From: Cenococcum geophilum | Taxonomy: Eukaryota | DNA: 64,000 nucleotides | Direction of reading: 5' to 3' | NCBI GenBank assembly: GCA_050273025.1 | Contig: CP158635.1 | Location: 14,570,001-14,634,000 of the forward strand | In this document: one piece after another, positions 1-64,000 of the stretch | Layout of the letters: each line of letters begins with the position of its first letter | How positions within the stretch are numbered: the stretch's first letter is position 1 | Position numbers and translations under genes: made by a program | Notes under the pieces: model-generated | The model's input: only the letters and a program-made list of their open reading frames with translations | Databases searched by the model: none | What the model was told of the DNA's origin: nothing

Positions 1-1133
1 TGATCTTGAGGGCAGAGGGTTATCTTCCAAAGACTGAGCGCCCGAAGCGTCGGCTTAAACTTGTGGATAGCAGCAAGCAGAGTGCGCGGCGACACGAGAA
101 TCATGCCGAAATCTAGCCGTCGGAGCTGGGATAACGCAACCAGGTCTGGAGACTTGGGTATCGGAGGGCCCGAAGACGAGTTAATAGAATCGACTTGCGT
201 CACGGGACGACTCAGCCAGAGCAAGAAATCCTCGGCGCGAGGCGGCTGCGCATTCTGGACGTTGAGGCGGAGGTGGGTGAGATTCGGAGTGCGGCAGAGA
301 AACTGCCTTAGGAGATAATCAGGACGCGTGACGTCTGGGCTATCGTCGTCACCTGTAGCGAGCAACATGGGCTCACTTGAAAGATCAAGAACCAAAAGAA
401 GTGACTTGAGGTTAGATAGGACAGGCGTAACCGAAGGCTCAAGGAACTTGGGTATATTGAAGGCATTATCATTGAGCCCTAAGCGTCGCTGTCGCAAAAG
501 GACCTCGAAGGTGTGCGGCTTGGCTCCCGATTGGCCAAGTGCGTAAAGAATGGTAGAAAATGCCCGAGCGGCAAAGCGTGTTTGTTCGTCTGATGCAGGC
601 AGACGATGATCATTGATCAAACGGAGTCCTGTTTCTTGAAAGATAGTGGTAGCACCGTAGCTGGTCCATTCACAGCCATCACGGACGCGGCCTCTAGAGT
701 TGAAGTTCCTCAAGCCTATTGTTTGGAGATTGGGTAGATTTCGGAAAGCTTGGGCAAGCATTTCCCGATCTTGACCCGTGCTAAGGAAGGTGAATTGATC
801 AGCGCGCCCGGTGCAGAACCGAGGTGTGCGTAGAGTTCGACCAAAATTAGATGCCTTGCAACAGTTTTCGTAGTTATCCAAGCCGATGATGACGTGACTG
901 AGGCATTGTGACAGTCTTGGGTGGTTAGATATGTCGACCAAAGCCTGGAGACTCTCCTCGGAGAGCATAAACTGCTTCTTGGTGAAGAACTCTCTGAAAA
1001 AGGTCTTAGACAGCGACGTCTCGATGTGCATGCAGGTCCGACGCAGCGAACAAAGATCGCGGGTGGGAAGATAAGCTGTAATGAGAAGGAGAATCTCAAG
1101 GGGAACTTTCGTGAGAGGAGATTGAGAATCCAT
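1..1133 (-). CDS. F-box domain protein, 5' part (runs off the window)
   Basis: Manual translation from ATG at 1133: MDSQSPLTKVPLEILLLITAYLPTRDLCSLRRTCMHIETSL...FFTKKQFMLSEESLQALVDIS, an N-terminal F-box pattern (LP.EIL..I..YL...DL..LR.TC). Missing from the ORF track, presumably because its stop lies outside the window. Confidence 0.8.
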   Translation of the reverse strand, partial: MDSQSPLTKVPLEILLLITAYLPTRDLCSLRRTCMHIETSLSKTFFREFFTKKQFMLSEESLQALVDISNHPRLSQCLSHVIIGLDNYENCCKASNFGRTLRTPRFCTGRADQFTFLSTGQDREMLAQAFRNLPNLQTIGLRNFNSRGRVRDGCEWTSYGATTIFQETGLRLINDHRLPASDEQTRFAARAFSTILYALGQSGAKPHTFEVLLRQRRLGLNDNAFNIPKFLEPSVTPVLSNLKSLLLVLDLSSEPMLLATGDDDSPDVTRPDYLLRQFLCRTPNLTHLRLNVQNAQPPRAEDFLLWLSRPVTQVDSINSSSGPPIPKSPDLVALSQLRRLDFGMILVSPRTLLAAIHKFKPTLRALSLWKITLCPQD

Positions 1134-2103
1134 GATTACTGTAATTGGCAGTAGAATTGAATAAGAGGTGGTTTCAATGAGATCATTATATAAGTAATGG
1201 TGCTTCAAAACAACACCAGGCAGAAGTGTCAGCCTAATGGTTACCGAGGGCGATGCTGATTAACCGGGTTAGACGGTTATGACTTAACGTGTCGGGCCAC
1301 CTTGTGCACGGACCAACATTGTGCAAACCACCTGAAATACCATAAAATATTAATATAGAGCCTCTTTTATATAATGATAAGGCTTTATACTACCCTAGTA
1401 ATATTATGATGCTATGCGATGCTTTGTACTAGTATGCCGACTGTCATAACCCTATCGCTCACGTTATGGGCGCGCGACCGTCGCGCACTGATGCAGATGT
1501 AAACAAGTCAACCCCACGTGATGTTCTAACCTGAACAGGAAGGAGCGAAGCCTGCTTAGGAAGGGTGTGTATGCGTAGCAATTCGGGGGTGTACGATGAG
1601 CAGCGCCCTATATAAGTTCTAAATACAGCGATACCCCTGATATTACGACACGCTTGGGCTGAACAAACGGTATTGTACTAAAGAGGTTTTACTGTAATAG
1701 CTATCTCGGCCCTGCTGCGCATGTTTTGTATACCGCCGAAACACATTCAAATGACGTATATTTATCATGGTTGAAAAGGTGGTGAACGATATCGGAATCC
1801 CTTAATCAGCGCAAAGGTCAAGATATTGAGGGTATCGAGTAAGGGGCTTGAAGTTGAAATATCAACAGGAGGTTCGAAAATGAGTTCCGATTCCAATGGT
1901 CTGAATAATTCGACGTTGCTTAAAGGTTGTCAATAATACGAAGCTTACTACATTCTCAAAGCCTCTCTCAACCACCCGAGAATCCCCACGCCAACCGCGC
2001 GCGTGTAGATCACCCGCAGCTACCCTGCCCAGCGGTACCGCCCGTTAGCCAATCTATGGAAGTGTACCTTCACTTCTTGATTCCATGTCTCGACAAGGAA
2101 ATA

Positions 2104-4328
2104 ATGCTCCGCACTCTGGTGAGTCGACGAGCTTGGGCATGTTCTCCACTCAAGAGCTATCGACGGGACCTTCTTACCCAGGCATTTAGTGTGGGCCCTT
2201 CGGAAGTAAGTGTCGGAGATCCGATTGGAGAAAAGCGGAATAGCTGACGGCCCACAAAGCCTCCGTTACTTGAACAGACTGTTGGCGAACATTTTGCTTC
2301 TGTGGTCTCAAAATATGGAGATAGGCCTGCGTAAGATACCGGACGAAGTTGTATCCGGGGTAGTTCGCTGATATTTCCTTAGGGTGATATCGAGACACCA
2401 GCAGACGCGACTGACATACGATGCGCTCGACCAAAACAGCAATTCTTTGGCGAGAGGGCTAAAGAATCTCGGAGTACAAAAAGGTAACCGAGTTGCTGTA
2501 TCCTTGGGAAACAACATTGAATTCGCAACCGTATGGTCTTCCGGTCAATGTATGGATGGACAGGACTAATTAGGCCGACAAGATTACATATGCTCTCTTC
2601 AAGCTCGGAGCTATCTTGGTAAGCTCTCTAAACACTTTCTAGGCTATTCAATTTCTAATTTCGCAAAAGGTTCCTCTGAATCCAGCCTTCAATTCCCCGC
2701 AAGTCATCGCCGCCCTGAACCACCTCGATGTCTCCCAGCTTGTTATCGGCACGGAAACAAATCTCCCACGGAAAGACCCTCGTTCCAATATTCCGCTTCT
2801 TACGCAATTGATACCAGACTTACGAGGTCATAATCTAAAATCGGAGCTAGTCCCGTCTCTCCAGAGCGTGGTAATAGTTAATAATTCGAATGTGAGAATA
2901 GACACAAAGGAGTACAAATGTACTACACTTTATGAGAACGTCTTAGAAGATGGAGGCCCCGGGAGATCTCTGCAAGACCAAGGCCTAGATCGGAACGATA
3001 TCGTTAATATTCAGTTCACCTCTGGAACGACTTCAATGCCGAAAGCAGCATGCTTGACACATAGGTCCATCTTAAATAATGGAAATAGCATAGGCGACAG
3101 GATGCTCCTCACCCCTGATGACGTCGTATGCTGCCCACCACCGCTGTTCCAGTAAGCCTCTGACTCTTCCTGCTCGTCCGAGCTACAGCTTAATCTTCCC
3201 TCAGCTGCTTCGGCTGCATCCTAGGATACATGGCAACGGCGACCCACGGTAGCTGCATCGTCTTCCCTACTGAAGCTTTCGATGCGGTTGCTGCCCTCCA
3301 GTCTGTCCGCGAATACTGCTGCACGGCTCTCTACGGCGTGCCAACCATGTTCGTCGCAGAGCTCGAGCTTCTCTCCTCTGGCGCAGTTCCGTATGACGGT
3401 TTCCAATGCCTACGTACGGGTATCGCTGCTGGATCTTCAATACCTGCTGAGCTGATGCGAAAGTTACACAAAACGCTCAATTTGGCGGAATTAACGATTT
3501 GCTATGGAATGACGGAGACAAGTCCCGTGAGCGTGATGACAACGACAGATGACCCAATCGACAAGAGAATTGACAGTGTGGGTCGGCTTCTGCCTCATAT
3601 TATGGCTAAGGTAGTAGATCCGTCTGACTGGACAAGAGTCTTAGGCGTTGGTGAGAGAGGTGAATTGGCGGTTAGTGGGTACAGTGTTATGAAGGGATAC
3701 TGGGGTGACGAGAAGAAGACGAAAGAAGTGCTAGTGTCAGACTCAGAAGGGAGGGTATGGATGCATGTAAGTACTAATGATTTGACCTTTCTTTATCGTC
3801 AGCAGTGTTCATGGAGGGTCACCTCTTGGGTTTTCGATAACCACAGTTGCTGAGTAGGGTGACTTAGACCGGTGATGAAGCATCCATGGATGCGGAAGGC
3901 TATGTCAAAATCACTGGTCGTATCAAAGACCTTATCATCAAAGGTGGGGAGAACATTCACCCGCTTGAAGTCGAGAATTGTCTCTTCGCCCATCCCGCTG
4001 TTTCCGATGTTTCGGTCGTCGGGCTGCCAGACGAGCGGTACGGCGAAGTCGTGGCTGCATTTGTTATTACGCATGAAGGAAAGAAGGTCGGCACAGATGA
4101 AATCAGGGTATGGGTCAGAGACAAGTTAAGTCATCATTTGGGTAAGTGAAAGCCGATCTATTACGAACTAGTGGGACCTGCTTTGCTAATGTATCACGAC
4201 CTGCTATAGTGCCGAAGTATGTCTTCTGGGTGGACAACTATCCCAAGACTGCAAGCGGAAAGATCCAGAAATTTAAACTAAGGGAAATGGGCGTAGAAAT
4301 GCTGAATAACAGGAAGGGTTTGCAATAA
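2104..4328 (+). CDS. AMP-binding acyl-CoA synthetase (ACSF2-like), multi-exon, with a probable mitochondrial presequence
   Basis: Motifs [42 protein letters not shown] and [10 protein letters not shown] are spread over ORFs joined by GT..AG introns. The N-terminus [11 protein letters not shown] is Arg-rich. Confidence 0.92.
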
Positions 4329-6041
4329 GGTCAATTTTTAAGAACGGTTTGGATACAGTGGTTGGGAAACGGTACGATTTGGTGGCTGTAAATAGCAGAG
4401 GCAATAGATGTAGACTACCACCACATTAATTGCTTAAGAATGTCGTTCCAACAGCCCGTAGTGATTTCCAAAGTGTCTAAAAATCCACTAAAAAGAAACA
4501 CTCCTGTTACACTAGAACCGCATTAACATCTCTCAGGAAGGAGCTATACATAATATAATAGTCTTACAATAAAAAATATCTTATAGCACTATTTCATGAA
4601 CGTAACAGGAAGAGTTGTCCACTTCGCCAGGAGCATATCAACAACGTCCGTATCATCTCCTACCTTCTCATCGCCCACACGGCTATTTAAATCCCTCTTC
4701 AGCATGCCTTCACTCGGTCTATTTCTCCTTGGCTTATAACAGGGTAGACGAAATAATGCTGAGGCCCGTCTTGCGGGCCTAGTGGTGGAGTGATGGATTC
4801 GCTTGGAAGAGGCTGAAATTCCTAGTTTTAACACCTCTTTAGGGGCCCACCCGCACAGTCGGTCGGCAGGTTGGTTATTTTATTTACCCCGACTCCTCCC
4901 TTTTCGGGATATGCAGGCTACCACTACTACGGCTTATCCTTGTCTATCTACTTTAAGTGTACAGCTACATGTACGAGCTTTAAACCTCGTTGTGGCCTGT
5001 GATATTCCTTCTGCCCTTTATAGCCATTTTTTCAGTGTAAATACCAAAGATGAATCATATCTCCCTGTTCCTCGATACGATGTGCAACTGTTAAAGTGTC
5101 CTCCTTGTATGTCTGACAGGAACATAGTGAATGCTGGGAGCGCTGAGAGTAGAAATGTCGAAAGAGAGTGCGTTTCTGTTATGGCTAGGTGTTGTACACT
5201 TATATATCGCTTGCTGAATTGGGTTAACGGTGACGGTTTGTTGTGGAAACGTTTGAGTAGGTCTTCTACTATAAGGATTAGTGTTGGCTAACGGGGTTGT
5301 CGGTAAGGATGGTGACCATAGAGTAAGCGGTGGTGATTGAGGGTCGAGCTACTGAGGGTGGGATCTTAAGGGGGTCTTCAAGACTGAGGCGTATGTCGGT
5401 TTTCGGTCTCTGCCGGAGTTGGTGGCAGCTTGAGGACGAGTTCGTTCGGCGTGCAGTTCGGCGTGGTCTCGGAAAAGCTGTCGCCGGAAGCTGAGCGTGG
5501 TCACTGATGGAGCCACCGGAAGCAGGTCGGCGGTTCCACGCCTTTGCCCATACAGAATACGCATTAGTAGCCACATTTAACTTAAGCGAACGCTTAAGCC
5601 AAAATATCGGTCTGAGTCAACTGAGATAAGTGAAAGTGCCTCAGACGTGATTCCGATGGTGCAGCACAAATGTAGTTAGTCAGCTTGCGGACCGATTAAA
5701 AATCCGCACCAACGGAATCGCGTCTGAGCCTGCTGAGGTAACCACCCACGGCGTGGCACGCCACCTCCAACTTCCGCTCATCACGAAAGACGAACAATGT
5801 AATCTTCTCTAACTCTCCGTCGGACCAGTTCCGCAGGTCGCAGGGGAAACTCGCTTCTTAGATTCAAGACTAACACTAGCTTTGATTTCTACCTCATTGC
5901 TACTCTTAGCTTGGGATCACTGACTCATTCAGCCGACGCATACTAAACACTCATTCTTCCGAGCCGAGATTCTGAGTTTCCTTCTGCTCCTCAGAGCCAC
6001 CCCTTTCTACTGTATAAAGGGACGGCTTTTTGAATAAAGCT

Positions 6042-7902
6042 ATGCCAAAGAAGCATCAGTCCATCTTTACGAAAGCTCCGAGCACCTACGTCCATCCATC
6101 CTTGGAAAGCTCCAGATCCTCTCCCTCGACGGCTCCTTCTACGCCTAGAACTGTCAACGACCGAATAAACCACCTACGCCGAGAGCAAGCGCCGAGGCCC
6201 AGTACAGAGAGATGGAATGAAATCACAGACGTGGTAACACAACGCACCGTTCCCCCAGCGCTGCGACATATTTTGAATATACCAGAGGTTGACCCTCCTC
6301 TGCCAAAGCGAGGTGCCCGCCGTACAGAATTATCTCGCACAAGACGTCCTCCGCCAGGACCTGCGGCACCAACTAGTTGGTCACATCGAAGTAGATATGT
6401 GCCACCGCAAATTCGAGGGTTGAATGAAAGGCCGGCTGTGGCAGGTCAGAGCGGCTATATACCAGTTAAGTTTAGCTTGCTTGCTACTCTGAATGATGGA
6501 TTCAAGGTATGTTCGCGCTTGCAGCTTCGGTTGTCTAGAGGCCATCTACTTGTCAAGCCTAGATGTAACCAAGGAAGACCCGAGCACATTCATTCTTGTA
6601 GAGAGTTTATGACCAATTTTCGAACAGATGCTACCACCTGAGCGAAGTTTAGTTCACCAAACTTTGAAAACACTGGCAACAAATTGGGAGTGGCTTGTAG
6701 AATATGAGCAGTACTGCCTGGCGACGTTACCCATTCCGCTGAAGGAAGCATTGCTTAGCTACATTTCTGTATATGGCCCTGATGACTGCCTGGACTTAAG
6801 ATCGTTCAAATTGCTTTTCTTGGACGAGAATGAACTCACCGGTGGTACTGGTGGTGACGAGTTAGAGCAGCTAGACCTGATCGGCTTATTGAATGAGAGA
6901 TTCACACTGGCAGATCTCACAAAGTACATGACACGTCCTCGGCCGACTAATCTTCCCGAGGCATTAGATAGCCTGGATATATCTAAGAATAAGGGAAAGA
7001 AAAAGGTGACAGCCGAAGTAGTCGAGTCATGGGAGGATGAAGTCGATATTTTTACGCCAACCATATCGAAATCATTGAGCTCCTCTCGCTTCCCTTACAT
7101 TACTCGCCTATCTCTCGCCAATCCAGGGACATGGGCATCCTGGGCGCAGCTGCTCTCTCTATCAACAAATTTAAAAACGCTAACACACCTTTCCTTGGCA
7201 TATTGGCCAAACCCATCTTTGACCCCGAATGCTACAACAGCCTCTATGGTCAGTAAGCATTCCAGGCCGGTGAGTCTGGGAGGGACTTCGTTTTACTCAG
7301 CCATGGACAACGATTGGCACGAAGCAGCCAACATCCTACGCAGGTTAAGCAGCAATACCTACTGCTTGAAATGGCTAGATCTTGAAGGTTGTGCCTGGCA
7401 CCAAGCACTTACTTGGGGTGTGCCGCCCATGTCGCAGTGGCTGAAGAACTCGACGCCAGACGAGAACCCGACCCCGTCAACCTCCTACCCTTTTCTAGGC
7501 CCAAATTTGGACAACCCTCAAGGCCAAGATTCCGATGACTGGGTTGAACACCACGTTGCTCCCGGTCCGGACTGGAATGGCAGTTGGCGACAGGTCGAGT
7601 ACATTAATGTCAGCCAGGGGTGGGTCCCGCACGACATCCCAGCCATCAGAAACATGCCGGCAGCCCTTATCGCCTTTGAACTACTGGGTTATCTCCGCAA
7701 TCTGCAAGAGTCTGGAGATTTGCCCCAGAACGAACTGAAGCCTCTAGGTGACCACTACCTTAGACGGTGGATAGAGCAGGAAAAGGAGGCAAGGAAGGTG
7801 GAGAGCATGGTTCGCGTGTTAAGGAACTCAGCGAAGGGAGTCTACTGTAAATTTGACCATGGGTGGAGTCCTCCAAGAGTCGTTAGTGCGCTTGAGGAAT
7901 GA
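6042..7902 (+). CDS. Conserved fungal hypothetical protein with leucine-rich-repeat-like segments (2 exons)
   Basis: Exon 1 MPKKHQSIF... is joined by intron 6507-6627 (gtatgt...cag) to a 424-aa ORF with LRR-like motifs ITRLSLA, LTHLSLAYW and LKWLDLEGC. Confidence 0.75.
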
Positions 7903-8344
7903 AGCCTCCTGTGGCATAGAACCTGCTTTTAAGGGAGAAGGAGGGTACTTTCTTGTGCTTTGTGTAGGCAATGAGTATGTTGAGTGCGACTATCACGCCA
8001 TTACTCAGGAATAAATACAGACTAGTTCAGCCCCAATTATGGATGAGTTTGATTGTTTGATTACTGACCTGGGGTAACGACAGTTTATTCCTGAGTCCTT
8101 CCATGACTTGGGATGCACACATTTTCTCAATAAACAACTATACACCCACTGGTAGTAGAATTGTGGTCAGAGTGCTAGTTGCCCCATGTTTTCCATACCA
8201 AGATCCAGCCCAATATCCGTTACAGGCCATAGCATCGCAGGCCTCCATGACTCCGCAAGCGAGTTCCAAATAGCCTCAACAATTCGTTCGGTCCAGCTGG
8301 TCGTGCGGTCGATGTGGGAGAGTATGCTGTTAGTCTCGGTCTTT

Positions 8345-8660
8345 TAATGCTCCATAAAACATTGCATCCGATACTTTTTTTCTGGAGATAGTTTCGCTCA
8401 CAAATTCTCCAGAGCGAGCTTGACCTGGTCGAAAGGCCTATTTTCTCTACCGAGTCCAAGAATGCGCTTGAACCACGGATCTTCAGCTTTCAAATCTTCT
8501 AGTTTACATCTGAATTGTGTCAGGAGATTGTATATTCGGAACTTCAACTGCACATCTCGCTCGTTCTTTGGGAGCAGATTTTACCATTTAATAGCGAAAT
8601 GGTCGTACCAGTCAATTGCAATATAGCAATAACACTTGCACTGAAGCTGATAGGATCCAT
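8345..8660 (-). pseudogene. Relic of the N-terminal helical domain of a fungal NLR/STAND (NACHT-type) protein
   Basis: Reads MDPISFSASVIAILQLTGTTISLLN / VKSAPKERARCAVEV / NLLTQFRCKLEDLKAEDPWFKRILGLGRENRPFDQVKLALENL*AKL, with two frameshifts and a stop. It resembles the MDPLS..ASIIAVLQL...VKDAP N-termini of fungal NACHT proteins. No NACHT domain follows. Confidence 0.7.
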
Positions 8661-8845
8661 GCATGCCGAGGGTGGTTGTGGATGCTTAATGAGTACTTAA
8701 AAGGGAGAATGTAAGCAGGATGCTATCGGCAGAAAGGCGATGCCTTTGTAAGATTGTGGTGGCTAATAACATTCTGTCACACGGGACGCAAGTGTATGAT
8801 GGTGTAGGTTCCATAAGGTGGGAGTCGTCACGAAGAACGAATCTA

Positions 8846-8946
8846 TCTCTTCTGCTGGTAGGGTCCTACGGTTATCGATAAGAGCCAGCCAATAGAATCA
8901 ATAGGACCAAGGCTCCGTGATCATACGCGTACTTTTGATTCTGGTG
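8846..8946 (-). repeat. Partial copy of the ~150-bp TCCCTTA MITE family
   Basis: Its reverse complement matches 15326-15410 (caccaaaatcaaaagtacg...ttatcgataacc..ggaccc). A further partial copy lies at ~9371-9428. Confidence 0.65.
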
Positions 8947-9676
8947 GAGGTCGCACTTCACACGCTAAAAACTCGCTAATTCACCTCGTGGTAAGCTCAT
9001 CCCCTTTTACTTGGCGCGACCGGCGGTATCGGACACGTGAGCCGAGCTTTTAAACCAAGTGAGCTTAACTAATCCCTCCTCTAAAAGCATATCAAATCAT
9101 TCGTTCGGCCCTGAGTTACAGCATTCCATCCGCGAGATCCTTCGTTCGGCTCCGAGTCGCAGCATTTTAAAGGTTTCCACACACGAGATACCTTTGTTCA
9201 GCGACTTCTCTTCTACTCCAGTTACGCGTGTAACTAGCTTCGTGGTAGAGTTATGCATATAGGCCGGCCGTCCGTCGCATATATTAATTTTCGTTGCTCT
9301 TAATATAAACCCCGAAGATTATATCCATTGGTACCTATCCGAGAATTAATTTATTTCGGAACTATTGGTATATCCCATGCGCTGTCAAGGCGTCCAATAG
9401 ATATGGCCCGTGCGCGAACACCAAAATATGAATCAGTCTCCACTATAGAATCTACATAGCTTCGCACCGCTCTGCGAAGGACCTTGTTAGCAGGAACACC
9501 TCAACTTAACCTAATCACGATTAAGTCAATAATATGGCATATTTAAGATGTATTATAATAATTTGGGATAGAATCCGAACTTTAAGTTTGCCAAGACTCC
9601 ATTTGATCTAGAGCCTCTGGTTGGCTCGTCTACTTGGACACCTATCTTGACCTTGGAAAACAATGTTCTAAATTTA

Positions 9677-9817
9677 TCCCTTAACCCGTTAGATTTTGTC
9701 CCCGTGTTATCGATAAGAGCTAGCCAATTAGAGCTATAGAATCCAACCACTGCGAAGCTTAGAGTACGACGTACCCGCACGGACCACCTACTCCGGGGAC
9801 GCTGACGGGTTAAGGGA
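9677..9817. mobile_element. MITE with TA target-site duplication
   Basis: TA-tcccttaacccgt ... acgggttaaggga-TA. It shares the internal motif gttatcgataagagc.agccaat with the 8846 and 15279 copies. Confidence 0.7.
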
Positions 9818-10210
9818 TAGGGCTACATCGTCGGCGAAGTCAATGCGCTATTAAACAGATTCCTGCCGAAAGCACTAGAAGCTTATAGTCGGTTCCTAAA
9901 CTTCCGAGGAACACTGTTAGGCGTAGAATTTCTTGCTAGACTTTAAATGATAGACATCTCTTCTTTAGTAGCTTTTCGTTCTTAGGACTAGTCTCATCTT
10001 AATGAGGAACCCAAATTTATTAAGTACAGTTATAAAAATCCATAATTACTTTGCAGTGTATGTTTAGATTAGGTGATACTACGTACTTACTCTCTCTACT
10101 ATATAAAATCTAACACTTCTCTAAAGATCTCCCGTTTCGTTCGAGGAAACTGATTCGAAGTCAAAGTCTCGGCTAGAGTCGTATATTCAAGTAAGATACA
10201 ATTTTAAGAG

Positions 10211-12316
10211 CTAAGGGCGGAATGGTGTCCCATTAGCCGAACTATACCTCCTATGGTTTTCGAGCCTTAAATCCTCTTCTCGCTTCAGCTGGTCGCTCCG
10301 ATACCAGAAGAGTAGAAACGTGTCATCGGTGTAGATCAGATCCTTGCTCATCTCATGCTTCCATTCCCCACGCCGTCGCGACTCAGTCCACCTGACAAGT
10401 TGAAGGCCATGTCTCCACCACAATATAATGCCCAAAAAGAAGAGAATTTGAGTGCCCATTACAGTAGCCACGACAACAGAGTATATATGGAGAGCGTTTT
10501 CTTTGTACTGGGAGTCTGTGTTCAGTGGTACGTATGCGTTGCCTCCGCGCATCCAATACGCACTCCAACAATAACAGTTGTTGAAAAGACCGCCAGTTGA
10601 CAAGAATATCATTAAAATACTTAATCCACTAACAAAACCGTCCTTAATAAGCACAATTTTCCATAAGGTATGCCCAGTATAGCGGCTCTTAAAATAAATA
10701 TAGAGCAGCGAGGTAAAAGTAACGCTGAGTATCCAGAGAACAAAGATCCCAATTACCCAAGAGTGACGGCAGCTAAATCCAACTGGCACAGCATACCAGA
10801 TAATGACAAAGGCACCAATCATGCTAACTGCGATTGGAAAAACTCCACTTAGCACCATTATGACATTCCTGCGATGCGAATGCGTGGTATGATTAATGTC
10901 AAGGTAGAGGACCTTCCATGGCCGATAGGTATAGATCGCTCCCAACCATTGGAGTGATCCAAAGTATCCATCCCAGGGCGTTTTATCAATGAGCGTGGTC
11001 TTTACCTCGGTTAGAGCTTCCAAGCGGAGCTGACCTTGCCACCCAATGTGTTGGGCGTTATCGTTGTTGGTACTGGACACAGAATTCGGGACAGAAGCGA
11101 TTTGGATGGCTGTGTCTTGAATATTTGTCCTACGTGGGCCCAGGCCGGGAGTATCGGATTCAACGATAGCGGCTGGTTCGCCTATATGCACAGGAACAAT
11201 TTCGTCTATTTCGCGCAGATTGTTCGATCGATCATTCGCCGTATGACCACCGACAGTAGTTGGCGGGATTTCGCCCTCAAGCATTGTGGTATGAATTGGA
11301 GCTATTTCCGTGATTGCGGTCTCAATTTGAGCTGGACGAGTGGTAGCCGTCACGAAGATTCTCATAATGGTGAGACAAGTGCGGCGGGAAGTAAATCCAC
11401 CGATAACGTTTGATAGGAGCGCAAGTGGAACAAGCCATGATAGATATAAGGCGCTCCCGATACGCCCTCCAGGAGGGGATGTGTTGCCCCCTCCAACTGA
11501 GGGAATAAAAGCCGCAATAAGTCCGAAGATGTAGACGAATATAGCTAGACAGGTTCGAAGGAACTCATTAGTGCGAGCATCGGCTAGGACACGGGCTGCA
11601 TGGCACCACTCTTTAAATTTCTGTTTATCTTCATCCTCTTCTCCAATGCGGCCTAGTTGATATAGAATCATATGATAGTAATCTTCAGAATTAATCTTCG
11701 CGCCGGATATCTCCTCAAAACCTGCAAGAACAGTCGCAATAATCCTAGCTCTTTCGTGTCTGGTCCTCACGGTCGCCAATGCTGAATCCGATATGGATTC
11801 CGCCGGCGATGTGCCATCAACCTCTGGACTCTTGGACAATCCGATTAGGTATAAACGGTGCCAAATATAGATCTTGTGGATAAGGGACCAAAAAGAGTCG
11901 ATTGGATCTCCAAGGGCGTGAACAACTGTCATGAATCTCTTTTTGTCGATAGGAGAGAGCTCTATATTGCTTAAGAGGAGAAGAACCGGAATAATCCAGG
12001 TGGTAATTCTGGGTCCAGTATCCCAGTATCGAGAAGGAGGTCCGCAAAACTCGTTGCATCCTTTTAGCGTAACTGTTAAATTGCTTGGGCCATTATACAA
12101 GCTACCGTTAGCTGCTTGGCGGAAGTAATCAGGAGTATTCTTGGTAGTAAAGTTGGGTAATTTTTGCATGTCCAGGATCTCTTGCTGACAAGTGTCGCGA
12201 TTGAAGTATTTGCTCTTCCTCGCGTCTGCGCAAGCTATCATAAACAAAACCAGCAGAATTCTTCTACTAAGACAGCTCCACCAACACCGATGGTAGTGGG
12301 GATTAAAGAAGCACAT
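10211..12316 (-). CDS. Uncharacterised 701-aa multi-pass membrane protein with signal-like N-terminus and Cys-containing extracellular domain
   Basis: Single long ORF with many hydrophobic segments (e.g. TWIIPVLLLLSNIEL, CLAIFVYIFGLIAAF, WVIGIFVLWILSVTF) and a low-complexity central loop. Confidence 0.8.
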   Translation of the reverse strand: MCFFNPHYHRCWWSCLSRRILLVLFMIACADARKSKYFNRDTCQQEILDMQKLPNFTTKNTPDYFRQAANGSLYNGPSNLTVTLKGCNEFCGPPSRYWDTGPRITTWIIPVLLLLSNIELSPIDKKRFMTVVHALGDPIDSFWSLIHKIYIWHRLYLIGLSKSPEVDGTSPAESISDSALATVRTRHERARIIATVLAGFEEISGAKINSEDYYHMILYQLGRIGEEDEDKQKFKEWCHAARVLADARTNEFLRTCLAIFVYIFGLIAAFIPSVGGGNTSPPGGRIGSALYLSWLVPLALLSNVIGGFTSRRTCLTIMRIFVTATTRPAQIETAITEIAPIHTTMLEGEIPPTTVGGHTANDRSNNLREIDEIVPVHIGEPAAIVESDTPGLGPRRTNIQDTAIQIASVPNSVSSTNNDNAQHIGWQGQLRLEALTEVKTTLIDKTPWDGYFGSLQWLGAIYTYRPWKVLYLDINHTTHSHRRNVIMVLSGVFPIAVSMIGAFVIIWYAVPVGFSCRHSWVIGIFVLWILSVTFTSLLYIYFKSRYTGHTLWKIVLIKDGFVSGLSILMIFLSTGGLFNNCYCWSAYWMRGGNAYVPLNTDSQYKENALHIYSVVVATVMGTQILFFLGIILWWRHGLQLVRWTESRRRGEWKHEMSKDLIYTDDTFLLFWYRSDQLKREEDLRLENHRRYSSANGTPFRP

Positions 12317-13653
12317 AGTGACTGGCTCATATTGCGGCCCAACGTAAATAAAGTATTTATGTGAGACCTGAGAGAAGTAGAATATATGAGAACATCTATC
12401 CGCGGCATCTTAAATTCCGGTGAGTGGAACATAGGGGAAATATCAAGAAAGCCATGCGCCTGGGCGTAGGTTCTCAACCGTGGGGCTGTTGATGAGGAGT
12501 GCATGGTGGAAGTTCTTGGAGCCAATATTCTCAGTCGAGGGAAGATTTTATGATTGGAGGCGCTGGAAGCGGCGCAAGGCCGAGAAGACGCAAGCAACCA
12601 ATCACAATAAACTAACAAAGAACGTGCTCCTTAAACAAGACGATATTGGTGCTTCTTGGGCTTCAGCTGATGAGGGTTCAAGCTCACACTCGAATCTGAA
12701 CGCATTGCGTGAAAGTCTAGCATACCTTTCGGCCAAGCGAGCAAAGATTTTGTGGCTTGGGTTTGCCGCAGGTAGCAGGATTAACGGTTGATAGTAACAA
12801 CGAATACAAGAGCTGATCGTCAGTTACAAATGTTCCGAGAGAGACTGCTACTCGCGTTTCTCTTTAAGGGTGTCGCGCAAGTGAGATGGGTGTCAGATCC
12901 CTTCGTGTAGCAAGATTTCTTGCACTTTCGTATATGCAAGCCTCTCAAGCCAATCTAGAGGCTCTGTACCATTGACTTGGTGTTTAAGCCCCTGGTCGGT
13001 GCGATTGCTCGGCGGCAGGGGTGCTGGCGCTTAAATATTACAGTAAACAGCAGCAACGTGGCCAGGAAGCCTATATATAGAATATTTGGTGGTATAGTTA
13101 ATTGAAAAGCTTCGATATTATCGCCCTCTATTTAACCATTAAATCCTCTACAAAATATCATCCTTATGCCGCCTAAATAACGTCGTGCGTCTTCGGCTTC
13201 GAAGCCTCTAAAGCCTCCAAAAGTACCTGAAGCCTGGGAATCTTATCCACAATCCTTCCAAACGACGCAATATACACACGATAGCTTGGCGGCAATAGTT
13301 GTATAGCCTCTAGAGGCTTTAGTGGTTCTAGCAGCTGTGCGGCAGGTGGTGCTAAGTGAGGATATTGAGGAGGCCTAGCCAAAGGGCCAGGAACGTACAA
13401 CTATGACGTTATGTATCACGACTTCCTGCCTAGCTTCCTTAAAAATATATATTTGATGACCTTTTTATAGTGGCCTTTTAAAGCATCCTTCCATGAGGTC
13501 GATTTTTGCCTAACCGAGGTGTGCTAGCTAAAGCAGGACGCTAAATACGCCCCAATCAAAAATCGCATTTTGCTACGCGAAGGGGTAAGTTCATAGAATA
13601 CAGTATTTTTCTAAGAATAGAAGGGCGGTGTAGCGCATCTAACATCGAGCCTA

Positions 13654-13798
13654 CAAGGGGGCTACCTGAGCGGGCCAACTGCGCTCCCTGCTAGTTTTAG
13701 TGGCATTATAATGATATCCTATGAAAATAGTGTACACACGGCTATAACGCCACTAAACTAGCAGGGAGCGCGGTTGGCCCGCTCAGGTTGCCCCCTTG
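13654..13798. mobile_element. Fold-back MITE with ~57-bp inverted arms and TA TSD
   Basis: TA-caagggggctacctgagcgggccaactgcgctccctgctag... is inverted against ...ctagcagggagcgcggttggcccgctcaggttgcccccttg-TA, with a ~32-bp spacer. Confidence 0.8.
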
Positions 13799-14249
13799 TA
13801 GATCCTACTTAGGCCTTGGGAATCTAATTCCAGGTTCGTGGTTCACGTGCTCGGCTGGCACAATCATTGGGGTCTCGATGAAGATGCTCGGTGGGAACCT
13901 ACCTAGTAAGTCATCGCGGCATGACATGCTCCCTTCTGACTCTAATCATCTTCTCAAGCTACGAAAGTGGTGGGCCTTAATAGAAGTTGCAAAAGCAGCA
14001 GGGCCGGAAAAAAGACGGAGCGACAAGGCGCGATACCGGAAAAGGCAGTCGAGGGCCCCGCCAAACCGCAAGAGGCAGCGCACCAGGACCAACTTTACAT
14101 ACTGCTATAATTGATTCCTGGACTAGAGCATTGTTGGCACTGGAGAACCTTATCAAAGGCCGAGGACAGCGAATACAAAGCGGAGAAGTCCCTTTAGGGC
14201 CCTCATCTTGGCATTTATATCCTGATATATCTGTCGTAAATGACGAATC

Positions 14250-14402
14250 TGTCGAACGACGCGCTAATTGCGATCGTCGTCCTGTTTCCTTTGTGGGTAT
14301 AGACCAGGGGTGTCTTGGCCATTTGACTTGACTGTATATATTGAGGCTCAACAGCCTACATTAATTTGACAGAGTTCTCCTTCTTGACTGCACCGTTCAA
14401 CA
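14250..14402. mobile_element. Solo LTR (153 bp)
   Basis: Termini TGTCGAACG...CGTTCAACA with a perfect 5-bp TSD GAATC (14245-14249 and 14403-14407). Confidence 0.8.
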
Positions 14403-14421
14403 GAATCTCACCATACAAAAT

Positions 14422-14645
14422 TGTCGATCGGTAGTCCGTGCACCGATTGTAAGAAAAGAATGATGACTCTGTCTATTGAATGGTGGCTCTAGAGCCTCTA
14501 TATATACATGAGAAAGGTGTAGGAAATGAGAACGAGACGGGGGTAGGGGGGTGGCAATGGAAACAAGGGGTAGGTGACCGAGTCAATGACTAACTCAATG
14601 GGAGGTAGCTGAGTCGGTGACAAGATAACCTGATTCAGGTCGACA
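14422..14645 (-). mobile_element. Solo LTR, family B
   Basis: TGTCGA...TCGACA with TSD AAAAT/AAAAC. Homologous in inverted orientation to 22570-22740 and 55109-55287. Confidence 0.8.
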
Positions 14646-15278
14646 AAAACAATCTGATCCATTGATTAGCCTTGGGGAAATCACAACCATAGGACTGCAA
14701 AACAAACCAGACGAAGCTGACAATGGCATTTACTGGTCCCTTCCCTTAGCTCATATGCGATATTATGGAGATCCAACAGTGGCAACTTGACACACTGGGC
14801 TTGTGGAATCACAAGTCACCTTTGATCAGTTCATTTTCGTTGCTCTAGGAAGCGTTCTCAGTAGCTGGCGATTACTAGATCAGGATCTAGAAACACCTCT
14901 CCAGGTTATTAATATGCTTAGCGAGAGCGTAGTGAATACTCTTTCAAAACGCTCAACTAAGTCAAGGAGTCAAATCATGTTGGTCAAATGGATGAGCATG
15001 ATTTCCCGCTTGAGATTTGATTGCTGTGCATCGCTTACATCCTTTTCCTTTTTTTAGCTTTACCAATTTTGAAGCTCTTTTGAGTACTTTCCGGCCAGAA
15101 AAAGTTCAGCAAAAGATAGCGTTTCTTCGAAAATGGTCGCGAGCAACCTTCTCCAGCCACGACATTCAGGAAGCTATCATTGAATACTCAGAACATCAGC
15201 ATAGCAACATAAAATATACATATCTGGCACCCCAGCATGCCATTACTAGAAAAAGACCTCGAGACGGCAACTTCACTA

Positions 15279-15429
15279 TCCCTTAGCACGTTAGGGTCCG
15301 TAGACGAAGTGGCCCATGCGCGAACACCAAAATCAAAAGTACGTGTATGGTCACAGAGCCTTGATCTAATTGATTCTATTGGTTAGTTCTTATCGATAAC
15401 CTACGGACCCGAATTGTCGTGCTAAGGGA
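15279..15429. mobile_element. MITE with TA TSD (TCCCTTA family)
   Basis: TA-tcccttagcacg..gggtccgtag ... ctacggaccc..cgtgctaaggga-TA. Confidence 0.8.
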
Positions 15430-16299
15430 TACCAACAGCAAGAGACTTCCATTGGGTCGCAGATCCACCTAAGTATCACCTTCCAATTAACCAACTTAAT
15501 GATAGTTATGTTATGATCCCACCAGGCCCCGGCGGGAAGCCTGCTCCCTTCGAGTTTCTGTGTGGTCATCCAGCAGCCATTTATCTTCCCGCCAACCGGG
15601 AGAGGAAATCCAAGTCAAAATCTTCCAAACGGTTACCCAAGCACAATCACTTACGGGTCAAAGACATCTTCTATTGCCTTAAGACGGGCCTTTTGGAAGT
15701 AGCGCAACTTGCTAACCGCCTCTGCTTGGAAAGCTATCGCCACGAGTTTTCGGAGTATTTGGAGTCTTTCGAGGCTTTGTTCGTAGCCCATCAGATCTAC
15801 TCGAGTTTACCGGGCGCAAAGGTTAACTTGAATGTTACCCCCAAGCAACTGCAGTCGACATGGTGGAAGTCTCTTCGAGAGAAAAGGTGCCCCGATGGTA
15901 CAGTTCCTCTACCCGAGGTGTTCAGTTGCATCACGCTATTTGAAACAGGTTTTTTGGAGCTCGACCCTTCAAAGCTCGTAGACGCAGTGGTAATTTGCAG
16001 TGACAATTCCATATTTGTTGCAAGCCGGCTGCTGCTCGATCCTATGGCGGAGATCCCAGCAATTCCGGTGAAGCGTATTACTGGCAACATTGGCAAGCCC
16101 ATGTTTTCCATACTGATTCCACCAGCAGAACCGAAGATACTGCAGATTTATTGCCATTCTTGGAAAGTCGTTGCGCACGAAAACTTCGATGGGAAATTTC
16201 AAGACAGTTTTGCTGCTACTTCACTTCATCTTTCCTTAACTGGATACGAGTTTCCGATAGACGTTGGCGTCTATGGGGCGCGCGATCATAAGGCGTTCT

Positions 16300-19200
16300 T
16301 GTTAAAATAGGTATAGTTTAATAATTATTTTTATTGAGCATACATATCTAAGAGGGTGGGGAAGCGACAATTATATAGAAGAGTGTCAGAGGTTCCACCC
16401 GATAAGAAGCAATACACGCTAACTAGAACCTACTTTAATAGCCCCCCTTAAGCTAAATATAGGTAACAATATGAAGGTCATAAGAGACGTTAATATCTCT
16501 CTAAACCTAAAGCATCTCTAAATGCATAGAATGCATCTTTTAGCAGTGCCTTAGTGAAACCATCAGCTATTTATTAACTTGTTTGTATATATTCTAGCTT
16601 AATATCTCCGTTTATAATCTTCTTCTAAATAAAGTAATATTGGAGAGTAATATGCTTAGTTTAAGCATAAAACTTAGGGTCTTTTATAAGAGCAATAGCA
16701 CCTTAATTATTGGCGTAAATAATTGTTATGTAAGGGGATTTATTAGTTAGAGATAGTTTTTAAAGGAGTTGTCGTAACTAAATAGCTTCTTTTACTATAA
16801 CTGTCTGTGCTATATACTCTGCTTTATAGGTTAAAAGTGCCACCGTAGGTTGGCGCTTTAAGGACTAGCTAATTGCACCGCTTCTAATATTAAACACAAA
16901 TCCTAACGTTAATCTTTAAGTTTCTAAATTATCTGCCTAGCTAGAGTTTATAAACCCCCGAAGCGCTTATATCTTTCCTTAGAGGATAAGTTAGAGGTTA
17001 AGTGTACCGCATAAGTAGGAAAGTATTTAAAGAATAGCTTGTATATAAGACTTATTGGGATTAGAAGTAAAGCGACTAATAAGGGAGACGGCGAAGGCGA
17101 TATTAGGTTAAGTATTGAGCATAGCGTATATTAGGGTGCCAACTAGCGATTAGTATTAAGTCTTAAATATAGAGTTAGCCTAATAATCTACCGCTGCTAG
17201 TTAAAGACAAGAGGTTCCTATTGGCGTAAGGTAAGGGGAACAGTTTTAAAGACTAGCGCTATAAATAGCCTCTTTAAGGTAAGAGAATTGGCTAAGCCGT
17301 AGTTTACGGAGTTATTAATCTTAAGTTACTTTTATACTAAGGTAATAAGTAATAGGGCCTAGATTGGTTATGCTAAAGCGTCCGCTAAGTTAAGCTTTAA
17401 TAATCTTAATGTTAATAATATCTGGTTTAATAAGTAGGAGGTTATTAACGTAGACTATAATATATATGGAACCTTTAGCGAAGACTAAAGAGTTAGAGTT
17501 AAGGGGTTTAAAACTAGCATTTATAAGGAACTCTGAGAGCGTTTAATGCCAAACTTAAGGCGACTATTTAAGACCGTAAAGTGCTTTGTTTAGACAATAA
17601 ACCCGTCTAGTTCTATTATTAAAACCTTTAGGTTGATTAACGTAGATCTCCTCCTTAACGCTTCCGTAAAGGAAAGCGGTCTTAATATCTATTTATTTAA
17701 TCTTAAGGTCTTATATAGCTGCGATAGCAAAGAGCGCTTTATAGCTTATAGGTTTCACAACAAACGCGAAGGTCTTATTAAAGTTAACCCTAGCTTATTA
17801 TTTATAACCCTTTACTACCTACCTTACCTTATATTATATAATCCTTCCTTTACTATCCCGCTTATGCTTAAAAACCTATTAGGCGTTAAGAACTTTATAA
17901 TTAAGAGGTTAGTTAATAAGTGTCTAGGTGTTATTTACTTTATAAAAGCTGATTTCGTCTTTACTAGTGGAGTACTATTTATTATTATTAATATTAAGGG
18001 TAGATTGTTTCTATAACCTTAGCTTATAAGGTTTAGCTATAGGGGAGTTACTAAGTATAGTATAGAGGTGTTTAAAGGAAGGGGTTAAGAAGTAGGCAAG
18101 CGCTAAGAATGCTGCAATAGGTGGGTTTTCTCTAATGTCGACAGAATTGCGATACTTAAGAGGTAGTTAAGGCCTATTAGTAGCTGCTAGACGTTTTGAC
18201 TTCCGTAGGGGTGTCTTATTAGTAGCAAGGCGCTTTAATTTTTAAGCTTTCTTAAGGAGCTATTTCTCTTCTTAATACTGTTTACATCGGGTAGCGTAAT
18301 TAGGTGGAACTTCTTCTCCCTTAAATTAAGCGTTAATATCTAGAGTATTGGAGTTATATTTAACATATTATTCTTAAATTTAACGCTTATTACTACTAGG
18401 AACTGTTAAAACAGTCTCTTAGAAGTGGACAGCTAAGGCACGTATAAGCCGTCCTATCTCTTTATCTTAAATTTAAATAATATATTTACCCTTAAAGCTA
18501 ATAAGGTTCCCTAATCTTACCTTCTCATCTATATAAGAGCTAAACTTCTTCTAACTGCCGGCCCTGTACTAGATATCGCACCTAAAGGTGTAAATTTAGG
18601 AGTAATTAAAGACTTCGCCTTGCTCTATTTTATAGGGGGTTTGTATTTCCAACGATTTAATAGGGAGGATATTTTGTATAAAGTTAGTATGCTTAACTAC
18701 TTCTGGCTAGAAGTTCTTAGGAAGTAAGTAATTATTTATAAAGGTAAAGGCTCGGTTATATATTATGCGATTAAGTCGTTTTAAGGCTTTATTTTATTAT
18801 TAACTCTTTAGGGTCGAGTATAAGAACTAAATTCCCTTATTTGCAAGTTCTAGCTAAAAAGCATATCTAAGATATTCTCCTCCGCCATTACTATATAGCC
18901 GTAAGATAAGACTTCCTTGTTGTTTAACCTTTGCTTAATATTATTAAAAATAGAATAGGACTTTAGCCTTATACTTTATTAGATAGACTTTACTTATTTT
19001 ATTAACTTTATCTTAAAAAGTAATAAAATATCTTAATCTATTATAGCTAGCTACTTTTATAGGTCCTTTAATATTAGAGAATATGACTTCGTAAGGCTTA
19101 GTATTATAGTTAATAAGAGAATCCCAATATATAATATCGTGCATTCTGTTACATAGGTAGGCTTTATAGGTGCAGTCGTAAAGGTTTAGTAAGTGAGTAA

Positions 19201-22098
19201 AGTCTATCCCTTTTAATATTCTTTAGAGCTTTTATAAGTTCTAGGGGCTAATATAACTGAGCCTTTTATGCCATAACCTCTTGGCTGGGTTTCGTGAGCT
19301 GCTATATAATATATGGCTGGTTTAATAGCCAACTATAAAGGCTATAAGCCCTTCTTAATAGTCAGCCTAAGTATAGAGAAAGAAGAGGCCGGACTTACGA
19401 AACGCGTAAGCTATAAGCTCTAAGTTATAGAGAAAATCGCATCTAAGGTTAGATAGATAAAGATAAACTTAATTATCGATAAGCTGTAAACTAGATACTA
19501 GGTTGGCTTATAAATTAGGGACGTAAAGGATGTTAGTAAGAATAAGCTCTCTTTTAACTCTTAGAACTATAAGTCTTAAGTATATATCTTCCTTTCCTAT
19601 TAACTAGAGACACGTTTCTCTAATTCCGGAGATAATAATCTTCTTATTAGCTTAAAGATCTTAATAGGTAATAAATAGCTCTCTTGACCGAAACATGTGC
19701 TAAGTATACTTAGTATTAATAATAATTGCAGAGGAAAGGTTAATATTTAGTTTAGCTATAAAATAAAGTTATCTAGTAAGTTTGGAGGTATAGGAGCGAG
19801 GAGGAATGCGAATAATATAGGAAACCCGCCACTAATAGGCAATAAGGTATAGTTAGCAAAGTAGGTTATGTGTAAAGTAGCGTAAGTTCTTCTATAGGTT
19901 ATATACGTAGGCTAATAGTTTCTATGCTAATAGTAAAGGTTAAAGGGCAATCTGTATAAGCAGTAAAAGACTATAAAAGAAGAATAGTATACCGGCTATA
20001 AAGAGTCTAAAGGGAATAAATAAAAAATAATATAAGAGTAAATGGATCTGTGGTAAAGAACGTCTAATATAATCGGAAATACAGGAGTTTCGGCTACGAT
20101 TATTAAGGTGCAATTATAGCCTAGTTAGCTTGCTATAGAGTTAAAGCTTTTATAGCTACCTTATTTGTTGCTAGACTATAGTTAATTAAATAGCCATTTT
20201 TATATATTGCCTTAATTTAGTAAGAGGCTTGCCATTTATTGTTGTTATTAATAGTGCTATAGGTAATAATATAGATCCTAATAAGGAGTTGCTCTAATGG
20301 GCTCTTTATTATTTTCTAAAGTCCCTTTTATAAGTAGAGCGCGTATCCATCTCTACAGCTTTCTTAGGGTTTTTCTTTTGCTAGATCTCCTTTAAGTGGG
20401 GTTAAAGGATCTAGTATCTGTCTTCCTAGTAGCCAGCGCGTTTATATGGCCTACAATATAGTCTATTATATTATTATTAGCCTTACTAATTGTAATACTG
20501 CTAGCGGTAAGAGGCTTAATTTGTGTGTACTTAGAAAGCTACTAGTTAACTTTAGAGCATAAGTTGCTCTTGTATATGGGTAAGGCCCTAAACTTTTAAG
20601 AGAGTAAGGGTCTCGTTAGTAAGGGAGTGTGTAAGGTAAAATAATTCTTACTAGCTGTTAAAAGCAGGACTGAGACCATTAATAAACTTAGAGAGTAGGT
20701 TTATTCGGTCTATAGTATGGTTTTAGGTCTTAAGGTCTAAGTATATCTCCTTAAATTTAATAACGTATTCTTTAACGTTCTTATAGTTTGCGAGAGTAAG
20801 GTTTCACTATTTAGCGCATATTTTAGCGTGTGTTGCGTCTCCTTTTGGCTTAAATTCCGCGTGTAAGATTTTTATTATATTCTTAATTTCGATATAGTCT
20901 TTAATAAGGTTCTATCTGCGAGTACTATAGGTTATAGAGATGCAGTTTATTCCCTTAAGTTGCTTTCTCTTTTAAGCTTTAAGATCCGCCTAATAAGTTT
21001 TAATAAGTTTATTATAAGCGTCTCTCTTAACCTAAAGTTGGTTTATGGCTAGTCTGGCTCCTAGGTTAACTAGAGCGTCTAAATTAAAGTTATTCTTAAT
21101 TAGCCACTACCTGGTACCTTTCTTCTACTTCTTATAGTCTGTAGGGCTTTTAAGTGTCTAAATATTAGAGAGATTAATATTGGACTTAGAGTATTTAATT
21201 GCTATAATAACTTATAAGAGAGAAGCAAGTGTTTTAGTAAAAAGGTAGGAAATAATATTCTTTGGCTTATATACTATTACCTTTTTAGTATTTAGTGTAG
21301 TGCTAAGGATTTAATAACTAATAACGATAATAATGATAATAATAATGGCACTAGGAATAGTGATAGTAATAGGTAACTAAGACATTAATAGAAAACCTAA
21401 TTTAAGGTTAATAGATAGTAACAGGCAACTAAGACATAGTAAGAAAAGCTAATCTCGATTAATAGAATGTCTAAAATTTCTAGAGTGCGTATGTCTAAAT
21501 TAGAGTGCGTATATCCAAATATCCGAAATATCTAGAGTGCGTATATTTAAGGTGTCTAGAGTATATATATTTAAAATGTCTAGAGTATAAAGTGTCTGGA
21601 GTGCGTATATCTAAAATGTCTAGAATGTGTATATCTGAAGTATCTAAAGTATAAAGTATCTGGAGTGCGTATGTCTAAAAAGTCTAGAGTGCGTATATCC
21701 GAAGTGTCTAGAGTGTAAAGTATCTAGAGTGCGCATGTCTAAAATGTCTAGAGTATATATATCCGAAGTGTCTAGAGTGTAAAGTATCTAGAGTACGCAT
21801 ATCTAAAAAGTCTAGAGTGTGTATATCCGAAGTGTCTAGAGTGTAAAGTGTCTGGAGTGCGCATGTCTAAAATATCTAGAGTGCGTATATCTAAGGTGTA
21901 TCTTAAGACGTAGTATACAGGTTGCTGCGCGATAGAAGCGTCTCTGGGCTTATAACCTGTTAAAATAGGTATAGTTTAATAATTATTTTTATTAAGCATA
22001 TATATCTAAGAGGGTGGGGAAGCGACAATTATATAGAAGAGTGTCAGAGGTTCCACCCGACAAGAAGCAATACACGCTAACTGGAACCCACTTCAACA
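16300..22098 (-). mobile_element. Full-length RIP-inactivated Ty1/copia LTR retrotransposon
   Basis: 141-bp LTRs at 16300-16440 and 21958-22098; perfect TSD GTTCT; PBS GGTTAT(G>A)AGCCC next to the 5' LTR; PPT AGGGGGGC. Degenerate gag zinc knuckle, integrase (SNGGGEY), RT (KALYGLK*SP, VYVNNLL from VYVDDLL) and RNase H (TKHI, IADGFTKAL) occur in copia order. Confidence 0.95.
21465..21900. repeat. Degenerate tandem array (tctagagtgcgtatatctaaa-type units) in the copia 5' leader
   Basis: Repeated tctagagtg... units of about 15-24 bp between the PBS and gag. Confidence 0.85.
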
Positions 22099-22569
22099 GT
22101 TCTTTGTAGAGGCGGCCATCTCCTTGCATGATCGCGGAAAGTGGATGGCAGATCTCAATGTAATAAAAGCTCAATCTTCGTGGCAAAGCGCGTCTAAACA
22201 AAGCGGTTGCCAGCATACCGAGAATTAACGCGCAGATACTACAATCGCAAAGCCCCTCGTTTCTGTGGATAGTTGGATTGAGTTCCTTGACCTGCCACTT
22301 TCCGGCTGCATCGTGCGCGCTCGTGGCAATGCCATGGCACGGCTTGCTGCTGCTTCGCTAGTAGTGCAAAAGTCATACGATTTTCGACTTATTTCTCCGA
22401 GTGGTTGCTGGGTATATTTATTCGCTGAGCCCGGGGAAGAATATCCTTCGCCACCATGCGTATATTCTGCGCAGGAGAGTAATAGTGACCAGGAATCGCT
22501 GCCTGAATCTGGCGATTGGTTGTATATGACGGAAGAAGAGGAGTCAGACCCAGGTAGTCCTTTAGCACC

Positions 22570-22740
22570 TGTCGAGCTGAATCGGAGTTACTTATTACCG
22601 TCTTACCCTTGACTCGGTCACCGACTCGGTCATCGACCTGTGACTCATACCTTATGTATAAATAGTCTCTTTTCTTCATAGATCAATCTACACACGAGTC
22701 TTCCTTTTCTTACAATCGGTGCACGGACTTCCGATCGACA
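22570..22740 (+). mobile_element. Solo LTR, family B
   Basis: TGTCGA...TCGACA with a perfect TSD GCACC (22565-22569 and 22741-22745). Confidence 0.85.
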
Positions 22741-23252
22741 GCACCTTTATTCGCTGGGGTTGGAGACTTGCACGCTTCAATGTCTCCCCCCCGCACGACG
22801 CGGCAGACGAATCGAGTCCTAATATACTAACATTTTGCGTTTGGGATCTTTTATAGGCATGTTAGTGTGGTGGGTGATTGGTTCAAATGGTTTGATTATA
22901 CGTCTGGAATCAGCCTTCTAAAGTAGCCTTTTCGATGATCTCTCAATATTTGTGGCTGATAGTCTCCAATAGATGCATGCTGCGCGCATAGCATGCAAGG
23001 CTGGCCACTCATATCTATCACATATCGGGGGGGCTGATTTGGCGCGGTTACGACCCGGGTTAATACGAGGTTAGGGCCACCCCTGCTAATAACGCGCCCG
23101 AACCCCGCACGAGGTCGCGCAGCGACCGCCCCCAAGTACTTTCGCACGCGATTTTGGGCGAAAAGGTACATAATTTGTGTTAAATCGGTACTTCTGGACG
23201 GTCGCGTAATGTTACTCTAAATTTATAACACCTAAACGGGCTCTATTCCTAC

Positions 23253-23520
23253 ATTAAGGCGTCTTAGTTACTATAGTACAGTCCTATATTAAGACGTCTC
23301 GGTTACTATAGTATAGTCCTATATTAAGGCGTCTTAGTTAATGCAGTGCAGTCATATATTAAGGCGTTTTGGTTACTGTAGTGCAGTTCTATATTAAGGC
23401 GTCTTAGTTACTGCAGTGCAGTTATATATTAAGGCGTCTTAGTTACTACAGTGCAGTCCTATATTAAGACGTCTTAGTTACAAGTATAGTCCTATATTAA
23501 GGCGTCTTGGTTACTATAGT
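23253..23520. repeat. 35-bp tandem repeat (about 8 copies) downstream of the Crypton ORF
   Basis: Unit attaaggcgtcttagttactgcagtgcagtcctat, recurring at 23253, 23288, 23323 and onward. Confidence 0.9.
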
Positions 23521-23924
23521 AAAATAGGTATTATCTACTACTTAAGAGGGAGCCTCCCCTGCCCTAGATATTCTTATAAAGCCAATCTAAAGAATACCGG
23601 CCTCGTAGCTGTTCTAGCTAGTTAATAGCCTATCTCTTATCTCTTACCATACCGTCTTTTACGCGCCATCTTATATCCTTAATAATCCTACGGCGACGGC
23701 TATAGAACATAGCCTCGCCGTTAACCTACTAGCGTGCCCCCCAGTAGCAATTAAGAGCTTTAATTAACGGCCCACCTGCTAGCCCTAAAGTCCACTTAGT
23801 CCAAAGCTAGAAGACCGAATTACCGCCTTAAAGCATTTTATATTTCCTTAGCGGCGCCTACGGGTTAAGAATAAATAGAAGAAATAGTTAAGTATTAGCT
23901 TATACCTGCGCTAGTAGGGGCAAT

Positions 23925-24135
23925 ACGGATATAGTAGACGGCTAAGCGGGCGGTGCGGATATTATAGACGGCTAAGCGGATGGTACGGATATTATAGACG
24001 GCTAAGCAAATAGTGCGGATATTATAGACGGCTAAGCGGACGGTGCGGATATTATAAACAGCAGCTAAGTAGGCAGTACGGATATTATAAACAGCCAAGC
24101 AGGCGGCGCGGATATAGTAGACGTTATAGTAGACG
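23925..24135. repeat. ~30-bp tandem repeat in the Crypton linker (Pro/Ser/Ala-rich)
   Basis: Units gcggatattatagacggctaagcggacggt. The minus-strand frame reads PS..SAPPA(Q) repeats between the recombinase and GCR1_C domains. Confidence 0.85.
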
Positions 24136-27100
24136 GCACGGGCTCGCCTAAAGGTGGACATATAGACTCCATAGGCCCTATCTAGATACCCATCTTCCCT
24201 TACTAGATCTATATAGGTGCGAATAATACTAATAACCTTTCTATTTCGCTAAGGCGTTCTAAGATTATTTACACGCGTAATTAAACCCCTTTTATCTTAG
24301 AGATCGCGGCCTTATATCTTAGCTTAGCTACAGCCTTATAGGCGGGCTAGTATTTCCGCATTATTAGCTTATCTAGCGTAACTACGTTAACCAGCGAGCT
24401 TTCTACCCGTATAGTAAACCTCTAGTATTCCTTGCAGCCAAAGAGGGGGTCCTTTTATAGGGGGTAGAGCGGGAACTACTTGCGTAGAATTACTAAGTCT
24501 TATAATAGAATTACCCTAAGCGTATAGAGGAGGCGTAGAAATCCTAAGCCCGTAAGGTTAAGCCATATAACCTTATTATCGGCCCTACCTAGGTAGTAGG
24601 CCTCTATACGTTTTAGCTAGATATTAGTCTTAGGCTATATCTTTAAATAGAGGGCCTCCTCCGGCACCTCCCGTATATAGGGGAGAAAGTAGCCCTTTTC
24701 TTCCTTTAGGAAGCTAGCAATCGACCGCATAAACGCATAGGGTAGATAGCTAAGGTAGGCTCCTATTATTATATCCGTATTCCAGCGTCCGGCCCATCTA
24801 ATTTAGGTCTCCTTAACGCCGCTAAGCTTAGCATATTAGACGCTCTGCTTATAGGCGCTATAGGTTTTCTCCTTTAAGTAAATTCCTACCCCCTAGAACA
24901 TCTTTTTATTCCATTTAAACTACATATAATAGCTTAGCGGCCGTTACGGTACTTTAATACTACTAGGGAAGACGTATAGGTTATAGTAGTCCTCCAGCTG
25001 CTAAAAGGATAGAAAGCTCTTAATGCCGTCTTTACCCTAGTAATTAAAGAAGTAGAAGGCTACTATAGAGAGGGGGTAAAGGATAGGGTTAGCGTTCCGT
25101 ATACAGCCTATATACTTAACCTTACCATACTAATTCTACTTCCCTTATATTATTAATATAATTATATACGGCGCTAACTTATCCAGTTTAGGCCCTTTAT
25201 TCTCTAGTTTAATAAGGATAAGGTTAGTAAGCTAAACATCTCGTCTACTTTTACCACGGGTAATAGTAGTATAGCCTAAGGAACGGGTTAGAAAACGACA
25301 GCCGTATAGACTAGATAGGGTATATACAAACCTAATAAATGCTTAGCTGCAGTTTAAAGGTAAGACTTAACTAAACCTAGCATCTTAGAGCCCGTCTCCT
25401 AGCACCAAGTAATCGCCTTTTTAAGCCCTTTAATGTTATAGCCGCTAGTAATTATAAATAGGCCTTAATTAATAAAGTTAACGCGTTAAATCCAGTCCTT
25501 ATCACAGCAGACGCTATCTAGTACTACTAAGAGCTTTACCCCCCATAGCGGCTACAAGGTCTTACCTTCTAACTACCACGTATAAAGCTTAGTAATAGCG
25601 GAGACGTAGCTATTTACAACTAAGTATTAAACTATCTTATTAAATAGGGCATCTAAGGCCTCCTCATCCCATATCTCCCCTTCCTCCTTTATAACTTCCT
25701 CCCCTATACCTACGGCTGCCCCTATAGCTGCCCCTACAGCTACCTTCCCCCCTAGCTGCCCTACCCGCTCAACTGTCTTCTACCTTTTCTTTACCCACTT
25801 ACCATCTTTCCACATCTCTTTCCATTTTAACTTCCGTTTTTAATAGCCAGCAGCCTATAATTCTTAGTTAACAACTTACTGCTCTAAAAATAGGTAAAGC
25901 TTATCTTCTATTACCTAGGCGCCGTCCATATTACCTTCCAGTCTCGTATACTAGTCTTCCCACTCTTTCTACTTTAGCTCATACGCCCTTATAGTATTCT
26001 TTAAGCGCTAGGCCTTATAAATATTATATAGCCGTGCTATCTAGGCCTTAAATTCGCTCTAAAGGCTATAGGGGAAGAAGGCTAAGGGGGCTTCCGTTAA
26101 CCGTAAAGTAGACTATAGGGTAAGGAGATTCTTAAAAGACTCTATATCCATAAAAGGTAAGGGGGAGACGCGTAAGTACGGCGCGGGTAAATAAAGCCAC
26201 CAAACACGTAAATATTAAAGGAGAAGAAGAAGAAGAGGGCTCTATATTATACAATTATAATTACAGTAGGCCTTTCTATATAAAATTAGAAGCCCTATAT
26301 AAGCTAGCGCGGGCATAAGAACAGGAGAGGGTTGGAAAATAGATCATTAAGGCGACGGTGAGGTCAAAGGCGCGCTAAGGCCCTCTATACTAACCTAGTA
26401 CTAACCTAGGCCTCAAAAACGCGTCTAAAAAGTAGGGGCCACCACCAAAGGGGGGGGGTAATATTTGGACGATATATCGCGGACCTTAGGGGGTCGTGCG
26501 TAACCCAAGGTTATGCCAAGCCTAACCCAGACCTCCGATACCTCTGCTCAGCGGGAGCTCTCGGCATTCGAGCGAAATACTGGCTACACTACCCGCGGGT
26601 GCGCGGGCGTAATCGCGGGCGTGGGCGCAAGCGCGGGAGTGCCTGTAGAGGCGATCTACAGACGTTAAATAGAGGCAGCAGCACCTAATCTAGTTCTTAC
26701 AGCGCCTCGCAGAGCACTCTATAGTCCTATTTGTTAACTTAAGACGATCTTAAAAGTATTACAAGTGTTATATTTTAGCACTTTAATTTTCGCGATTTGG
26801 GCGTAAACAAGTTAAACACAGGGGGGGGGGGTGCGTGCAGTAATTAGGGGGCAACTAGTAGTGGCCTTAAATAGCTTACTAGGCCTAACTTAACGAACTA
26901 AATTTATACTGCCCTACTGATGTTCGGTTCTAGGTATGAGTTTGTTCAATTATTGCCGAAAACAATCTGCTCTGAATGCCTTCAAAGACCTCTCTAAGGC
27001 ATGTATGGCGTGGCATTGATGAAATGGGTCGCTCTTTGTCCCGGCCTGGGATTGGTGTGCAGTTCGTATGCACCTCGCACTTCACAGAACTGGACGAGTG

Positions 27101-27464
27101 TCTGTACGCTCTTGCTCTGCATTGGGTTAAATAGGTATCAAATCCTACATTTGCTTGCTACCTCTTGCTACTTCGTACTGATGCCTTCTTAGAAGGGAGA
27201 TAATCAACTGGAAGTGGCCTGACAGGAGGCAAAACGGTTCAAGGCTCCCTAGGCTCTCTTCAATACCTATGCAAGATTATCCTAGATCAAAGTTTATATC
27301 ACTCACCTCGACTTGCGCAAGCTTTGGGCTGCAACGCCCAGTTCCTTGAATGAAATAGATGTTCAAACGATGTCCTAGATTAGTCGTATATTGCGCATCA
27401 CTAGAGGAGCACATGAAAATACCCAAAGCCTGTGTTTGCGACTGCCCAAGACACATACAGGATT

Positions 27465-28256
27465 CTAAATAAGTAAGGCCCCACCGTTGGTACTAGTAAC
27501 ACTTCCCGTTAGATTCCGATTTCATGCAGTACAGATACGCCTCAGCTACATCCTCGACCTGGCCCACCCTGCCAATTGCCATTTTAGTCTCCCATTTCCT
27601 AAACGCCTCCTGTTTCTCTTGGTCCGGCATCTTCCACAATGTTGTGTCTACTGCCCCAGGACTCACTGCGTTTACCCGGATAGGCTTCATGTCCAGCGCT
27701 AAGCCCCGCGCCATAGTGTGATTGCTGCCTGCATAGCAGCCGACTATTACCCAATCCTGGTGCGGTTTCTCGCTCACCGAGCCGGTCGTGATAGTATATG
27801 ATGACGTATTTGATTTCTCGAGATACTTTGCAGCTTCGCGCGCTACGATGAGCGGTGCATTGAACCGGACCATACCGGCTTGCTGTATCTTTTCTAGTGT
27901 AGTTTTTTCGAGCGGAGTAATGCTTAGTGCGTCGCCAGCCGTGTAGACCGCATGGTCAAGCTGCCCATCGGCCTCTTGCACGGCCTTCTCGAAGAGTGAG
28001 ACGATGTTTGAATCAAGAGTCTCATGGTTGCCGAGGTCGCACGCGTAGCCAGAAATCCGAGACCTAGCGCTAGGATAGGCCTCTTCTAGTGAGGAGATAG
28101 ACGCGGCGATGCGGGAGGCTGAGGCTGAGGATATGATGACGGTGCAACCGAGCTCGAGGCAGGCTTCTGCGACACCGTAGCCAATGCCACTGCTACCTCC
28201 GATTATAAGACGCAGTTGTTGCGGAGTTTGTTTGAGTATTTTGTCTGGTCTGTCAT
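27465..28256 (-). pseudogene. Short-chain dehydrogenase/reductase with two frameshifts
   Basis: MTDQTKYSNKLRNNCV is out of frame with LIIGGSSGIG (Rossmann motif). The body contains PIRVNAVSPG. The native-looking C-terminus RNLTGSVTSTNGGALLI* is in another frame after EAYLYCMK. Confidence 0.8.
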
Positions 28257-28705
28257 CGTAGAGATATAATCGAAGAGTTTGCGTTTCAAATTTTGGATAG
28301 ATAGTTCTAGGTGGTACTACAAAGTAGTTCGGTAACAATTGAGGATGTTGATATTCGTTAAGGCACACCACGAAGCTTTCTTTTCACAATTTGACTGGTC
28401 GGATTTTGCTGGAGTTAAGGATGAGTGGGAAAGCCCTTACGCAGGACCTTGACTTAATAATGAGTGCGAGGCGGAATTACGGTTCGGAGATAAGAGCTTT
28501 CGCTGAGTGATGATGCAATTGCGGATCAATGATTCTGCTGTTAATGCGTTGCTAGCTGCGAGAAGTGGGTGGCCCTTGGCAAAATTTAGGCCATCTCACC
28601 TGTCAGCATATAATCATTCTTCACTAAACAATAGAGCTGACATTTAAGCAAGGCAGACCCAAAAAGACATCTATGCATTTTATAAAAGTGATATAAGCAC
28701 CTAAT

Positions 28706-31641
28706 CTAAGGCATCTGCCACAGAGAATTGATTTGCTTCCTCCGAACCTACAACATGTAAGCGATTAGTAATTATATATAATAAACGGAACAATAACTTA
28801 CCAGGGGCGCCACAAACAGAACACCGACACCTAATGCAGCAACAGTTGCAAGCATCTGAAGCTTGTTAAAGCCCTTCCCTAGCATATCAAATGCAAAACT
28901 CGGGGCAACTCTAGTCCCGAAAATATCCAGTCCGTAAGCGAAGACTAGACTCGTACTTTCTAGCAGAGCTGGACTAGTGGTGATCTTTTTAACTCCGAAT
29001 AATTCCATTTTGTGATTCAAGTACCACTTCGGATCAAACTGGATGACTGGCGAGTATTTGGAAAGGCCCTCGCTGACTTCCGCTGCCGTGGGGTCTCTTC
29101 CCACCGGCCTTCGGGGATCAATGATGTGACGTGGTATCCCAACAATTGAATTAGATTCCGGGAGTGTGATTAGGAGCTGGCGTGAGGTGATGCCTTGGCG
29201 AGTTTGTGTGACAGTCATGTGCGAGATCTCCTCCGGAATGTGATAAGTTTGAGAAACAACGTATGGCTTTGCTGCGTCATCTGAGGCAGTAGAAGGTTGT
29301 ATACTGGAGGAGTTTGTCGCAGCACCAAGCGGACCGCGATCATTTGGAATTGAAGATTCAAACAGTTCTGCCACTACAAGCTGATACCCTCGAGAAGGAT
29401 TTTCGAAAGATGAGTCTAGGGTGATGGAATAACTGAACCAGTTCTCCGACAGCGCTGATGGGATTGTTCGAGAAATATCAACATGGCTATGCGCAGCGGC
29501 ATATAGAAGGTTTCCGGAAGCAGAATCCAAAAGATATAAGGATGCTGCCCGGGGAGTGTCGAGTATTGTGGTAACAAGAACAAGGTTAGGATTGAGATAC
29601 TTGTAGAGTACTCTTCGGTCGCCTAGGACCTTTCCAATGGAAGCTACTGGATCGTTAACTGGTCTTGCGGTAACACCAACGATGCGCTCTCCGTTTGGAG
29701 GAACAAATTTCCAAATCGGGTCCGAAGCCTTTTGATTACGAAGGAAGCCTTTCAATTCTCCATCAACCAGCTCATAAGAAACCAAAGTTTGCTCTTCGGG
29801 TAATCTATCTGATTCCGCTTTGACCGTTCCCGCGGCTAAAGTGTTTCCAGTGGTTGAATTGATAAGAAGTGGGGTTTCGAGCCCTTTCTGCTTCACCTCG
29901 AAATATCCCTGTGAAATGCTCAATGTAGGATTGTCGAATGTAATTCCAGGGGCGAGTTTGGCAAGGTCAATGTTCCATACCATACGGCCAGCATTGCCGA
30001 CATCGAGTCCGACCAAATGGTTATTATCCGTGGCAATAATTACGAGTTTACGGAACCCGAAAGTGTCCTGTTGGACTTCACTAGCAGAAGCGCCTGAAGA
30101 TTTTCCGACAAAATTAGCAAGAATTCGTACTGGAAGGCCCTGGAGCCACGCTGGAAAATGCTCGAGGTCTCTTATGTGCCTTCTGACCCTATGTATGTAG
30201 GCAGCGAGAACATTCTCATGGCCTTCAATGGCTAGTTCTTGTGCGAGCGTTTCTTCCTCAGGGAGCTCTGCCCACACAGCAGTTACGGCTCCTGCTAGTA
30301 ATTCTGGCCGAGTCCATACGAATTCTCCGTTACGAATAAGTACCCATTGTCCATCCGACAATAGCAAGGCAGACCTGACTGCATGAGCAGAACCTGATCG
30401 AACAACGACCTCCGACACGCCGTGAAGGGGATAGAGTTCTTTGGGTGAGCCTGGTTCCTTGGTTGGCCAACGCCCAAGGATGCCATGCGACACAGAAGAT
30501 ACGACAATGGTCTCATCCGATGTTATCCTCGTGAAATAGACATTAGCATCGGTCGTGCTTGTGGTAAAAGCCCCCTTGCCTGCCAAGTCGGGAAGGGTGT
30601 AAGCCTTCGATATTACGTGTGTCTTCAAATCAGCATGGAAGACTTCAGCCGAATGAGCGTTGGCTGTCTGATACTGGACAAGAAAATGCGAGAGAGAATT
30701 TATCCGGTGCGGGGCGTGCAAAACAATTTTTTGTACTTCTTCGCCAGCAGCCCTAGGAACATTGAAGGTTGATATGCTCTTGCTACCGATTATGTTTATC
30801 TTCAAGACTTTATGTGATTTGTCGGTCCATGCAAGGATTGGAGATGCAGAGTTTGCCCCGGCGAAGAGAATGGAGTCGGGGGACGCGGCCTCGCCATCTG
30901 AGTTCAGGGTATACTGGTCGAGCTTCTGACCAGTTAATGGATTGACAGAAGTAACTTTAATCTTCAAGCCTCCTAACATGGTTGAGTGAAGCGAGATGTA
31001 GTTGATGCTCGTAGCGGATATGGAGACTTGGAACGGAGAGTCTCCACTGGAGTGCCAATTAGCCCATTTTCCTTAGAGAGATAAGTGAGGAGCCTAAGCT
31101 ACCTGTTGTCCAGATAGGTCCACTTCACAGCTCCAGTCTTGCCATCTAATCTCTTAACCCCGTGAATACCACCACTGAGAAGGACGACAACGTCCTTCGT
31201 ATCCCTTTCTGATTTACCATCCTCAAGCTCTAGTATCTCCAAATCTTTCGCCGTCGCGCCGGCAAAGGCAGCCTGCCACGCAAATCTTCCATCCGACGCG
31301 CTCCATGCTGTGATCTCACCGCCCACCGCGCTTACTATAGTATCCTGTCCCTCCCCAGCCCTCAGAAATCCGTCCGTGCCGTTCGGAGAGGGCGATAAGG
31401 TTTGCCGCCAGACAATAGAGCCATCCTTCGGGTTCACCGCACCAATGACTAGCTTGTCCGAGAGGGTATAGATGAGGGAGGCTTTTGAGCCTGCGTAGGG
31501 CTGCTGGAAGAAAGTAGCATCCTGTTTCGGAAAGCCTAGAAGAGGGTGGTGATAATCAATGTGGTAAGCATCGTCGGCGAAAATGGCGACGGTCCTGGCG
31601 ACCAGAAATGCGGCAGAGCCCAGCACAGCATGAAGCCGCAT
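28706..31641 (-). CDS. EMC1: ER membrane protein complex subunit 1
   Basis: Signal peptide then IFADDAYHIDYH (PQQ-like repeats). C-terminal SIGKVLGDRRVLYKYLNPN, LESTSLVFAYGLDIFGTRVAPSFAFDMLGKGF and a TM helix. Last exon VRRKQINSLWQMP*; two introns. Confidence 0.95.
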
Positions 31642-32030
31642 CGTTCACAGTGAATGGTCTAGATGAAGCAGCTCCTCAAGGTTCAGAGCTCCTACGTCCG
31701 CCGTTTCAGCGACTGTGGCAGCGGGATGTCGGAAGAGGTTCGGCCCGCTGTCTGACTCAGCCACTCGTTTTTTCTCTCGCCCTTCGCCCTGTCCGTTCAA
31801 GCAGCATGCAAAGCAGCAAGCCTCTCATCTGCCTTACGCTCACCGCAAGACGTCACCTATTCCAAAAGTTCTGATTACCACGTTTGTCAGCTTCCTGTTG
31901 AATTCAGCCCTCCTCTTGTTTCAATGCGAGCACCCCTGATGGTTGACATTATGGATTGCGAATTGGGCCCATTGTAGCTAATCATCGCGTGGCACTCTGG
32001 CGTGGCCAGCGGCGGAAAATGCAGTGCAAA

Positions 32031-32359
32031 ACGTAACAGCCACTAAAACGAGTCAGCCACCTAGGCGAGCCATCCACTAAACCCACTATTATAAATATTT
32101 ATTTAAAAATTTAAAAATAAGTTTATTATTATATATATAGCTTAAATATAAGTTTTAGTTTTATAATTTCTTTTAATAATTTTTTTCTAAACTTTTATAT
32201 TTAATATTATTGCTTAAATATATTTAATTAAATTAATTTTTGTTTTATTTACAAGTAGTTATATTTTAAATTTTATTTAAAAGGCTAAAGTTATCAAATT
32301 TTGGTGTTTTGGGAGGCTGACTCGTCTGGGTGACTGGCCCGTGGGTGTCGGCTACTCGT
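32031..32359. mobile_element. Degenerate Fot1/pogo-type MITE with very AT-rich core
   Basis: acgagtcagcc sub-repeats at the left end are inverted at the right end (ggctgactcgt). The core is nearly all A/T. Confidence 0.55.
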
Positions 32360-32623
32360 GGTCTTGCCCGGCTCTGCAGGCTTTGCAGAGTCAAGCCATT
32401 CTTGATAAGGCGTCAAAGAGCGCGCCTAGGATCCCTCCAGGATCCAACGACGTGGGCATTGGAGCTTGGCTATCGTCGGTCGAGTCCCAATTGTTAGGAT
32501 CGGTCTTGCATCCGGAGCTGCTAAGCCATGCTGCCGGTAGCGCCGAGAGACGGCCTCTGCTTCTTCGTTGGCGCCGCACAGGGGAAGCATTATTCCCCAA
32601 GCCGATGATGAAAGCTGCTTGTA

Positions 32624-32978
32624 CAGGCAAAACTCTTTATTACGATAACGGGTGTATATAACAGGTATATAATGGGTATATAACGATATATTTTGTATTA
32701 CGATCTTACATACCCTAATCAGGACTTTGTGGTGTAATTAGCGATTATCTGACTTTTGACGATATCGTTAAACCACCAATATCAGTATAACTAGTTGTAT
32801 AGGAAGGGGTATATCTGGCCCGTAAGGAGGAAAATCTATATCCTTTAGGCTTTAGATCTACTTTTTAGTAAGTTTTTACTGCTTATTCATCCTGCACGTG
32901 ACTCTTGATACAACAATACCATTGGTATTACGATACATTTGGCGCCAAAACCCATACCGTACTAAGAAGTTTCGCCTG
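32624..32978. mobile_element. MITE with TA TSD
   Basis: TA-caggcaaaactctttattacg ... cgtactaagaagtttcgcctg-TA, an imperfect ~21-bp TIR, with repeated internal tattacgat. Confidence 0.65.
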
Positions 32979-33805
32979 TATCGGGCAACTAGCTAAACTG
33001 ATCTAGTCCAATGTGCACCCGCGTGCGCTCTACGCATTGCAAAAACCCCCATGGCAAATCATGCCTGGCCTTGGCTTTGGCTCTAGGCCTCCTCCAGCTA
33101 CTGCCAGCAATAACCTCCAGGTCCAGCGCATCGTTGCAGGCATTGTCGCCTGTGATCCCGCACTACCTAGGCCAAGCAATTATGTCAAGGCTCAAAGCTC
33201 GATCGAGGCGTGGCCGAAGAAGCCCAAGCAGTCTTGAGAGGTATTAATTATGCAGCGGCACCCTCTCCAAAGTTGCCCCTCAGTCTCCCTCTCAAGCAGA
33301 GCCCGAAATTGTTATTGTTGCTTGAGCTATTGAAGAATCTCCTCACCTTGACCGGCTATGTAATCGATAAGCCCACGATCCTTTTTTTTCTCTCAACGCC
33401 CAAACGCATCTTGGAGGTGAGTCTGGAATCCACCCCCATTCGCAACCGCAGTTTATCCCACATTGAAGCTCTGGCGATCACCCCCATGCAACCTGTAGAA
33501 GACCCGGCTCAACCTAAACAATATGGCTTACCAGTCCCGTAGCCTGGCTGGTGGCTTTCGCAGCGCAAACACGCATCACTGTTTTCTCCAAGCCATAATT
33601 GAAATCTAGACACACGCTTAGCAATAGCAACACCCATATTGTCCTCACCTCTCGTACCACTATACACCTCTAGTTGGCCATTGAGAAGCGAACGGCGACT
33701 TTGATCCGCCTTGGCCACTTGTGGCGTGTCCCCGCGGCTGGTGGCAGCAATATAACGCGCGCGGCTTTCCTTACCACCTGTCCTACCAACACTTTGACCT
33801 GAGGC

Positions 33806-34762
33806 ATGTCGCAAAGAGAATACCATATAGTGGTTTTGGGTTCCGGTAAGTCTTCCTAGGAACGCGCCGGGTTAGAGTCGCCAACGCTAACGGATGAACG
33901 CTCCAGGCGGAGTTGGAAAAAGCTGTCTGACTGGTATGTCTTTCTACCACTCAACCATCTCAGGCCTAAGGGTTATCTACTGAACCTTCGAAGCACAGTT
34001 TGTTCAAAATGTGTGGATAGAAAGCTATGACCCTACGATCGAGGATTCGTATCGAAAAGCGATCGTAGTAGACGTTAGTACCCAATACCACTTCACTGGG
34101 TGCCCCAAGTCGCGTATTGATTCCCATGCACAGGGCCGACAGGTCATCCTGGAGATTTTGGACACTGCCGGGACAGAGCAATTTAGTGAGTCCTGTCTCT
34201 TGGGACGCGCTGTTTAGCAAGAGCTGACCCTAGTTTAGCTGCGATGAGGTATCCTGCGACCTTACCCGATCTACCACACCCCCCACTGATTTAGTTCAGA
34301 GAACTTTACATGAAAACCGGCCAAGGATTTCTCTTGGTGTTCAGCATAACGTCTATGACCTCCCTTCACGAACTTGCCGAATTACGAGACCAGATAATAC
34401 GAATAAAAGATGATATGAGGGTACCGATCGTGCTTGTGGGCAATAAATCGGACCTTGAGGAGGATAGGGCAGTGTCGCGTGCGCGGGCATTCGCAGTGTC
34501 ACAAAGCTGGGGAGGATGTCCATACTATGAGACAAGCGCCAGGAGACGGGCAAATGTTGACGAAGTCTTTGTAGATCTCTGCAGGCAGATCATCGTCAGG
34601 GACATGGAATTGTCGAGGGCGAGGGACTACGATCATCGAGACAGCTACAGACACCGTCGGGATAGGGATAGGGATCGAGACCGAGACCGAGACCGAGACC
34701 CAGGAGGGAGGCACGGTGGGCGACGGAGACGCCGTGACGTCTCACATTGTACAATTTTGTAG
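33806..34762 (+). CDS. RSR1: Ras-family (Rap-type) small GTPase Rsr1/Bud1, multi-exon
   Basis: [52 protein letters not shown] (Rap-type Thr61), GNKSDLE, YETSAR and CAAX box CTIL. Confidence 0.93.
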
Positions 34763-36385
34763 CGATGGATGTGAATCTTACCCGGCAAGTCCTGTAAGTA
34801 GGCATTTTCGACCCTGCAGGACAGGGCGCTTCGTCCTCAATCTCAGTTCTTCCGGTCTTTTCCGGCACTATTCTTTCTCAACCATAGAGGTATTAGAAGC
34901 GTAGCCCGCCGCCAAAATAACTTCTACTTTTTCTTGATTCATTCGTACGCTTGTTAGATTGTCACGCGTTCGACCCTGCGGCTGCATGTGGTGGCTGAGG
35001 TAGCTTTTGGCTAGATTCTCAACTCCACTCAGCCGCACGCTCATCTCCATCCAGAGCCTCTTAGGGCTTACCGGGAAAATACGACTCGATCGAGTAAGCC
35101 CCACTTAGTATGACCGTCAGCTCTTTATTTAATCAGCCAAGATGACCGAACTGTCAGCACAACGGAAAGTCAAATACACTTTCGGGGTTTCCCACCTCAA
35201 AGTTTAGCTTTGGAACTTGGCCTTCAAATTCTGCAAGCCTCCACTAGCATGAGTCCTTCTCGAGACAAGATGTTACTCGCATCTTAGAATTGCCCCCCAG
35301 TGCATGACGGCAATCCGCTTTCCTTGCATCTGCGAATTACAAGGCGATGTAAGGCGCCTCGAAATAGGTACATTTTCTCACAGCTAGAGTGATCCTGACA
35401 ACAGATACGAAGTTTCCTATGAGCGAAAGGGACATGGATCCTTAGAGATTCCGGAATGCGATTCAGTATGTACGTTGTTGTACTTGGACAAGATATCTGG
35501 ACTGTCGCAATCTGTATCCACCAAGATGATCTTGAAGAGTGCGGCCCGGGTCGAGATGATGTAAATCATTAGCAAGTCAGCTGTTGGGGTTCAGTTGTCT
35601 GGGGCCCGCTGATGATGAAACAACGAAAATCAATGAACCCAATGATACGGATTACTCGTACAGGCTGCAGATGTCATCGACCAGACTCATGTGCTCTAGT
35701 TCGGTCAAGGATTCGAAGGTCTTAATCTACGAGATAAACTCCGCACTTCTGGACACCTCAATATGGTGTAGCGAAGACAAATTTCGGGCTCCTAATTGCA
35801 CAGCATTATACTCCAAATTTACCAAGAACTCCAAAAACCCTCATAGCTTCACGAGCTCTCTCAACCGCGCACTTGTGCAGCCTTTCCACAAGGAAGTCAC
35901 ATTTTCATCTCGAGCTCCTGCACTGAGCTATGACATTGCGAAATCGAAAGCTCTCATAAGATCTCTTTGTCTATATTCTCATTGTATTTGACTCAAGAGG
36001 CGTAAAGAAACACCTAGGGCTCGAGTCCTCATCATCTCAATCCGCGCCGGGAATGTTTAGCTATCTCTGTAGAGAAGCTGTTGCAAGCGGGCCTGCTTGC
36101 TACGATAATGTATTTAGAATCACAGGCCGCTGGAAGAACCAGAACAAGTTTTTCAAAATGGAACAAGGATATCTCGGTTCCCAAAAGGAGACTCTAAACC
36201 AGGCGATCATATTTGCATTCCGGTCGGTTAAAGCACTCAACTTGCTTTACAGTCCCAAGATTGAAGGGTTTATGAATATCTTGTTGGAATATTATTTTGC
36301 CGTGGGTAACGCATGGAGAAACTATAGAAATTGGAAAGGTGGTAAATTGGAGGCACGGGACTTCATGAGATTCTCTATTTTTACT

Positions 36386-37990
36386 GGCAAGAACTGGCCT
36401 CAGGCCTTCTACAAACGCCACCCAGAGCTCAAATCAAAAAGAGTCAAGGCGCTGGACTGGAATCGGCACGATAAGAATATCTATGACAAGGTCACCCACT
36501 GGTTTAAGGTGATTGGAAAGGAGTTACATGATCCGGTCATTCTGCTGGAGAATGTCTACAACATGGATGAAACGGGAGTCATGTTGAGCATACTCGGCTC
36601 CCTAAAGGTCCTTGTAGGTAAGGACGATCTGCGGGCTTACAGAGGCGCAGGCGTCAAGCGGACAGTGGTAACTGCGATCGAGTGTATTTCTGCAGACGGT
36701 AGGTCTCTCCTTCCGATGATCACCTGGCCAGCCACGACCCATCGAAGCAACTGGACCACGTATCCCACCCCCGGATGGCATTACGCGTGCTCCGAGTCTG
36801 GGTATACCGATTCGAAGATCAGCTTGGAGTGGATCAAAACGTGTGTTCGACCCTCAAACTAGGCCACTAGCAAACCAGAAACCACGAATCCTTATTTGTG
36901 ACGGCTTTGGGACGCATGAGTCGCTCGAAGTTATGAAGTTTTGTTTTGAGAATAACATCCTCTGCCGTATTCCCTCGCACACCTCCCACAAGCTCCGGCC
37001 CTGCGACGTCGGAGTCTTTGGGCCACTGAAGACTGCATACCGTGAAGAGGTTGAACGACTGTATCGGGGAGGTGCAAGCACGATCGGCAAGCAGCATTTT
37101 ACGTCCCTCTATTGCCCTGCTCGGCAAAAGACGCTCACCTCCCGAAATATTAAGGCGGGCTCTTCGGGTACGATAAAACTGGCCCATTTGGCACGTGCGC
37201 AACCCACTTAAAATAATCGTCGAATTGTTCACTTTACACGTATATTTAAGGAGGAGCTAGACCAAAAGAAGGTTCAGAAGCAGTACGAGTGGTACACAAA
37301 GCGGTTTCATGAATGTAGACGATTAGACGGTCAAATGACGAGGTATTAGATCTAATATATGTGGTCTTGATTTTTGGGGTTGCGTACGTGCCAAATGGGC
37401 CAGTTTTATCGTACCCGAAGAGGGCGGGTTGGTTGAAAGCAGGCCTACGTCCATTCAACCCAGATAGGGTCGTCTACACCATCCAGAAGCCACTAACAGA
37501 AGACATCCCTCAGAAAGGCAAGGTGAAGGCAGAACTTCGTTCCCAAAATGAAGTACTCCAAACGCCAGTGACAGCAGAGGCTCTTACCTCACTTCGTAGC
37601 CTAATCGAACAGGATACTCACATGCTCGACGAGCTAAGTAAACGGCGCTTGCAGAAGCTAGTTAATGCCGCCCAGAATTCCTTCGCCGAATGCGCCCTCC
37701 TTCTCGAAGAGAATCGACTTCTATTCGAACAGAACAACGAAAGCAATTGTCGCCGATCGACGCGGTCAACAATACTTGGAAAGGCAAAAGTTATGAGTTA
37801 TGAGGATATTGTCGAAGCGCAAGCAAAGCTTGATGCTTCTGTCGCAAAAGGGAAGCCTGGTCGCAAGCGCAAAAGGGAAGCAGCAGCGGCAGTGCAGGTA
37901 AAAAGAACACGAAAAAGCGAGCTCGAGGTTGCGGAGCAGGAAATTGAGGCAGAGGATTTGAGGAATTACTGTTCTGTTTTCCAAATCTAA
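36386..37990 (+). pseudogene. pogo/Fot1-type DDE_1 transposase remnant (5'-truncated, frameshifted, MITE-interrupted)
   Basis: GKNWPQAFYKRHP, YNMDETG, ICDGFGTH and PSHTSHKLRPCDVGVF. Frameshift at ~36840. NIKAG|WLKAGLRPFNPDRV is restored when 37160-37428 is removed. Confidence 0.9.
37160..37422. mobile_element. 263-bp MITE with 46-bp TIRs and a 6-bp TSD
   Basis: TIR ctcttcgggtacgataaaactggcccatttggcacgt(g/a)cgcaaccc with 1 mismatch. TSD GGCGGG at 37154-37159 and 37423-37428. Confidence 0.9.
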
Positions 37991-38295
37991 TACAGATCGG
38001 GTTTGATAGGGAACTTGCGCAGTCTTTCGCAGGCTGTCACTGTACGATACAGAGTTTGACTTGCTGTCGTGTTCTCCGCGCGATAGTATATGCATTATAA
38101 TCAAATGCAATCTGGAGAAGTCCGCACGAACTCTACCGACGCTCGCCTTTGCTCTGGTTTTCTGGCGTCGACCGCGCTTCGCTTGTAGAACCTGTTCACT
38201 TGGCGGAACTGACGCCATACCTTGGCAGCATTAACCACTTTGAATATCTACCACCTCGACCCATTTTCTGTCAACAACAGCCGACAGCAGATATA

Positions 38296-40033
38296 ATGAC
38301 ACCAGCATTGGAGCTCCGTCGTTCGCTTAAAGCGCTGAGGGCCCTCCTCAGCCGCAAGCGTGACGAACTGGATTCAACGTATCAGAACAATTCATTGTCA
38401 ACCAGGCTCATCGAAGTCTTTCTACGCACGTGGGATCTCGGCTTAACGGCCTTTGGTGGACCGCCTGTCCACTTCCAAATTATATATAATCGTTTCGTTG
38501 AAGGAAAGGGCGGAAGCAAGTGGATTGATGAACAAACTGTAAGCTGCAGTCATGCTCAAACAATGCAAACGACTAATTACAGCTGCTAGTATCAGGAACT
38601 ATTTGCTGTTTGCCAGGGGCTGCCAGGACCAGGAAGCACCAAAATGTTGTTTTGTATCACCCTACTGCATGCCGGCTTTCTTCCCGCGCTTTTTGTCTTC
38701 TTCCTTTGGAGGTATCGTCAACCCATATTATTCTCACTAAACTATCACACTCGAAATGGCTACGGCGCTAATATATATACTACAGTTTTCCAGGGGCCCT
38801 GGCAATGTACGGCCTGTCTCTCGGAGTACAACGAATAAACGAAGTCCTCCCACCTCCTGTATACGCACTACTTTCAGGCCTCAATGCTTCGACCGTAGGA
38901 ATAATCGCCTTAGCAGCCGTCCAGTTGGCAGAGAGGGCGATTAAGGACGATATTACGCGGATACTTGTTATCTTTGGTGCATGCGCAGGCGTCTGTTATA
39001 ATGCATTATGGTACTTTCCGGTTCTTATGGTCATTGGAGGTCTAGCCACCTTTCTATGGGATGGCCACTTGAAGCCACTGCTATTTAGATTGAAAGCGCG
39101 TCGTCGCCACGAAAGCTCATCCAATGGCTCAGCTGAGGACATAGCTCAAGATAATGTTATTGCGTTAGAAGAAAATTCATCTCCACTGGATTTGACTCAT
39201 CGGAGGATCAACGCTTCTTCATCTACGCAGCCATCTCAGGCCCCGTTAGATACTAGGGCGGAGAGCTCTACCCACGCACTACCAGATACGACACTCCAAA
39301 AAGCGCATACGATACGGATTCGGGTGGGAATCCTCATTGTTATAGTGTTCTTTGGTAAGTATCGTTTCCTGCTCCTCACGTTCAGTAGCTGATTATCTGG
39401 TTAGCTTCCTTTACTGCAGTAATTATTGTCCGTGCCCTATTACATTCACTACCGCTTAGCTTTTCTCTGTTCGCCAATATGTACCTTGCAGGTACAATAA
39501 TCTTTGGTGGAGGACCGGTTGTTATCCCACTCCTTCGTTCTTACGTTGTTGATCCAGGATGGGTTTCAAGTCGTGACTTCCTCTTAGGACTTGCGATTAT
39601 TCAATCATTTCCAGGACCCAACTTCAATTTTGCGGTATACCTGGGAGCTCTGACCTTGCAGCGAACTCAATATCCCACGATTTTCGGTTCTCTTATCGCT
39701 TTTATTGGGATATTCTTTCCCGGTTTGGCACTCGCCGTGGCTGTGCAAGGGTTTTGGCATGTTATGCGGACAAAGCAATGGGTTTTGAATGTGCTTCGAG
39801 GAGTCAACGCCACTGCTGTTGGGTTGGTATTCACTGCTGTATACAGACTCTGGGAAATCGGCTACTTGACTCCCAGAGTGAGTAGCGGCCAAAGTCTTGC
39901 TCTTAACCCATGGTGGGTGGTTGTGACCGCAGTCACCTATGCTGAAAGTGCATGGTTCAAGGTACCACCACCGCTTGCTATTGTAATAGGCGCAGTACTC
40001 GGTCTTTGTTGGTACGGTGCAGTCGGAAAATGA
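38296..40033 (+). CDS. Chromate ion transporter (CHR family, two-domain), 4 exons
   Basis: LGLTAFGGPPVHF, CQGLPGPGSTK, GTIIFGGGPVVIPLLRSYVV, QSFPGPNFNF and LRGVNATAVGLV, with GT-AG introns. Confidence 0.92.
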
Positions 40034-40037
40034 TAAA

Positions 40038-40456
40038 CAGGGATGCATATAATCAACGTAATCGTAATCAGCCCATTGATTTTTATTATAAAATCACCAC
40101 ACCTGATTCTGATCGATTACATTGATTACATACTAATTTCCTAATTAGGTAAGTAGGTGTAAATGCAGGTAAATGGTGATTAAAATGGAACTCTAGTTAA
40201 TATACACGTACATATTAACTTTTTTTAAGAAAGCCCGCACGGACGTTTTTTATATATAAAACAGCTGGCTCAGCGCTTTTTGGTTAGCGCCGACTATAGT
40301 GGGAAAATTAATAAATAACTTTCTTAACACTAAAGCTTTATTACTATATTCTATTCCTACCTGTTCTTACCCTAGGTGATTATATTGATTATGATTAGTT
40401 AGATTATATAGTAATCATAACTTATGTAACTAATAGAGTAGTTATATGCATCCCTG
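40038..40456. mobile_element. Non-autonomous hAT element (419 bp)
   Basis: TIR cagggatgcatataa / ttatatgcatccctg with a perfect 8-bp TSD ATGATAAA that contains the chromate transporter TGA stop. Confidence 0.9.
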
Positions 40457-40499
40457 ATGATAAAGTTGATAAATGCAGTGCTGGCGACCGATAGATCAG

Positions 40500-40800
40500 T
40501 TACTAAATGGCGCATTAAGGATATATGCGAAAAAAGCTTCTGTGGTGTAAGGGAAACCTGGTCGGAAGCGTAGAGGCTCTGAAGCAGTAACAGCGCCGAT
40601 TAAAAAGACACGCAGGAGCGAGTTGGAGGTTGCAGAGCAGCAAATCGAGGCAGATGGGATAGGGAGTTATTGTTCTATTCTTCAATTCTGAGATGAATCA
40701 AGTTATTGAGTAATTGCGCGACCTGTGCGACCTGCGAGCTGTCACTGTAGAGTAAGAGACTAATTCACAGCGCACTATCGACCCGGATATGCAAGAATTT
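40500..40800 (+). pseudogene. Second, diverged 3'-end fragment of a pogo-type transposase
   Basis: KGKPGRKRR...KKTRRSELEVAEQQIEADGIGSYCSILQF* parallels 37847-37990 (KGKPGRKRK..RKSELEVAEQEIEAEDLRNYCSVFQI*). The downstream gctgtcactgta is also shared. Confidence 0.8.
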
Positions 40801-40853
40801 TCACCTGAAGTCTCCATTGTGCGAGATATTGCGAATCTTATCCTTACTAGTTC

Positions 40854-43800
40854 TTAGCCTGTCTTCTGAAACTTTGCCCACCTCAGTTGCACCGCAATAG
40901 TAATAACCGGCAGGACTGAAACAAGCTCGCCTAACCCAGCATACTGCGGTGGAATCCTTGCATTAACAAGTGCCCCCGAAGCGAGTAGAATGGCAACTGT
41001 GTTGTACACGAACGCCCAGCCGAAATTGAATGCGATCCGCCACATCGTTGCCCTAGAAAGGTCGATAAGGGTTAGAATATCCTTAAGTGAAGACCGTATA
41101 AGAACCACATCCGCAGCGCTCTGCGCGACATCCGTCCCTTCGTTCACGTGCACGCCGACTGTGGCTTGAGCAAGAGCAACGGCGTCGTTTGTGCCGTCGC
41201 CACAGAATATTGTTGTGGACTTGCCGAGAGGATTAAGGTCCTTCATGAATTGCTGCTTGTCTCCGGGCGTACATCTAGATTTATAGCTTGTGATGCTGAG
41301 TTGGCGTGCTAGGGCTGAAACAGGTCCTTCATCATCACCGCTAACAATGGAGACTGAGATGCCTCGTTGCTGGAGCTCAGAGACGGTGCTAGCAGCATCA
41401 GGCCGCAGCACATCCTCCAGACCAAATACTGCACTCAAGTGGTTGTTAATGGTGACGCAGAACGTGGTGTAGCCTTGTGAAAGATAACTTTGTACCTTAG
41501 GGTGGTCGCCGAGACCAAGCCAGCGTGAGTTGCCCGCTTTGACATCCCGGCCATTGACATTACCTTCGACGCCTTTGCCGGCAAGTGCAGTGACATTCAA
41601 GGCTGCAGCACCGGGCGTAGTCTGGTTCTCTAGATGCATCCTGACTGCTGTAGCCACAGGATGTTTGATGTTCGACAGCAGCAAGAGCACTGCACCTGTA
41701 GTGAATGCCTCGTTGTCTTGCTCGCTCTCAAAGTATTTGCTTGCTGTCACCGTCATCTTGCCTTGTGTCAAAGTGCCAGTCTTATCGAAAACCACATGCG
41801 ATGTCTTCCTTGCAACTTCAATCGTAGTTGCTGTTTTGAAGATGCAGCCATGTTTCGCTGCTACACCACCAGCAATCATAACAACCATTGGAACAGCAAG
41901 CCCAATTGCACAGGGACAAGACACGATGATGACGGTGATACCATAAGTCAATGCTTCGATGACTGCTCGTGAAACAGCGTAACCGCGGACCTTCGTACTG
42001 ATCGGTATCCAAATCAGAAAACTGATTAGACCAAGCGCAATGGCAGTAGGCACAAAAAAGCTTGCAACTTTGTCGGCGACCTCTTGAACCTTTGGCTTAG
42101 AAAGCTTTGCTTCGTCAACCATACTCGCTATAGTGCTGATGGTGTTGCTGCCTGGCAGGCGACTCAGTCGAATGGTGAGAACGCCAGAACCATTGATTGA
42201 GCCGGCGATCACAACGGAGCCTGGCTTCTTTTCCACCGATAGAGACTCGCCAGTAATCATGGACTCGTCGATCTCGGATATACCAGACACAACTGTGCCA
42301 TCGGTTGGGACTCGCAACTCTGGAGCAACGCGGAACAAGTCACCATACTGGAGGAGCCGGGCATCCATCTCTCTCTGTGATGAGTTTTGCTCACTGACTA
42401 TGACAGCTGTAGGAGTCTGTAAGGAGCGTACAGAAACAGACTCAATCGCTTTCTGGCGTGCTAGGGCACTGACGAATCTCCCAACCATAATAAGAGTAAC
42501 AAGTAGAGTGCTAGTCTCAAAAAACTCCCCGGTAGGGAAGGGATCGCCGGCAACGGCGTAGCCGAAGGAGATGACAGAAAAAATGTATGCTGCGCTTGTA
42601 CTGATGACGATTAGTAGATCCATCTCGATCATACGTGAGAAAATGAGGCTCTTCAGTGCAGTCAGATAAAATGGTCCGGCTACAACGAATTGGACAAGCG
42701 TTGCCAGTACAAGTGAGACGCTGCCGTATACAATCGGACGCTCATGAATTGGAGCCCAAGCAAGAATAAGAACCGGGATCGTCAAAATGGCTGAGAGCAG
42801 TGTCATGAGGCCGACGTGACAAACATGTTTGCTACCAGCTGCAAGACCTGGATCAGGTTTGATTGGTGCTAGCTTCAGAGGAGCGCGGAAGCTGTGCTCG
42901 ACAAGGTCCCGAGCTCCGACAACACTAGGATCGAACCATATCCTTGCTGTGGTTCTGTCGACAGCTTTGATGGATAGAACACCCTTTGGCAGCTCCTGTC
43001 GAACGAATTCTTGGAGATTCGATGGGCATGCCTCAATTTCAGAGCCTTCTTGCCTGATCTCTTCGAATTTGAATTCCATCATCCGTTCCATCTGGCGAAT
43101 GACGTTACCCACGGACTCTGAGCGCAAGTCCAAGTCGAATTCAGCTCGACAGAGGACAAGGCTTGTCTTAAGGTTCTGAATAGCTTCGATGGTTGCCAAG
43201 GATCGTTGAAGCTTGTTCTCGCAGCCACTGCAGGTCATGCCGGATACGCTGAGAATCACGTGGCTAGAGTTTGGAAGTCCGCTCTCCAGATGCGGCGCAG
43301 ATGACTCGATTTCTTTAGTGGTCGCCTTGTCAGAGCTAGCCTCTTCGGCTTCGCAGCATGAGCTACCACATGGGTTGTCAACCGAATCACATTTTGTCGC
43401 GGCTGCTCGAGCTGACTTTGGGCTACATTGTGTATGCGTAGATCGCTTCCCCGATCGATTGGCAATTACCCTTGCTAAATCAAGTGTAGACCGAGGTGGA
43501 GGGGCGCAGCATGGAGGCTCACCGCGGCTTTTGAGGGTGCGACAGAGACAGCCTAAGCTCTTGAGTATATCTCGATAAAATTGGCGAGTACTGATGCCAT
43601 TAGGGCAGCATTCGTTGGCCACTTCAGGTAATGGAGTAGGGAAGGCAGTCTTAGATCGTGTTCTCTTGCAATCTAGGTTGTGTCAATACACATAATCTTA
43701 CCAACTGTAGTCTTTGGTAAAACGTACTCTTCAAGTTCTTCTCGCACTCACGAGCAGTTATGCGATCAATGCATGACTCTATAGCACAGTTAGACAGATT

Positions 43801-44542
43801 TGTAAGAACGAAGACATAATAAGTATTTACCATTGCAACAAGGCGCTTTCTTCCCGGCGCAGCAGTCCAAATCTCCATTGTTACATGAAACTGCTGTGAC
43901 TTGCTTCGCAGCCTGCATTTCCAGCACATCTTCGCAGCAATTGGGTTCACAGGAGACGGCGGGAAGAGGCATATTTTCAGACGAACAGCACTTGTCTTGA
44001 TATCCTCTTGTCTGGAATCCTTCGGCCTTGACCGCTATCTCTTCGACGATGATAGGGGTTCCCTCAACTGCTTGAGCCTCGGAATCAACGAATTTAGAGC
44101 CGCGACTAACATCACATTTGTTGGCCACGTTTGAAAAGGTCAAAGTGTTCTCCTTGCCGGTGGTATTATCCTTATCTAGGGTCGACGTGCTACCATAGCA
44201 GCCAGCGTCCACATTAGCGTCTACGTGACGGATAGACGAACTCTTCTCTCCCTTAGCCGTTGCCATAAGGAGGCTTGAACAGCAGTTCGAAGCACATCCG
44301 TCTTTGGTTGTATCCTTGGTGGGAGTTTTGTCATAATTACCTCCTTTGACCATTCTATCCGTTTCACCGCTTGAATTCTCTCTGCGACCAAAGCCCTGCA
44401 CATATTCTCCTCCAGCCTCCTCATCAGTGTGAGCTGCCGTTATCCCATCGCCGACTTCGAGTTGTTCTGAACCCTGAACCTCCGCGTTCTGGCAGCAGCC
44501 GAATCGGCATCTGCCTTCAAAGGGGGAATCTGAGCAGTCCAT
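40854..44542 (-). CDS. P1B-type heavy-metal-transporting ATPase, Pca1-like (long Cys-rich N-terminus), 3 exons
   Basis: N-terminus with CC pairs (KCCSS, NCCED, DCCAG, PCCN/ESCIDRITAREC), HMA motif GMTCSGC, then TGES, CPC, DKTGT, HP and GDGTND. Introns at about 43830-43780 and 43727-43674 keep the frame. Confidence 0.92.
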
Positions 44543-45582
44543 GCTGACTAGTAACCGTTGGTAGCTGATGATGTTATTGTGAGTTGATAGAATTGCAGGC
44601 GTTGGGGAGTCGCATGGCGGCAAGGTGGAGTGATCTCGCAAGATCTTGTAACTTGGTAGCTTGGCGCCTTGTCCAGTTGTCCTGCTCTCGTTCACCACGT
44701 GAAAAGCAAAGTTTCATCCTGACAATGTCAATTAATAGAATTAAGGCTTAATAGGCGTCGCGTCACTCCCGTACTTCTGTGTCAAATATCAGTATCTTCC
44801 ATACAAGTCGACGTTGGCTCGCCTTGATGACTTTAGCAGTCCAAGTTGCACAGTGTTGATTGGTCGGTGGTGCGTTCCGGCACAAAGGGCAGCTGGCGTC
44901 GGCTAAAAGTGGTTAGATCAATAAGTACGTGAAACCTTATCAATAAGACAATTAGTGAAGGCGGTGTAGCGTATGATACTTATATGCCGTAAGCCGACTG
45001 CAATGTGCCGAAAAGGTGCTGGCGGATCAACCTGTGTGAGGGAATTGCTTTCTGCAACATCCACATAATTGGCGATGCTTTGCTTAATAGCGCACGCGAT
45101 GTTTGAACTCGATCTACTGCTAGTGATGTATTGAAAAATAATAAAACAAGGAAGGTGGTGTTGTGGCGACGAGTTTTGGTTGCATCGTTTGGATGCCACC
45201 TTTGAAGTCTGAACGATAAGACGACTACGCTTTTGTAAAATTCCAATCTAAAAGACTGAGTTATGAAGAAATTATTAGAGATCCCATTGTTAACTGTGGT
45301 ATAATAATATTATAATGTGTGCGGAATCTGTTGTGCTCTGAAGTCAAGTTGTTCCGGATCACCGTGTTCTCCGCCACACCGGGGGAGGTTACTTCTTGAG
45401 ACCTGAAAATGATGTTCGAATGGGCTCCCGTCTCTAACCCCTAAACACAAAGAGGACCAAAAATGGGACCTTCCAGGGATGCGATCTTCCCCAGGTCCTA
45501 GAATCGGGCCACTTCTACTTCTTCTTGTTCTTATTTATTGCTGCCATTTTACACATGGGAAGCACAAAAACTATCTGTAACG

Positions 45583-46830
45583 ATGGCAGAAAATACTCAC
45601 ACAAATTTCCAACTGGATGCAGAGCTAAGCTGTTTGGCTAACGGAGCGGATATCCCTAACATCACCCATCTATCAAATCGAGAATCTCATCAAATGCTAT
45701 GGGATAGCATCTTTGGTGATTACAAATGTCTTAACAACATCGTGCAAGACTTGGCGGCGAACCCAATTCTAGTTGGGACAAGGCTTGATTCTAAGCCGGC
45801 ATATATGGTTCTAATATCTGGCGACATATCAGGTGACGTCAGTGATCTTGTTGGATTGGCGTGGCGTGGATCTGAGGCCAAATCCACGCCATCCACCAAA
45901 AAGACGATTTGCCGCCAGGATCGCCACGGCGCTCCAGTGTAGATATATACTATATATAGTAAGTCTTAGCATAGGCTTAGTGTTATAATTAAGGAGTAGA
46001 GTGTAGTTGAACTTACTAAAAAGGGTACTAGATTTGCTTACCACCTCCCTTTAAGCGTCCCTCTATAATCTTATCATCCTTAATAACTTTTACCTTATCG
46101 CTAAGTGCACCCTCTACCTTAAAGCCCCCGATTGCGTTAAACTCTTCCTTAAGGCCCTTACCCTAAGCTTTACTAACTACTATATGTGGCTAAGGCAGAG
46201 CTTCTACAGCCTTACGAGCGGCAGAGGCTTGTGCGGGTGGGCGCGGCTGGGCTTATAGGAAAATATCGCTCTATATAATTAAGGGAGGCAAAATAGAGCC
46301 ATAGCGCGATCGCGTATGGAGGAAGGATGTAGGAAGGAAAGCAATATGGGCGGCTCCCCGAGATTATATAGAAAACACTCCTATTTTTAAACTCCGAGCT
46401 CCACCGATTGGCTCAACACCACGCTTTAACACCTTATTGATCCTTCCTCCTCGGCCTCCTTCTTCTAATTGGGTATAGAACTGGCGCTCCAGGAGCTCCA
46501 AAGCTTTAAGATCCACTCCGCGCCACTAATTAAATTAGTAGATCCACCGCCAAAGCAAATTGGATCCAGCCATCCACGCCATATTGCCGCCAATCCAACA
46601 AGATCACTGGGTGACGTGACTTACACGAAGGATCTCTTCTTCAGCTCTTTAAAGCCACATAAGCATGTAGAAGGCGCAGGAGAGATCATATGACTGTGGC
46701 ATCACCCTCAATATTGCCGACATTCTACAATGCCTAGAGGTAATACCTGTGGATATACAAAAGCTACTGTACGATGGAGATGAACCTCGTTCGACTTATT
46801 TGTTCTGGAAAGACGCCGACTGCGCACTAG
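45583..46830 (+). pseudogene. Hypothetical protein gene split by a hAT insertion and frameshifted
   Basis: ...ISGDISGDV|TYTKDLFFSSLKPH... is in frame after excision. It continues as DCGITLNIADILQ...YLFWKD in another frame. Confidence 0.65.
45840..46609. mobile_element. Non-autonomous hAT element (770 bp)
   Basis: TIR cagtgatcttgttggattggcg / cgccaatccaacaagatcactg with a perfect 8-bp TSD GGTGACGT. Confidence 0.92.
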
Positions 46831-49800
46831 GAGTTCTCGAGCCACCTTCCCCTACTTATATCTTGGGGCGGAGGTAGCTAGTACTTTATTATATTATTAT
46901 AAAAACCTAGGCTTGTTCAGTATATATACCTATAAGGATAACTATTACTTCTAATAAAAATGCCGTTCTTAATTATAGAGAGCTGCTCGTTTTAAGTGTA
47001 AGTAAAAACTGTACTAAAAAGAACAGTAGATAATAAGAGCGAATGCATTTTTGGTTTGATTTTAAATTGCCAAGAATATGAATTTAAGTTAGTTTAAGTC
47101 TTATAACATTACCTAATACCTATATATCTGAATATATGGGTCTAAAAGTAGGACTGTTTAAAGGCCTGCTTTTGGGTAACTATATTAGCCTCGCTGTCGA
47201 TATAAGGTCCCAGTTTTGGTCCCTTATAAAATAATAAATTCTAAAAGCTGGGAAGTTTTCTCCCACTTAAGGTTTGTATATTATTTTTTCTTTTATTTAA
47301 ACCCTAAAACAACAACAATCTAGTCGAGTATTTTCGCAATATTTTTTTAAACCTTTGTAGCTATTTCCCTGTCTTATAACCTTTGCTAGCTGCGCTCTAT
47401 TGCCCAATACTAATATAGTAGGTAGTGGGCTTCTAAACAGTCCTCTGCCAGCGGAGATATCCGTTATTAGAGTAAAAGATATTCAATTAACACAATTCCT
47501 TAAAAATTTAGAGGTTTCGTTCTTCTTTACTAAATTTATTAATCTCTTATAGTAGGTCACAGAAGGATATTTAAACAGCTCTATAGATACTGTTAGTAGG
47601 ATTGCCACAGTAAGTTATCTTTTTCTGTTATTTAACCTCCTTTAGCTGACTTTAAGTAGCAAGAAGAGGTCTATCTTAAAACTCCTACCACTATCTTTAA
47701 TACTTATAGTGTGCTACTAACCCTACCTTATAACTATTTATTCCCAGTCTCCTTTATAAAGGAGTTCTTCAAATTAACTAATCTTATTAGCTTAGTCGGT
47801 CTCTTTACGGTTATTAGACTGTCTTAGCGTCTTACACTCTTAGATCCTTTAGCTGCGAGGCTTATTTTTTTTAAAAAATTCTTTAGTTAAATCTAGATAT
47901 AATATTTTTTTCTATAATATTTAGGAGAGATAGCCGAATCCTTCTCTATTTAATATAGGTATTAGTACTATCTAGGTATATAATATAGCTTTATTATTTA
48001 TTATACTAGGATTATATCTAGTTAAGATTCTAATTCCTATACTTCCCAAACTTATAGTGGCTAAAGTAACAATCGCTCCTTATGTAAATAGTATAAATAG
48101 CACTAGTGGATATATATTAAAAGAATTTACGTAAGACAATACGCAGATACCTTTTATTATCGAAGGGGATAAATAGCTGCTTACTGGCTAGGTAAATTAG
48201 GTCAATAAGCCTATATACTCCCTTAATAATAATAATAAGGGGAAAAGAAACAGCTAGAATGCTATAAGGGATAAGTAGGATTACTTTTATAGCTATAACC
48301 ACTAAGTAGTATAAGAATGTTAATAACTTTATACTGGGTATAATAGTTAGTTTAGCGGTTATTATAGTGTCCTAATTAAAAAGGGTAATCTAATTAATAT
48401 AATAGAAACTTTAGCGTTAATATAGTTGTAAGTAATATCTACTACTACTTAATAAGAAACACTATACCCCTAGAATACTATTAAAAATTATCTTAACTTT
48501 AATTAATATAGAATCTGTTTATATAATAAATCTTTTTAGGTATCTATTAATGCTAAAATAAGATATCTAGACATTGATACGAGAAAGGACTAATTTGTGG
48601 CTTAGCGAGTATTTTTAACAACTACGCTAAATGCTTGACTTATTACAGTCTAAGAAAATATAAATAAAAGGAAATATAGCAGAATATACAAGCTCGGTAT
48701 AAGGCATTATAGCGTTAATAAAACAAAATCTAAAGTCTATAATCTAGGACTTAAAATATAAGTTTAGGTAGAAATCCGTATTAAGATAATAAGTATTATT
48801 TTATTAATTATTAATCTAAGCTAGAATATTAAGTCTTTATGCCTATCTAGTATAATTAAGGTCGATATTTAATAATTCATTGCTTAACGTCCGATTTAGA
48901 TCCCTATTGGGCCCACGCGGACTACTCCTTATTTACATATAGGGAGAAAACTCTATTTAAGAAAAATGAGAAAACCCCGTGATCCATCTCCCTGCCTTTT
49001 GGGACTCGCCTACTTAGCGCCTACAAGTCGCCTATAGTGCTCTACTACCTTACTGTTTAACCTCCTTAGGAACTACTGCTGCCGTAACAAGCCTATGGAC
49101 GCGCTAGTATTACAAACTATTACTCTACTACTGTAGAGTTACTAAGGGGCACCTACTGCTTGCCCCCTTGCCTTCTATTACCATTTCCCTTATAACCTGG
49201 AACTAATTTAGCATATTTTAACTAATAAGCCACTAGGTAACCGCCTTAAGGCCTTTTTATATTAAGAGCAGTATATTATAGTTCTCTATGCTAGCTACTA
49301 AGAGCATTATTTCTTAATTGGTGCGTAGGGGGCATAGCAGTATTACGTATTTTGGTGTCTATTTTAGCTAGCCACATTTACATCTTAGGCTACCTATTAG
49401 GACACCCACCTAGTAAAGCTAATCTTTTAGTCCTATTATTCCTGTTCTTAAGAGTGTTGCTATTATATTTTCTACCTTTATTAGGCCTTCTCAGAGCCCT
49501 TAGGTATTTACCCCCTATAGCGTTAACTATGCTATAGCTTAGGTTTATCTTACCTAAGTTAGCCTCTATACCTTTAACTTCTATTTACCTCTCTAGCGTT
49601 AGTCTAACCAGTATTATATTATAGTAGATGGTTTCCTAGCGTTCTTATATATTCTACTTTAGCTCCTTTCTCTATTTTGCTGTTATCTTTACTAACCTCT
49701 TACACATCTCCCTTTTTCCTTTATATAGGCCTAGGCCCTAAAGCGGTACTATTCTTTTTTTGCTTTCTTTACCTATTTCTCTAATATCTCTTCCCTACTT

Positions 49801-52800
49801 TAGGGTTGTTGGTTTGTTCTCCTATAGGGCACCCTAGGGTCCCTCTATAGTTTACTTAGGCGTGTCTTAATGTACTTTATAATATTAGAGTTATATTTAT
49901 TTTGCGTCTTTTATATTACAGCGGCTTTAATATATAACTATAGGGGGGGAATATTGGATTCCTTCTTAAGCAGTACTATAGCCGTTCGCTTATACCCGCC
50001 TATAATACTCTAAAGGTAGGCTATTTAGACCTTTTAAAGTAGTTTAAGAAGTGATTTAGGGGGGCCCTTCTTAGTTTCTCTAATGGCCTAAATACTAGAT
50101 CTATATGTTATAGTTAGCTAAATAACTGCTATATATAGTAGGCGTGACCTTTAGAAGTATAGACCCTATATAGAATTAACAATCCTGGATAAAGCGATAA
50201 ACTATACTTGGCCTTTACGGGCCGCTTACGCCGCATATACGCTCTACCGGAGCTTACTATCTACCTATACTCCTAATACCCTTAGGCCCTAAACTAGTTA
50301 ACCCCTAAAGCCTTAAATGCGAATTATATACTAGAGATCTATAAATTAGTTATATTTTCTTATAAAATGGATTAGCTGGTATTTCTCTAGTAAGAATTAG
50401 ACTTTATAACGTTTTACCTATTCTATATAAGTATTATAGGCTTTCTCTAGTGTTCTACAATTCTCTACGGCTATTAGCCCGTATATAATTAGGTTTATAT
50501 TATTAATAAAGCCTATCCCCTAGGTTACCCCTTCCTTAAAGAAATTAAGTAGGTTACTTATAAAGAAAAGGAAGAGTATAGGTAAGAGGGGTAATTCTTA
50601 TAGTATTCCTGTTGCAACTATAATAGGGGGGCTCTGGTATCCGCTAAAGACTAGTAATGTTTCTTTCTAGCCTATAAACCCTTAGATAAATTATATAATC
50701 TATTCTAAGAAGCCCTTTGCCCTAAGGATATGCAGGAGACGCTTATGGGGTATATTGTTATAGGCACCACTAATATTTAGGCTAAGTATTAATACTATAA
50801 AGTCCTTTCGCATCGCCTATATAGATTTAATGGTGGCAGTAAGTAGCGTAAGTGCTAATAGTGTTAAGCGGTTCTTTCTTACCCCTATTTAGCTTTATAG
50901 TAGTAGGGCGTGTTCCTCTACCGTATCTACTATACGTTCCGCTATTACCCTTTTTAAGATCTTGCTAAGGGTGTTTTTTAAGGCAATAGGGCGGTAGCTT
51001 TCTGGGATTAAGTAATCTACTTTGCCTTCTTTTTATAAGATAACCGTTGTTATAGATCTTCCAAGTTATGGGTAGTAGCCTATAGCAAAGTATACTCTGG
51101 CTACATCTATAAGCTAAGGTACTATAAGTGGCCCATAGGTTTTTAGGGCCTTATTTGGAATCCTATTTAGTCCTAGTGCTATATTATTTAAAAGGCGGCT
51201 AATGGTTCTAGCCATTTCCTCTATTATTATGTCGCTGTTAACCCATAGGCGAGTTACCAGTGTTTTGCCCGTAATATTACTAAGGTCTGCTAGAGCTAGT
51301 TAGGGGAAGAACCTTTCTGTAAGGATCTTTGCCTTCTTATCGTTATTGTTTATGGCCTGTGATTCTCCTACTCTTCGTAGGGGTGGTAGGTGTGGGTCTT
51401 CTGCTAGGCGCCCTGCCTTTTTCTTTACCTATTTCGCTATAGCCCAAAGGCCCTTGTTATGGGGGAGGCTCGGGTTAGAAGTATGCTCGTTTATAAACCG
51501 TCTCCAGTTATTCCTTGCTTCTTTTTTTAGGGTATTCTTTAGCTAGTTTCTTGTGAAGGTCGATATTTAAGCTGCTAAAGTGTCTTAATCTACCTTCTCT
51601 AATTAGGGATTCCTATTATAAATGCCAAAGTATAAAATTTTCTATATATTTAGTCCGCTTCCTTTTTTCCTTCTAATATATCCTTCTAACAGAGTTCCGC
51701 GAGCCTAAAATAAGATAATAGGCGGTTTAGGTTATTTTCTAAGACATAGCTTTAGTCTTTAACAGCTTGTCTTTCTTAGCGAAGTAGCATTATTTTCTCT
51801 TCCTCAAGTTCTTTAGGTGTTGGAAGTAGAGCGTTAAAATCGATGTATTCCGGGTTGAAGTAAGTAAGCACTATAGGAGGAAGAGACTATTGATCTATAA
51901 TTCCTTTTGTAATAGCCTCTATAGAAACGTTATAATAGAGCCAGCTAGCCTTTTTATAGAGTCCTTTCCTTTCGTAAAGGTTAGCGAGATTAAATTCTAT
52001 CTTTAGCATTATTTAATTGTTTGGTTGGATATAGCAGCTAGCAAATCTTAAAAGCTTTTACTTTAGCTCTAGTTAAATAAGTTCTAATTTATTAGGTGGA
52101 AAAAAGATAAAGTACTTAAATATTAAGTAAGGGATTCTATTAAGATTAATTAATTATAATAATAGACGTATTCCTAGAGCTTAGAAGGGTTGTATTTAAT
52201 AGTAGAAAGCTAAAAAAGAAGAGTAGTAGAGATTAGTGTATAAGAAGACGAAAGTAAAAAGGCTGTTTAACAGCTTTATATAGACTTTATTAACTCTATT
52301 ATATATTTATAGTTATATTAGTAAACGCCTAATAACGCGTTTAATCTATAATTAAGGGCGAAAAAGCCTAGTTAATTATCTATCCTTATTTTATAAGCCG
52401 TGCTTAATATTAGTACTATACTCCATCTACTCGCGAGATATAATACCTATTATAAACTAGATAGTCCCTTTTATACAAACTGTGTATAGCCTGCAATCTA
52501 AGGAGCCTTAGAATATTACTAAATGCTACGCCATTATTACTTTAGGCATTTATTATAACAAAAAGACAATTAACTATAGCATTACTTAGGCAGAATAATA
52601 ATAAAGCGGCCTTTGCTTTTATGTGGTTTTTATCTATTATATTGTTTTATATTATTTATAGCTTAGCACAATAGTATATAGCGCTATATCCTTCTATCTG
52701 TTATATATAGATTATAGTTATACTAAGAACGAAGTACAGGCTGTTACCTAATATAGCGATATTAAAAGGCTTAGCCTTTAGAGAGATAGGCTTAAGGCGA

Positions 52801-53700
52801 AGTATCTATAACCTAATAAACATTAAACCTATCAGAGGATCTTTAATACTTAACTATAACCTAATATATTAATATAAAACCGGAATAGATTATCTTTAGT
52901 ATTGCTCCTTTAACGGTAAGCTAACTCCTTATATATAATAAATATAAAGCCTATCTTGTAGAGGCATTAATATACAGTTTTAAAAACAATAGCTTATAGC
53001 CTACTAGTTTATAGCTATCGGATTATATAAGGATTAAACCTTTAGCTTAGGCTCCTTAGGTATAAAGAGCTGTGGTTTAAATCTTAGAGATTATTTAATG
53101 TAAATACTTCTTAATTTATTACTCTATACGCAATAAGCCTAATAGATTATTAAGGATATAGCAGCCTACATTTCTAATTACACCGTTAGTCTACTTTCTA
53201 TATTGCAAAAGGAAAGAATAGAATACTACGCGGCATCTACTCTCCCTAAAAGTATAATAAACATATAAGTAAAGCCTATAATAGTATAACATGGCTCTAA
53301 GCGTAAGCAGTATAGATTACTTCTTCCTAGGATTAAATTAATATATATTTTCACCTAAAGACGACCTATTTAGTCTCGGCATGCTCCTAACTATTACTGC
53401 TATTAATACTTACTGCGACTATAGAGAGCTAACGGAAAACACGTTTCAACCTTATATTAGGTTATCCTCTACGCCCACTAAATTGCCCGCAAGTTAATCT
53501 ATGTATACTATTAAGGGAATGCAGCCTATTATAGACTTGTCATTCTTAACGGGTAATAGGTGTCTATTAAGAGAGAATGCGACTACTAGGATTCTAGAAA
53601 ATGCCGGCGATAAGGCCAAATGCTCTAGTATTAGCTAAACCAATTGAGGAGGGGGTGTCCGTATATCAGTTAGGGGGTGTCCGCATATCAATTAGGGGGT
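46830..53700. repeat. RIP-degraded block with relics of unidentified genes; hosts a LINE
   Basis: Strong TpA enrichment. An intron-containing relic ORF lies on + at about 47460-48430, and a relic ORF on - at about 52010-51590. The block ends in 22-bp direct repeats gggggtgtccg(t/c)atatca(g/a)tta at ~53652-53700. Confidence 0.6.
48873..51555 (-). mobile_element. 5'-truncated Tad1-like LINE, RIPed
   Basis: RT motifs PESYRPIAL.NTLSK, GI(PQ).(S)PL(S)PILFLFF and FINN (from FVDD); C-terminal C-x-C...H...C knuckle; 15-bp TSD AAGGTCGATATTTAA (48858-48872 and 51556-51570). Confidence 0.9.
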
Positions 53701-54751
53701 GTTAATTTACCGCTGGCCTAGAATATACCCCTCGCTGAATTAAAGAATTACCGATGCTTCCAGTTTCCTTATGTGGAGTGTTTCAAGCCGGAGGATTGAG
53801 GCACCGATAATTTTTCATGATTTCTCACTAACCATAAGTCTCTTATCTATTCACAGTCCTCTCACAACTTTGAATACTGGATTACTATGGCTCAAGAGAA
53901 AATAGCAAATGTGGCAGCACTTCCTCCTCATCCGATTGGTCTTTGAAGTCCAAGCCATGTCCGATGATTCTAAATCTTGGAGACAAATTCTTCACATCTA
54001 GAGGCCGTTTAATTTTTCCAAGAATAACAAGTGATGCCACCACGGCTCGTCGCTAATAAGGATGCAGCCACGCACACGACCGTGTTTTATTTTATTTTTC
54101 AATCACGCATGCGCTTGCATATCCGGCGCCAGGGGTCCCAATAATGAATGAATGAATAAGTTGGCCACTTATCGCATCGTATTCATAAGAGAGCCGATTT
54201 ATCGCGATATGAATAAACAATCGCGATACTGCATACATAGGTAGAGGCTATATAATCAGTCCTGGCATGGTGTTGTAGCGATTTGCTGTAGTCGACATTG
54301 TTTTAGAATCCTCTAACCCCCCTTCTTATTGCTTACCATCTGCTCTTGCGTATATATTTAAACAAGCGGCGTACAATTAATACTATACACACACCTCAGT
54401 ATCCTTTACTACACCACAAGGCTTTACGTTTCCGACATATATTCATAAGGATTTCAAAATATTCAATCATTATCACTGCTTATGAATGGATGTATCGTTA
54501 GGAACCAATGGATAAAATTACCGTTGGGGCCCCTGGAATCTATTCGTCGTTTTTACAACCCGTGTATACTCCTACAGAAGCCAGATACTAGTTGCATCCG
54601 TGCGGAAACGCCAACTTCCAGAGAAAATCTCTGTGCTGGTGCGGTATCCATTCTGGTCCCGAGGCAAATCCAGCTAGGCATGTTGGCTGCTGGACACGAC
54701 AGACAGGCAACAGCTTCATAGTTCAAAGGCCAGTTTGCTACTGGGGCGGGT

Positions 54752-55704
54752 CAGTGATGGAAATGGATTGGAACAGAGTGGATTAAGGCTCGAATCTACT
54801 CCATCCAGCGAATAGCTGGTGGAGGTCCAGCGCGTGAGTATACCATTAATAGTAAATATATATATAAGTCTTGGCAACCTTTTGGTGTTAAGGAAGGTTG
54901 GTGCGAATCTCACTAATTTAACGCCGATAATCCTTATCATTATCCTTATCGCTATCCCTACCAGCTTCCTCTACCCCGCTAGTAATATCGTCGCCTTCTA
55001 GATTAGCTAGTTACTCTACCAAAGAACGTGCGCTGCTTTGTGTATAGTACTGGCTTCGTTAAAGCTCTATACCGAATAAATACCTTGCCATTTAGCCGGA
55101 ACTCCTTTTGTTGACCTGAATCGGATTTGCTTACCACCGCCTTACTACTGTCTCAGTTACCTACCCCTTGACTCGGTCACCGAATCGGTCACCGACTTAG
55201 TCTACTACCCCTTCCTCATATATATATAGAAGCTCTAGAGCCACATTCAATAGACAGAGTTCTCATTCCTGATTGTTCTGTTCAACATCTCTACATCCTT
55301 TATAGTGTTGATGGTGTTCGGATTAATCGACTTTGGGGTGAGGATAATATCACCAGAGGCAGAGGCGCTGCTATACCTAGGGCATGGTGAACAACACTAG
55401 GGAGGAGCGCCGATATAGGCAAGCAGCGGTGAGGGCTGGGCGATGGGCACGAGTCAAATATTAGGTGGTTGAGACTATAATTTTTAGACGTCCTGCCATA
55501 AGGAGCACTACTAATTGGCTATTTATCGCGCACTAACCACTGGACGCTTAATTCTTCTCCCGAAGAGGTATAAGCTGTGGAGCTCCAGGAGCTCCACCAG
55601 CTTCAATCCACGCCACTCTACCAATCAAATCAATCAATCTAAATTTGGTGAAAGGGGTATTCCATCCGGAGCTCCAAATAACCTCCAATCCAGTTCCATC
55701 ACTG
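54752..55704. mobile_element. Non-autonomous hAT element related to 45840-46609, carrying a nested solo LTR
   Basis: TIR cagtgatggaa(a/c)tggattgga with a perfect 8-bp TSD GGGCGGGT. It is about 770 bp once the nested LTR is removed. Confidence 0.9.
55109..55287 (+). mobile_element. Solo LTR, family B
   Basis: TGTTGA...TCAACA. It shares ccttgactcggtcaccga with 22570-22740 and gctctagagcca...ttcaatagacagagt with 14422-14645. The TSD is imperfect (CCTTT/TCTCT). Confidence 0.75.
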
Positions 55705-57521
55705 GGGCGGGTTATTGGTTGGGCTCGGCACTACCTGCGAAGCGGCAACTGGTGTTGCTCTGGTGTCCACCCTTGGCGAGATAGCGAGTGTGAATGCGGG
55801 AATGAACGGCTCACCTATGAGCCCAAGTGTTGATGCTGGCGAAGCAGACCCTCCGGGTATTGCACCTGAGCGCGTCGTAAGTCTACTACCGCAAGTCTGG
55901 GAATCAAACCTACCATTTGCCTGCTCGACACCTTCATCGGCGAGTTCTCGACCCTCAGGGCCATAGTAAGGATGATACACTTCCCTTTTTGGATTGTGGA
56001 GTCCCGTGTTCGCAAGGATATTCGGGATGGGGTTGTGGCCTGGAAGACTGTTGAGGACGTTTCTCTGCCAGTTGTCCCTCAGGCGATCCTGGACTTTCTT
56101 AACGTCGTCTATTATGCCCTCGTAGCCAATAAATATGGCAATTGTCCCAGCTACTACAGGAGAAGCAAAACTTGTGCCATCTACATAGGCGAATTCGTCG
56201 TCTCCTTCATGAGACGCTGTCCAAACGTCCTCTCCCGGTGCGAAAAGGGTAACGTTGTCACGGTAGTTGGAAAAAAAGGGAAAAGACGAACCCGCATGGA
56301 ATGGTTCCAAGCGGCTCATTGCTATTGCCTGCGGAAGATACCAGGGATATTCCTGCGTCGCTAGCTTTTTTAAGGATTGCTTGGAGCTGAGGCGTCGCAC
56401 TCACTTTCCATGACATATTGATCACAGACCCCTTCCATCCCTTGGGCTGCTTAACTGTTAGCTTCGACAAACGAAAGAAGAACTGGGAACGAGAGCGCCA
56501 CCAACCTTCAATCGGCGGAGCTCCAGATGATCGTCAGTGACATCATCGATAGCTATAATGAATTAATACTGTTATGCGTGTAAGTTGTCTAATTTACCTT
56601 GGGCGATGCGGTCGTATGTTCCTCCTCTCCCTAGAATCTTGACATTGATAAGTTGGATCCAAGGTGATACCCTGAAAGCCATTCCCGCAACCTGAAGCGT
56701 ATTAGAATAAAGACCACGGTAGGGATGCATTATGCTTACATTAGTTCCGTGTCCCTCCGTGTCGTCCTGCACGCCAATTGAACAGATCAGTGTCTCTACC
56801 TCTGAAGGCCTGTGTGCTAGCTTACAAATTCTTCATTAACGTATTTATTTCGGAAGTTCCGCGGTTTATTAATATAGCCGAGCTGATTATGGGTGATCCG
56901 AATACCTGTGTCCAAAATGTACATATCAACGCCTTTCCCGCTCTCCTTAAGCATATCCTAGTGAGGAATAGTCAGCTTATATCACCAAATGCATAGGATC
57001 TAGAATGACCATACACTATCAATTACCCACTCGTCTTCTTTGACCCTGTCATTTTGGCCCCATGACGTTGACATAGCTATAACCCAGTGCCACCAATCTT
57101 CCCACACTTTCCACCTCCTTTCGAGATCAGGAGGTGAGAGGCCTTTCGCGGGTCTCGCGGTCTCTACATCCCAGTCCGGTCGTGGGTTAAATTCCCTGTT
57201 GTGCTCGACGAAGCGAACGCCTGGATCATATCGAATGCGATCGTGCATTGTGCGCTCATCGACTCGGACGCAATAGCCATTAATATTGCTATAAGGATGA
57301 AAATAACTTGCAGTTTCCGAAAGATTTGTCCTTATGAAAGAGAAGTGGTCCTTGAGTGGATGATCATCGCGCAACATGACAAGGTATTCATCTTTGATCA
57401 ATGGTTCGTGAGCAGCTTCGAATCGGTGGTAAACAGCTGGTCGTGCGGCCCTTGGTCTTGCCTTTTCTAATCCCGATACTAAGCCGCCTAGGTTCAGCAG
57501 TAGGAGTGTGATTAATTTCAT
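55699..57521 (-). pseudogene. Secreted S8 subtilisin-like protease with I9 propeptide; probably damaged
   Basis: Signal peptide, I9 prodomain (EYLVMLR..IRYDPGVRFVEHN), triad YILDTG / GHGT / GTSFASP and oxyanion SAGN. At about 56270-56292 the frame breaks between IPCG and FSNY, and the usual VITVGA segment is absent. Confidence 0.75.
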
Positions 57522-58340
57522 GACGGAACGGCGAGAGAATATTTGAAGTTGATAATTGAAGACCTTGAAGCAAATTATGCAGAATCTTCACTCGTATTTA
57601 TACGGACGACTTTTCAGTCAGGATTCTGAAGGCCAGTCATTCGAACAACGTAGGCAGAAGCATGACGGAAGAATCGGGACGTGGCAATAACTATATAACA
57701 TAACCCGAGGGGTCGATTACGATTATATTAGGTAATTTTGGCAATTTTATCTCTTTAACTTTAACTAAAGCATATTTAAAGTTATTGCGAGGCCGTTATT
57801 TTTTAAAATATTTTTTAATCTTTCTTGGCGCTCTTGGCGCCTTATATAACTGATTATTGCTGTCTGGTTTCATGGAGGGTTTCACTAAAGATAGAATCTC
57901 AAGTCATTCGATGAACTAAGTATATATATCATAAATGGAAGAAATAGGGGGTAAGTTTCTGATACGGACCACATGGGGGCAATTTTCTCGTGCTGGGGAC
58001 CTTCGAGGCTGATGCAGTGTGGAAAAGCTCCGCTTGCGGTGCGTAAGAACCTAGTGCTGTAAATATACCGTATCCAAAGCCTCTTCTTACAATTTGACGC
58101 TTCAAGAGAATAAGCTGAGATACGCCTGAACCACCTGCCATGACCCTTAATAGAATTAGCGGCACCTTATATCGAGCATTAGAATATAGTTTTGGGAGTC
58201 AGGTAGCGTATCCGAGATGGAGGTCATCCTTAGGCTCTAGCTCTGCTTGTTGGGTTCCTTTGTACATTCACTGGCACTCGAAGAGGTTGGGTTGATGTTG
58301 AGATGATGCTTGTTTCGTCTTTTATATATTGCAAAAATTG

Positions 58341-58787
58341 TCAATGGGAAGAGTCGTGAGATCCATCAGGCAATTTTGTTTCTACCTTAGCTGCTCCTGC
58401 AACAGCTTCTAGTGTGGCACCAGGACTCCAATCACATTGCACTAACTGGACTCCCCGATCCGCTCGAATGGCGTTCATGAGCTCATCGCTAACGTTTTCG
58501 CAGGTGTAGACAACCCGATCTTGGAATGCGCTGAGAATTTTTCGCAGATATGGACGCACATCGGTACCGACAGCGACACAATGTTGATCAAACGAATGGC
58601 CAGGCCGGAGCTCAACCAGGTAGCTACCTGAGACAATCTCACCGGGTGCGTCCTCGCAATAATGAAGAGGGGCTTCGTATTTCTCAGTCGACATTGAGAA
58701 TGGAACTTGATTGTTGCTGCATCCACCACCCATCGTGAACGCGGCGAGTAGAATGGAGGTAAGGTGAAGGATGCCTTTGGAGAACAT
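58341..58787 (-). CDS. Small secreted protein consisting of a stand-alone I9 (subtilase-propeptide-like) domain
   Basis: Signal-like MFSKGILHLTSILLAAF, then GSYLVELRPGHSFDQH...IRADRGVQLVQCD, which aligns by eye with the neighbour's prodomain DEYLVMLRDDHPLKDH...IRYDPGVRFVEHN. Intact single ORF. Confidence 0.65.
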   Translation of the reverse strand: MFSKGILHLTSILLAAFTMGGGCSNNQVPFSMSTEKYEAPLHYCEDAPGEIVSGSYLVELRPGHSFDQHCVAVGTDVRPYLRKILSAFQDRVVYTCENVSDELMNAIRADRGVQLVQCDWSPGATLEAVAGAAKVETKLPDGSHDSSH

Positions 58788-59649
58788 TCCAATCAAGAAT
58801 GGCAGAAAGACAGGTTTGGAGTATCGAAATGTGGGAGACGAAAGGTTCGGGGGAAGCCTTACTTGCTTTCATTGTGGCGAGGCGGACAGGACTTATTTGC
58901 CCGTCCTTGGCCGCGGCGGAGTGAGACGTCATGGCTGAACGGGGCGGCTATGGCCGTAGGCAGCAGGCTTAGCCGAAAGAGAGCTGCACGTGACCAGGGA
59001 GTGAGACTTCTACTTCCGAGTTGATTCCGATTCACGCCCGTAGTAACCGCATCATCTTTAGTATCCTCAGACCTAGAACTCTCGTTGGAACTACTCTTAG
59101 ATTCGCAATCGGCCTTGTTTTCTTCTAAAATATACCAACTAGAGAGTAGAGATAAGTAGTAAGGATCTTGTGCAGACCTAACGAGCAGCGGTACCTTGGC
59201 GCTTACCTCAGCAAGCTCAGACGTGATTCTATTTTGTCTCGCTCCCAGACCTTCTTGCCAAGGCTTACCTTGCCAAGCCGCTAGCCGCTTTTGGCAAGAC
59301 CTTCGTTAGAAGGTCTGGTACACGGTTCGGATTTTTATTAGTCCCGCGCGGGGTATTTAGGCCTATATATACCTACTTTAAGCCAAATTGTCTTAACTTC
59401 CACAGCTCCCTAAGCTATTCCTAATGGCTAGAATTACCAAATCAAACCTGGCGAAGAAGACTACGTTGCCCGATTTGCCCGATTCCAATTCGTTATCTCG
59501 TCGTCGCGCCCGACGCCCCCGAGTCGTAGCAGCCGCACCTTTCCCACGACCTCTTCCTACCGCAGCCAGAGTACCCAAACCAACGAGCCAGCTTTAAATA
59601 ATAACTAAGGACTACTAGTAGGTATAGATTTGCTTTATAGAAGGGGGTA

Positions 59650-60070
59650 AGCTTTAGGTAGAGCCTCGCGCAGAGCTTTAATAAAGCCTTATGTAGAGCT
59701 TTAGTAGAGGCTTACGCAGAGCCCTACGCAGAGCTCCGCGTAGAGCTTCGTGCAGAGCTTCTGCAGAGCTTCGTGCAGAGCTTCGTGCAGAGCTTCGTGC
59801 AGAGCTTCGTGCAGAGCTTCGTGCAGAGCTTCGTGCAGAGCCTCGTGCAGAGCTTCGTGCAGAGCCTCGTGCAGAGCTTCGTGCAGAGCCTCGTGCAGAG
59901 CTTCGTGCAGAGCCTCGTGCAGAGCTTCGAGCAGAGCCTTGTGCAGAGCTTTGAGGAGCTTAAGCAGAGCTTTAAGCAGAGCTTCGAGTAGAGCTTTAAG
60001 TAGAGCTTCGAGTAGAGCTTTAAGTAGAGCTTCGAGCGGAGCTTTGTGTAGAGCCTTATATAGAGCTTTA
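59650..60070. repeat. 12-bp minisatellite (gcagagcttcgt)n
   Basis: Near-perfect core at about 59745-59930, with degenerate RIP-like copies on both flanks. Confidence 0.95.
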
Positions 60071-60177
60071 TATAAATATATAGGCGTATAAATATATATT
60101 TTTATACTAGTAATTAATTATAAAATTTATAGAAATAATTATATAGGAAATTATATAGATATTTATTAATTTATTTA

Positions 60178-62872
60178 TAGTAAGGCTAATAATACTATAC
60201 GGCTCCTAGATCTAGGGCCTAGGAATAAGTAGTAAGGTATTAATAAAAAGCTCCTTAGCGCTATTAGCTAAGCTATAAATCTAGTACCTATATAGAACTA
60301 TAGGGGTTTATAAGAGAATATTACGCGCTATACTAGAATATAAAGTAGTAGTTCTACTAGTAGATGTAAGAGTATATATATTAGGTCCCGCCGCGCTTGC
60401 GACAAGTTCGCAAGCACTCTCAGTCTTTTTGGCCGTATGGCGACGTGGAGGCGGGCCACGTTACAATTGTGCTTGCGAACTTACCGGGGCCAGGTGTTGT
60501 GGGTTCGATCCCCAGCGGTTACTTTACTCTAGTACAGTCTAACACGCATCCGTGCGATGAGGCGGGTCGGCTGAGTCCGATTGCTTATGTTACTGGGGAC
60601 TAACTAATATAGTGATACTCTTGGCGTTTGATCCCTGTGGAGGCCCGAGAACGGGCGCACAGAGGAATCCCTGCGAGCGCTCGGGGACGAGCGCGCAGAG
60701 GAGAGGGCAATTGTAAGAGTATATATATTAGGTCCCGCCGCGCTTGCGACAAGTTCGCAAGCACTCTCAGTCTTTTTGGCCGTATGGCGACGTGGAGGCG
60801 GGCCACGTTACAGTAGACTTATATATTAATATAACTACTATATAGAGAATAGTTATAGTATAAGGCTACTTAGTAAAAGAAAATATATGCTAAATACTAA
60901 AACGTATGTAAGGATTGAGGGCCCCTTAAAAAGGCAATACGCCTAAGTATACTAGCTAGGAAGCCCTCTACCTATAAGTAGTAAAGAAAGAAAAGAAAAT
61001 ATAGGAACTATTAGCTTACTAGGTGGAGACCTAGCGCTATACTAGTAGAGATCTACTATACTTATTACAAAATAGGTAGACCTTAAATAGAAGCGATAAT
61101 AGAAGGAGGTAGTAAAAATATAAGACGTAGCTATATAGAATACCCTATAGTTAATACTAATACTCCTCCTATATAAAGGACTAATAAAGGTAAAATCTAT
61201 ATCCGCCTTCCTACTATAGATAGAGATTTTAAGCCTAAATATATAGCTAGTAAGTATCTATATTCTAAATACTATACCTTAATACACTTATAGATAGCCT
61301 ATTTAGTTAGTATACTATATACTACTTTTCTATAGCTACTACTTAGTAAGGTACTAGCTATTTACTAGTATAGGTATAAATTATATTACTTATACTCTCT
61401 ATAAGTAGGGGCCTATAAGTAGTATTAATATAGCTTATAGGCTAAGGAGTTTTTTAGTAGTTCTAAATAGTATATAAGATCTAATAGGAAGACACTAAAG
61501 GATATACCCCTTTTAGCCCCTTAGAGACTAAATACTGCTGCCTAGCTGTAGATAGTACGCTAATAAATTACTAGATACTCCTACTACCCCCCTTAGATCT
61601 TCTAATATACCTAAAAAGTATAGTATATAAGGTAGACCTAAAGATATAAAGATATATTAGTTTGGTAAAGGTAGAATATATAAAACTAACTAAAAGGAAA
61701 TACTTAGGATTTTCCCTTTATAAGGCCTTTTCCTATAAAGGGAAAACCCTAAGTATTTCCTTTTAGCTAGTTTTATATATTCTACCTTTACCAAACTAAT
61801 ATATCTTTATATCTTTAGGTCTACCTTATATACTATATTTTTTAGGTATATTAGAAGATTTAGAGGGGGGGGTAGTAGAAGTATCTAGTAATTCGCTAGC
61901 ATACTACCTACATCTAGGTAGGGATATTTAGTCTTTAAGGGGCTAGAAAATGGAGTACCCTTTAGTATCCTCCTATTAAATCTTATATACTATTTAGAAC
62001 TATTAAAGAACTTCTTAGCTTATAAGCTATCTTATTACTACCTATAGGCCTCTACTTATAGAAAGTACTTAGGTAATATTGTTTATGCCTATACTAGTAA
62101 ATAGCTAGTACCTTACTAAGCGGTAACTGTAGAATAGTAATATATAGCGTATTAACTAAATAGGCCACCCGTATATATATTAAGGTAAGGTATTTAAAAT
62201 ATAGATGCTTACTAGCTATATATTTAGGCCTAAAACCTCTATTTATAGTAGAAAGGCAACTATAGATTTTACCTTTATTAGTATTAACTATAGGGTGTTC
62301 TTTATAGCTGCGTCTTATATTTTCGCTACCTCCTTCTATTATCGCTTTTATTTAAGATCTACCTATATTATAATTAGTGTAGTAGATTTCTATCTATATT
62401 AGTAACCTTTTATCCTCTATTACTATTATAGCGCTCTAATAGTATAGCGTTAGGTCTCCGCCTAGTAAGCTAATAGTTTCTATATTTCCTTTTCTCTCTT
62501 TACTACTTATAGGTAGTAGGCTTCCTAGCTAGTATATTTAGGCGTATTACCTCTTTAAGGAGCTATCGCTTCTTATATATATATCTTATTCCTTATATAT
62601 ATTTTAGTATTTAGTATATATTTTCTTCTACTAGGTAGCCTTATACTATAACTACTCTCTATATAGTAGTTAAGTTACTATATAAGTCTAGTAGTAGAAC
62701 TACTACTTCGCGTTTTAATATAGCGCGTAGTATTCTTTTATAGGCCCCTATAGTTCTATATAGGCACTAGTTTTATAGCTTAGCTAGTAGCGCTAGTAAG
62801 CTTTTTACTAGTACCTTACCGCCTAGTCCTAAGCCCTAGATTTAGGAGCCGTATAGTATTATTAGCCTTACT
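60178..62872. repeat. Large RIPed palindrome with ~1.1-kb arms and a loop of at most 11 nt at about 61723-61733
   Basis: The centre reads ...ttttccctttata aggccttttcc tataaagggaaaa.... The arms match out to gtaaggctaataatactatacggctcct / aggagccgtatagtattattagccttac. Confidence 0.9.
60365..60812 (+). mobile_element. 448-bp miniature non-autonomous LTR retroelement (TRIM-like)
   Basis: Identical 101-bp LTRs TG...CA (60365-60465 and 60712-60812), perfect TSD GTAGA, 246-bp non-coding interior, and a purine tract agaggagaggg before the 3' LTR. Confidence 0.93.
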
Positions 62873-62979
62873 ACTACTATATATAGTAGGCGTATATATT
62901 TAAAAGAGGGTCCTTATATTAAGGTAGTAATTTATAATACTACCAAAAATACTACTACTTCTCTATAAGTCGCCTATAT

Positions 62980-64000
62980 AATAATAATAATAATTTATTA
63001 CTTAACGTCCGATTTAGATCCCTATTAGGCCTATATAGACTACTCCTTATTTACATATGGGGAGAAAACTCTATTTAAGAAAAATAAGAAAACCCTATAA
63101 TCCATCTCCCCGCCTTTTAGGACTCGCCTACTTAACGCCTATAAGTCGCCTATAGTGCTCTACTACCTTACTATTTAACCTCCTTGGGAACTACTGCTGC
63201 CGTAATAAGCCTACGGACGCGCTAGTATTATAAACTATTACTCTACTACTATAGAGTTACTAGGGGGCACCTGCTGCTCGCCCTCTTGCCTTCTATTACT
63301 ATTTCCCTTATAACCCGGAACTAATTTAGCATATTTTAACTAATAAGCCACTAGGTAACCGCCTTAAGGCCTTTTTATGTTAAGAGTAGTGTATTATAGT
63401 TCTCTGTGCCAGCTGCTAAGAGTATTATTTCTTAATTGGTGCGTAGGGGGCATAGCAGTATTATGTGTTTTGGTGTCTGTCTTAGCTAGCTATATTTATA
63501 TCTTAGGCTACCTACTAGAATACCCACCTAGTAAAGCCAATCTTTTAGTCCTATTATTCCTATTCTTAAGAGTGTTGCTATTATATTTTCTACCTTTATT
63601 AGGCCTTCTCGGAGCCCTTAGGTATTTACCCCCTATAGTATTAACTATGCTATAGCTTAGGTTCGTCTTGCCTAAGTTAGCCTCTATACCTTTAACTCCC
63701 ATTTACCTCTCTAGCGTTAGTCCAACTAGTATTATATTACGGTAGATGGTTTCCTAGCGTTCTTATATATTCTACTTTAGCTCCTTTCTCTGTCTTATTA
63801 TTATCTTTACTAACCTCTTACGCGTCTCCCTTTCTCCTCTATATAGGCCTAGGCCCTAAAGCAGCACTATTCTTCTTCTACTTTCTTTACCTATTTCTCT
63901 AATATCTCTTCCCTACTTTAGGGTTGTTAGTTTATTCTCCTATAGGGTACCCTAGGGTTCCTTTATAGTTTACTTAGGCGTGTCTTAATATACTTTATAA
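62980..64000 (-). mobile_element. Second copy of the Tad1-like LINE (3' end; runs off the window)
   Basis: Colinear with 48873-49880, differing mainly by C/T and G/A transitions. (TAA)n tail at the left end. Confidence 0.92.

Follow-up and report, generated by a model that had tools for sequence, protein, structure and literature searches.

Genomic setting and structure of the element

The window, i.e. the whole 64-kb stretch of DNA that was analysed, contained EMC1, a PCA1-type ATPase gene and F-box genes, and a HET-domain gene was found in one of the related loci (L043). A miniature LTR retroelement (TRIM) of 448 bp was located at 60365-60812 on the + strand, and all the features which the initial annotation had described there were present at their positions. 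The element was composed of a 5' LTR (60365..60465; 101 nt, TG..CA), an interior of 246 nt and a 3' LTR (60712..60812; 101 nt), which was 100% identical to the 5' LTR at an offset of 347 nt. A TSD, GTAGA, stood before the 5' LTR (60360..60364), and the same 5 nt followed directly after the 3' LTR (60813..60817). The polypurine tract (PPT) region GCAGAGGAGAGGGCAAT (60695..60711, conservation 0.928) adjoined the 3' LTR, and its place before that LTR set the orientation of the element to the + strand. No ORF existed in the window element. The empty site was represented by the X8 contig, which ran from 60358 directly to 60812 with 453 bp missing, equal to 448 + 5. The copy in the window inserted recently, and the LTR retrotransposon to which it belongs is small, multicopy and non-coding, with a filamentous fungus as host.

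Several elements of a promoter and a priming system were recognized in the LTR and just behind it, all on the + strand. The TATA element GTATATATATTAG (60372..60384) had a conservation of 0.993 and may act as a Pol II promoter; its TATATATATT run (60374-83) began 30 nt upstream of the start of a putative self-primer, AAGTTCGCAAGCAC (60404..60417). The pyrimidine-rich block CTCTCAGTCTTTTT (60417..60430) carried a T5 run (60426-30) at its end and could function as a start-site or a 3'-end-formation element, and a second T5 run was located in the 3' LTR (60773-60777). A putative PBS, GTGCTTGCGAACTT (60469..60482), lay 3 nt after the LTR.

Copies of the family and search for an autonomous partner

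A total of 49 metagenome loci were fetched, and 46 were kept as family loci after three (L006, L032 and L036) were dropped as bacterial hairpins, which matched the palindromic search pattern by chance. Thirty-one further full-length copies, 421-486 bp in length, were revealed in the 46 loci, which bore out the reading of the window element as a mobile, multicopy TRIM. Perfect 5-bp TSDs at different sites, for which a check had been suggested, were present in 25/32 copies with the window copy and its GTAGA included, and the mean majority fraction of the LTR was 0.954 over the 32 copies. Runs with at least 0.61 of the sampled words of the element made up 20 of the 24 listed, and they came from 19 studies. 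The long subfamily was equally young, with LTRs 100% identical in L004 and 99% identical in L047, both having TSDs. The element belongs to a mobile multicopy family, which is apparently still active.

Tandem LTR-interior-LTR arrays, another check named in the initial annotation, were found in 0/46 family loci. Contigs of interior-LTR-interior order (X1 and X4) were not taken to show circles or tandem arrays, since assembly through a repeat would look alike. The flanks of the element were AT-rich and the decay spectrum was C>T/G>A; the family inserts into AT-rich, RIP-like DNA of a filamentous ascomycete.

An autonomous partner was not found in the 46 loci or in the window. In the loci and the window, all ORFs of 350 aa or more were host genes apart from one unlinked RVT_1 ORF in L012. 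Stop-free fragments downstream of LTR and PBS (L045, L033 and L017) and beside the window element carried no retroelement domain, and other LTR pairs (window 16300-22099, L046, L047 and L037) had an unrelated PBS and PPT and gave no Pfam matches. Scans of viral contigs for a partner were empty.

Primer complementarity and leader structure

The LTR sequence 60404-60417 was the perfect reverse complement of 60469-60482. None of 20,000 LTR shuffles reached this 14-nt complementarity (0/20,000), the highest value being 13, and the fold of 60404-60490 closed on the primer/PBS duplex with -35.6 kcal/mol (z -3.20, 0/200 shuffles). The PBS did not start with TGG, so pairing with a CCA end would be impossible. 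The element appears to carry its own primer for reverse transcription. The family loci were retrieved by a pattern which required the primer/PBS pair, so its conservation among them follows from the retrieval itself and does not count as independent evidence. In a variant LTR seen in X1 and X4, 60403-07 was replaced and 10 complementary nt were left, with no compensation visible.

The complementarity between 60404-60417 and 60469-60482 had been overlooked in the initial annotation. Another LTR element on the same contigs (L047, 1513-11589) had 9 nt in its LTR that were complementary to interior positions 2-10.

Two further structures surrounded the PBS. A U5 hairpin (60443..60461; ACGTGG and CCACGT with a 7-nt loop in the MFE fold) ended 7 nt before it and overlapped the A-box-like motif described below. 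Its pair 60447:60457 was GC in 24 sequences, GU in 4, AU in 3, UA in 3 and other in 1, giving a compensatory pair which was G-C, U-A or A-U in different subfamilies. On the other side, a leader stem-loop domain (60480..60537) was formed by a stem of 60480-90 with 60526-37, as seen in the folds of L002 and L004. Pairing was kept in 99.0% of 394 cells, versus 26-45% when the strands were slid; no double-sided changes occurred and the shuffle control was flat. The most conserved block of the interior in the comparison of subfamily consensus sequences (60524..60566) had the 3' strand of this stem as its first part.

The tRNA-like module

A tRNA-like or B-box-like feature lay across the junction of LTR and interior, as had been proposed. 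Its LTR part was the A-box-like motif TGGCGACGTGG (60438..60448), with 1 mismatch to TRGCNNAGYGG. Its interior part was a T-arm-like hairpin inside the leader domain, GTGGG-TTCGATC-CCCAG (60499..60515), which contained an exact B-box match, GGTTCGATCCC (60502-12), 37 nt past the LTR end. These boxes, the T5 run at 60426-60430 and the absence of T4 before the T5 of the 3' LTR could all be confirmed. The initial annotation had taken them as a working tRNA-type Pol III promoter, from which an RNA of 347 nt without terminal redundancy would start at ~60431 and stop at the T5 of the 3' LTR. If this RNA served as the template of retrotransposition, the element would be TRIMp3-like but of a new design.

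The surroundings of the boxes speak partly for that proposal. The exact B-box match was unique in the 64-kb window on both strands; A-box matches with <=1 mismatch numbered 57 in the window, and a correctly ordered A-box/B-box pair with tRNA-like spacing occurred only once, at the element. The T5 run was invariant in 64/64 LTRs (both LTRs of 32 copies). T4+ runs were absent between 60431 and the T5 of the 3' LTR in 32/32 copies, but this was dropped as Pol III evidence, because the copies share their ancestry and decay neutrally after insertion, which makes the count uninformative.

When ARAGORN was run at default, no tRNA was called in the window, and at the 95% threshold the only call was tRNA-Cys(aca) at 60430-60522. 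ACA is not among the normal anticodons for Cys, which counts against a tRNA-type Pol III promoter. At the same threshold 14/1000 sequences passed when the hairpin was kept and the flanks were shuffled; in 20 block-shuffled windows nothing was called at default, and -ps90 produced 16 calls. A cloverleaf was found at default in 1/32 copies (L021), and under relaxed settings in 13/16 short copies of full length, in 5 partial ones, and in 0/10 long-subfamily and 0/5 divergent copies. Thus the cloverleaf was limited to the short subfamily, and equally young long copies did without it. The tRNA-likeness of the module is weak but above chance.

Other tests of the cloverleaf went against a tRNA gene. 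The Rfam tRNA model, a covariance check which had been suggested, gave no match at E<=10 in repeated searches, and the fold of 60431-60522 was no better than shuffles (z +0.80; 161/200 shuffles folded at least as well). Two of the 20 cloverleaf pairs never formed, and one acceptor pair was unpaired in 18/35 sequences.

Conservation of both boxes among the copies had been expected, and this held for the core of one of them. The GTCGTGGGT-C-A core of the T-arm-like hairpin was kept in 6/6 subfamily consensus sequences, and so was the GGTTC core of the B-box; the six copies whose LTRs were >=99% identical had this core either intact or with 1 mismatch. The A-box, in contrast, had 3 mismatches in L002, L010, L014 and the 5' LTR of L046, in L010 and L014 even in both LTRs, and one subfamily with these mismatches has TSDs. 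Over the 32 copies the A-box had a conservation of 0.918 versus the LTR mean of 0.954, and the B-box (0.83) and the T-arm-like hairpin (0.818) were below the interior mean of 0.889. An 11-nt deletion in L039 was not used as proof of a dispensable A-box, since it was confined to the 5' LTR and so arose after insertion.

The module does resemble a tRNA gene, though weakly, and most likely it does not work as a Pol III promoter, given that the A-box varies across subfamilies, lies in a compensatory U5 hairpin and is joined to a cloverleaf in the short subfamily only. The T-arm/B-box-like hairpin is the tip of the conserved leader stem-loop adjoining the PBS, and it most likely acts as a cis-acting RNA signal in packaging, dimerisation or priming.

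RNA reads of related elements

The RNA data consisted of raw reads and contigs of related elements, not of the window copy, and the strand bias of the reads pointed to RNA of + sense. A sharp 5' end was seen only at the equivalent of 60440..60441, inside the A-box, in one raw-read run and one contig end. In X21, the loose part that preceded 60458 in 42 reads had a median length of 17, equal to the entire 17-letter consensus, and contig 10 of X4 (180 nt) ended at 60441. Eight reads passed through the T5 of the 3' LTR, and an X1 contig covering 60661-60812 spanned the entire 3' LTR. No RNA 5' end was seen at 60404 in the reads of relatives, where the sharp end lay 36 nt past the first base of the primer. 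Both the start at 60431 and the stop at T5 claimed in the initial annotation find no support in these relatives.

In the long and divergent subfamilies, the observed 5' end (60440-44) could pair with the stretch that follows the hairpin. This acceptor-like pairing had an internal mismatch in the short subfamily, and it was used inconsistently by MFE folds.

Replication of the element and alternative explanations

This TRIM, whose anatomy, mobility, family structure and LTR-PBS complementarity are demonstrated, is probably moved by an ordinary LTR cycle with Tf1-type self-priming; its polymerase, productive start site, primer cleavage and hairpin role are what we infer for such a cycle. Since the element encodes nothing, its movement would depend on proteins supplied by an autonomous LTR element. 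RNA polymerase II would start some 30 nt downstream of the TATA in the LTR, at ~60404, and the first 11-14 nt of the RNA would fold back on the complementary PBS 3 nt past the LTR. The RNase H of the partner would then cleave the primer off, the primer would be extended through U5/R, and the plus strand would be primed by the polypurine tract. The primer lies upstream of T5, so the replicative RNA must cross T5 and cannot be made by Pol III. The unit-length RNA of the initial annotation would have a 5' end without the LTR-internal primer; the 14-nt primer/PBS pair gives a complete conventional scheme.

The RNAs starting at ~60440 in relatives would be without the primer, and may correspond to non-productive short transcripts of the Tf2 type. 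For Tf2, the available text of PMC5341516 describes a dominant downstream start site which yields RNA lacking the self-primer. This analogy could explain the ~60440 start, and it is an analogy rather than a proof. In the literature searched, no description of a self-priming TRIM was found. The cloverleaf-likeness of the short subfamily and the B-box core kept in all active lineages are not specifically predicted by self-priming.

An alternative, rated as unlikely, is that the tRNA-like module is genuine without being the replicative promoter. It would then be what is left, after decay, of a tRNA or SINE sequence once captured (a Helenus-like origin), or a functional tRNA mimic or TFIIIC-binding site of the extra-TFIIIC type in a Pol II-driven, self-priming TRIM. 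The cloverleaf score above chance, the B-box core found in all six consensus sequences and in the six copies with nearly identical LTRs, and the hairpin maintained in two different registers, one in the short and one in the long subfamily, are consistent with this. The 3' half of the hairpin and its acceptor partner, however, diverge gradually between subfamilies, which fits an ordinary evolving leader hairpin; the T-arm stays below the interior mean in conservation, and other interior blocks (60524-66) are as conserved or more so. A module still functional today, with the B-box hairpin recruiting TFIIIC/Pol III or mimicking a tRNA for the reverse transcriptase of the partner or for host tRNA enzymes, is improbable. 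If it did function, the element would be a new kind of TRIM, in which an LTR-encoded self-primer is combined with a tRNA-like leader that the LTR boundary divides. Possibly two polymerases would be involved: the replicative RNA, which bears the primer, would come from Pol II, and an abundant primer-less RNA from Pol III or from another start at ~60431-60440.

There is little likelihood that the 14-nt complementarity serves to cyclise the RNA instead of priming it. In that case transcription would start at ~60440, the 14-mer would fall in U3 and be present only near the RNA 3' end, its pairing with the PBS region would join the two ends, and priming would be achieved otherwise. The sole observed 5' end at ~60440 and the X1 contig that includes the whole 3' LTR would suit this arrangement, and contacts between the 5' and 3' ends are used by Ty1 and Ty3. 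The pyrimidine tract just upstream of ~60440 was counted in its favour too, as we take it to resemble the start-site contexts of filamentous fungi; a literature search gave no usable support for such a pyrimidine-tract rule in filamentous fungi. Against cyclisation, R plus U5 would be only ~25 nt, an alternative primer site is not evident, and the start of the interior is not the complement of a tRNA 3' end. Moreover, the complementarity lies exactly at the place required for a PBS, the TATA is positioned for a start at its first base, and a primer-less short transcript is documented for a bona fide self-priming element in the available part of PMC5341516.

Replication from a Pol III transcript is very unlikely, since an RNA without R and without a 5' primer fits no known LTR replication scheme, although tRNA-like TRIMs do exist in fungi, as the Helenus families show in the accessible text of PMC10886601.

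With self-priming as the preferred reading, the 448 bp of a non-autonomous element can hold the full cis set for self-primed reverse transcription, namely promoter, primer, U5 hairpin, PBS, leader stem-loop and PPT. It would be a compact substrate for dissecting self-priming outside fission yeast. For genome annotation, it adds a clean TRIM family of a filamentous ascomycete, which goes unnoticed because it is short and non-coding, and which gives rise to false tRNA-Cys(ACA) calls close to the threshold in tRNA gene prediction.

Comparison with known systems

Small non-autonomous LTR elements are also represented by Cassandra, the plant TRIM with a 5S-derived Pol III promoter, and by retrozymes. 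In contrast to them, the element gave no Rfam match at E<=10 to 5S rRNA or to a hammerhead ribozyme, respectively.

The initial annotation knew of no tRNA-derived fungal equivalent, but Helenus (TRIMp3; Kojima 2024) was described in 2024. According to the available text of PMC10886601, it comprises TRIMs with tRNA-like LTR sequences in Pucciniales and some Agaricomycetes, in which a whole unit similar to tRNA lies inside each LTR and the PBS matches a tRNA, often in the region of the tRNA-iMet anticodon loop. The element shares with Helenus the nature of a fungal TRIM, the 5-bp TSDs and the A-box-like (TRGC..YGG) and B-box-like (GGTTC) motifs. It differs in having boxes that straddle the LTR/interior junction, a PBS that matches the LTR, no match to the Rfam tRNA model and an ascomycete host instead of Basidiomycota, and its conservation is not concentrated on boxes A and B. 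The 'conserved hairpin site' of GalEa (PMC5445492) is a different motif at the LTR junction and was judged not applicable.

The Tf1/Sushi self-priming group of Ty3/gypsy elements includes Tf1/Tf2/Tj1, Maggy, Skippy, Cft-1, Boty, Grasshopper and Afut1, with filamentous ascomycetes among the hosts, as given in the accessible parts of PMC6934838, PMC4600332 and PMC6317226. An LTR-internal sequence complementary to a PBS just after the LTR and a U5 hairpin adjoining the PBS are common to this group and the element. The element is different in being non-autonomous, 448 bp long and with 14 nt of complementarity. The self-primer complementarity of Tf1 is 11 nt, and Tf1 reportedly requires the U5 stem-loop.

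With TRIMs, as defined in the available text of PMC6934838, the element agrees in its size below 1 kb, LTRs of ~100 nt, position of the PBS and presence of a PPT, lack of an ORF, 5-bp TSD and multicopy state, and it differs in a PBS complementary to its own LTR and apparently not to a tRNA. The initial annotation had considered an undescribed class of retroelement; the element instead joins known kinds, the TRIMs and, probably, the self-priming LTR elements.

Structure of the element and its family

The element at 60365-60812 was bounded by a 5' LTR (60365-60465, + strand, recognized by direct-repeat comparison) and a 3' LTR (60712-60812, + strand), both of 101 nt with TG..CA ends, which in the repeat search were 100% identical at a spacing of 347 nt. 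The pentamer GTAGA was present on both flanks, and a purine-rich tract (60695-60711) adjoined the 3' LTR, so the element is oriented along the + strand. It satisfies the structural definition of a TRIM. A T5 run (60426-30), an A-box-like motif TGGCGACGTGG (60438-48, one mismatch) and an exact B-box match GGTTCGATCCC (60502-12) lay on the same strand, and T4+ runs were absent from 60431 as far as the T5 in the 3' LTR; these motifs and the LTRs were all found as the initial annotation had described them. The exact B-box match was unique on both strands of the 64-kb window, where an A/B pair with correct spacing occurred once.

No second copy was found inside the window, and near-identical sequence was widespread, with at least 0.61 of sampled words in 20 of the 24 runs listed by the run search (19 studies). 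Four runs were compared with 60200-61000. Contigs of the flanking repeat in run X8 joined 60358 to 60812 and omitted 453 bp, which matches precisely the element together with a single copy of the TSD, and they thus represent an empty site. Variant positions were numerous within the element in this comparison, and related expressed elements shared the LTR end and primer-binding site (PBS) with the window copy.

When metagenomes were scanned for the pattern of the LTR/PBS pair, 49 loci were returned. Three of them were bacterial hairpins, chance matches due to the palindromic pattern, and were dropped, leaving the family in 46. Beyond the window, 31 full-length copies (421-486 bp) had 72-96% identity to the window copy. 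The initial annotation had proposed looking for copies with 5-bp TSDs, and perfect ones were borne by 25 of 32 copies (window copy counted), every site being different. The flanks were AT-rich (below 40% GC in 58 of 64; median GC 0.31 against 0.535 in the elements), and C>T plus G>A accounted for 367 of 541 substitutions among copies, a RIP-like decay pattern. The TRIM family is real and recently active. One copy (L046:613-1072) had LTRs from different subfamilies, 88% identical, the 5' LTR resembling L010/L014 and the 3' LTR the main type. Either recombination, possibly through template switching, or a chimeric assembly accounts for this copy.

Putative self-primer and PBS

The LTR segment 60404-60417 was the perfect reverse complement of 60469-60482 over 14 nt, which the initial annotation had missed. 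The complementary site begins 3 nt past the LTR end, the position expected of a PBS. Complementarity of 14 nt arose in 0 of 20,000 LTR shuffles against the first 30 interior nt (maximum 13). The interior lacked an initial TGG, which rules out pairing with the CCA end of a tRNA. RNA 60404-60490 folded on the primer/PBS duplex (-35.6 kcal/mol, z -3.20, 0/200 shuffles equal), and the LTR 14-mer had a conserved TATA run beginning 30 nt upstream of its first base. Judged from sequence, this is the predicted architecture of self-primed reverse transcription, which published sources (PMC4600332, PMC6934838, PMC6317226) give as established in Tf1/Tf2 and proposed for Tj1 and for many Ty3/gypsy elements of ascomycetes (Maggy, Skippy, Cft-1, Boty, Grasshopper and Afut1). 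Since the primer is upstream of the T5 run, a primer-bearing RNA has to cross T5, which argues for Pol II. Most likely, the TRIM family replicates from a Pol II transcript by self-priming of the Tf1 type. A variant LTR in runs X1 and X4 had TCAATA in place of CAAGT at 60403-60407, cutting the primer/PBS complementarity to 10 nt.

RNA ends in related elements

The RNA evidence came from related elements at 90-95% likeness, other than the window copy. Run X21 consists of raw RNA reads, and 42 of these had an unmatched part before 60458 with a median length of 17, the full length of the consensus of that part, and other loose ends showed up to 30 letters; thus no read reaches further, and a single position, the equivalent of 60440/60441, is where at least half of them start. 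One contig of X4, complete at 180 nt, likewise ended at 60441, though the RNA label of X4 is a guess. This 5' end is inside the A-box, 36 nt past the primer start and 10 nt past 60431, where the initial annotation had placed a Pol III start, with the stop at the T5 of the 3' LTR. In the related elements the sharp end near 60440 argues against that start, and the reading-through of this T5 by eight X21 reads (median 57 letters beyond) against that stop. No pile of starts or ends at 60431 or 60776 was reported in these data, in which the mate orientation implied + sense RNA. The start at 60404 needed by the self-priming model was not shown by them. For Tf2, PMC5341516 describes a dominant downstream start giving RNA without the self-primer, which is not reverse-transcribable, and an upstream LTR start used under stress or on nucleosome loss. 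This precedent, as an analogy and not a proof, could reconcile the start near 60440 with self-priming.

Leader stem and B-box-like hairpin

In folds of long and divergent copies, 60480-90, directly past the PBS, paired with 60526-37, closing a domain with the T-arm-like hairpin (60499-60515) at its tip and the long-subfamily insertion inside. Among 36 distinct sequences 99.0% of cells paired, against 26-45% with partners slid. All changes were one-sided and kept the pairing, and the shuffle control was flat, so the stem is consistent with the data, not proven by covariation. The hairpin core GTCGTGGGT-C-A was retained in all six subfamily consensus sequences; the 3' strand had diverged, short and long forms pairing in different registers. 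Conservation of the interior blocks 60524-66 and 60588-601 was equal to that of the hairpin or better. The hairpin is read as a cis-acting leader signal, and a separate function of the tRNA-like module, e.g. as TFIIIC site or tRNA mimic, is rather improbable. Both the conserved B-box-like hairpin and the self-priming TRIM anatomy are worth a note.

tRNA-likeness and Pol III

A tRNA-type Pol III promoter across the LTR/interior junction, yielding a unit-length RNA of 347 nt, had been suggested and is very unlikely. In its favour, ARAGORN, which at default found no tRNA in the window, at the 95% threshold called 60430-60522 as tRNA-Cys(aca), the sole call in the window, and at default called one family copy (L021). 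At the 90% threshold it made 20 calls over loci totalling 423 kb, 18 of them on family copies; the rate in shuffled windows was 0.8 per 64 kb. When the hairpin was kept and the flanks were shuffled, 14 of 1000 sequences reached the 95% setting. The tRNA-likeness exceeds chance. Against it, the Rfam tRNA model was silent at E<=10, even for L021. Calls were confined to the short subfamily (13/16 full-length copies and five partial), with 0/10 in long-subfamily and 0/5 in divergent copies; yet the long subfamily, which carries a 21-26-nt insertion 5' of the hairpin and a different hairpin 3' half, has members with TSDs and LTRs 99-100% identical (L004 and L047). The stretch 60431-60522 folded no better than shuffles (z +0.80, 161/200).

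The two boxes were conserved below their surroundings (A-box 0.918 vs whole LTR 0.954; B-box 0.83 vs interior 0.889). L010 and L014 had three A-box mismatches in each LTR and bore TSDs nonetheless. Moreover, the A-box is within a U5 hairpin (60443-48 paired with 60456-61), where pair 60447:60457 was G-C (24), G-U (4), A-U (3) or U-A (3), which at the level of subfamilies is a compensatory change of the transversion type. In the cloverleaf 83.3% of cells paired, two pairs never did, and one acceptor pair was unpaired in 18 of 35 sequences; its double changes were all transitions from G-C to A-U, of a kind that RIP can yield by chance. The A-box deletion of L039 does not count against the A-box, being confined to the 5' LTR and thus having arisen after insertion.

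Genomic surroundings and search for a partner

The window genes (EMC1, PCA1-type ATPase, F-box) indicated a eukaryotic host. A HET-domain gene was on a contig bearing a family copy, and HET domains are a mark of filamentous ascomycetes. A 12-nt minisatellite (59658-60090), in which a unit of about GCAGAGCTTCGT recurs in register at least 21 times and decays towards both ends, sits 270 bp upstream of the element, and the AT-rich DNA directly downstream holds large nested inverted repeats (60984-62500) with arms of 82-225 nt, 84-94% complementary, e.g. 61168-61392 with 62070-62294. AT-rich blocks at 48870-49882 and 62988-64000 formed a direct repeat of 1013 bp (92% identity). In run X8 the element flanks were a repeat of very high copy number.

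No autonomous partner was found in the family loci and the window. At 16300-22099, an LTR element of about 5.8 kb (141-nt LTRs 95% identical, TGTT..AACA, TSD GTTCT) was AT-rich and RIP-like, and L046:1909-6734 (TSD GTCGC) was a member of its family; its PBS/PPT had no relation to the TRIM, and no Pfam matches came from its fragments. Another LTR element of about 10 kb (L047:1513-11589, 168-nt LTRs, TSD GGTCC), also with no Pfam matches, had in its LTR a 9-nt complement GTTGCTCTA to interior positions 2-10, self-primer-like with a primer different from that of the TRIM, which suggests that self-priming is common in the genome. At L012:3119-4234, an ORF of 372 aa was intact and had a reverse-transcriptase domain (RVT_1, E 1.3e-32); a truncated TRIM copy lay 3 kb away, with no shared LTR tying them.

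Comparison with known elements

Cassandra and retrozyme identities were ruled out by no 5S or hammerhead match. No description of self-priming non-autonomous LTR elements was found in the literature searched. The premise of the initial annotation that no tRNA-derived fungal TRIM was known is removed by Helenus, already described as such in PMC10886601. Compared with Helenus as described there, the present element does not have both boxes in the LTR, its tRNA similarity is undetectable and its conservation is not centred on the boxes, so it is not Helenus.

What the first reader, a model, noticed from the sequence alone, without database searches (positions are those of the whole stretch)
60404..60482. 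Self-complementary primer-binding site suggests tRNA-independent self-priming
Seen: 3 nt after the 5' LTR lies GTGCTTGCGAACTT (60469-60482), the exact 14-nt reverse complement of AAGTTCGCAAGCAC inside the LTR (60404-60417), about 25 nt downstream of a TATATATA box. There is no TGG-type tRNA PBS. The same LTR segment can alternatively fold with GCTTGCGA just upstream, a possible switch. Established: Tf1/sushi-type fungal Ty3/gypsy elements self-prime by pairing the transcript 5' end with the PBS. Inference: this mini-element borrows RT and integrase from such a partner. It could prime from the 5' end of a Pol II transcript or from the 3' part of the putative Pol III transcript.
Basis: partly seen in the sequence, partly recalled or inferred. 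Interest (0 to 1): 0.75.

Follow-up and report, generated by a model that had tools for sequence, protein, structure and literature searches.

The report
Self-complementary primer site in fungal mini-retroelement
A 448-base, gene-less jumping element in a fungal genome carries, where a tRNA would normally dock, 14 letters that pair perfectly with its own terminal repeat, so it probably primes its own copying as yeast Tf1 does, although the RNA data available do not show the predicted RNA start.

Summary
Window 60365-60812 is a young TRIM-like LTR mini-element. It has identical 101-nt LTRs (TGTAAG...GTTACA), a 5-bp target duplication GTAGA, a polypurine tract and no ORF. Three bases after the 5' LTR, GTGCTTGCGAACTT (60469-82) is the exact reverse complement of LTR 60404-17, which begins 31 nt after a TATA box (1 of 20,000 shuffles reaches 14 nt). 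The element belongs to a large family: 137 further LTR copies in metagenome loci, 73 of them solo LTRs with duplications, and two internal-region types. The pairing is perfect in 17 of 23 copies. The other six carry one-sided transitions, and there is no compensatory change. In diverged relatives the primer site is unchanged; in one the LTR arm keeps only a 10-nt core. No tRNA explanation was found, but the host tRNA set was unavailable. Element-encoded (Tf1-type) priming is the best reading, at about 0.55. Stranded RNA reads of a relative put the abundant sense RNA 5' end near 60441, not 60404. One snap-back copy ends at 60431. The proposed hairpin switch is broken in many copies. No Tf1/sushi partner was found; chimeric insertions point to a second LTR family as a possible co-packaged partner. 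This is a new variant of known kinds, of moderate interest.

The parts
60360..60364 (+). Left copy of the 5-bp target-site duplication, GTAGA
   Evidence: The same 5 nt recur at 60813-17. Empty-site paralogue from arms I2/I7.
60365..60465 (+). 5' LTR, 101 nt, TGTAAGAG...CACGTTACA
   Evidence: D3: 100% identical to 60712-60812. 137 further complete copies in metagenome loci.
60373..60381 (+). TATA box, TATATATAT
   Evidence: Lies inside the 20-mer used for the scan, so its invariance carries no information.
60395..60402 (+).
   Evidence: Polymorphic: A.C mismatches at 60399/60411 in 41 of 138 LTRs and at 60401/60409 in 21 of 138.
60404..60417 (+). AAGTTCGCAAGCAC, the candidate self-primer: exact complement of the PBS, starting at a C|A step 31 nt after the TATA box
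   Evidence: Most frequent variant 11 of 138. A 10-nt core TCGCAAGCAC is kept in a roughly 10% diverged relative.
60426..60430 (+). Run of five T, nearly invariant. A possible end of R or a terminator (inference)
   Evidence: 134-136 of 138 keep T. The snap-back copy L052 ends just after it, at 60431.
60443..60461 (+). U5 hairpin ACGTGG-AGGCGGG-CCACGT (6 bp)
   Evidence: Fold. Pair counts (114-136 of 138 intact per pair). G-C to T-A double change at 60447/60457 in a run variant.
60466..60468 (+). ATT spacer between LTR and PBS
   Evidence: ATT in all 23 family copies.
60469..60482 (+). Primer-binding site GTGCTTGCGAACTT
   Evidence: No variant at 5% or more among the listed rows in any of 4 runs, while 60483, 60485, 60486 and 60488 vary (18 further rows were not shown).
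60499..60515 (+). T-arm-like hairpin with a B-box-like GGTTCGATCC. Not a detectable tRNA
   Evidence: no tRNA. Alignment: type 1 pairs GTGGG/CCCAT, type 2 pairs GTCGTG/CACGAC.
60466..60711 (+). Non-coding internal region, 246 nt, type 1
   Evidence: only one ATG ORF of 31 aa overlaps the element; alignment.
60697..60707 (+). Polypurine tract AGAGGAGAGGG, followed by CAAT
   Evidence: A purine-rich tract ending in CAAT precedes the 26 LTRs classed as 3' LTRs in the loci; this was the criterion used to class them.
60712..60812 (+). 3' LTR
   Evidence: D3.
60813..60817 (+). Right copy of the target-site duplication, GTAGA

Best explanation
The element is a young, non-autonomous, TRIM-like LTR retrotransposon. 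Its minus-strand primer is encoded by the element itself, not by a tRNA. An RNA whose 5' end is AAGUUCGCAAGCAC (LTR 60404-17) anneals to the PBS (60469-82). By analogy with Tf1, the RNase H of a borrowed reverse transcriptase cuts at the end of the duplex, and the 14-mer then primes synthesis through ATT and U5.

Shown: the anatomy, the exact and bounded complementarity, its conservation, the U5 hairpin, the absence of a tRNA-type site, sense transcription across U5-PBS, and recent mobility of the family.

Inferred: that an RNA begins at 60404, that it is cleaved, and that RT and integrase come from a partner. The TATA spacing and the sharp 5' edge of the complementarity both point to 60404.

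The abundant RNA starts further downstream, near 60441. The replication-competent RNA would therefore be a minor species, as is reported for Tf2 in wild-type S. pombe, or a separate short RNA.
For: - Exact 14-nt complement 3 nt after the LTR. 1 of 20,000 shuffles reaches 14 nt, and the Copia control in the same window gives 5 nt.
- The minimum-energy fold of 60395-60500 contains the 14-bp helix and the U5 hairpin (z = -1.83; 5 of 200 shuffles fold as well).
- Pairing is perfect in 17 of 23 family copies with a 5' LTR and PBS, across both internal-region types.
- In 4 sequencing runs no listed variant at 5% or more falls in 60458-60482. Within 60404-19 the listed ones are 60406 G>T and 60407 T>A (one contig each in X1 and X4; 60407 also in 2 of 22 X21 reads). 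Sites just outside vary: 60399, 60420-22, 60456/57, 60483-88 (18 further rows were not shown).
- The complementarity begins exactly at a C|A step 31 nt after the TATA box.
- No tRNA was found by ARAGORN in the window or in 60 loci, and there was no Rfam match to the LTR or PBS.
- In wild-type S. pombe, Tf2 transcription starts downstream of the LTR and gives an RNA that cannot support reverse transcription (passages of PMC5341516).
- The family was mobile recently: identical LTRs, 73 solo LTRs with 5-bp duplications, and an empty-site paralogue.
Against: - RNA: in the stranded raw reads of X21, depth is 28 on 60370-97 and 29.5-29.7 on 60398-60425. There is no step at 60404. 25 of about 28 reads at the LTR start come from the PPT/3' LTR junction.
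- Depth then reaches 164-224 at 60454-81. Second mates carry unaligned left parts of only 17 nt (42 reads) or 8 nt (35 reads), which places the abundant sense RNA 5' end near 60440-42. This is my inference; table 6 of that call lists no start site, and these reads come from a type-2 relative with a variant LTR.
- Contig depths of X1 and X4 show the same step.
- The snap-back copy L052 implies a minus strong-stop DNA that ended at 60431.
- No compensatory change was seen. The 6 deviating copies carry one-sided transitions.
- One roughly 10% diverged relative keeps the PBS but has AATATCGCAAGCAC in the LTR, so only 10 contiguous pairs remain.
- The host tRNAs and other small RNAs could not be searched.
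- No autonomous self-priming partner was found in 224 kb examined.
Confidence: 0.55

Rival explanations
1. The LTR arm lies in U3, because transcription starts at about 60431-41. It therefore sits only near the 3' end of the genomic RNA. Its pairing with the PBS would be a 3'-5' long-range interaction that brings the RNA ends together, or the 3' copy would be cut to give the primer, in cis or from a co-packaged RNA.
For: The abundant sense RNA 5' end is near 60441, and depth is flat across 60404. L052 snap-back ends at 60431. Reads cross PPT into U3, so the 3' copy of the arm is transcribed (25 reads). Recalled, not from a call: Ty1 CYC5/CYC3 and the bipartite Ty3 PBS are 5'-3' interactions that involve U3, and trans priming has been proposed for Tf1.
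Against: This reading does not explain why the complementarity stops exactly at 60404, 31 nt after the TATA box. A primer cut from inside a long RNA would let plus-strand strong-stop synthesis copy beyond the 14-mer, yet nothing beyond 14 nt is complementary. If the duplex is only a cyclisation signal, no other primer site is visible. The RNA data come from one sample of a variant element.
Confidence: 0.17
2. The PBS binds a host RNA, such as a tRNA fragment or another small RNA. The matching LTR segment would be a captured copy of that primer or a coincidence.
For: Fungal TRIMs of the Helenus group use tRNA anticodon-loop primers (PMC10886601, Results read in full). The Copia element in this window has a PBS, GGTTATAAGCCCAGAG, that looks like a half-tRNA-iMet site (the tRNA match is recalled). 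The host tRNA set could not be examined.
Against: The 14-mer cannot be placed on a canonical anticodon, T or D arm: no U33 with a paired stem, no A58, no G18G19 (my reasoning from standard tRNA numbering). It does not end in CCA. No tRNA was found in the window or in 60 loci. There was no Rfam match at E up to 10. A host primer gives no reason for an exact copy in the LTR at TATA+31.
Confidence: 0.1
3. The three copies of GCTTGCGA (60395-402 on +, 60408-15 on -, 60471-78 on +) are protein-binding half-sites of a palindromic promoter element, and the match to the PBS position has nothing to do with priming.
For: The LTR arm is one half of an imperfect palindrome, GCTTGCGA-CAAGT-TCGCAAGC, between the TATA box and the observed RNA starts. 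TTGCG/CGCAA resembles bZIP half-sites (recalled).
Against: The upstream half-site is freely polymorphic. The PBS copy matches the LTR arm over 14 of 14 nt and not only over the 8-nt core. It sits exactly 3 nt after the LTR, where every LTR element has its PBS, and no other PBS candidate exists.
Confidence: 0.08

Closest known systems
Tf1, Tf2 (Schizosaccharomyces pombe) and Tj1 (S. japonicus): self-primed Ty3/gypsy elements of the Tf1/sushi group. [quoted passage not shown]
   Same: The PBS lies just after the 5' LTR, is complementary to a segment of the LTR rather than to a tRNA, and has a U5 hairpin between the two. The host is fungal and the target duplication is 5 bp (passages of PMC6934838, PMC4600332, PMC5341516; the 11-nt length, the RNase H cut and the U5-IR requirement in Tf1 are recalled).
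   Different: There is no gag or pol, and the whole element is 448 nt with 101-nt LTRs. The duplex is 14 nt. The RNA 5' end at the self-primer is not shown, and the abundant RNA starts about 37 nt further downstream. Relationship to the Tf1/sushi clade cannot be tested without a protein.
TRIMs (terminal-repeat retrotransposons in miniature), mainly of plants and some animals
   Same: Less than 1 kb, terminal direct repeats of about 100 nt, PBS and PPT, no coding capacity, many solo LTRs (definition quoted in PMC6934838).
   Different: Described TRIMs have a PBS complementary to a tRNA. This one pairs with its own LTR. My four literature searches found no paper that describes a self-primed TRIM in fungi.
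Helenus / TRIMp3 (Kojima 2024, PMC10886601)
   Same: A fungal TRIM with 5-bp duplications and a tRNA-like motif (B-box-like GGTTCGATCC). That paper explicitly raised and tested the idea that an element-borne small-RNA-like sequence might prime.
   Different: Helenus carries the tRNA-like sequence inside the LTR, uses tRNA anticodon-loop or 3'-end primers, and showed no complementarity between that LTR sequence and the PBS. Here the T-arm-like hairpin is in the internal region, no tRNA model matches, and the PBS does pair with the LTR.
Ty1 CYC5/CYC3 and the bipartite Ty3 PBS
   Same: A sequence near the PBS pairs with a sequence in U3 at the other end of the RNA.
   Different: Those elements still use tRNA-iMet as the primer, and the complementary boxes lie beside the PBS rather than in place of it.

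Membership tests
TRIM (non-autonomous miniature LTR retrotransposon) | Total length under 1 kb with terminal direct repeats of about 100-250 nt | tested here: met
   448 nt with 101-nt LTRs 100% identical. Family members are 443-486 nt.
TRIM (non-autonomous miniature LTR retrotransposon) | No coding capacity, with a PBS after the 5' repeat and a PPT before the 3' repeat | tested here: met
   Only a 31-aa ATG ORF. PBS at 60469-82. PPT AGAGGAGAGGG at 60697-707.
TRIM (non-autonomous miniature LTR retrotransposon) | Insertion by integrase, shown by target-site duplications and solo LTRs | tested here: met
   GTAGA duplication, empty-site paralogue, 73 solo LTRs with 5-bp duplications.
TRIM (non-autonomous miniature LTR retrotransposon) | PBS complementary to a tRNA (as in the published definition) | tested here: not met
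   No TGG-type site. The 14-mer fits no canonical tRNA arm (reasoning). No tRNA found. The host tRNA set was not available.
Tf1/sushi-type self-primed LTR retrotransposons | [quoted passage not shown] | tested here: met
   14 of 14 nt, 3 nt after the LTR. Perfect in 17 of 23 copies.
Tf1/sushi-type self-primed LTR retrotransposons | The complementary segment is the 5' end of the element's RNA (start of R) | tested here: inconclusive
   TATA+31 and the C|A step fit. RNA reads of a relative show no step at 60404 and an abundant 5' end near 60441. Only one sample was examined, and short RNAs are not captured.
Tf1/sushi-type self-primed LTR retrotransposons | Stem-loop in U5 between self-primer and PBS (U5-IR; the requirement is recalled) | tested here: met
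   6-bp stem 60443-48/60456-61. One G-C to T-A double change in a run variant.
Tf1/sushi-type self-primed LTR retrotransposons | Primer released by an RNase H cut at the end of the duplex | not testable with these tools
   Needs cDNA intermediates or biochemistry.
Tf1/sushi-type self-primed LTR retrotransposons | RT and integrase of the Tf1/sushi chromovirus clade | not testable with these tools
   The element has no ORF and no autonomous partner was recovered. The whole genome is not held, and records behind the loci could not be searched.
Helenus / TRIMp3 | tRNA- or 5S-derived sequence with A and B boxes inside the LTR | tested here: not met
   ARAGORN found 0 genes. Rfam gave no tRNA at E up to 10 in the window element or in 4 family loci. 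The B-box-like motif lies in the internal region.

The most novel reading that the evidence does not exclude
Each LTR, including the many solo LTRs, would be a tiny gene driven by the TATA box and ended by the run of five T. Its product would be a primer RNA of about 23-27 nt, 5'-AAGUUCGCAAGCAC...UUUU. This RNA would be supplied in trans to the abundant RNA that starts near 60441 and carries the PBS but not the primer. Priming of reverse transcription would then be separated from the genomic RNA and shared across the family.
Probability: 0.08. Interest if true: 0.8.

Novelty: new variant of a known kind. Interest (0 to 1): 0.42.

Why it matters
Self-priming is known for autonomous fungal Ty3/gypsy elements, and TRIMs are known with tRNA primer sites. 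A gene-less 448-nt element that carries its own primer would show that the whole cis-acting apparatus of self-primed reverse transcription fits in about 120 nt: promoter, primer, U5 hairpin and PBS. That would make a compact natural substrate for studying the mechanism. The family is abundant and recently active. It has left informative by-products, namely a snap-back copy and insertions with two unlike LTRs, which record strand-transfer errors and point to a co-packaged second family. Earlier notes of this scan report look-alike self-complementary mini-elements in several other fungal genomes. The type may therefore be widespread yet undescribed, which also means that this single case is not a surprise.

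Tried and rejected
- Whole-genome search: no genome is held for this window.
- Searching the metagenome records behind the loci for reverse transcriptase: not held.
- Scan of viral contigs with the PBS 16-mer: 38 matches, none with an LTR context and none with the complementary 14-mer upstream. These are chance hits.
- Search for the PBS outside the family in 224 kb (window plus loci): only the family's own LTR arms and PBSs were found.
The repeat with stops read as X failed because the output was too large and I did not try again. From the translations printed in that error I recognised, by eye only, a Copia-type RT/RNase H in 16-22 kb (minus strand) and a LINE-type RT in 46.5-54.5 kb.
- That Copia was rejected as partner. 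Its termini are TGTTG...TAACA and its PBS is different.
- Covariation test: the family is too uniform, with no compensatory change in 23 copies. The diverged LTR subfamily occurs only as solo LTRs in my loci.
- Short ORFs beside LTR-X showed nothing recognisable.
- Rfam hits to miRNA models at 61665-61791 are a long AT-rich hairpin of the flanking repeat, all below gathering scores.
- Chance was rejected as an explanation.
Full report
**What is there**

Window 60365-60812 is a complete miniature LTR retroelement.
- Two 101-nt direct repeats, 60365-60465 and 60712-60812, are 100% identical and run TGTAAGAG...CACGTTACA.
- They are flanked by the 5-bp duplication GTAGA at 60360-64 and 60813-17.
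- The 246-nt internal region has no ORF beyond a 31-aa ATG frame.
- It ends in a polypurine tract, AGAGGAGAGGG (60697-707), followed by CAAT.
- The element sits in an AT-rich, heavily mutated inverted repeat. The other arm of that repeat (62585-62690 abutting 62687-62882, arms I7 and I2) lacks the element. This gives a paralogous empty site.
- The element itself is GC-rich and unmutated, so the insertion is young.

**The observation**

AAGTTCGCAAGCAC lies at 60404-17 in the LTR. Its exact reverse complement, GTGCTTGCGAACTT, lies at 60469-82, three bases (ATT) after the LTR.
- One search found 3 exact matches in the window. At up to 2 mismatches 0.32 are expected, and 0 of 100 shuffles gave 3.
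- In my own control, 1 of 20,000 dinucleotide-preserving shuffles of the LTR gave a complement of 14 nt or more to the first 20 nt after the LTR. The Copia element of the same window gives 5 nt.
- The pairing ends sharply on both sides.
- The LTR arm begins at a C|A step 31 nt after the first T of TATATATAT (60373-81).
- Folding 60395-60500 as RNA gives the 14-bp helix plus a 6-bp hairpin, ACGTGG/CCACGT (60443-48/60456-61), in the loop (-40.5 kcal/mol; z = -1.83; 5 of 200 shuffles fold as well).

**The family**

No whole genome is held. One metagenome scan used the 20-mer at the LTR start. Positions 60366-85 are invariant in these copies by construction.
- BLAST with the LTR found 143 hits, of which 137 were complete copies.
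- I classed them as 73 solo LTRs with a 5-bp duplication, 23 5' LTRs followed by the PBS, 26 3' LTRs preceded by the PPT, and 15 others.
- Every two-LTR element is miniature: 15 complete ones of 443-486 nt.
- There are two internal-region types. Both share the LTR, ATT, PBS and PPT.
- 20 of 24 listed public runs, from 19 studies, hold half or more of the element's sampled words.

**Conservation of the pairing**
- Among the 23 copies with a 5' LTR and PBS, 17 keep 14 of 14 pairs.
- Six deviate: L041, L051, L059, L078, L089 and L108. Each deviates by transitions in one arm that are not answered in the other. There is no compensatory change, and the family is too uniform to offer one.
- In L041 both LTRs carry the same C>T in the arm, so that change was present when the copy inserted. 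It leaves a G.U pair.
- Across four runs laid on 60300-60711, no listed variant at 5% or more falls in 60458-60482. The sites just after the PBS (60483, 60485, 60486, 60488) and just before it (60456, 60457) vary. Eighteen further rows of that table were not shown.
- In the LTR arm, the listed variants are 60406 G>T and 60407 T>A (one contig each in X1 and X4; 60407 also in 2 of 22 X21 reads). Sites beside the arm (60399, 60420-22) vary.
- That variant differs from the window at 12 positions plus one insertion over 120 nt. It keeps the PBS unchanged, so 10 contiguous pairs remain.
- The same variant changes 60447 G>T together with 60457 C>A. This keeps one pair of the U5 hairpin as T-A, a single compensatory event.
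- A further LTR subfamily (L037, L039, L082, L106) changes 3-4 of the 14 arm positions. It is present only as solo LTRs in my loci, so its PBS is unknown.

**tRNA and other RNA explanations**
- ARAGORN finds no tRNA in the window or in 60 loci.
- Rfam gives nothing on the LTR or PBS at E up to 1.
- At E up to 10 there is no tRNA in the window element or in four family loci.
This is my reasoning, not a call.
- The host's own tRNAs could not be examined, so this rival is weakened but not excluded.
- This matters because fungal TRIMs of the Helenus group use tRNA anticodon-loop primers. Their author looked for complementarity between the LTR's tRNA-like sequence and the PBS and found none (PMC10886601, Results read).

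X21 is a stranded RNA run kept as raw reads. It gave 263 laid reads, of which 229 were second mates. At the PBS, 223 lay in one direction against 1 in the other. On the usual library design this means sense RNA.
- Depth is 28 over 60370-97, 29.5-29.7 over 60398-60425, 22 over 60426-39, 31 over 60440-53, 164 over 60454-67 and 224 over 60468-81.
- 25 reads at the LTR start continue leftwards into the PPT. The U3 reads therefore come from 3' LTRs.
- There is no step at 60404.
- The reads over the PBS run on into the type-2 internal region (213 reads, median 105 unaligned letters). Their left unaligned parts are only 17 letters (42 reads) or 8 letters (35 reads). I infer an abundant RNA 5' end near 60440-42 in these variant elements.
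- Table 6 of the call lists no start site, so this remains an inference.
- Summed contig depths of X1 and X4 rise at the same place. The DNA run X8 shows the opposite profile, with the LTR far above the internal region.
- Independently, locus L052 holds a copy with the duplication GAACC. Its left end is the inverted complement of LTR 60431-65, joined at a GGCC palindrome to the last 8 nt of the LTR, then ATT and the PBS. This is what a minus strong-stop DNA ending at 60431 would give if it folded back on itself. It fits either a template 5' end at 60431 or a pause before the T run.

**Weighing the evidence**

These results do not refute self-priming.
[quoted passage not shown] The LTR start that includes the self-primer is exposed only in mutants or under stress (passages of PMC5341516).
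- A short RNA ending at the T run (60426-30) would not appear in such a library.
- Two independent features still point to an RNA 5' end at 60404: the TATA spacing and the exact 5' edge of the complementarity. In a self-primed element the PBS is recopied from the primer, so a primer that ends at the RNA's 5' terminus explains both a sharp edge and a perfect 14 of 14 match. Meanwhile the neighbouring 8-nt arm GCTTGCGA (60395-402) drifts freely.
- I therefore keep element-encoded priming as the best explanation, at 0.55, with the start at 60404 marked as inferred and currently unsupported.
- The main rival, at 0.17, places the arm in U3. Its pairing with the PBS would then be a 3'-5' interaction, or the 3' copy would donate the primer.

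**The proposed hairpin switch**

GCTTGCGA (60395-402) does pair with 60408-15. However, 41 of 138 LTRs have an A.C mismatch at 60399/60411 and 21 of 138 at 60401/60409. Only 5 and 4 double changes occur, and these sit at sites prone to C>T/G>A mutation. The hairpin is not maintained, and if transcription starts at 60404 it is absent from the RNA's 5' end. I do not support a switch.

**The partner**

No autonomous element with this LTR or PBS was found.
- The PBS occurs in the 224 kb examined only within the family.
- The window's 5.8-kb Copia (LTRs 16300-16441 and 21958-22099, minus strand, duplication AGAAC) has other termini and a PBS, GGTTATAAGCCCAGAG.

A lead did emerge from a second LTR family.
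- L012 is a single insertion with duplication GATAC. A paralogous uninterrupted site lies in L019 1432-2186.
- Its 5' LTR is a different 331-nt repeat, which I call LTR-X: TGTAAGAGGCC...CCGTTACA followed by ATTG. Its 3' LTR is the mini LTR, and there is an internal deletion at a microhomology.
- L009 has LTR-X, ATT, a mutated PBS, a type-2 internal region and a mini LTR.
- Unlike LTRs in one insertion are what an intermolecular plus-strand transfer between two co-packaged cDNAs would give. This is inference.
- LTR-X shares the terminal 8 and 7 nt and the ATTG with the mini-element. It has no complement longer than 7 nt to the mini PBS.
- More distant LTR-X copies (L032, L004) are followed by ATTGCCTCCCCTTCT, a different sequence.
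- Whether LTR-X elements encode proteins is unknown.

**Comparison with what is known**
- The element works most like Tf1, Tf2 and Tj1, and like the filamentous-fungal elements for which self-priming is proposed (passages of PMC6934838, PMC4600332, PMC6317226, PMC2864245).
- By anatomy it is a TRIM, except for the tRNA-complementary PBS of the published definition.
- It is not a Helenus/TRIMp3 element.
- Four full-text searches found no paper that describes a self-primed TRIM in fungi. One TRIM paper, on bivalves, only mentions self-priming as a possibility.
- Earlier notes of this scan report similar self-complementary mini-elements in several other genomes. They are unchecked AI notes and are not evidence for this case, but they suggest that the type is recurrent.

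**Verdict**

The feature is real, and it is a new variant of known kinds. The mechanism is plausible but its key prediction is not yet met. Interest is moderate.

Noticed in passing
L052:592-1000: An aberrant family copy with target duplication GAACC. Its left end is an inverted copy of the last 35 nt of the LTR, joined at a GGCC palindrome to the last 8 nt of the LTR, then ATT and the PBS. It looks like an integrated snap-back product of minus strong-stop DNA that ended at the position equivalent to 60431.
   Followed up: partly
L012:461-1005; L009:821-1517; L019:486-817: Insertions with two unlike LTRs: a 331-nt 'LTR-X' (TGTAAGAGGCC...CCGTTACA) at the 5' side and the 101-nt mini LTR at the 3' side. 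L012 has the duplication GATAC and a paralogous empty site in L019 1432-2186. This suggests that two element families are co-packaged and that strand transfer occurs between them.
   Followed up: partly
L032:1-387 (minus strand) and L004:1445-1820: In diverged LTR-X copies the sequence right after the LTR, ATTGCCTCCCCTTCTAAGG, is the reverse complement of a polypurine-tract-like sequence ending in CAAT. Its meaning is unknown.
   Followed up: no
window 60499-60515 and the alignment: A T-arm-like hairpin with a B-box-like GGTTCGATCC lies just downstream of the PBS. The two internal-region types keep a hairpin there with different pairings: GTGGG/CCCAT in type 1 and GTCGTG/CACGAC in type 2. No tRNA model matches.
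   Followed up: partly
window 16300-22099, minus strand: A 5.8-kb, heavily C>T/G>A-mutated Copia-type element. It has 142-nt LTRs 95% alike, target duplication AGAAC, and the PBS GGTTATAAGCCCAGAG, which resembles a half-tRNA-iMet site (the tRNA match is recalled). RT and RNase H motifs were recognised by eye only. Tandem repeats of 24-64 nt at 21469-21963 lie just inside its 5' LTR.
   Followed up: partly
window about 46500-54500, minus strand: An AT-rich block whose read-through translation shows LINE-type reverse-transcriptase motifs. These were recognised by eye in the printout and not confirmed with any profile.
   Followed up: no
window 59726-60050: A tandem array of a 12-nt unit (GCAGAGCTTCGT and variants, 21 or more copies) about 300 nt upstream of the element.
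   Followed up: no
window 60169-62882: The element sits in one arm of a large, degenerate inverted repeat with arms 84-94% complementary. Its centre is a 145-nt-arm hairpin at 61578-61878, which gives spurious sub-threshold matches to several miRNA models.
   Followed up: no
L037, L039, L082, L106 (LTR copies): A diverged LTR subfamily, 79-83% identical, with 3-4 changes inside the 14-nt LTR arm. Only solo LTRs were seen. Full-length members would allow the decisive covariation test.
   Followed up: partly
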